Of a stretch of 64,000 nt of DNA, positions 1 to 64,000 are shown piece after piece (position 1 is the stretch's first letter; every line of letters begins with the position of its first letter). The stretch is from the human T2T-CHM13v2.0 reference genome, Homo sapiens. The stretch is taken from assembly GCF_009914755.1 (NCBI RefSeq), contig NC_060940.1; one strand, 5' to 3'. Both the position numbers and the translations under genes were made by a program. Below the pieces are notes generated by a model. The model did no database searches. It was given only the letters and a program-made list of their open reading frames with translations, and was not told the origin of the DNA.

Positions 1-41
1 CCATAGATAGCTTAAAAAATTATTGTGCAAAATTATATTAG

Positions 42-396
<355 letters not shown>

Positions 397-411
397 AACA
401 GAAAGTCTTTT

Positions 412-1430
<1,019 letters not shown>

Positions 1431-1477
1431 TATTAAGGCAAAATCCGCAAAACATAAAATTAACCATTGAAAAATGT

Positions 1478-1780
1478 GGCCGGGCTCAAGCCTGTAATTC
1501 CAACACTTTGGGAGGCTGAGGCAGGTGGATCACTTGAAGCCAGGAGTTCAAGACCAGCCTGACCATCACGGCAAAACCCTGTCTCTACTAAAAATACAAA
1601 AATTAGCTAAGTGTGGTGGCACACACCTGTAATCCCAGCTATCTGGGTGGCTGAGGCATAAGAATCTCTTGAACCCAGGAGGCAGAGGTTCAGTGACCCG
1701 GGATCACGCCACTGCACTCCAGCCTGGGCCACAGAGCAAGACTCTGTCTCAAAAATAAATAAATAAATAAAAATAAAATG
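1478..1780 (+). mobile_element. Alu
   Basis: Full Alu dimer with AAAT tail. Confidence 0.9.
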
Positions 1781-2309
1781 TAGCATTTAGTGGCCTTTTG
1801 TATAGAGTATATGTTCAGCATAGATATACCACTTAGTGGTCACTTTAGTGTAATACTTTAGTATAAAATGTTAAATTTTATGTTCTGTACATTTTACCAC
1901 AAGTAAAAAAAATTTACTCATTCACTTGTTCATCCTAGAGGTCTGGACTATTTTGGACAGATGCCGAGTGATCCAGGAGTTTACTATTATTATTTTATTC
2001 AATAAAATATCACATAGTGATATTCACTAGATCGGAACTGTTTCCTCTGTTATGAGAGCATTTTCTACAGCCTGCAGGATTGTGAATGTGCAACAGTAGA
2101 ACCGTAAGAAGACTCAGCCAGTGAGAGCTCAGCTCTGTTCAGATCCAGGGCCAGTCGTGAAGGGCAAGACCATTTACAGCCTCCATCCCAGCACCACGGA
2201 AGACCTGTGTTGGCAGCCGCGGGAGCAGCCCTTTAGAAACCCCTTGGATCCATTTTTTAAATGATTTCTCTGTGGTTCACGACAAATAATAATTTATAGA
2301 GTTAACCAT

Positions 2310-3003
<694 letters not shown>

Positions 3004-4053
3004 AAAAATTTAATAGTCAGCAATAATGTATTGTACACTTAACATTTTGTGAAGAGGCCAGATCTTATGTTAAGTGTTCTTGCCATAATTAAATTAAATT
3101 AAATTAAAATTTTTAAAAAAATTTTTAAATAATAAAGTTCGACACCCTTCCTCCCAAATGTCAGGCTGCAAAAGACACGACAATCACCAACATTTAAAAA
3201 CTCAATATCCATGAAAGATTGATGTGAAGGCTTTGGAAGAACGTGACTTTTCCCCAGGTGCCTTCCTCTCTCCAGGTTAAGAGCTGCTGTGCAGCTTTTG
3301 GAACTGAGGACACCAAAGCCTCAGGTGTCTGAAAGATGGCTACTGCAGTTAAAAAGTCACGCACCCTCTGTTCACGTTACATATTTATATTTTGGCAAAG
3401 CTTCCAAGTGACTGCTCAGAGGGGCACTGGCAATCCGTCATGCCTAAGGCATTCACGTGATAGCAAGTGGCAATTATGGGTGCCCACCAACACCACCCAA
3501 CATTCCCAAACCCTCGCTGGAGCACATATGGCCTGCAAGTGCTTCGACACTAATGTTGAGTTTCAGTGTGAAAGCTGGAATCTGAGGTCCACACAAAAAT
3601 CTTTTAACATTTGTTTAAATTAAAAAAAAAAAGAAAGAAAGAAAAGCTCATAAATAGCAAAGAGCCATGTCTATGATTGCCTGAGATTTTGTTTGGTTTT
3701 TATTTTCAGAGCCAGTTGCAGATTTTATTCCTTCCACTTGGAGAAGGCCAAATCCCAGCTGAGTCCTTTTGATCTTTATCTTGCTTCTGGATCACATACT
3801 CTTTGGATAATTGGCTTCAGTAAGCTCAGTAAATTCCAGCCTTCCTCTTGGAAGCTGCAGAAATATGTGGCAGGTTCTGTAAGGGATGCAGGCAGTTCTC
3901 CACGGGACATGGATTTTAGGCCTCACCAGGCCACCCCACTTTGAACCCCAGTTCGCAGCATCACTGGGAATAGCAGGGGTCTTCCAGGAGCAAAGAAACT
4001 ATGATTCAAGTAGAACCTAAGAGATGTGCAGATAGAAGTAATTCAAGATGTTA

Positions 4054-4367
4054 GTTTTTGTTTGTTTGTTTGTTTTTTAGCGAGGTCTTGCTCTGTTCCC
4101 CAGGCTGGAGTGCAGTGGCACAATTATAGCTCACTGTAACCTCAAACTCCTGGCCTCAAGCGATCCTCTCACCTCAGCCTCCTGAGTAGCTGGGACTACA
4201 AGCACACACAGCCATGCCTGGCTATTTTTTTTTTCTTTTTTCTTTTTTTAGAGACAAGGTCTCACTATGTTTTCTAGGCTGGTCGTGAACTCCTGGTCTC
4301 AAGCAGTCCTCCTGCTTTAGCCTCCCAAAGTGTTAGGATTACAGGCATGAGCCACTGCACCTGGCCT
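4054..4367 (-). mobile_element. AluJ
   Basis: Antisense Alu flanked by an aagatgtta direct repeat. Confidence 0.88.
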
Positions 4368-4547
4368 AAGATGTTAACTATTTTAACTGTAACCCTGATA
4401 ACACCAACCTAGATATAACTAAGTCTTCTAAGATCAATCTTTCCTTCAGTGATGGTGTCTGATGGAGTGCTTTTAGCTGGAAGCATTGAAGCTTGCAGAA
4501 AACCCAATTCAACTGACTTAAGCAATGATAAATGCATAATCTAATAC

Positions 4548-5155
<608 letters not shown>

Positions 5156-5989
5156 CATAGCAAAATGCCTGAGGGTGGAAGAGTTGGGGAGGGTCACAAT
5201 GGGTCAATGATATCATCAAAGGCTTAAGTTCTTTTGAGCTTTTCATATTGCCAAACATAGCGTTGTTCCTAATGGTTGCAAGATGACTGCCACAGCTATG
5301 AACATCACATCTTCACAAAGTAACTTCCAAAGCCAGAGCAAGAAAGGAACACATGTTTCCTCCTTGGGTTCATTCATAAAATGAGAAAAATGTTCCCAGA
5401 GCCCCACCTCTCAGGCTTTCCTGCATTGGCCAGAATGGTGTCACATGCCTGTTTCTGAACCAATCACTGGCAGAAAAAAGAGGACTTACCATGATTGGTT
5501 TGAAATATTCAAGATCCACTCTCCCATCTCATGGACCTGGGGAGAGGGCTAGGGCTCCTCAGAGCTCATGGCCACTGAATGTCTGAAGGAAACCAGAATT
5601 TGGCTGATGAGTAAAAAAGAGAAAATGACTACCAGGTAAGCAATGGTATCTGCCATGCTATCCCACACACAATTTCCAAGAATCAAGCCACTGCAGGACT
5701 CCAAGCTGATTATGAATGAGATCTTAGCTTCTGTCTGCACTCATGTGTACTGCCTTGGGGTGGCCTCCAGCCCCTCTGGGGCTTTCAACTCAACCAGCAA
5801 AAACCCTTCAGCTATTTATTAATATATTATTGAATGGTTAAAAAAGAAACAACTTCTATTAATAAATACAGTTCTATTTTTTTCAAGGCAATTTCCCATC
5901 CTTTGTATTATTTTCTCCACATGAACAACCCCAAGAAGTCCCAAGAGATTAAATGACGTCCCTAAGGTCACCCAGAAACATAGCAGCCA

Positions 5990-6220
5990 CTATGTATGCA
6001 CCAGAATCTGTGCTAGGCACTGTATGTAAATAGTCTTATCTAATTTTCACTACAACCTAACGCGGTAGACTTTACTGCTATTCTCATGTTATAAAGGAGG
6101 ACTGAGGCACACAGAGGTTAAGTAACTTGTCTATGGTTACACAGCTAGTGAGTGGCAGAGCCAGGATAGACCTCAGGGCTGTCTGAGCCCCAATCCCATA
6201 CTGTTTAACCTCTAAGTTAT
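5990..6220 (-). mobile_element. MIR
   Basis: actgaggcacacagaggttaagtaacttg MIR core. Confidence 0.75.
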
Positions 6221-6624
6221 ACATATTTTCCCTTTTTTAACCATCGGTATTCCAGATGCCATTACTCAGACTGACTTATTAAGAGATTAACCTATACAAT
6301 ATTCCCTTGTGTTGTCACAAATAAGAACAGCCTCAGAAAGTGGAAATAATGGAATGGGAAGGACAGGGGCTGTCCTTTATGATTTTTTTTTAATAGAGTT
6401 GGGGTTCTCACTATGCTGCCCAGGCTGGTTTCAAACTCCTGGCCTTCAGTCATCCTTTCACCTGGCCTCCCAAAGCACTGGGATTACAGGTGTGAGCCAC
6501 CACACCTGGTCCTCTCGTCCTTCATAACTGCCCACCTACCCTGACTCACCTATTAGCTAGTTATATACAAAACCACCCCACACTCCCCCAAAAGACCAGA
6601 GGCCAGGCCTCCATTGTACTCACT

Positions 6625-6927
<303 letters not shown>

Positions 6928-7405
6928 TTGTACTCACTTTTTAAAAAACATTTCCTATCCTCCATTTCATTAAGAAGGATAATATGAAGATATTACTCCA
7001 TGAATACTGTTTTCTATCTTCCCAGAGACTTGAATTTAATTTTGCTAGGAGATGAGGAAGAACTCTCAATATTCCTCTTTTATCCTCTGATTTTATTATA
7101 AATTGTGAGAATTATAGCAACATAATTAAATCATTTAGGGAAGGTTTTCAGGAAATTGACATTAAAAGAGAACTGAAGAAGAAAAAATCCTGTTCATTTT
7201 TTAAATCTATTTAGTGAATATTTGGATAGAATAGCACTCTATACCCATGCATACCTGTTAACTGGCAGTCTTTTCAACGCTATTTGGAGTCTAAATGACA
7301 TTAACATGAAAAGTAGAAATGTATACCACACAAATATTCTAAGTACTCTAATCCAAAAAAAGAGAGTCCAGCAAAATGTATAAAGCAGGTAAGGCAAATT
7401 AATAG

Positions 7406-7757
<352 letters not shown>

Positions 7758-7790
7758 TCTGGTGGGATTTTTTAAAAAATCAGTTGCACA

Positions 7791-8371
<581 letters not shown>

Positions 8372-9140
8372 CTATCCTCTTCTCCCTTGTGCACGACTAT
8401 AGGGTCTGAAAAAAATAAAATATAGATAAAAAAATAAAATATTACAGATACTTGTAATAATATGTAATTTCTGGATTTTGACCATTGCACTGTGGTTATA
8501 TATAAGAATGAACTTGTACATGGCAAATAAACTCTGACACGTGCAGAAGTACAGAGCATTCTGTTTACAACTTATTTTTAAATAAACAGAAAAATAATAT
8601 GAAAAATAGAACTATAAGGCAAATGTAGCAAAATGTTAATTGGAGAATGTGATGACAGATATATAGAAGTTTTTAATGCTATTCTTGCAATGTTGTTGTA
8701 ATTTGAACTTATATTTCAAAATAAAGTTACCAAAAATAATTAAAATGAGAAAAGTTTTTTAAAGAAAAAGAGAATAAAGGCAGATACTCACTGTCCTATC
8801 TTACCTTGAAGCTAAATGTGGTCATGCGATCTAGGTTTGGCTCATGAGCTATAAGACAAGGTATGCTGGGCTTTTATTTACCCTGATAAAATGGAAAGTC
8901 CTGTGAGGGGTGCTTAGGGGTGCCACCCCATCCTCCTCTTCACAAGTGGAATACAGATGTGATGCTGGAGCTGTGGTAGCCATCTTATGACCATGAGGCA
9001 ACAAGACTAAGAGCCGAAAAAGCCAATATGTGAAGGATGAGTGTGCAGAGAGGAAGTGCCTGGTCCTTGATGACATTGTGGAAATACTGGACTACCTCTG
9101 TGACTGCCCATCTCTACTTTCTTGTGTCCTTGTGTTTTAA

Positions 9141-10652
<1,512 letters not shown>

Positions 10653-10800
10653 AGAAGACTATGCAAGATTGAACCTTAATTTCCTTGCAGAAACAGTAGG
10701 CTGACACTGAGTAATAGCTACCACCTGCCTTTCAATGGTATATTTTGGTGACCAACATGTTGTTTGGGCTTATGTCTTTCAGTCCTAGTTATCTATGAAC

Positions 10801-12375
<1,575 letters not shown>

Positions 12376-12482
12376 TATCCATATTAAATGTTTCATCTAA
12401 AAGTTTTCTTTCCATCATTTATATTAATATCTTATAAGAAATACTCAGAACTATAACATCCAATTAAGCCATTTTAACTCTA

Positions 12483-13036
<554 letters not shown>

Positions 13037-13194
13037 TCAGAACTAGAGCTGTACTGTGGAATTTATACAGAAGCAAATTTTCATTTAGACTAAGAAAAAC
13101 TGCAAACAATTAGAGCTGCCCATCGCTGGAAAGGGCTGGCTGCCAAGAATGAGAGCTCCATTACCGAAGGCATTCTTGCAAAGACTGAATGGCC

Positions 13195-14040
<846 letters not shown>

Positions 14041-14107
14041 AAGACTGAATGGGTATTGGGCAGGGAAGTAGGAAGTTCTGCACTCTGTGGAGGGCATAGT
14101 AAGACCG

Positions 14108-14256
14108 ACACTTCTCAAATTTGAATGTGCACAGAGACCTTGTACAGACCGTGATTCAATATGCCTGGGTTTAGGGCCTGAGATTCTGCATTTCTAACAA
14201 GCTCTCAAGGAATGCCAGTGCTCTTGGTCTATAGTCCATATGTTGAGAAGCTAAGG
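14108..14256. mobile_element. MER5A-like hAT DNA transposon
   Basis: gggcctgagattctgcatttctaacaagctc motif. Confidence 0.65.
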
Positions 14257-14424
14257 ATGAGATGAACCAGACTCCCTTAGGACCCCAAAGATTTATGAAT
14301 CTCCCATCAATGTGTGAAAGCTCCAAGCCAATAGAGACCACGTCTTCCCTTTATATGTTATATCCCCAATACCAAGCATGGTGCCTGGCACATAGTAGGT
14401 GCTCAAAAAATGTTGTTGAGGACC

Positions 14425-14790
14425 ATGGACTATGCAGTCATAAAAAGGAATGAGATCATATCCTTTGCAGCAGCGTGGTTGGAGCTGGAGGACATTATCC
14501 TAAGCAAATTAATACAGGAACAGAAAACCAAATACCACATGTTCTCACTTATAAATGGGAGCTAAATATCAAAGTTTGCATGGACACAAAGAAGGGAACG
14601 ATACACACTGGGACCTATTGAGGGTGGAAGGTGGGGGAGATGACTGAAAAACTACCTTCCGGGTACTATGCTTACTAGCTTGGTGGTGAAATAATCTGTA
14701 CACCAAACTCCCATGACATAAAATTTACCCATGTAACAAACTCACACATGTACTCATTGAATGTGAAATGAAAGGTGAAAGAAAAAAAAA
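14425..14790 (+). mobile_element. L1P 3' end
   Basis: aaggaatgagatcatatcctttgcagc, cagaaaaccaaataccacatgttctcacttata, poly-A. Confidence 0.8.
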
Positions 14791-16237
14791 TGTTGAGGAA
14801 TACTCCTCAGCAATAAAAAGAAACTAACTGAGTAATAGAAGCTGCTCTCAAAAGTTCATCTGCCACATGATCATATCTATAGGACATTCTTGAAAAGACA
14901 AAGCCATGACACAGAGCCTGTGAGTGTTTGCCAGGGGTGAGGGGTGGGGGGAATGTAATGATAAAGAGAAAGCATGATGGAGTTGTGGGGACGACACAAC
15001 TGTTTTGTATTCTGATGATGGTGGTGGTTTCAGAAATCTATACATGTCTTAAAATTCACAGATCTGCACACCAGTCTGGGCCTGGTGGCTCATGCCTGTA
15101 ATCCCAACACTTTGGGAGCCTGAGACACAAGGATTGCTTGAGCCACGGAGTTCAAGACCAGCCTGGGTAACATAGGGAGACCCCATCACCACAAAAGTAA
15201 AAATTTAAAAATTAGCTAGGTGTGATGGTGCACACCTGTGGTCCCAGGTACTTGGGAAGCTGAGGTGGAGGAACATTTGAGCCAGTTGTGTTGAGGCTGC
15301 AGTGAGTTGTGATCACACCACTGCACTCCAGCCTGGGTGACATAGTGAGACCTTGTACTCAAAAAAAAAAAAAAAAATTCTGCATACCACAAAAAGTCAA
15401 TCTTACTGTATGATCATTCAAAAAACAAAATAAATATATTGGAAACTAGTAATCATTATTGAAAACAGACATTTCAGAATGACATTAATTGAACACCTAC
15501 CCCGTGCCAAGCCAGAGCCAGGTACTGAAAATTCAAAGATGAATGAGACAAAGCCCCCACCCCAAACCCAGTCCTCATCATTGCTGAAACTGCTCTCTGA
15601 AAGTAATTATTTGAGAGTCATAAGGAACAAACAGAGGCTCGGAAACCATCTAAGGTCTTCATCGGTTTGTAATCACCATTGTTTATGCTGGAAATCAAGA
15701 TAAGTACCGATTACATTCTGGGCATTTGATAGGCTTGGAAAAAATTCCAGGAATGTTGCTCAAATTGCCTTATTTATTAGCCTGTCCCCACTTAACATGT
15801 CCACATGTTTGCCTCCAGACTTAACCTTGTAGACTGTCAAATCCATCCAAGGGAAATCCAATTTGCATAATCTAGTCTAGCTGCCAACTGACAAATGAAA
15901 CACATCCAGCCCAGAGCAGAGAGAATCTTGACTCAGAACTTGTAAAAATTCAAACAACTCAGAACTCTAAAATGCAAAGATCATTTCTGTAGACAATTTG
16001 GTGTGTATTCCTCCAGTGCTTTTTTTCTATCCATATACTAAAAAATGTACGTACATTATTTGTTTTACAACAATGTGATCATACTGAATAAACTGTTCCA
16101 TAACTTGCTTCTTTTCTTCACTTGACAGTACGGACAGTTTTTCATGTCAGTAACAGAAACTGACTTTTTTTTTTTTTTACAAGGGCTGTACAAGTAAGCC
16201 ATTGCTGAAATGTACCATAATTTATTAACTTTGTCCT

Positions 16238-16657
16238 TGTATTAGTCCATTTTGCATTGCTGTAAAGGAATATCTGAATCTAGGTAACTTATAGAGAAAA
16301 GAGGTTTATTTGGCTCACAGTTCTACAGACTGAACACGAAGCTTGACACCAACATCTGCTTCTGGTCAGGACTGCAGGATGCATTTACTCATGGTGGAAG
16401 GTGAAGGAGGAGCAGGCATGTCACATGGCAAGAGAGGGAGCAGGAGAGAATAGGAGGGGTGCCATGCTCTCTTAAACAACCAGCTCTCACATGAACTAAT
16501 GGAGGGACCACTCACTTATTATCAAAGGGAGGGCATCAAACCATTCATAAAGGATCCACCCCCATGACCCAAATGCCTCCCACTAGGTCCCACCTCCAAC
16601 ATTGGGCATCAAATTTCAACATGAGACTTGTCAGGGACAAATATCCAAGTTATATCA
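16238..16657 (-). mobile_element. MST-type MaLR solo LTR
   Basis: tgtattagtcc...tatatca termini; flanks gtcct/gtccc (4/5 TSD). Confidence 0.85.
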
Positions 16658-16710
16658 GTCCCTTCTTGGTAGATAATTGCATTACTTCCATCTTTCACTG
16701 TTATAAATTC

Positions 16711-17283
16711 TGTCAGTCAGGATGAGCTAGGTTAGGCTGCTGTAATGAATATTTCAAAGCTTAGTGGCTGAAAATAAGAAAGGTTTATTTCTTGCTCATG
16801 ATACATCTCCACTGTTGGTCAGCTGGGACTCTACCTTATGTCATCCTCATTCCAAGAACCAGGCTGATGGAGCAGCCATTACCTGGAAGGTGCAGGACAG
16901 TGTAGCACAGGAAAAAAGAGAGTTTGACAAGGTGTCTTAGTCCATTTTGTGCTGCTATAACAGAATACCACAGGCTGGGTAATTTATAATGAACAGAAAC
17001 GTATTGACTCACAGTTCTGGAGGCTGGGAAGTCCAAGATCACAAGACCAGCATCTGGCGAGAGCCTTCTTGTGCACCATCTCATAGCAGATGAGCAAGGA
17101 GAAGGTAACAGACAGCCAAAAGAGAGCCCAATTTATTATTTTATAAGGAATCCATTCTATCATTACTCTATCATGAGGGCAGGGCCCCCATGACCCAAAC
17201 ACCTCCCATTAGGCCCCACCTCCCAACACCACCATGTTGAGGATCAAGTTGCCAACACATGAACTTTGGGGGACACATTCAAT
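16711..17283 (-). mobile_element. Old MLT1 fragment followed by an MLT1A/MSTD-like LTR (from ~16933)
   Basis: tgtcttagtccattttgtgctgctataacagaatacc...gggacacattcaa MaLR motifs. Confidence 0.7.
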
Positions 17284-17499
17284 GGTGGAAGCATCCTGGC
17301 CATGCTGGCAGCTGATTAGATGGTACTCACCTAGATTAGCAATGATGGAAGCTAATGTTTTCATTGTTGGGGTGGGAGATTACAGATAAGCAAGTAGAGA
17401 TGACTAAAATGATCCACGTGGAAACGGATTTGAGTTAGAGACATTAGTACAAAGTCCTGTTTAGTGTACTGTCATTCAGATGGTATATATATATATACA

Positions 17500-17897
17500 T
17501 ACACATGTATGGAGTTTATTAAGTATTTGCTCACATAATCACAAGGTCCCACAGTAGGTCATCTGCAAGCTGAGGAGCAAGGAGAGCCAGTCCAAGTTCC
17601 AAAACTGAAGAACCTGGAGTTTGATGTTTGAGGGCAGGAAGCATCCAGCATGGAAGAAAGATGTAGGCTGGAAGGCTAGACCGGTCTAGCCTTTTCATGG
17701 TTTTTTTGCCTGCTTTATGTCGTGGCCACACTGGCAGCTGATTAGATGGTACCCACCCAGATTAAGGGTGGGTCTGCCTTTCCCAGCCCACCGACTCAAA
17801 TGTTAAGCTCCTTTGGCAATACTCTCACAGACACACCCAGGATGAATACTTTGCATCCTTCAGTCCAATCAAGTTAGCATTTAGTATTAACCAGCAC
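17500..17897 (-). mobile_element. MLT2A (HERV-L) LTR
   Basis: aaggtcccacagtaggtcatctgcaagctgaggagcaagg...ttaaccagcaca. Confidence 0.8.
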
Positions 17898-17938
17898 AGA
17901 GCTCTTTGGAGAGGCAGCTGATTCTAGGACAGGGCCAG

Positions 17939-18362
17939 TGTGTTAGTCCATTTCTGCATTGCTGTAAAAAAGTACCCGAGGTTGGGTGATTTATAAAGAA
18001 AAGAGGCTTAATTGGCTCATGATTCTGCAGGCTGTACAGGAAGCATGGCATCTGCATGTGCTTCTGGTGAGGACCTCGGGAAGCTTCCAGTCATGGCAGA
18101 AGGCAAAGGGGGAGCTGATGTATCACATTGTGAGAACAGAAGCAAGAGACAGAGGGAAGAGCCAGGATCCCTTTAAACAACGAGCTCTCATGTGAACTGA
18201 ATGAGAACTCACTCATCACCAAGGGGATAGCACTAAGCCATTTACGAGGGATCCGCCCTTGTGATCCAGTCACTTCCCACCTCCCCAACAGGCCCCACCT
18301 CCAACACTGGAGGTCACATTTCAACATAAGATGTAAAGGGGACACACATCCAAAGTATATCA
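17939..18362 (-). mobile_element. MST-type MaLR LTR
   Basis: tgtgttagtccatt...gggacacacatccaaagtatatca. Confidence 0.8.
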
Positions 18363-18619
18363 ACCAGGAAATATAAAAGACAAGCCTGAAGAATCTTGTA
18401 GTGCCAGAAAGGAAGGAAATGCACGCACGCGCACACACACACACACACACACACAACCCACAATGGTGGGGTATGCCAAAGGGAGACAGATGCCAACTAA
18501 AAGGGTCTCAGTAACCAAAACTAGAATAATCTGAGCAACAAAAAGCCCCCCAAAACATAAAGTTATATTAGATTAGAACTCAAAAGAACTCCTGAGTCCA
18601 TACTGATACAAATAAATGA

Positions 18620-18775
<156 letters not shown>

Positions 18776-18929
18776 TAGAGGCATGAGCCACCAAGCTCGG
18801 TTTAAATAAATGATTTCATAAACAAATAAGGAAAACTAGCTCATGGTTCTGCAGGCTGTACAGGAAGCATGGCACTGGCATCTGCTCCTGGTGAGAGCCT
18901 CGGGAAGCTTCCAATCATGGCAGAAGGCG

Positions 18930-19470
18930 AATCACCCATGTGGAAGAATATTCCAAATAATTCATGCAGACACTTTGTCCTCAAGAGTTGGGGGAACATA
19001 ATGCCTCATTCCTTAAGTGTAGGCAGCACACGGTGTCTTCCTTCCAAAGAGTGCATGCAGTATGGAAAGGGGTGGAGGCAGAGTGAGCGTGCAGTGGAGA
19101 AACCTGGTAAGCCCAGCCTCAGCCAGGTGATGAAGGTCCACATTAACAGTGACCCGTCACGTTGATGGTAGGCACCCTCGACATGCGATGAGAGAGGCAC
19201 TTTACCTCTGAGGTCTTCCTCCCAAAACCCCATAACCTCTGCCTAATGATAATAAAGACATAAGACAAAACCAAATTCAGGGACATTCTACAAAATAACC
19301 GTCCAGCACTCCTCAAAACTGTCAAAAAAGCCAAGAACAAGGGAAGTCTGAGCGACTGTCACCATGAAGAGGAGCCTAAGGAGATATTAGGACTAAGTAC
19401 AATGTCATGTTTCTGGATGGGATCCAGGATCAGAAAAAGGACATTACAGAAAACTGAGGACTTAATGCCA
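18930..19470 (+). mobile_element. L1MC/L1MD-like 3' fragment
   Basis: ccaaattcagggacattctacaaaataacc...ggatccaggatcagaaaaaggacatta. Confidence 0.65.
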
Positions 19471-19609
19471 TTTCTGGTTTTGAGACAAAGTATAACCCAT
19501 GAATAAAACAGAGAGAAACTAGTGTTGTGTGATTCAGTTGGGGTGCTGCCATCTGCAAGTATTAATAAGAGAAACTCCAGCCAAAAATGGCCTAAGTGTA
19601 AGAATCCAG

Positions 19610-20370
<761 letters not shown>

Positions 20371-20441
20371 ATTCAGGCAGCAGAGAGAATCCAGGGCCAA
20401 TTGGTTGAGTGGCTTAACCAAGTCAAGCCCTTCCATCTTCA

Positions 20442-21041
<600 letters not shown>

Positions 21042-21767
21042 TCACTAGGTTGGGTTATATGAGGTCCTACCCAAATGCAAAGAGAGAAAAAAATTACCAT
21101 TTCAAGACCCTTCTAGTCTGAAGACACTAAGTTTCTATCTAGGACGTCAAATTGCTTTGTGCCCTTCAACATATAACCACTTTCTCTTTGAGTTACAATG
21201 TATTTGACTGTAAATAAATATGGAAATATGTTTAATTCTGCAATTTTTTATTTTTTTAGAGACAGAATCTTGCTCTGTTGCCCAGGCTGGAGTGCAGTGG
21301 CATGATCTCGGCTTACCGAAGCCTCAACCTCCTGGGCTCAAGCAATCCTGCTACCTCAGCCTCACGGCTAGCTAGGACTATAGGCATGCATTACTATGCC
21401 CAGCTAACTTTTGTTGTAGTTGTTGTAGAGACAGCTATGTTGCTCAAGCTGGCCTCAAACTTCTGGCTTCAAGTGATCCTCTGGCCTTAGCCTCCCAAAG
21501 TGCTGGGAATCGCAGTCATGAGCCATCATCCCTAGCTATCTCCAATTTCTTGAAATTACTGCTTACTGAGTTTTTTTAATATACAAGTGCAACCTTCTAA
21601 TAACATTTTGTCATCGATATTATTATATTTATTAAAGAGACAGCATAGCTAATTGATTAAGGATGAGACTGTATGAATATAAATCCCAAGTTTACAACAA
21701 ATCTATTAATAGTAGCAGTGTGACATTAAAGAGATTTATTAACCACTCTAAGCTTCAGTTTCCTTGG

Positions 21768-22138
21768 TGTATTAGTCTGTTTTCATGGTGCAAATAAAGA
21801 CATACTTGAGACTGGGTAATTTATACAGGAAAAAGGGTTTAATGAACTTACAGTTCCACGCGGCTGGGGAGGCCTCACCATCATGGTGTGACGCAAGGAG
21901 GAACAAGTCACGTCTTACATGGATGGCAGCAGGCAAAAAGAGAGAGCTTGTGCAGGGAAACTGCCGTTTAAAACCATTAGATCTTGTGAGACTTATTCAC
22001 TATGGTGAGAACAGCATGGGAAAGACTCGCCCCCCGTGATTCAATTACCTCCCACCAGGTTCTTCCCACGACATGTGGGAATTGTGAGAGTTACAATTCA
22101 AAATGAGATTTGGGTGGGGACACAGCCAAACCATATTA
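21768..22138 (-). mobile_element. THE1 solo LTR inserted in a MIR
   Basis: tgtattagtctgttttc...cacagccaaaccatatta; perfect 5-bp TSD CTTGG (21763-67, 22139-43). Confidence 0.88.
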
Positions 22139-22355
22139 CTTGGTTACAAAATAATAACATTTACTTCTAGGAGAATTATATAAGATGAGGCCTGTGACGT
22201 GCTTAAAATGTGTCTGGCACATAATAAATACTCAATAAATGTGAGTCCTTATACACATATGAAAGTCAATATTCGCATCTTTTGCCAGATTGAATCCTCT
22301 CTCCTGTCATCATGTGGAGCTGAATGAAAATGATCAGGTGAGGGTGGGAGGAGGT

Positions 22356-24115
<1,760 letters not shown>

Positions 24116-24149
24116 TTGGGTCTTTATTGATTTTGCTTCTTTTTATTAA

Positions 24150-24533
<384 letters not shown>

Positions 24534-25580
24534 TAAGTTTTCACAATTTATCACCTGTAAAACCAGCATCTGGATCAAGAAACAACTCTATGACCCCTCC
24601 CCCAGGAGCCCCCTCATACCTGGAAGGAGCCTGTGGGAACTAGCAAGAACCAAGGCCCAGGAAGGTGCAGTAAGTAGCACCATATATTTATTTGGAAAAT
24701 ATCAAGTACTCTTTGAAAATGCTTAATTGATAGAATTGTTGGAGGAAAAGTCATTCCTCTTCTAGGGAAATCCATTTAATGTTTCCATTTTTAATGACTT
24801 TTAAAGGGATCTTCAAGAAGGTTTTTCATGTGCTGCAAACAGAAATCATTCCATAAACTTATGGGATTGTTCATTAAAAAAGACTTTTAAAAAAAATGTA
24901 AACCCACCCCTGCTGTCAATCTTAGGGGGAATGAGAACACAGGTCCAGTTATTGACTGTGGCCTAGCCTCTTCCACCACCTGCTGGTGGATTATGGGAAC
25001 CTCATCACCATGTGATGCTTGTTTGGGGTATTTTTCATTTCTTCTATAAATACATATTGAACAAATAATATGTGTTGGACACAGTCTTATGTCCATAAAG
25101 CTCAGGATTTGGTAGAGAAGATGGACATCCATTCACATATAATAACTGTAAATTTACAAGTGTAATAAATTCAGCCGTGACAAGAGATCCCCAAGCTGTC
25201 TGTTCATCAGATCCCCATAAGAATTTTGTTAGAATAATTTTTACCAAAAACCCCACTCCCAGAGATCTGTGTCCATAGGCCTACTGTGGGGCCTAGGAAA
25301 TCTGTATTTTCTGTCAGCACCCAACAAGATTGTTGATGCACAGATAAGGATGTCGTAGATCGGTTTGGGGTGGGTTACAGGGAACTTTGAACGTTGAATT
25401 AGACTTTAAATGCACTGACAGTAAAATTACAAACAAAGCAAAGATATCAGAGCACCAAGAACCAGTGAATGGAAATCATCAGGTTAGCAAGGCAGTTGGA
25501 ACTGGAGAAAGTTGTAGAGGGAAGAGGGAGAGAGAAAAGTAAACGGGGAGATTGATTATAAGGCAGGGAATTGGGTTTTA

Positions 25581-25941
<361 letters not shown>

Positions 25942-26007
25942 TCAAAAGCACAGCCCCTTATACCAGGACTCTCAATCCCTACCACTGTAATCACTGCATC
26001 ATGTATA

Positions 26008-26350
26008 CAGTCATGCACTGCGACAATGTTTCCACCAACAACAGGCTGCGTACACAATGATGGTCCCATAAGATTATAATGCTGTATTTTTACCGTAACT
26101 TCTCTATGTTGAGATATACAAATACTTCCCGTTGTTTTACAATTGCCTAAAATCTTCAGTACAGGAACGTGCTGTACAGGTTTGTACCCCAGGAGCAACA
26201 GGCTATACCATTATACCTATAGCCTAGGTGTGTAGAAGGCTATACCATCTAGGTTTATGTGAGTACACGCTATGATGTTCACACAGAGATGACCTTGCCT
26301 AATGACACATGTCTTGAAACAGATCTTCATCGTTGAGCAACTCAGGACTG
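26008..26350. mobile_element. Tigger3a/MER7-like TcMar DNA transposon
   Basis: CAGTCATG...GACTG terminal inverted repeats with TA TSD on both sides. Confidence 0.8.
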
Positions 26351-26680
26351 TACTATAAGGGCTCAAAAGAGTCAAAACAGTAAGCATAACACTCAGGGCC
26401 CGGTGTGGTGGCTCACCCCTGTAATGCCAACAGTTTGGAAGGTGGATCACTTGAGCCCAGGAGTTTGAGACCAGCCTAGGCAACATGATGAAACACTATC
26501 TCTACAAAAAATACAAAAATTAGTCAGGCATGGTGGTGTGCACCTGTAGTCCCCGCTACTCAGGAGGCCTCCCAGCTGCTCAGGAGGCCGAGGTGGGAGG
26601 ACCGCTTGAGCCCAGGAGGTCAAGGCTGCAGTGAGCTGTGATTGCACCACTGCACTGCAGCCTAGGTGACAGAGAAAGGC

Positions 26681-26720
<40 letters not shown>

Positions 26721-27828
26721 AATGAACGAAAGAAAGAAAGGAACAAAGACAGAAAGAAACAGACACTCAGCACCCCAGAGCACAAAGCGTGATAAGAAGT
26801 GCGATCCAGGATATATATTTTGGAAATGCTCTACCATGCTATGTGCCAAAGTCTGGAAAGTTCCCAAAAGACCACCAGACAGGGACTGGTAAACTAACCA
26901 AGGCAGGGACTCACCTGCCATCACTGTCATTGTCTATAAGCACGTGGGTGCTTATAGAAAAGACACATCCAGCAGGGCATGGGCGCAGGCACCTGTAATC
27001 TCAGCTACTCAGGAGGCTGAGGTGGGAGGATCCCTTGAGCCCAGGAGTTCAAGATTACTGTGAACTGTAATCTGTGCCACTACACTCCAACCTGGGCCAC
27101 AGGGCAAAACCCTGTCTCAAAAAGAAATCTTGTGCTCCATGGCCAGTTTGTACTGCTGCCCTGCCTGTTGCAGGCACAAGTCGAAGAGCAAGTCTGAGAG
27201 GAACCATAGTACTTCAACTTGCCGACACAATGATTGGGCCAGAGTGTGGTCATGTGACACTCAATGAACCAATCAAAGTCCTTCCCTTGCCTTTTAGAAA
27301 CAGACTGGGAGACATTTACTGAGCACCTATTTTGAGGGACTTACAAGGTTTCCTTCCAGCTTTGAAATCCACGAACCTATAAAAATAATTCCATTTTTAA
27401 TTCCCCACTTGGAAACAATGATTTGTTAAGTACTTATTGTATGCTAAGCAATATGATCTATGCATTATCTTTCAACAACCTTACAAGATAGATAATATTT
27501 CTGTTTCCATTTCTTAAATAAGGAAAGGTTTCCCAGAAGTTAAACAATTTGCTTAAGGTCAAACAGCTAGAAAGTGCTCAAGTTTGAAGTTTCAATTTCT
27601 CTGACTCCAGAGTTCAGAGTCTTAATTAATGGCTAAACTGACTCTCATTGACATAATTATGCTCTGAGCCCATCACCAGTTCATTACAATTTCTTTGAAA
27701 ATACCATTTTTAATGGCTGTAACTTCTTTTTTATCTTGTGGATGCTGTATAATTTAAGTAACTCCCAGTTGTTGAATAATTAGGACATTCACAATCTTTG
27801 CCATTATAATCGGCATTTTGTTCTAAAT

Positions 27829-28028
27829 CTCAGTCAGCAAACTGCAGCTTGTGCGCCAGATTCACTTTTCTGCCTGTTTTGTTGGAACACAGCCACGTGC
27901 ATTTATTCCCATAGCGTCTATGGTTGCTTTCAAGGCAAAGTGGAGTAGTTGCAACAGAAACCTTATGTCCCACAAAGCCTCAAATACTTACAATCTGACT
28001 ATTTACAGAAAAGGTTTGCCAACCTCTG
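27829..28028. mobile_element. MER58A hAT DNA transposon
   Basis: tttacagaaaaggtttgccaacctctg terminus; perfect 8-bp TSD TTCTAAAT (27821-28, 28029-36). Confidence 0.85.
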
Positions 28029-28090
28029 TTCTAAATATTTATCTACAATGCTGATTCCATCCTTAGGATAAACATATAGAAAGAGAATCA

Positions 28091-29022
<932 letters not shown>

Positions 29023-29965
29023 TAATTTTTTTTTAAAGAGAGTATCAAGTCAAATTACTTTTCAGAAAGTTGATTTCAAGCAACATTGCCACCAGCAGTT
29101 TGTTTAAAGGTTTCATATCCCAGGCCTTCCACCTTGGCCAGCCCTGGATGACATTATGCAAATAGAAATTGAGGTATTCCACTGTTTCAGGGGCCTCTGG
29201 GGATACAGCAGTGACCAAAATACACAGGTCATTGCCCTCAAGGGGCTTGTAATCTATGAAAGGGGTGAGGAGATACAATAAACTGCTTGCCAAGTAAATA
29301 TGTCATTTGTCAGATGGCAATTGGTGCTATGAAGAAAATCAAAGTGGTTGATTTTCCACCCAAGAAGGTGGAGTGGGGTGCTAGTTTACATAAGGAGTTC
29401 AGCATCTGTCACTGATAACGATGACATTTGAGCAGAGAACTGAAGGAAGAGCATCCCAGGTGGAGGATAAAGCAAATACAGTGAACATGATATTTTCAAA
29501 ATTCAGCAGGGAAAATCATTATTTTTAGCTCCATAGTAGAGCGGTGCTGGGGAGTATTGAGATAATTTTGTCCAGCAGGTAAGTCCAAAGGTATTTCTGT
29601 TTGACTCTGAAGCCCCTTGCACTTGCAGCTGATTTGCTTCGAGATTAGGGTTGGCTAAAGCTAACACTAAAATTAGCTTTCGTTTCCTAAATAAACAGCA
29701 GCTGGCAGTACATTTGGGGGTGGAGAGCAGCCTGAATGAGCAGGGTAACAAGAAAAAAAATTGAGGTTTTCACATTTGCTAAGGAAGGAGAGATGCATAT
29801 CAGTAACTGAGTCAGGTGATATATTCAAGCCTCCCTGGGTGGTGGTGTCTTCTGAAACCATAACATGTTAAAATCCTCACTGTCATCAGAAATATTTTCC
29901 TTTCCCTCCTCCTCCTTCATTCAATCACCAAATCCTGTAATATCTCCCTCAGAATGAGCACATGA

Positions 29966-30082
29966 GGCTGGGCACAGTGACTCATGCTTGTAATCCCAGC
30001 ATTTTGGGAGGCCAAGGCAGGCATTAGGGCCAGGAGTTCCAGACCAGCCTGGGTAGCATGGTGAAACCACATCTCTACCAAA

Positions 30083-30125
<43 letters not shown>

Positions 30126-30480
30126 AAAATTAGCTTAGCTGGTCATGGTGGCACACACCTGTAGTCTCAGCTGCTTGGGAGGCTGAGGTGGGAGGATCAC
30201 ATGAGCCTGGGGAGGTCAAAACTGCAGTGAGTGATGATTGCACCACTGCATTCCAGCCTGGGCAACAGAGCAAGACTCTGATTAAAATTTTTTTTTTTTT
30301 GCTGGGCATGGTTGTGCACACCTGTAGTCCCAGCTACTCAGGAGGCTGAGATGGAGGATCACTTGAGCCCAGGAGTTTGAGGCTACGGTGAGTTATGATT
30401 GTGCCACTGCACTCCAGCCTGGATGACAGAGCAAGACCCTGTCTCAAAAATAAAATAAAATAAAATAAAATAAAAATAAA
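29966..30480 (+). mobile_element. AluJ with internal (TA)n, plus an Alu monomer
   Basis: (TA)n at ~30088-30123 in the Alu linker. Confidence 0.85.
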
Positions 30481-31325
30481 ATGCCAACATGATAATGTCA
30501 CACTCTTATATTAGTAATGTCTGTTTATTCCCAGCTAGAACTCTCATCTTTGGCTTAAATAGACACTCACAACCTTAGCTCCTTTTCCATCCTTCATTCC
30601 TGCCACATCTGCCCCAGATGTGCTCTGCTCCTGCCACACTCACCTCAAATGTAACTGTGGTGGCCAGCATCCAAGATGACCATCAGGGATTATCATCTGG
30701 CAATGATGCCCATGTCTGATCCCTTTCCATGTTGGATGGAGCTGAGCGATCTGTAGGATATTGCAAAAGTGGCAACATATAGCTTCCAAGCATAGATCAT
30801 TAAAGATGTTGTGTCTTTCTCCTTGCTCTCTCTTGAGCTGCTCTCTTGGGGAAGTCAGCCATCCTGTTGTGAGGACGCTGAAGCAACCCTGTGGGAATAT
30901 CAGTGTGGTGAGAAACTGAGGCCCCCAGCCAACAGCCATGCGCGTGAGCTGCCTTGGAAGCCTGACTTCACACATCCACCGGATGACTTCTGGAAGCCTG
31001 ACTCCACGTGTCCACATCTGCTCCATCTCCTTCAGAACTAGGCTGTTGGCCAATGCCCCTGTTTGTGTCTTGCTATTTCACTTGGACTATGACTAGGATT
31101 CAGGGGGCAAAAATCACCAATTATGGTGAATTCATGTTTTAGTTGATGCAGCTCCCATCAGCAAGGGCTTTTGCCTTTTTTAATGAAAATACCCACCTGG
31201 CATGGTGGCTCACACCTGCACTTTGGGAGGCCGAGGCAGGTGTATCGCTTGAGCCCAGGAGTTCAAAACCAGCCTGGGAACATGGTGAAACCCTGTCTCT
31301 ACTAAAAACAAACATTAGCCAGTCA

Positions 31326-31574
<249 letters not shown>

Positions 31575-32082
31575 TCATAAATTATTCTCATGTAATTTGA
31601 AATCATCTACCACAAGGAGAACAAACACAAAAACTGCATAATCTCACAGCTTGCTGATAAGAACAGAGGGCTTACCAGTGGCAGTGAGGGCTTGGTGCTT
31701 GCCCTTGAAAGTGGAGTTCTCACCTGGAATTTCTATAATAGACCCAGAGTCAACAGCCAGGTTCATGCCTGAGGGAGCTCAAGGACCATACTGGCTGCTC
31801 TGTGAAATGACTACCCCTGGCTTTTGGGAGGTTTAGAGATGACTTGAGCTCTTCATAACTAAAAACATCCATGGCATTTGAGCCTCACCCAATCTCTCAA
31901 CTTTGTCATTCCCTGGGGATTTAGGGTGCACCGTTGGCTGGGGAACCAGCTGGCTAAAGAGAGAGGCAGTGCACCTGAGACTGTACATGAGCCCGGGCAC
32001 CTGAGACAGGGAATCTGAGACAGTACTCTCTGTACTTCTTTATCCTCCTCTATAAAGTGATTCTAATAATAGCATCTACCTC

Positions 32083-32212
32083 TGTAGAAGAAAAAATTAT
32101 TCAATGGCACATGTTAAAATACGGTAAGGCAGATTTTTCAGGACCATCATGATAGGTATAGGGAACATAGTAATGAAATTTTGCAATGGGAGAGAGATTG
32201 GGCTCAGTCTTA
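32083..32212 (-). mobile_element. Truncated LTR-type repeat fragment
   Basis: tgtagaagaaaaaattattcaat...gggagagagattgggctca resembles an ancient LTR terminus; family uncertain. Confidence 0.5.
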
Positions 32213-32214
32213 AA

Positions 32215-32440
32215 TGGCTGGCCGGCTAAGTGGCTGACTGGGAGGCTGGGTGAGGGGTAGGCTGGGAGGCTGGCCGAGTGGCTGTCTTGGAGGCTTGCCA
32301 GCAGGCTGGCTGGCCCGCTGAGAGGCTGGTGGGCTGGCTGAGAAGCTGGTCGAGAGGCTAGCGGGCAGTCTTCCTGGCTGAGTGAGAGGCTGGCTGGCTG
32401 AGAGTCTGGCTGAGAGGCTAGCTGAGATGTCGGCTGGCTC
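32215..32440 (+). repeat. Degenerate G-rich (GGCT/GGCTGA/GAGGCT)n repeat
   Basis: About 22 GGCT units in ~225 bp with strong G skew. Confidence 0.85.
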
Positions 32441-32494
32441 CGTCTGGGTTGGATGAGGACACTTTGGAGGAGGGAGCAGGAATAAGGAAGATAC

Positions 32495-32670
32495 CCTTAC
32501 CACCTGCTATCCCCCAGAGCTGGGAGCACCCGGCGCTGAGGGTGGGAGGCGGCAGTGACCGGGCACAGCTTATAGCACCCGGCTCCCTCCGTGCACCCTC
32601 GGATGCCAGGAACACCTTCCCTATGAGCACTCCCCATGGCCCTACCGTGGTGGACTGCGGGCCGCAGTCT
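32495..32670 (-). promoter_or_regulatory. Candidate TATA + CpG mini-promoter and first exon
   Basis: Minus strand: TATAA (32574-32570), about 10 CpGs in 150 bp, donor GTG|GTAAGG at 32500. Confidence 0.35.
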
Positions 32671-33048
32671 CTATCTTATCCTCAAAGGTTTTCTGTAGAT
32701 CTAAAACTGTTCTAAAACAGAAAATTATGTGTGTGGGTAAGTAATTTCCTGGCTCAAAATAAAAGCTATTTTCATTGTGGTTAAGGGTAAGGTCACTGGA
32801 TGAGAACCTGGTTTCCGATTATTTCCTGTGTGAGCTGGACCACATGCCACAACCTTTCTGAGCCTGTTTTCTCATCCATAAAATGAGGATATAAGACTAG
32901 AGCTTAGGTCTCAGGGCTGTGGCAAGAACAATTGCCTAGAGGCAGCCTATATTTCCATCGATAGGAGATGGATTAAATAAATTTTGACACATCTGTGCAG
33001 CAATTACCTCTATATGTAGATATATAGAAAATTATATTTATAGAAGGT

Positions 33049-33349
<301 letters not shown>

Positions 33350-33392
33350 TATAGAAGGTATATTATGAAGTGAAAAAGCAAGGTGGAAGCTA

Positions 33393-33503
<111 letters not shown>

Positions 33504-35062
33504 CTACAAACAATAAAAAAGTAAAAATTAGCCAGGGATGGTGGCACATGCTTGCAGTCCTGGCTACTCAGGAGTCTAAGGAAGGAGGATTGCTAAGCCC
33601 AGGATTTCAAGGTTACAGTGAGCCATGCTCATGACACTGCACTCCAGCATGGGTGACAGAGTGAGACACTGTCTCAAAAACAAAACAAAACAAAACAAAA
33701 CAAAACAAAACAAGATGCCAGGTAAGCCACCTTTGGGGTTAAAAAACCAAGAATATATGTGTATATGTTTGTAAATGCATCATACATCTCAGGACAAGGG
33801 CAGGGAAAATTTTACTGATTACCCCTTTTTTTTACTAAATAGACATATTACTAATACATGCTCAAATTTTAAAAAATGATCTTTAAGTCTGTGGCACAGA
33901 GGAAGTGTCAGGAAATGATGGCTATTTCTATTGTGAGACAATTCCTCCCTCTTCCCTTCCTTACTGGAGGCCACCTCCCCACCCCCAGTCCCAGCCTGCA
34001 GATCTGGAAAGGGATGGGTGGAACCCAGTTGTTCCACGTATGGAAGATGGAATGTGATGGAGGCGAGTGGTGACTGTGCAGTGACCTTAGAGAGAAGACC
34101 CAGCACTTCCTGCTGGCTGCACCTGGCACCTGGCACCTGGCACCTGGCCCTGACTTGGATCTGCACCTGAGCCAGGGAGACCTCAGTTTTTTCTTCCAGG
34201 AGCAGAAGAATGAACCAGGTTCCTGAAGGAGACTTCCCACTCCCAGAAGAGGAACAATTTTACAGGAATAGAAATTGGATAGTTCTTCAGGAAACAACAG
34301 TCTCTTAAATCTCCTGTTTGAAGGAATAGAAGACGACCATTTAGGAGGATGTCTTTGTTCTCAGGAGGTACCTAGAAAAGTAGCTGGGATTGAGGTAGGC
34401 TAAAAGATGTCTCCCGAAGATTTCAGACCCTAATCTAAAAAAAAAGTGTGAACATTACTATGTAGTGAAGAATTACTTTACTCACAGAGAGGTCTATCCC
34501 TTTGCCTCCAGCTCCTGGGGGGTGATCTCTAAGCCCCTGAGATGGACATCTGTATTTACCTGGATCCTTGGGTGACATCAGATAATTTAGCAATGTGATT
34601 TATGGTGGAGCTTTGTGAATTAGCCAACAAATGTATGATAATTTGTTGCAGCAGTCACAAGAAACGAATACAGGAATGCAGTTTCAAAAAGTCTGTAATT
34701 AACTCTCATATGGCTCAGAGAGAAGTAGGAAGAAGCAAGTCTGGTAAAATGTGAACAATTAGTGAACTTACATAAAAGGAATGTGGTTGTCTATTGTACT
34801 GTTCTTGCAAATTTTTGTTGGTTTGAAAATTTTCAGAATAAAAGATGGAGGAAGGAATAAAAATACTCATTTAAAACATTACAGTATAGGCCGGGTATGG
34901 TGGCTCATGCCCGTAATCAACATTTTGGGAGGCTGAGGCAAGAGGATCGTTTGAGGCCAGGAGTTTGAGACTAGCCTGGCCAACATGGCAAAACCCTGTC
35001 TCTACTAAACATGCGAAAATTATCTGGGTGCGATGGCACACAACTGTAACCCGAGCTACTCA

Positions 35063-35167
<105 letters not shown>

Positions 35168-35449
35168 CTAACAATAATAAAAATAAAATAAAATAAAACA
35201 AAACAGCATGGAAAAGTCCAGGATCTTCAAATATTGCTGGAGTATTACTGCCAAGCCCAATGTAGTCAGAAGTAGGATTTGAATATTTAAATGCATCCTT
35301 TGCTGATTGGACAGAATGTAACCTTTAAAAATTATTTTCCTTCTTATACAAACAGCAGGGTTCCTTCTTCATCACTGAAGAATAAGATGGCATGCTTCAG
35401 ACCACAGCATCAATGCCCATGCCAGGTAGCTTCACTTTGTGGTTCCTGG

Positions 35450-35841
35450 GTGATGGCTCTGTGTTCCCATCCAAATCTCATACTGAATTGTAATCCCCAG
35501 TGTTGGAAGTGGGGCCTGGTGGGAGATGATTGGATCATGGGGGTGGTTTCTAATGGTTTATCATCATCCTTCTAGTGGTGTCTTGTGACAGAGTTCTCCT
35601 GAGATCTTCTTGTTTAAAAGTGTGTAGCACTTCCCCTAAGCCTCTCTCCTCCTCCTTCTCCTGCCATGCAGATGTGCCTGCTTCCCCTTTGCCTTCTGCC
35701 ATGATTGTAAGTTTCCTGAGGCCTCCCCAGCCATGCATCCTGTACAGACTGTGGAACTGTGAGCCAATTAAACCTCTTTTCTTTATAAATTAGCCAGTCT
35801 CAGGTATGTCTTTATAGCAGTGTGAGAACAGATGAATACAC
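35450..35841 (+). mobile_element. MST-type MaLR LTR
   Basis: ccaaatctcatactgaattgtaatcccc...ctttatagcagtgtgagaacagatgaataca. Confidence 0.8.
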
Positions 35842-36354
35842 TGGGCTTGTTTCTTGTGCTCAAAGGCCAAGTGTCATGGATATTAATTACCAAGTCACAT
35901 GCTGGTCATAAACTTACATGATGTGCTCCCTGGAAACTAAGCTAGAAACTCACCAAGGAGGGTTTGGTGGCGTGGGGGTGCAGGTTGGGGGATCAAAGGA
36001 ACTGATGAGAGGCACAGAGAATAGGAGACCTGGTTTCTTGCACTCTGCCCTGTATCACATTTCTGCTGGTGCTGAGGTTAATTGCACCACCTCTGGGAGT
36101 GATTTACTCAGGCTGTGATCCTGGCCCCAGCTCTGACTACTTGGTAATTGGCAAATTATTTGACACCTTTATGCCTAAGTTTCCTCATCTGTAAAATGGA
36201 TGTGATAATAAGTGCTGTAATGTTTTTAAAAATAAATAAGGATAGGGTCTCGCTATGTTGCCCAGGTTGTTCTCAAATTCCTGGGCTCAAGCAATCCTCC
36301 TGCCTTGGCCTCCCAAAGTGCTGGGATTATAGGCATAAGCCACCATGCCCAACT

Positions 36355-37113
36355 GAGTAATATTTACTGCTGCATAACAAATTTACCCAAAATATAGCAA
36401 TCTAAAACAACAAATAAGAATTTATTGTCTCTCACAGCTTCTATAGGTCAGGAATTCAGGAGCAGCTTAGCTTGGAGTTTCTGGCTCAGAAACTCAGGGT
36501 CTCTCATGAGTTTGCAGTTAAGATGTTGCAGGAGCTGCAGTCATCTGAAGGCTTGACTGGGGCTGGAGGACCTGCTTCCAAGGTGGCCAGACACATGGCT
36601 GTTCCTCTGTTCCCCTACACACAGGCATCTCCACAGGGCTAACTGTGGGTCCTTACAAAATGACAGCTGGCTTCTCCCAGAATGGGTAACTCAAGAGAGA
36701 GAAAGAGGAAGGAAGCAGCAGCAGTGTCTTTTATAACCTAGTCTTGGAAGTCACATGCCATCATTTCTCTGTTTTCCTTTTTTTGAGACAAGGTCTCACT
36801 CTGTAGCCCAGGCTGGAGTGCAGTGGTACAATCACAGCTCACTGTAGCCTCAACCTCCTGAGGGCTCAAGAGATCCTCCTGCCTTAGCCTCCTGAGTAGC
36901 TGGGACGACAGATGTGTGCCATTGCCACCATGCCAGTTAATTTTTAATATTTTGTAGAGGTGGGGTCTTACTATATTGCTCAGGCTGACATACCATTATT
37001 TCTACAATATCTTATTGGTGGCACATATTGGCCCTATTCACAGGGCATACACAAGAAGGTGAATACCAGGAGGGGAGGATCATTGAGAGCCATTTTGAAG
37101 GCTGTCTACCACA
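36355..37113 (-). mobile_element. MLT1 LTR with an inserted Alu (36776-36987)
   Basis: ggtcaggaattcaggagcagcttagct...ggctgtctaccaca. Confidence 0.7.
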
Positions 37114-37507
37114 AGTATCTAACTCAAAGGGTTGCCATGGGGATTAAATGCGTTAGTATATGGAAAGAATCCTAGACCAAAGCTTATATACAGTAAATGT
37201 TTATAAATGTTAGTTTTTGTTATTATTGGCCCGTAGCATAGCAGTTTCACTACAGATACTGTCATTTTTAAGGTAATAATCTTTCTGTCTTCGTTTGTTT
37301 GTTTGTTTTTATCTGGTTACAGATTAAAATCAGCAATTATCTTTTTTTTTTCCTTTTTTGCCCATCTTCAATCTCAAAATCACCTATGGATTTTTGAGTT
37401 GAATGTTGTCTTTTAAAACAATTTTAAATGGTTTTGAACTTATGAAAATAATGCTTGTTGAAAAACTTGACAGAAATATGTATAACATGGCCAGGCACTG
37501 TGGCTCA

Positions 37508-37795
<288 letters not shown>

Positions 37796-38397
37796 TCAAT
37801 AACACAGAAACAAGCAGAATAAAAAGTAGCATCCCTCTTCATACCTCTCTCGTGCTTCTCTTCCCAGAGGTAACCACTTTTAAGTTTATAGTCTTCTGAC
37901 CACTTTGTCTTAAAAGACATGCTGTACTGGTATTAAATACATGGGATTATTGTGTTTATATGGGTCAGTGATTTAAGAATTGGTTGAACAGTTTATCTTG
38001 AAAATTATGCATGTTATAACAAGGCATTTAGATAATAGCCCCAAGCTCCACCTCACTCCTGCTGGCATGACCATTGTGAAATATTTTTTTTCTAGAGGGT
38101 AGGGGGATGTTTTCATATTTTGGGATATTACATAGGATGGAATAATGGAATTGTGATACAGCTGGATCTACAAATAGGCTGGTTGACTTCATTTCACATC
38201 TACAATGCAATATTGGAGAAAGGGTGTGAGCTCTGAATTGGAGACCGATCTGGATTTGAATGTTGGTTCTGATGCTTCCTAATGAGATGAGTTTAGGCAA
38301 GTTTTTCTTTGTTTGTCTGTCTGTATCTCTCAGTTTCCATATTTGCAAAGCCACCTCATGGATATGTTAAGTGAGGTCATGCATGATGTCAGGTGCA

Positions 38398-38560
38398 TCC
38401 TAGCCTGAGGTGCTTAGTTGACTCCTAGCCTGAGGTGCTTAGTCCAGGTTAGCTCCCTTCCGTGGTCCAGGTTAGCACCTTTACTTTGCCCTAGGTTGGC
38501 TCCCTTTTCTTAGTTTTGGTTAGCACCGTTTCTTTGGTCTAGGTTAACACCCTTTTCTGC
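38398..38560 (+). repeat. Two copies of a 21-bp unit followed by five degenerate 23-24-bp tandem units
   Basis: tcctagcctgaggtgcttagt at 38398 and 38423; GGTT anchors at 38447, 38470, 38494, 38518, 38542. Confidence 0.75.
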
Positions 38561-38579
38561 ACCCCACTTCTGGAAAGAC

Positions 38580-38604
38580 TGTGGGACTTCCCACAAGGGG
38601 GCGC
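38580..38604 (+). promoter_or_regulatory. Candidate CTCF site overlapping a kappaB-like motif
   Basis: CCACAAGGGGGCGC (38591-38604) with intact CpG; GGGACTTCCC (38583-38592). Confidence 0.5.
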
Positions 38605-38989
38605 AGGTACAAAGGTATTGCAGCCGGGAAGCAGAGCACAGTCCCTGCCCGTGGAGGCTAAGGGGCCACCTTTGTATGTCTCTGCTGTGTGCAAACACCA
38701 TCCTCTCAGGAGAGGGCACAATAAAATGATCTCAGTTATGAGTGCTCCAGGGGTTGGCCACAGCTCTGTTCTCCCTCTGGGGAGCCTGTCTTCTAGTTGC
38801 TATGCAATTTTCCGTCCTTCTCTTCCCAAAGGCACTGAGTGAAATCCCTTTTGTGACCAGGAGCTTTAGTTTTTACCAACTTTAAAGTAGATGATGTCGT
38901 ACTTCCAGTGTTTTCACTATCAGGTTAGCTGAAGAAATTTGGACAGAATCAAGGGCCACTCAAAAAATGCTTGCATGAACACAGTGTAA

Positions 38990-39799
<810 letters not shown>

Positions 39800-39813
39800 C
39801 TTAGATTTTTTAA

Positions 39814-41020
<1,207 letters not shown>

Positions 41021-42407
41021 ACATGATGTTGCCCAGGCTGGTCCTGAACTCCTGTACTTAAGTGATCCACTGGCCTCAGGCTCCCAAAGTGCTGGGATTA
41101 CAGGTGTGAGCCACCAAACACAGCTGGTACTATTATTAGCCCCATTTGATGAGTGAAAAAAATAGAGACAACAGAGAGGGCTGACAACTTTCCCAACATC
41201 ACACAGCCAGGAAATGCTGGCGGCAAGTTTCAAAGTCTTTTCTATCCAAACTCCACAGCTTGCAGGTCTTAACTGCTGCATATGTAGACTTTCTGCTCGA
41301 GATAAAGACAACTGGACTTGGAATTAAAACACATGGTTGAATCACTGTTCTTTACCACTGAGTAAACTGATCATGGGAAAGTCCCCTGGTTTTATCCATT
41401 TCTTGATAAAAAACTGAAGTCTGGGGAGAGTATGAATTTTTTTGTTTTGTTTTAGAGACAGGGTCTCACTCTATTGCATAGGCTGGAGTGCAGTTGTGTG
41501 ACCATAGCTCCCTGCAGTCTCTAACTCCTGGGCTCAAGTGATCTGAGTTGCTGGGGCTACAGGCATGTGCCACCATGCCTGGCTAATTTATTTGTTTTAG
41601 AGATGAGGTCTCAGTATGTTGCCCAGGCTGGTCTCAAACTTCTGGCCTTAAGCAATCCTCTCACTTCAGCCTCCCAAGTTGTTGGGATTACAGGGGCAAT
41701 CCACCATGTCTGGGAAAAGTATGAATCTTAACTCCACTGAGAGCACTCTCACCGGGTTGTGTGTCATATCCAATAATGGGTGTGAAAGTGCTCGGCAAAC
41801 TGTAAAACAAGGTACACCCATATTAAGGGTGTGTTGACAAAGTTGAAGCTGATGATGATGATGGCCAGGAAACAATCAGTCAGGGACTATAGGGTTCTCA
41901 TCAAATTTGGGGGTTGCTTTATTTTTTTCTCCTTTCTTACTTTTAGCCCCAGGGACCATATTCATTCAATAGATATTGAATACCTACTATGTGCCAGGCA
42001 CCATCCTAGGCACTGGGGATTCAACAACAGACAACAGAACAGAGCAAAGTCCCTGCCCTCTGGGAGCCCACATTGTAGAGACAAGACACACATGCATCTA
42101 TAATGTGTCAGGCAGGGACGAGTGCTTTGGAAAATAATAAAGCAGAAGCCGGGTGTGGTGGCTCATGCCTGTAATTGCAGGCTCCCACCAAGGTGGGAGG
42201 ATCACTTGAGGCCAGGAGTTCAAGACCAGCCTAGGCAACATAATGAGACCCTGTCTCTACTAAAAATTTTTAGAAGTTAGCCAGGCATAGTGGTGCACGT
42301 CTGTAGTCCCAGCTACTCAGGAGGCTGAGGCAGGAGGATCACTTAAGGCCAGGAGGTCAAGGTTGCAGTGAGCTAGGATTGTGCCACAACACTCTAGCAT
42401 GGGCAAT

Positions 42408-42707
42408 TTCAGGGGTCCCTGAAGTCCCCTCCTTTTCCAGAATACCTAATGATTATTCCAGCCCCTAATTAAAGAAACACCAAATAAAATTAGAAACCCA
42501 AACTCTGTTTGCGTGACTCGTTCTCACGAGCATGCACCCACTTCTCTCTTAAGTGCGGACTTTTGCTTTCCAATAAAAGCTTCTTGCATTTCACTTCATT
42601 CTGACTCACCTGTGAATTCTTTCTTGTGATGATGTCAAGAATCTGGGGACCGGCTGTGGCTGGGGTCTCGTTGGCATCCAGAAACCCTCCTGAGCCCTCT
42701 TGTGACA
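42408..42707 (+). mobile_element. Partial ERV1-type LTR
   Basis: caataaaagcttcttgc...tgaattctttctt...gtcaagaa pattern, ending tgtgaca; family uncertain. Confidence 0.55.
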
Positions 42708-42815
42708 CCAGGATTTGCCGACAGAGCAAATGTGAGGAGAGGCATCAGAATTTCTCTAAGACTTCTGAGCTGAGCAACCATCTAGAAGGTTGGAGCTGCT
42801 TTATTTGGTGGGGAA

Positions 42816-43400
42816 TGTTAGGGAAACCAGCCCCACACCACCCAGTAGGTACCCTGAGTCTGGTGGAGACATAGGAGTTAGAAAGAGACAGAATAAGCAT
42901 TTAAAAGGCGGGTTCAGGGGACCAGAATATCGGAGGCTTGCTCACGGCCCAGAGCTCTTGAGCTCTGCCAAATTTACTGGTTTACAAGCTCTTTGTTCTT
43001 AGGGCAGATGGGAGGGGGAGGAAGGGATGAGGAAAAGGATTAATCAGTGAAGGAGAACTCGTGAGTCATTCCATAAGATGTGTAGCAGTGGCGGTTTCTG
43101 TGAATTTCCTTGAGCAAAGGCGTGTGTCTAAACTACTTAAGATCTTTAGCTTATCAGGACTGAAATGGGTGGGAGCGGGTTTAAGGAGGAGCCAAGATGT
43201 TTGATTATACTCCACTGCTTCAAGGGAGTGTTGTCTCCCTGAGCAACCTGTGGAATGCTGCTGAGTGGTTATGCTCTTGGGGCATAAAGACATGAAAGCA
43301 ATAAGGAGACTTTTCTCCCCAGAGGCTGCCCATGGCTTCCCATGGGTGTCTCACACAGGGGAGACCAACTCAACTGGCACCCCAGAAACACTTTCCCACA
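42816..43400 (-). repeat. 3' LTR (LTR14C-like), 585 bp
   Basis: TG...CA termini; about 92% identical to the 5' LTR by hand count. Confidence 0.93.
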
Positions 43401-43420
43401 TGTTCCCCTTTTTTGCCTCT
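43401..43420 (-). other. Polypurine tract
   Basis: Minus strand AGAGGCAAAAAAGGGGAACA directly before the 3' LTR. Confidence 0.85.
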
Positions 43421-43454
43421 ATTGATTTTTTTTTATTAATAACTGCCATTGCTA

Positions 43455-45433
43455 TTATGGCTCATTCATGGTGTCTGGTTTCTCTCCCAAGGCACCATCT
43501 GCATCTGTAGACTAAAAACAAGCAACATAAACAGACACAAACCAAAATAAAATTTGCAATTGTTGATCCACCTATGGTTTCAATCCACTTTAAAGGATTG
43601 GTATTAGAAAGGCCATCAGAGGCTCCAGCAAGAATATCAGCTCCAGGCAATAGGGTGAGATGAGCCTGAGATGCCTCAAAAACTTGTTTTTTCAGTTTAG
43701 CAATATCTAATGTTAAATTATCTTTTTTTCCTTGTAGGTGACGTCTAATCGTCTCTCACTGGTGTTCAATGGCATTATAAGAGCTAGGAGTAAAACAAAA
43801 ATCGGAAGTATTCCAGTCACATTGTTTTTGAATTCTATGCTCCAAGCTCATAATCCAATCTCCCATCCAAATTACTGTTTGACAGAGATCATTAATTTGA
43901 TTTGCCAATTTTTGACCTATTTGGCTTTGGGAATTCCAAAGCTTAGAAGAATTTTTCTGCCAACTATCCACAAAGCCCGCTGTTTGAATAGAAGAGTGCA
44001 AAGCAACACCAGCAGCAGCAGCAGTAGCTGTGACAGCTATAAGGCCCATGATCACAGCTATTAAAGTAAATATGAATCTCTTTGATCTATTAAGTATTCC
44101 TTTTAGTACTTCCGTGATAATATGTATGGAGGGAGAGGCCTCCCAAGGTCTATTGAGGGAAACAGTTATTCAAACTCCTTGGGCCCTAACCGGTAAAATG
44201 CTATTATCTTTATTAAAGGTAGAATTAATGCAGGTAAAAAGATGACAGTTGAGGCATGATATGGTTTGAGAGTCAGTTAGGATATTAATTTTTCCCACTG
44301 CCAACATAAAAGGAGGTTTAACAAAACTCTGCAATGGGAATGTCTGATTAGAGGTTCATGGCTACGACAAATCAAAGTTTTTTTTACTAAGGGTCTTTGT
44401 TTTATATTCTCCTTTCCAAATCCGAATTGGGGTTTGAGCCATCATTAATTTCCACAATTCTAGATGTTCTGGACTTATAATTGGATCAATCATTTTTGGG
44501 CTTGAAAGAGCCATACCGTTCTCCTCCCACTTAATAGGTTAATTTGTTTTAATTCTTCTATATAATTTTGGTGCATTATCTGGGTAGTTGTTTGCAAAAG
44601 GAGTCTCTCTACCATCTTCGCACTGTCCAGTACAATTTACTGCAAAGCGTCCCATAGGGGCCCAATCAATGACGATTCCATAGGAATTACTTTGCAGTAC
44701 AGCAGTGCTGTTTGCAATACAATCTTCCCAGGTTAGCACCTCTAGCTTTCCAGACCATTTAGTGGCCTTCCTAGGGCAGGGCTTCTTATTAGGTTTATAT
44801 TTATTAATCTGGCGATGTGTCATAACATAGCCGTGCTCAAGGTATTTAATAGTGTCCAAAGATTGAAATGTTCTTCCACTGATTGCATGAATAGGGGCTT
44901 TTGATCCATTATTTGCAGGGACACAAGTCATCCAACTTTGTTTATCATAATTTAAACATCCTGCTGCCGGCCCCAGGCAGATGGAAGGAAAGTGATAACC
45001 AATGGAAACATTCATTAACATTCCTTCCTCCTCTGGATGAGTAGGGCCTCGGTTATCTATTGGTCCAGGCATCCAGATACTATCATTAACATGGGGTCTA
45101 ACCATGTAACAGGCCTAATCAGTGGTGGGAATGGAATGTAGGCCCAGTAAGTGTAATTTTGATCTGCCTCAGCTATGGGGAGACTCACTGCAGGGAGATT
45201 ACCACCATCATAGCTACCATTAGATTACTGGTGGTCAGCAGCTTGTTCAGAGACCTCAGGTTCTCTTCTGCAATGTGAGCTAGGCTCTTCACCTGCCCCC
45301 AGGTCAGTGGAGTTGCTTGGCGAGTTTTACTGGTTTCCATCTGCTCAACAGAGATGTTCATCTGAGCCATCTGATGAACTGGGGGTGCAGGGATGTTCCG
45401 AGGTCTTTTCCTCTTCCTTGGATTCTGGCTCAT
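43455..45433 (-). pseudogene. rec: Rec-like spliced accessory gene (coding exon 45433-45189; exon 43511-43455), with a 1-nt frameshift at the end of the first coding exon
   Basis: RKRKRPR and WGQVKSLAHIA motifs, GTGAGT donor, TTTTTAG acceptor, 18-codon exon [18 protein letters not shown]; position and length match HML-2 rec. Confidence 0.6.
43462..45433 (-). pseudogene. env: env (signal peptide, SU, TM), with frameshifts and stops
   Basis: [29 protein letters not shown], furin site RSKR (44077-88) then [17 protein letters not shown] fusion peptide, [11 protein letters not shown] anchor [15 protein letters not shown]. Confidence 0.92.
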
Positions 45434-47975
45434 GGCACAGCTTAAGATGTCTTGTGGGCACCCAGACAGGAAGCTGATTCTCTTCTGGTGAGATACAAGA
45501 AAACCCTTGACCCCATGTAATGATTTTGCCCTTTTCCCAGGTTTTGGTTCTGATGTCCTTCCACCACACATGTTTTCCTTCATAAGCATTTATTTTTTGC
45601 CTTGTCAAATGCTGCTCTGCTGCCATTGTAACGTGATCTCTAGACAAATTCAGAAAATGTGAAGTGATAAGAGCCAATTGTAGCTGCATATAAGGAGTAG
45701 CGTATTCTCTGGTTTCCCCCTCTGTCTTTTGTTTTTGTAATTGAGATTTTAAGGTTCGATTAGCCTGTTCAACAGTGGCTTGACCTTGAGAATTATAGGG
45801 TATTCCAGTACTGTGCTCGATGTTCCACTGTTAAAGGAACGCCTGTAAAGATTTACTATAGTAGCCTGGGCCATTGTTTGTTTTAATCTTTTGTGGGATG
45901 CCCATGGCAGCGAAACAGGGAAGTAATGTCTTAATATGAGCAGCCGCCTCGCCTGTTTGGCAAGTTGCCCATACAAAATGAGAAAAGGTATCTATAGTAA
46001 CATGGACGTATGAAAGTTTCCCGAACAAAGGTACATGGGTTAGGTCCTTTTGCAACAACATATTGGGGGTTAATCCCTGTGGGTTAACACCAGTCCTTTC
46101 ACGTGGCAGTTGTACTACCTGGCACTGAGGGCAATGTTGCACAATGCCCTTTGCCTGTCTCCAAGTAATTTGTTATTTTTGTTTAAGTCCTGCTGCATTA
46201 ACGTGTTAGGGAGTGAAAATCTTGGACATTAGTAAGCACAGTGGAAATTAATAAATCAGCTTGATCATTAGCCCTTACAAGGGGCCCAGGAAGATTAGTG
46301 TGTGCTCAAATGTGTGTAATATAGAAAGGAAAACGGTGATCATGCACTGCCTTTTGTAAAGAAGAAAACAGCTGATAGAGTTGTTCATCCACCAGATATT
46401 TAATGAGTGCAGTTTCTATGTGTTGAGTGGCTTGAACAACATAAGCTGAATCAAAGACAATATTTACAGGTTGCTTAAAGTTTTCGAACACGCCTATAAC
46501 TGCCTGTAATTCAGCCTTCTGTGCCGATTGAAAGTCAGTTTGAATAATTGTGTTTTTAGGTCGTACGTAAGCTGCTTTTCCATTACTAGAGCCATCTGTA
46601 AACACAGTCACTGCTCCTTCCAATGGAGCATTACGGGTAATTTTTGGAAGGACCCATGTTAGCTTTAAAAACTGAAAAATTTTGTTTTTTGGATAATGAT
46701 TGTCAAGAACTCCAATGAAGCCAGCTAAATTTATTTGCCAATTGACCGAATTAACAAAGGCTTGCCAAATCTGATTTTATTCATTGGAATTATAATCTTA
46801 TCTGGATCTGAGCCACAAAGTTTAACAATTCTAAGGCAAGCTTGCTCAATCAAGATTGCCATCTGATCCAAGTATACTGTGAGTGTTCTAACAGTATTGT
46901 GAGGCAGAAAAGACCATTCAACTAAGTCCTCACTCTGAGCTATAACCCCTGTAGGAGAATGGAGAGTAGGGAACACAATGAACTGTAATGGTAAACTTGA
47001 CTCTATTCTATTAACCTGGGCCTGTTGTATTTTTTCTTCAATTATTTGTAATTCTTTGTCAGCCTCAGGAGTCAGTTATCATTTACTATTGAGAGCAGGG
47101 TCTCCTCTTAAAATAGAGAACAGATTAGACATAACATGGTAGGGATTCCCAAAGTAGGTCAAATTCAACTGATATCCCCTAATAATTTTTGAAAATCATT
47201 TAGTTTTCAGAGAGTCTTTTCGAATTTGAACCTTTTGGGGTTTAATTGCCCTTTCCTGAACCTGCATTTCCAAATATTGGAAAGGAGTGGCCGTTTGAAT
47301 TTTATCTGGTGCTATGAGCAATCCAGCATTGGCTAGCACCTCCTGTAAATATGAATAACACTGGATAAGTTGGTCTCGATTTTCAGCCGCACACAATATG
47401 TCATCCATATAATGAATGACATATGAATCGGGAAACTGATCTCTCACAGGTTGAACATCCTTCCCCGCAAAAGTTTGACAAATAGTAGGACTATTCAACA
47501 TACCCTGCGGCAAGACTTTCCAATGATATCTGGCTGCTGGTTCCTTGTTGTTCATAGCAGGAATAGTAAAAGTAAATTTCTCAAAATTGGACTCTGCTAG
47601 AGGAATATTAAAAAAGCAATCCTTCAAATCTATAATTATTAATGGCCAGTCTCTAGGAATCATGGTGGGCGATGGAAGCCCTGGCTGCAGGGCCCCCATC
47701 AGCTGGATGACTGCATTGACCGCTCGTAAGTCGGTTAGCATGAACCATCTGCTGGATTTTTTCTTTATTACAAACACTAGCGAATTCCATGGAGGAAATG
47801 TGGGCTCAATGTTTCCTTTGTTTAATTGCTCTTTGACTAATTCCTGTAAGGCCCCCAATTTTTCCTGAGAAAGTGGCCCCTGCTCAACCCAAACAGGATT
47901 TTGGGTCTTCCATTTTAAGGGAATAGAACTTGGAGACTCAACAGTGACCAGCCCTAAAAATGGTAACCTAATCCT
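45345..47975 (-). pseudogene. pol: pol (RT, RNase H, integrase), disrupted
   Basis: RT ORF 47196-47858 with LPQG and YMDD; RNase H VFTDGSS/SAQKAEL (46306-46623); integrase [28 protein letters not shown]. Confidence 0.95.
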
Positions 47976-48920
47976 TTTCAGTCATTTTTTACAGTAACTT
48001 GTATGGGTTCAATAATGCCAGCCCCCTGTCTTCCTAGGCCTTTTCTGGGAACATAGCCCATGTTTGACATTATTTTTTGACTAGCTTGACCAAACTGGGG
48101 AGAAGGGATTGAAATTTCTGTGCCCCATTGCTGAAGCAGATCTCTCCCCCATAAGTTATCAAGAATGGGCATAATTAGAGGTTGTAGTGTGCCTTCCTGT
48201 TCTTCTGGACCAAGACATGGTAAGATAAAAGTACTTTGGAAAACTTCTGAAGCAATTCTGACCCCAACAAGACCTACTGGGGCCTTTTGTTTGGGCCAGT
48301 TTTTTGGCCATTGATAAAGAGCTATGATCGACACGTCTGCTTCTGTGTCCACCAGACCCTCAAATTGTTTTCCTTGAATAGTAACCATACAAATAGGTCT
48401 ATTGTCAGAGACTTGATGTACCCAATAGGTAGCATTGCCTGCTGAATTTGTGTTCCAAATCCTCCTGTTCTTTTTTCTGAGCTTTCTCCTAACTTAACAT
48501 ATGGTAAAAGCAACAGTTGAGCTATTCTGTCACCTTGATTAGCACTCCAGGGAACAGTGGAGGAGATAACAATTTGAATTTCTCCCTGGCAATCAGAGTC
48601 CACTACTCCAGTATGTACTTGAATTCCCTTTAAGTTTAAGCTGGACCTTCCCAGTATAAGTCCCACCGTGCCATTTCACAATGGGCCATAAACTTCCACT
48701 GGGACCTTCCTAGGAGGCTCCCCAGGAAGGAGGGATATGGCTTCGGTACAGCATAAATCTACTGCCCCACTTTTAGCTGTGGAGGGGGACAATTCCTGTA
48801 CATTCATACAGGGATAGACTGGGCTGAGGACACTCCGTTTGGAGTTGGGGACATCCCATCCTGAATTGGGAATGCCCCATTTTGAATCGGGGCCCAGGGC
48901 TGGCCCTTCTGTCCGTTTCC
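47954..48920 (-). pseudogene. pro: pro (dUTPase + aspartic protease + G-patch), disrupted
   Basis: dUTPase motifs SGAVDL, GRSS, GVVDSD, DRIAQL, RTGGFG; protease LVDTEAD (DTG mutated) and WGRDLL; G-patch KIMSNMGYVPRKGLG. Confidence 0.93.
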
Positions 48921-50630
48921 TGGCAAGTTCTGTCTGTCTGCTGTCATCAAACTTTGAATGACATTGATTAGCACAGTCTTTTCCTTTTTTACTTCTAGGA
49001 AAGGTACTTGGTTCCCTGCTTTTTCCTCCTGAGTTTTGCCTTTTTTGGCTCTTTGTACACTCTCTTTTTGTATGTCCTATCTGTCCACAATTATAGCAAG
49101 ATCCAGGGCACACTCATATGTTTTTTGTTACCCTTAGTCCAGCCATTCCTTGAGCAAGGAGGCTGGCCTTATATAAGTGCCCGCCAATGCCATCACAGGC
49201 TTTAATGTATACTCTTAAAGTTTTTTCCTCATTTAGATCTGCCTTTCCCTTAATAGGTCTAATTGCTGCCTGACATTCTGTATTAACATTTTCATAAGCA
49301 AGTAGCTGGACGATCACTTTCCTGGCATGAGAATCCAAAATAGCCTTTTGAGCCACATCTTGCAAATGAATGATAAAATCTGGATAAGGCTCCCTTCGAC
49401 CCTGTCAAACTGAGTTAAAAGAAGGATAAGTAGTACCAGGGTAGTGAATTTTTTCCCAGGCTCTTAGGCATATAGTTCTGAGCTGATCAACAGCCTCATC
49501 ACCCATTACCATCTGTTGATTTAGAGTACCCCATGCCTGTCCACTTCCAAGCAATTGATCAGATGTGATATTAATGAAAGTTTGGGCTTGAGCATTTCTG
49601 CATGCCTGATTTATTGCTTCATCCATCCACCAGGTTTTAAATTGGAGAAATTGAGAGGGGGCAGGGTGGATCAGGCTAATGTCTCCCAATCCATAGGTAT
49701 TAAATGCTGGTTATAAGCCACAGATTGTAACAAGGAATGAACATAAGGAGAATTTGGCCCATATTGTCCAACTGCTTGCTTTAAGTCTTTTAATATTTTA
49801 AAAGGAAATGGCTCCCAGCACGCTTGAGCATGTTCTCCAGGCTCCTCAGCTGGCGAAATAATTACCAGAAACTGCCAAGCATCCAAATCCCCCATTTCTC
49901 ATGCCTGGCAAATGGATGCCTGGATTATCCCTGCGCCATAATATGTATTTGGGCCGGTTCACAGCATTCCTCTACCATAATTAACAGGTGGACCAACCTG
50001 GATCATTCCCTCACTGTAATTGGCTGTTGGGCAAGACTGAAGCTTCCCTTTGCCATAGTTAATGGTGGGGCGTGCAACAATGGGAGTGGCAAGCTGCGTC
50101 TCAGGCTCTCGTTACAAAAATTCATAAGGCTGAGGCAGGGGTGGCCGTTCCGGACCTTCCCCTAAAGGCGCAGTAGGTGGCACTGTTTCTTCAGTAGGTG
50201 GAACTGTTTCTTTCATAAGTTTTTGGAGGTTAGCCCATGTAGCTTCCTGTTTCTCCCCCTTTTTTAAACTAGACTGTGATGGTTCACTTTGCTGATCATC
50301 AGACTCATGATTATTAAACTTTTGTATGTCATCCTGAAACTCCTCCTCCTCAGTGTAGAAGGGCTCCAGTGCTGTTTTAATTGCTGGCCACACAGACCAA
50401 GTGGAGAAGGAAATATCGTAACCCTCTTGTTTTGCTCCTTGTAAGTCTGATCCGACCTTGTCCCAATCTTTTACATTCATGGTTCCATATCCTGGGAACA
50501 AAGGAGAATACTTTTCTATGAGATGGAACAAAGATGTGAGATTTTGGGTACTCACAATTACCCCGCTGTGGCACAATAACTGCTGCACCAGGCTTAAGTA
50601 ATTTGCAAACTTACTTTCAGCCTGACCCAT
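48759..50630 (-). pseudogene. gag: gag (MA, p15, CA, NC), disrupted after codon 172
   Basis: MGQAES start, PTAP, GQYGPNSPY, QFLQFKTWW, MHR QGRREPYPDF, zinc knuckle CYNCGQIGHTKREC. Confidence 0.93.
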
Positions 50631-50668
50631 ATTTTCCTGAGGTTACCCTGGAATTCTCCGAGCACCCT

Positions 50669-50677
50669 ACTTACCCG
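50669..50677 (-). other. Major retroviral splice donor
   Basis: Minus strand CGG|GTAAGT upstream of the gag ATG. Confidence 0.75.
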
Positions 50678-50780
50678 TAGAGCCTGAAGTGAAAACGTAC
50701 TCGGGCAACCTTTGTCAGTCGTCCTCCACTTTCCACGCTCTGGCGTTTCTTCACTGGATTATTTGTAGAGATTATGGGGA

Positions 50781-50798
50781 GCCCCACGTTGGGTGCCA
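50781..50798 (-). other. Primer binding site, tRNA-Lys(CUU)
   Basis: TGGCACCCAACGTGGGGC, one mismatch to TGGCGCCCAACGTGGGGC, 2 nt from the LTR. Confidence 0.9.
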
Positions 50799-50800
50799 GA

Positions 50801-51387
50801 TGTTGGGGAAACCAGCCCCACACCACCCAGTGGGTACCCCAAGTCTGACAGACACAAAGGAGTTAGAAAGAGACAGAATAAGCATTTAAAAGGCGGGTTC
50901 AGGGGACCAGAGCATCAGAGGCTTGCTCACGGCCCAGAGCTCTTGGGCTTCACGCAATTTATTGGCTTACAAGCTCTTTGTTCTTAGGGCAGATGGGAGG
51001 GGGAGGAAGGGATGAGGAAAAGGATTAATCAGTGAAGGAGAACTCGTGAGTCATTCGATAAGATGTGTAGCAGTGGTGGTTTCTGTGAATTTCCTTGAGC
51101 AAAGATGTGTGTCTAAACTACTTAAGATCTTTAACTTACCAGGACTGAAACAGGTGGAAGTGGGTTTCAGGAGGAGCCAAGATGTTTGATTATACTCCAT
51201 TGCTTCAAGGGAGTGTAATCTCCCTGACCAACCTGTGGAATGCCGCTGAGTGGTTATGCTCCCAGGGCATAAAGACATGAAGGCAATAAGGAGACTTTTC
51301 TCCTTAGAGGCTGCCCATGGCTTCCCATGGGTGTCTCACACAGAGAAGACCAACTCAACTGGCAACCCAGAAACTCTCTTTCCCACA
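50801..51387 (-). repeat. 5' LTR (LTR14C-like), 587 bp
   Basis: TGTGGGAAAGAGAG...CCCCAACA on the minus strand, adjacent to the PBS. Confidence 0.93.
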
Positions 51388-51420
51388 GGGAAATTGTGGA
51401 AGAGCAGGTTAGAAGAGTAA

Positions 51421-51634
<214 letters not shown>

Positions 51635-52026
51635 TGAGGAATTTTTTTTTGAGAGATGGGGTCTACCTAATGTTGCCCGGGCTGGACTTGAACTACTGGG
51701 CTCGAGCAACCTTCCCCTGCCTCAGCCTCCCAAAGTGCTGGGATTACAGGAGTGAGCTATTGCCCCAGACTCTGAGATTCACCCTACTTTTGAGTGGGGT
51801 GATGAATTCTGATCCTGCAAGATCACATTGAAAAGGATATGTTTAAAGGGATGGGAGGACTTTGTGATAGCATGTAAAATGGTCAGCACAGTTATTACAC
51901 GGAACTAAATTTCTTTTTATTTAACAAGCACTTACACACTTTTATGTGTGGCAGGCACTATAGGTATAACTCTTTATATAAGCTACTCATTAAATCCCCA
52001 TTAAAGCCCAAAATGATAGGTCCTAT

Positions 52027-55000
52027 TGTTGCAGTATTTTTCTTTAGTTCAGCTAAAGATGGGGTTTTTTGTCTCACAGCCACAAAAATTCAGGCTCACA
52101 GACAATTTGAATGGTGAGTAAGACAGGGTTTTATTGGGTGGAAAGGGAAGAAAAGGGGGAAACAGGGACTCTTGCTAGGTCAGAGTCCCTGCTAGAGCAC
52201 TTCCCACCTGGCCATTCAAATCCCAGATTCCACACAGAAAGAGGAGGGGCCAGGCTCCTCCCAGCTGCAAAGTCACAAACTTGTGTGGCTCTTTCCAGTG
52301 AGCAGGCCAGTTGGAGAGGTTGGAGGTTCTCTGGGGATCCCCCTCCCACCTAGCTGTCTCATTCCCACCTCTAAAAAAGTACATCTAACTGCCATTAGAT
52401 TAAGGAAAAGGACAAAGACTGATCTTAACTGCTTCCTGCTGACAGGGGATGCTGTTTTGGGGAAATGACAGTCAGAGCTCCCTCAGAGGTCTATCTAAGG
52501 GTTCCCAGCAGAAGGGACCATCATCCCAGGCTCCAGTTATATGACTGTTTGGAGTTTGATGGTCTGAAGGCAAGAACAGACAAACTAGGTTATTAGAAAA
52601 CATGTATCAGAACGAAACAAGGGGAAGGGGAAGGACAGCTCAAAAATTTCAAAGCCTTTTACCAGTTTGCACAGGGAGAGGGAGACCAAAAGCCTGACTG
52701 GCAAAAAAACTTTACCTTTTGCCAGCATGTTGGGCTTCTGGGTTCCCTTCCCTTGAGGCCAATCCTAAGCCCACCAGTTTAAGGTTTGGGAAATTAACTC
52801 TTTCCAGTTTGGAGGATGCATCTGAGGGGAGTGTCCCATACTATGGAGACACAATTACCTATCAGTGATGAGAGAACAGAGGAGGAGAAAGGAAAAAGAA
52901 GGCGTTTTTCAAAGGAGTCCGGGGGCTTCAGGATGCATTTGAAAGGGGTACAGACTGAAGATGAATGGCTATCCATCTAGAAAGAGGGGAGAAGTCACCC
53001 CTGGTTCCCTTCTCTTCCTAGCAGATACCTGGGGTACATGAAGGAGAGAGGGAAGAGCGTCTTCTTTCCTCTTCCATCCTGCATTCCCGAGTCCCCATGA
53101 CCTTGGCAGGCATGGCCATGAGTGCTAAAGCAGTTTGCACCCATGAAGCAGGGAGGGCCTAGAGAATAGGAATTATTCTCTCTCACCTATGCCTCTATCC
53201 CCCCTACTGTCAGTAGCCTTGGAGTTCCCTAGACCTCATTTATGCCATGGATTTTAACGTGGCCATTATCCATGAAACAGGAAGCTTGGGGTTGGCTTAA
53301 TCGTCAGGAATCAGCCATGCTCACCTGCACTGTGCCTTTTAATTACTGTTGTCATTTGACTCTGGATTCCTCAGATTCAGTTTTCCTTTCCAGGGCTTTG
53401 ACATGATGCTTGGAATTGAGTTTGGGATAAAAATGTGTCTCGGGGGGATTGCATGGACTCCTTACTATAAGCTGAATGCTAAGGTGAAACTGTGGAACTG
53501 AGTCCTCCTCCAACAAGGGAAAGAAGAGGATGTCTTGTGACATGCCCAGATAACTGGTGGCTATAGTTATGTTTGCCAGGATTTGGGTGCATTGTGCTTG
53601 GCTTTGGTTAGCTCCCTTGGTCTTACTTTCCCAAAAAGGAAACCTCTGGGTGATGGGCACCCTCTTTATTCCCATCACCTGGCAGGATTTGCGAGATAAT
53701 TGCTCAGAACTAGAATATTGATCCAGATTTTTACATTAGCCATCCCTTTTGCTCTTTCTGAGTTGCAGTCGGAGATTACTGGTTAGTTCACAGGAACAAG
53801 CAGGGTTAGTCTAAAATGTAGGTGAAAACTTAAAAACAACTAGTGAGTTTAGAATTTAATGACAAACATATAAGTTTTGACACATGATTTCTCTCTCTCT
53901 AGTCCACATGTTTGTTAAAAAAAAAAATCATCATAGGACTGAGTGGTTTGCAGAATAGACTTCAGTCTTATACTTAGCCTGATTATTTGCATAAAGTGCA
54001 GCAAGAATAACTATTTCTACATGGCCTTTTGGATTCGCTTTGATGGAAATTTGTTCCACAGGAATCTCAGATAAGAAGACATTTTAAAGCCAAGGCTAGC
54101 CATGGATTTATCCTCAAATTCCCGTGAGTTGGGTGATCCTTTCCTCTTAAGGTCCCAAGATAAAGTTGGAGATCCTGGATGTGTTAGAAAGTGACGTTCT
54201 TTACTGACCCCAAGTCAGGAACCCTGTACAGGGACTGCGTAAGCAAGGGTATGAAGCCAGTTTCCCCCCTGGGCTTTTATTGGCTCTGCAAGTTGAGATT
54301 GACTCCTTAAAGGGAAACATACCCTTCCAGTCAAAGCCTTGGTAAAATAACCACTTTCTCCAATTGTGTCCTGTTGCAAAAGAAAACTGGATTCTTATTT
54401 GCACTGATGCAAACAACCATATTGCCGTAATTTAAGAATACTCACACATAGTTTCCAAATTCTACAGGAACCAGGTGGAGAGAAACAGACGTGCTCCAAA
54501 TTTTGTTTCCAGGAGTATACCTTGCTCAATTATTAAAGGCCATAAATAGTTCAAAATAAGTTTCCTTGACTCTGAAAAACAAAACAAGGATTAGCAATGT
54601 TCCAAGCAAAAGTCAGAAAGGTTTCTTCAGCTTTTTGAGTTCAGTCCATTTAGTTAACTCTTGTTTTGCTTGATATTTGTGAACATTTCAGCTCTTTATG
54701 AGTCCTATACATTTTCCTTTATCCAATGGTACAATCTCTAAAGTTATCAGAAGTTTGTATTTGAGAGCACCTGTTAAAGTTCTATAGCTCATTATAAACT
54801 GTCTTTGAAAAGGATTAAAACAGGACAACAAATGTCTGTGAAGAGCAAAATGTCCAGGGTAGTTACAGTTAGAAACAAAATTGACAAAGAAGTTTGGTTA
54901 CCTCCATGGTTTACAACAACATAACATAAAAACCTTAATTATGATTGATAGCATATACTCAGACACAAGAATTTTAGAAATCCCATATAATTTTGGAACA

Positions 55001-57102
55001 TATATTAGCATTATTTACCAAAAATATAATCTAAAGAAGATTGAACATCATTTTGGCAATCCCATGTACCTAAACATGTCAAATAATCCTGTTTACCTCT
55101 CTTTTCTGGACACTTATGGGCCCTCTGAAACATCTGAAAAGCCAGGTGTTAGGAAAGACAATTTTGAAATTTCAGTTTGATTTTGGGACGCCTTTTAAAT
55201 ATGTTTAAAGCACTTGATATTATGAAATAGAATTCCAGGTTACCATAAGTTATTTATTTTGCCAAAATAATGACTCAGAAATTTAAAAGAAGCAAAAACC
55301 TTTTATAACCCTTTATGAATTTTGCCAAAGAGCAGATTGGCATTTTAAGAATACCTTGTTGTGTTTTTATTTCAATTCTCAATTTACAGAAAAACCATAT
55401 AATACCCTTTTGAATTTAATTAATATGTTCACACAGAGAACCTTTTCTGCAAGATTAATCTCCACAATTCTTCCACCACTTCTTTGAACTTTCAGCTTTT
55501 TCCTATCTAATTTAAAACAATCCTTTAACCCTAGGCAAAAATGTATATTTCCATGCCTTCTTATAACCTTTTACAAAAAAAAAAAAAAACCCACATCGTA
55601 CTGTTCTTACACATCTTGCACGTAAATCTATTTCCAGTAGTTTCAATTACATGTTATAATGGTAACCCCTAGCAATTTTTAACTTTAATTTAAAACCTGG
55701 CAAGTTGTTTTAATTGTGTGCTAAGTACAGATAAGTTTTGACTCCACTATAATTAAGGGTATGGTTAGTTGCATAGGTCCCCAGGCCTTACCAGTTGTGA
55801 AGCTGGCAAGTCAAATAGTTCTCAAAACCCAAAAAGCAGTTTGTAACCTCAAAACACTTAGCAAACCTAGCATTTGACCTGCATTATTTTGTCCACCTAC
55901 TCACATTTTAATGACATCTGCTTTTTACAAATAATCTTTAAGACTGTTTTTATTTCTCAAAGATTAAAGTCATGTGAACTGAAAGGTACCACAGCTTTTA
56001 TCTCCCCTTTAAAAAACATTAGATGCAAGCGCTTGTCTTTCTTTAGGCCAAATTAATTAGAGCTCTTTTACAGACATCACATATAATACACACACAGACA
56101 GGCAGAAGAAAACCCAGTCCTCTGGGTAGGGCCCTTTAACAGAAAAGGCTAGGAAAACATGCAAATATCAAACCAGAAAGAAACTTATTCCCTAAGGCAG
56201 GACTGCTAAACAAAGCCTTGCCACCACAGTTACAAGCCATGCCCTTGGGATGTAAAACAAGATGGAGGCTTGATTTCACAACTAAAACTTTGCAGAAAAT
56301 ATAAACAGTGATAGCTTTGGGGACTGGCCTAGTAAAAACGATTTCTAAAAGAAAGAAAAAAAAACTTTAAAGGTTAACTGCTGATAGGGTGGACAATAGG
56401 AAAGAAAAATAAACAGTTTAAAAATGCCTGGGGAAGAATGTCTTATTCTTATGCAAGTGGTTCCTCCACCAGGGAGACAAGTTTAAGCTTAATTACTGTC
56501 TGGTAGAATTAAACTCCTTGGCTAGGGAAAGGGAAGGCCACGGCAGGTGGCACGTGGCTGGGAACCAGCCAGCCAGCTGAACCCTTGGGCCATGCATCCC
56601 AGCCCCATGAGGGAGTGGGGAGCAGCGGGGAGCTGCTGCTTTCTGGTGCATCCCAAAAGAGGAAGGAAAAAGCCATGAGCATTAAAAGGCTCGGAAGGGA
56701 GAGAGAAAAATAATTCTTGATTTGCATCTCACTCACCACTTCTCAGGCCCCACATTGGGTGCCAAAAATGTCGCAGGGCTTTTCCTTAGTTCAGCTAAAG
56801 ATAGGGTTTTTTGTCCCATGATCATGAAAATTCAGGCTCACAGGCAATTTGAATGGTGGGTAAGACAGGGTTTTATTGGGTGAAAAGGGAAGAAAAGGGG
56901 AAACAGGGACTCTTACTGGGCCAGAGTCTCTGTTAGAGCACTTCCTACCTGGCCATTCAAATCCCAGTTTCCACACAGAAAGAGGAGGGGCCAGGCTTCT
57001 CCCTGCTGCAAACAGCACAAACTTCTGTGGCTCCTCCCAGTGTGCAGGCCAGTTGGAGAGGCTGGAGATTATTGAGGGACCTCCTCTCACCTGGCTGTCT
57101 AA
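52027..57102 (-). mobile_element. MER61A-type class I (ERV1) non-autonomous provirus with two LTRs
   Basis: LTRs 52027-52361 and 56769-57102, 4-bp TSD CTAT, PBS, PPT; the flanks rejoin into a MIR; the 4.4-kb interior has only gag remnants. Confidence 0.85.
56747..56764 (-). other. Primer binding site, tRNA-Lys-like
   Basis: TGGCACCCAATGTGGGGC, two CpG-type mismatches to the Lys(CUU) PBS. Confidence 0.8.
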
Positions 57103-57764
57103 CTATTATTGCCCTCATTTTACAGATGAAGAAACTGAGGCAGAGAGATTAAGTAATTTGCCCAAGATTATGAAGCTAGTAAGGATATAGCAGACCTGGA
57201 ATTCAAAGTCAAATAGTATGGCTTCAGAGTCCCTGCACTTAACTACTATGTTAATTAAGTAATTCATTGAATTATTTCTTATTACATGTTGGCTGTTGCT
57301 GTCATCATTATTATTTTCTTTTTCACCTTTTAACATTAAAAAAAATTTTTTTTGAGACAGGGTCTCGCTCCATTGCCCAGGCTGGAGTGCAGTAGTGCAG
57401 TCATAGTTCATGACAATCTCAAACTCCTGGGTTCAAGCAGTCCTCCTGCCTCAGCCTTCTAAGTAGCTGGGGACTATAGGCCTCTGCCATCATGCCCCCA
57501 TTATCCTTGATTCTATTTACAAAGCAGAAAAGATCAAATGGACAGATAACTGTATTATATACAAGAAATTAGACTTGCCATGTGACCTCCCAACTTTGAC
57601 TTTGACTCAGATGCTCACTGAAGCATTATTTCCTTAGGGAAACCTTCCCTGACACTGGGAGAATGCCCCTAATTATAAATTCTTACAACATTATATACCT
57701 CTTCTTGGTTGCAATAATCATAATTACATTTATGTCATTGTAAGGACATAATGACATTTCAATA

Positions 57765-59640
<1,876 letters not shown>

Positions 59641-59719
59641 AGAGGACTTGCATCTCTCAGGATTAGATGATGTGGCTCTTGGCCAGAGTTTTGGAGAGCA
59701 CAGCCCTGGCCCATGAGCC

Positions 59720-60450
59720 TGCTGGGTCCTCCGAGCGCCGCCCCACCCAGGCCTGCGCGGCGTCTGGTGGCCATCAGGTAAGGCTGGGTCATGGAAAGAA
59801 AGAATGAATGCAGACTACGGGCGGTGAATAGAGGTCTCGGATGCCAGCAGGCGTCCCAACCCAGCAGGAACTGGCTCAATTCTCAGAAGAAAGCGATCGG
59901 CCCCGAGGCAGGAAGGCCGGCTCCGGTGCAGGGCGCGCCGCCTGCGGGCTGCTTCGGGCCAGGGTCGACCCGAGGGCCAGCGCAAGCAGCGGCAACAGGA
60001 GCGCCAGGAGGTGAGGCGGGTTCGCCAGGAGTGGGGCCAGCGCCCGGGCTGCCAGCCTAGCAGGGGCGTCTTGGCGGAGCCCCCTCGCCGGCTCCCAGAG
60101 AGGCTGGGAAGAACTGGGAGGGGTGTCCCCAATGCGGGGCGCCCAAGCGTGGCAGCACGGGCTGGGAGCGGGGAGCCAGCGGGGTGCGGCGCCGGAGTGC
60201 GGGGAGAACCACCAGGCGCCGGAATTGGGGAGCACGTGGAGGGGGCAGCGGCTCCAGCCCCAGACCGCCGCGCTCTGTCACTTTGCATTAAGAAAGCTTC
60301 CGGGGAATGCACACGGCCTGGCCGCCGCCTTCGTGCAGCCCGCCCTGCAGGTGCAGGAAGAAAAGAATAATCGCACCCGTTTCTCAGGTGCTTACTTCAC
60401 CATGTCCGATCCGGTAAGTTTTTTATCTGAGCAGCGGCCTGGGTGAGAGC
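59720..60450 (+). promoter_or_regulatory. TMC5: CpG-island promoter and non-coding first exon(s) of a cellular gene, probably TMC5
   Basis: Very GC- and CpG-rich unique DNA, GC box, + strand donors at 59778, 60011 and 60414. The gene name rests only on a recalled 16p12.3 HML-9/TMC5 layout, not on coding sequence. Confidence 0.6.
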
Positions 60451-61314
60451 GAACATGAGCTTTGGAAGCGCACTATTTGTGTGTTGTGCATCTCTGGACA
60501 GGTTACTTATGCTCTCTGGGCTCCAGTTTCCACACCTGTTTAAAAAAACAAAAGGAAAAAGAAAGGTTAAAATTAGACTTCCCTCACAGAGATTCTGTGA
60601 GCCTTGTTTGCTTCCTAAATGTTAGATGTTGTTATTTCTCCTGGGGTAATCTACGAAATAGGGTCTCCTGGTCCTATTTTACCCTTGGGAGATCCAGTTT
60701 CAGACAGTTAAGTAACTTGACCACAGCAATTAAATGGAAACTGTGGGATTTGAACTCAGGAAGTCAAACTCCGGAGACTGAATATTATCTAATCCAGGTC
60801 CCACCATTTCTCAGAAGGGTGAACTTGGGTTTGCCACTTCTGGGATCCTTTTCCCTATCTGTGAAACAGGTGCAATAATAGTAGCTTGCCTATGGGGTTG
60901 TGAAGATCTACTGAGCTAACCCACATACGTGTCCCCCTACTAATGTGTGCATTCCAGAAGGGTAGGATTTTTTTTGTTTTGCTTGCAGATACATCCCCAG
61001 TGCCTGGCACACAGTAGATGTCCTATAAATACTTGTTGAATGAATAAGGGGCATGTGTTACCTTTTATCCTTTCAATAACCCCTGCTAGTTCCAGACTGC
61101 AGATTAGGAGACAAAGGTTCAAAGAGGTTGAATAAGTCACCCCATGTTACCTGGGTGGTCTGTAGAGGAGTCTGTGTGATCTTGACATGCAATCCAGGTT
61201 CCATCACCTCCTAGCACAGTGAATGTGGCAGTTATCTGATTCTTCTGTGCCTCAGTTTCCTTATCTGTAAAATGAGGACAATAATGGCACCTATCCTATA
61301 GGGTTTTTGTGGGA

Positions 61315-62900
<1,586 letters not shown>

Positions 62901-63849
62901 TTAACATAATCATAGTCTTTCATGCCTGTTCTGCTTACCATGTGTCTGATATTGTGCTTAGTCCCAGCCCTAGTCATCTACAGAACTCAGGCTCCAGAGC
63001 CAGACCTCCTGGGTTAAAATCCTGCCTCTGCCACTTTCTTGCCTCTGCCACTTTCTTGCTGTGTGACCTTGGGCCAAGTTACTTAACCTCTCTGTGCTTC
63101 AAATGACTCATCTGTAAACTGGGATGATTCTAGTAGTACCTAACTCATAGGGCTGCTGTGAGGATTAAATACAACCCACACATAGACGGTGACAGAACAA
63201 TGTAAGGATAAATGTTGGCCACTTACGTATTACAATGACTTCCATTTTATAGCTGAGGAAACTGAGTCAGGCTCAGGGAAATTCATAACCCATCCAATGA
63301 CATAGAACTATCCTTCCTGTTCCAGCGTCTGCTCATTTATTTTCATTTCCCTCTTAATTCATGCCCCCCTCATTGTACCCCCTAATTCAATCATCAGCCT
63401 CTATCTAGGGTCCCTGCTTTCTGTGTCTGGGGCTCCCACATCTGCTGCTTCCAGAAGGTTCTCCCTCTTTCTCACTTCCCAAACTTGAGGAGCTCCCAGT
63501 GACCTTGGAAATAGATCTTTTTCTTTGACTGTTCCTGTTGTTTTCTCCAATTACTAACACAATACTCATGCAAATTATTTTAAAAATTTATTTATAAAAA
63601 TATTTTCATAGAAGGTGAAAAACTCTGCTAATTCACCCTCTGGTGATAACTGCTGCTTGGAGTTTCATGTGTGTTATTCCAGATTTCTCCCTCTCCTCCT
63701 GGGTGTAATAATACAGATTATTTTTACTTATCTTTTAAAAAGATGTGACCGTGCTATTCATACTGTGTGCAATTCACAGGAGACAATTTTCAAGATTTCA
63801 CTTATTTTTTGAAAAAGTTACACTGCCACGTGGTATAAAACCCCAAAGA

Positions 63850-64000
63850 GACCAGGCACAGTGGCTTGTAATCCCAGAACCTTGGGAGGCTGAGGCGGGA
63901 GGATCGCTTGAGATCAGGAGTTCGAGACCAGCCTAGGCAACATAGGGAGACCACCCCCCGATCTCGACAAAAAAGAGAAATTAGGTGGGCATAGTGGTGA
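63850..64000 (+). mobile_element. Alu, truncated by the window end
   Basis: gaccaggcacagtggcttgtaatcccag... Confidence 0.85.

What the first reader, a model, noticed from the sequence alone, without database searches (positions are those of the whole stretch)
43455..45486. Rec-like spliced accessory gene preserved in an HML-9-type provirus
Seen (minus strand): all four splice signals needed for a doubly spliced accessory mRNA are intact. These are the major donor CGG|GTAAGT (50674), the env acceptor ttttcttgtatctcaccag| (exon starts 45484), a donor |GTGAGT at 45188 and an acceptor gcttgtttttag| (exon starts 43511). The ATG at 45433 (GCCATGA) opens [22 protein letters not shown]...PLTWGQVKSLAHIAEENL..., and the last exon in phase 0 reads [18 protein letters not shown] (18 aa). 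Established: HML-2 Rec starts at the env ATG, has an NLS RRRRHRNR and an NES WAQLKKLTQLA, splices at the V|VSL position, and ends with the 18-aa exon SAGVPNSSEETATIENGP*. Here the positions, the exon length and the S..E..N.P* pattern all coincide. Inference: this lineage was a complex retrovirus with a Rec/Rem-type RNA-export system, which implies a response element in U3. I know of Rec-like genes reported for HML-2, HML-6 and HML-10 but recall none for HML-9.
Basis: partly seen in the sequence, partly recalled or inferred. Interest (0 to 1): 0.85.

Follow-up and report, generated by a model that had tools for sequence, protein, structure and literature searches.

The report
Broken Rec-type gene in HML-9 provirus
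An old, dead human endogenous retrovirus keeps the splice sites and short reading frames of a Rec-like RNA-export gene at the same places as its younger relative HERV-K(HML-2), which suggests that this gene type is older and more widespread among HERV-K groups than usually stated.

Summary
The provirus (minus strand, 51387-42815) is the published HML-9 16p12.3 element. Compared with HML-2 proviruses from the same genome, the second donor, the second acceptor and the stop are exact positional homologues of the HML-2 rec signals.

They are family-wide. Among 17 HML-9 copies the donor is kept in 16 of 17, the acceptor in 13 of 16 and the 18-codon exon in 9 of 16.

The window copy is not intact. 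One base is missing just 5' of the donor, so its ATG frame reaches the donor in phase 2, not 0.

The same donor and acceptor places recur in five further HML lineages, so this is not special to HML-9. Conservation there is not clearly above what env coding (V-S; L-V-C-R-C) explains. The LTR shows no RcRE-like folding signal, whereas an HML-2 control does. No RNA evidence could be checked.

Verdict: probably a fossil of an ancestral Rec-type gene, a new member of a known kind. I found no report of it for HML-9 in the papers I could search. It has no sign of present function. Interest is moderate.

The parts
50800..51387 (-). 5' LTR (LTR14C type)
   Evidence: Local alignment with the 3' LTR: 540 of 586 aligned bases are identical.
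50669..50677 (-). Major splice donor SD1, CGG|GTAAGT (GT at 50674-50673)
   Evidence: Read. GTRAGT is kept at the aligned place in 13 of 18 other copies.
45485..45504 (-). env splice acceptor (...tcttgtatctcaccag|); exon 2 starts at 45484
   Evidence: Read. The same motif lies 51 nt before the env ATG in HML-2 (tttgcttgtgtttcaccag|GAG). Shown for the copies.
45189..45484 (-). Exon 2: env leader / Rec-homologous exon, with the ATG at 45433-45431 and 81 codons plus 2 nt to the donor
   Evidence: Translation. Pfam PF15695 gives 36.5 bits, E 5.2e-9. BLASTP against the first 87 residues of HML-2 env gives 20 of 62 identical, E 6e-11.
45398..45418 (-). Basic cluster RKRKRPR (residues 6-12), a candidate NLS and RNA-binding motif
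   Evidence: At least 5 K/R in residues 6-13 in 14 of 17 HML-9 copies. Function is inferred, not tested.
45272..45307 (-). LTWGQVKSLAHI (residues 43-54), aligned with the HML-2 stretch PTWAQLKKLTQL; a candidate export signal
Evidence: BLASTP alignment. The pattern W.[QR].[KR].L is found in 12 of 17 copies.
45183..45191 (-). Second donor SD2, GCA|GTGAGT (GT at 45188-45187), with a 1-nt deletion just 5' of it
   Evidence: GT[AG]AGT is kept in 16 of 17 HML-9 copies. 15 of the 16 other copies carry one more base in the 41-nt stretch around the donor.
43512..43531 (-). Second acceptor SA2 (...gcttgtttttag|)
   Evidence: AG is kept in 13 of the 16 HML-9 copies that have the region. It is homologous to the HML-2 SA2 TGTTAG|TCTG (Schmitt 2015, PMC4351823, passage).
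43455..43511 (-). Exon 3 coding part: 18 codons plus TAA, in the +1 frame relative to env
   Evidence: The env frame here reads [17 protein letters not shown] and itself contains a stop.
42815..43400 (-). 3' LTR, where a response element would be expected
   Evidence: Boundaries. Folding scan gives z +0.2 to +2.0. The best window across the env end and U3 gives z -2.1 (43500-43101).

Best explanation
This is the decayed rec-homologous gene of the HML-9 16p12.3 provirus.

Shown:
- The env leader exon (ATG 45433), the donor at the V|VS place (45188), the acceptor just before the env L-V-C-R-C codons (exon start 43511) and the stop 18 codons later sit at exactly the places of the HML-2 rec signals.
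- They are present in most HML-9 copies and in other HML lineages.

Inferred:
- The replicating HML-9 ancestor made a doubly spliced mRNA: leader to SD1, then the env acceptor to SD2, then SA2 to the poly(A) site.
- This mRNA encoded a protein of about 100 residues. The first 82 would come from the long env signal peptide, with a basic cluster and a W-x-Q-x-K-x-L stretch. The last 18 would come from the +1 frame of the env tail.
- Like HML-2 Rec, the protein would bind unspliced viral RNA and carry it out of the nucleus.

In the window copy the gene is dead. A 1-nt deletion next to the donor puts the ATG frame out of phase with the last exon, and env is in at least five pieces. Nothing indicates a present-day function of the coding part.
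For: - Positional homology with HML-2, taken from the same genome.
- Pfam HERV-K_REC is matched above its cut-off. BLASTP against the HML-2 leader gives E 6e-11.
- Among 17 HML-9 copies: SD2 is kept in 16 of 17; SA2 AG in 13 of 16; the ATG-to-donor distance is 246 nt (phase 0) in 11 of 17; the 18-codon exon with its stop at the same place is kept in 9 of 16; and 2 of 17 copies (L034, L036) read uninterrupted for 100 codons across the in-silico splice.
- A phase-0 exon of 18 codons is also seen in the divergent 7q36 copy, in L048, and in lineages B (2 of 2) and C (4 of 4).
- The codon before the acceptor changes between L, I and V (TTA, ATA, GTA) while its final A is kept.
- SD2 is the only GTRAGT in the whole env.
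- In HML-2 these sites are the ones used experimentally (Schmitt 2015, passages).
- In macaque SERV-K/MER11, RNA-seq reads use the rec donor and an acceptor inside HML-8-derived env (Williams 2024, PMC11379458, passages).
Against: - There is no RNA evidence for HML-9. No intron-less retrocopy exists: 0 of 17 exon-2 hits end at the donor and 0 of 28 hits start at the acceptor.
- Between-lineage conservation of the signals is not an outlier. For the donor 9-mer it is 0.735 against 0.601 +/- 0.105, and 39 of 242 windows are as high. For the acceptor 17-mer it is 0.692 against 0.551 +/- 0.141, and 34 of 264 windows are as high.
- The conserved block at the acceptor coincides with the conserved env residues V-C-R-C. 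The stop comes from the env codons A-M-I/M.
- The rec-frame peptide is poorly conserved: 4 of 18 residues are identical between HML-2 and the window (read).
- env third positions in the overlap are only slightly more conserved (0.528, n=19) than upstream (0.429) or downstream (0.416).
- The LTR has no excess folding stability, although an HML-2 control has.
- 7 of the 17 copies lie on the Y chromosome and may be duplicates, so the counts are not independent insertions.
Confidence: 0.62

Rival explanations
1. The signals are a by-product of env coding and common descent. The donor is simply the V-S codons at the end of the signal peptide. The acceptor is the T-rich membrane-span codons followed by L-V-C-R-C. 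The stop is the env A-M-I codons. On this reading HML-9 never spliced here, and any export function sat in the long env signal peptide itself.
For: - Conservation of the sites is within the range of the flanking env sequence.
- The env residues V-S and V-C-R-C are conserved in all lineages.
- The rec-frame peptide is only 4 of 18 identical to HML-2.
- TTA is a common Leu codon in this stretch of the window copy: 2 of 4 Leu codons (my reading).
- The LTR shows no response-element signal.
- Ruggieri 2009 (PMC2649029) reports a stable HML-2 signal peptide distinct from Rec (abstract in the listing).
Against: - A consensus-grade donor paired with a usable acceptor inside env would destroy env mRNA unless it were regulated (inference).
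- The homologous sites are demonstrably used in HML-2 and in a virus carrying an HML-8-type acceptor.
- Donor phase 0 and an open 18-codon frame recur in six lineages.
Confidence: 0.28
2. The splice signals matter today for host transcripts rather than for a viral gene. On this reading the provirus supplies exons or a promoter to the lncRNA LOC105371114.
For: RefSeq exon 1 of the lncRNA (42966-42610) starts inside the 3' LTR, and a RefSeq enhancer covers 42464-43663 (hub annotation; sequence).
Against: The annotated lncRNA uses none of the four viral signals. Its donor is at 42610/42609, in flanking DNA. No annotated exon lies between 43401 and 51387.
Confidence: 0.06
3. The coincidence is due to chance: unrelated GT and AG motifs happen to sit at these places.
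For: The motif counts in the provirus are at chance level.
Against: The same places, the same phase and the same flanking motifs recur in HML-2 and in five other lineages.
Confidence: 0.02

Closest known systems
HERV-K(HML-2) Rec (cORF)
   Same: - The first coding exon is the env leader from the env ATG.
- The donor is at V|VS in phase 0.
- The acceptor is at ttag|TCT, just 5' of the env V-C-R-C codons.
- The last exon has 18 codons in the +1 frame, with its stop at the same place.
- There is a basic cluster near the N-terminus and a W-x-Q-x-K-x-L stretch.

   Different: - The first exon has 82 codons, against 87 in HML-2.
- Identity is 32% over 62 aligned residues.
- The last-exon peptide shares 4 of 18 residues.
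- The LTR gives no RcRE-like folding signal.
- The window copy is out of phase.
- No transcript or protein is known.
'Env Rec domain' of HML10 type II proviruses (Grandi et al. 2017, PMC5667498)
   Same: It is a Rec-homologous env leader found outside HML-2 by a domain search. L048 and L059 here are probably two of those loci, judged by chromosome position only. They carry the same donor and acceptor.
   Different: That paper describes the domain only: 'splice' occurs 0 times in its text, and it reports that the NLS is missing. In the present case the splice signals, phase and last exon were examined, and the basic cluster is present.
sRec of macaque SERV-K/MER11 (Williams et al. 2024, PMC11379458)
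   Same: It is a rec-type double splice that uses an acceptor in non-HML-2 (HML-8-derived) env. This shows that the acceptor place works in another HML lineage (passages).
   Different: Its last exon is 62 aa, not 18. It is backed by RNA-seq. sRec did not promote export in the authors' reporter.
MMTV Rem and JSRV Rej (recalled, not checked here)
   Same: Both are betaretroviral export factors built from the long env signal peptide.
   Different: As I recall, Rem continues in the env frame and Rej is the signal peptide itself. Neither uses a short +1-frame exon.

Membership tests
HERV-K(HML-9) / HERVK14C-LTR14C provirus | The locus is listed as HML-9 in the group's census | tested here: met
   Jia 2022 Table 1 no. 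1 lists 16p12.3, minus strand, 8572 bp, inside a lncRNA. Here the provirus is 8573 bp, on the minus strand, next to TMC5. The relatives found lie on the chromosomes and strands of Jia's other loci (2p12, 15q21.1, 8p11.1, 13q31.1, 4q33, 6p12.3 and others). No repeat library was available for a direct call.
Rec-type accessory gene (HML-2 Rec) | The first coding exon is homologous to the Rec/env leader | tested here: met
   PF15695 gives 36.5 bits against a cut-off of 27.5. BLASTP gives E 6e-11. The model also rings at 143 places, many of them not HML-2, so this feature alone does not define a rec gene.
Rec-type accessory gene (HML-2 Rec) | A donor inside env at V|VS, in phase 0 with the env ATG | tested here: not met
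   The donor motif is present, but the ATG-to-donor distance in the window copy is 245 nt, which is phase 2. The feature is met in 11 of 17 family copies (246 nt).
Rec-type accessory gene (HML-2 Rec) | An acceptor near the env 3' end that opens a short +1-frame exon | tested here: met
   The acceptor reads tgtttttag|TCT and opens 18 codons plus a stop, at the same place as in HML-2.
Rec-type accessory gene (HML-2 Rec) | An arginine-rich NLS/RNA-binding motif and a leucine-rich export signal | tested here: inconclusive
   RKRKRPR and LTWGQVKSLAHI are present and aligned with the HML-2 stretches. Activity cannot be tested here.
Rec-type accessory gene (HML-2 Rec) | A structured response element in the 3' LTR (RcRE) | tested here: inconclusive
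   400-nt windows with 40 dinucleotide shuffles each gave z +0.2 to +2.0 for the 3' LTR and -0.5 to +1.1 for the 5' LTR. The HML-2 3' LTR control gave z -3.1 and -3.5 at LTR positions 181-640. About 20 million years of decay could have erased a structure.
Rec-type accessory gene (HML-2 Rec) | A doubly spliced mRNA is observed | not testable with these tools
   No RNA-seq tool was available. RefSeq lists no such transcript in the window. No processed retrocopy was found.
Rec-type accessory gene (HML-2 Rec) | CRM1-dependent export of unspliced viral RNA | not testable with these tools
   This needs a bench assay.

The most novel reading that the evidence does not exclude
The rec-type double splice is not an HML-2 speciality. 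It would be an ancestral trait of much of the HERV-K (HML) supergroup, defined by a donor at the end of the env signal peptide and an acceptor before the env V-C-R-C codons that opens a short +1-frame exon. Here it is traceable in HML-2, HML-9, a divergent 7q36 copy and four further unnamed lineages. On this reading most human betaretrovirus-like ERVs descend from complex retroviruses.
Probability: 0.45. Interest if true: 0.6.

Novelty: new member of a known kind. Interest (0 to 1): 0.45.

Why it matters
Rec is usually described as exclusive to HML-2. Grandi 2017 says so and calls its HML10 finding 'unexpected'. If HML-9 and several other HML groups carried the same spliced gene, three things follow:
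- The complex-retrovirus state of HERV-K would be tens of millions of years older than HML-2.
- 'Rec domain' hits in ERV surveys would need a splice-site check before they are called genes.
- Transcriptome studies of derepressed HERVK14C loci should look for rec-type junctions and short Rec-like peptides.

For this particular locus the practical consequence is small, because the copy is broken.

Tried and rejected
- **Motif enrichment.** Counts in the provirus are at chance level, so this was dropped as an argument.
- **Conservation profile across seven lineages.** The sites are above average but not outliers, so this is not decisive.
- **Codon-position test for an overlapping frame.** The pattern is flatter in the overlap (0.59, 0.60, 0.53) than upstream (0.57, 0.77, 0.43). 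The env tail downstream is equally flat (0.44, 0.46, 0.42), so relaxed env constraint explains it as well.
- **Folding scans for a response element.** No signal was found in LTR14C. The best window, at the env/U3 junction, gave z -2.1 with 1 of 40 shuffles as low.
- **Search for processed retrocopies as fossil proof of splicing.** None was found.
- **Papers not held.** Flockerzi 2005 on the HERV-K14/K14C families and Lavie 2004 on HML-5 are not held. They may contain statements on rec that I could not see.
- **HML-6 precedent.** One search returned nothing relevant, and Vargiu 2016 has no 'Rec' as a whole word.
- **HML-8.** The HML8 paper reports no Rec domain by CDD.
- **Lineage names.** Lineages A to D could not be named for lack of a repeat library.
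Full report
**What is there**

The window holds a near full-length betaretrovirus-like provirus on the minus strand.
- The 5' LTR is at 51387-50800 and the 3' LTR at 43400-42815. 540 of 586 aligned LTR bases are identical.
- Pfam finds Gag_p10, RVT_1, HERV-K_env_2 and GP41 in its reading-frame pieces.
- All genes are broken. env alone lies in at least five open pieces.
- By cytoband, strand, length (8572 against 8573 bp) and overlap with a lncRNA, it is HML-9 16p12.3, no. 1 in Table 1 of Jia et al. 2022 (PMC9178832, passages). They date it to about 20 million years from LTR divergence.

**Check of the observation**

- SD1 reads CGG|GTAAGT (G at 50674).
- The env acceptor reads caccag|AAG (exon start 45484).
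- The ATG is at 45433.
- SD2 reads GCA|GTGAGT (GT at 45188-45187).
- SA2 reads tgtttttag|TCT (exon start 43511).
- The phase-0 reading is [18 protein letters not shown], with TAA at 43457-43455.

I took three HML-2 proviruses with a 699-codon env from the same genome (L055-L057). In these:
- The env acceptor motif lies 51 nt before the ATG, as in the window.
- The donor ATGGTG|GTAAGT follows codon 87.
- The acceptor tgttag|TCTGCAGG opens SAGVPNSSEETATIENGP*, which is 18 codons.

Schmitt et al. 2015 (PMC4351823, passages) give TGTTAG|TCTG as the canonical rec/np9 SA2. Williams et al. 2024 (PMC11379458, passages) state the 87 + 18 residue make-up of Rec. The HML-9 donor, acceptor and stop are therefore exact positional homologues of the rec signals.

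- In this copy the ATG-to-donor distance is 245 nt. The ATG frame reaches the donor in phase 2 and ends in a TGA that overlaps the donor.
- 15 of the 16 other HML-9 copies carry one more base in the 41-nt stretch around the donor.
- Spliced as it stands, the window copy would give 96 residues with a different tail.
- Motif counts are no more than chance gives: 5 GTRAGT against 4.3 +/- 2.0 in shuffles. Both acceptors fail a filter of at least 10 of 12 pyrimidines.

**The family**

A DNA search of the genome with exon 2 gave 16 further copies at 88-94% identity, one at 83% (7q36, L047) and one at 72% (L048). I fetched about 2.6 kb of each, aligned each pairwise to the window, and tabulated them copy by copy without building a consensus.

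| Feature among the 17 HML-9 copies, window included | Count |
|---|---|
| ATG kept | 10 of 17 |
| ATG-to-donor distance 246 nt (phase 0) | 11 of 17 |
| ATG-to-donor distance 245 / 247 / 243 nt | 4 / 1 / 1 |
| SD2 GT[AG]AGT kept (lost in L032) | 16 of 17 |
| SA2 AG kept, among the 16 copies with the region (AA in L031, L043, L046; L033 lacks the env 3' end) | 13 of 16 |
| 18-codon exon with its stop at the same place | 9 of 16 |
| Uninterrupted 100 codons across the in-silico splice (L034, L036) | 2 of 17 |

- SD1 GTRAGT is kept in 13 of 18 other copies that match the leader.
- The basic cluster has at least 5 K/R in 14 of 17 copies, and the W.[QR].[KR].L stretch is found in 12 of 17.
- Seven of the 17 copies lie on the Y chromosome and may be duplicates of each other, so these are not 17 independent insertions.
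- All copies have decayed neutrally since integration. The counts therefore show what the active ancestors carried, not selection in the host.

**Beyond HML-9**

Pfam HERV-K_REC rings at 143 places in the genome, many of them not HML-2. I fetched 20 such places spread over the score range. By their donor-side motifs they fall into four unnamed lineages, A to D.
- At the homologous donor place, 8 of 20 read GTRAGT and 2 more have GT.
- In lineage D, 7 of 11 read gcc|ATGAG[TC] and 2 read gct|GTGAGT. This is the pair of products expected from decay of one CpG in GCC|GTGAGT (inference).
- At the acceptor place, 15 of the 18 alignable loci keep AG, in the form yTAG|TCTGCAGAT.
- The phase-0 exon has 18 codons in HML-2, HML-9, 7q36, L048, lineage B (2 of 2) and lineage C (4 of 4). 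In lineage D it has 11 codons in 6 of 10 loci.
- L048 and L059 are probably the 1q22 and 1p36.13 'HML10 type II' loci in which Grandi et al. 2017 reported an 'Env Rec domain'. I judge this by chromosome position only. That paper has no splice analysis.

**Is it more than env constraint?**

This is the weak point.
- The donor is the V-S codons at the end of the signal peptide.
- The conserved block at the acceptor is the env residues V-C-R-C.
- The stop is made by the env codons A-M-I/M.
- Between-lineage identity at the donor 9-mer is 0.735, against 0.601 +/- 0.105 for all 9-mers, and 39 of 242 are as high. At the acceptor 17-mer it is 0.692 against 0.551 +/- 0.141, and 34 of 264 are as high.
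- env third positions are slightly more conserved in the overlap (0.528, n=19) than upstream (0.429) or downstream (0.416).
- The rec-frame peptide shares only 4 of 18 residues with HML-2.

In favour of a real constraint:
- The codon before the acceptor changes its amino acid (TTA, ATA, GTA) but keeps its final A.
- SD2 is the only GTRAGT in env.
- The homologous sites are used in HML-2, and also in a macaque virus whose acceptor lies in HML-8-derived env.

**Response element**

I scanned 400-nt windows with 40 dinucleotide shuffles each.

| Region scanned | z-score |
|---|---|
| Window 3' LTR | +0.2 to +2.0 |
| Window 5' LTR | -0.5 to +1.1 |
| Window env end / U3, best window (43500-43101) | -2.1 |
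| HML-2 3' LTR control, LTR positions 181-640 | -3.1 and -3.5 (0 of 40 shuffles as low) |

There is no sign of such an element. Decay over about 20 million years may have erased one.

**Fossil test of splicing**

HML-2 rec mRNA has left L1-made retrocopies (Schmitt 2015). For HML-9, 0 of 17 exon-2 hits end at the donor and 0 of 28 hits with the acceptor region start at the acceptor. This is no support, and with so few copies it is not evidence against either.

**Literature**

- Jia 2022 mentions Rec only for HML-2.
- The chimpanzee HML-9 paper has no 'Rec' as a whole word.
- Searches for HML-9 with Rec, for HERV-K14C, for HERV-K14CI, and for rec-like with HERV-K and HML gave no report for HML-9.
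- Flockerzi 2005 and Lavie 2004 are not held. Supplements were not consulted.

**Verdict**

The copy in the window is broken. The best reading (about 0.6) is a fossil of an ancestral Rec-type gene shared by several HML lineages. The main rival (about 0.3) is that env coding and descent alone keep these motifs. It is a new member of a known kind and of moderate interest.

Noticed in passing
42610-42966 (minus), inside and beyond the 3' LTR 42815-43400: Exon 1 of the RefSeq lncRNA LOC105371114 starts at LTR position 435 of 586. It runs through the LTR end and stops at a CAG|GTGAGT donor in flanking DNA (GT at 42609-42608). This is an LTR14C-initiated lncRNA. The RefSeq enhancer 42464-43663 covers the same LTR.
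   Followed up: partly
genome-wide: Pfam HERV-K_REC rings at 143 places, many of them outside HML-2. A 'Rec domain' hit marks the long env leader of many HML lineages, not a rec gene.
   Followed up: partly
L063, L065, L066, L069-L076 (lineage D), donor place: The donor place reads gcc|ATGAG[TC] in 7 copies, gct|GTGAGT in 2, gct|GCGAGT in 1 and gcc|GTTAGT in 1. Nearly every copy has lost the same CpG in one of its two decay directions.
   Followed up: no
L032, L038, L040, L044-L046 against window 45515: Six HML-9 copies stop aligning with the window about 30 nt 5' of the env acceptor. This fits the shared pol deletion in Jia 2022 Table 3, where about 6% of pol is retained.
   Followed up: no
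L078+L055 (HML-2 3' LTR), LTR positions 181-640: This region folds more stably than shuffles (z -3.1 and -3.5, with 0 of 40 shuffles as low). It is the kind of signal expected of the Rec response element.
   Followed up: no
43505-43511 (minus): A second AG lies 7 nt into exon 3 (TCTACAG|). In HML-2 the AG at the same offset is used when SA2 is mutated (Schmitt 2015).
   Followed up: no
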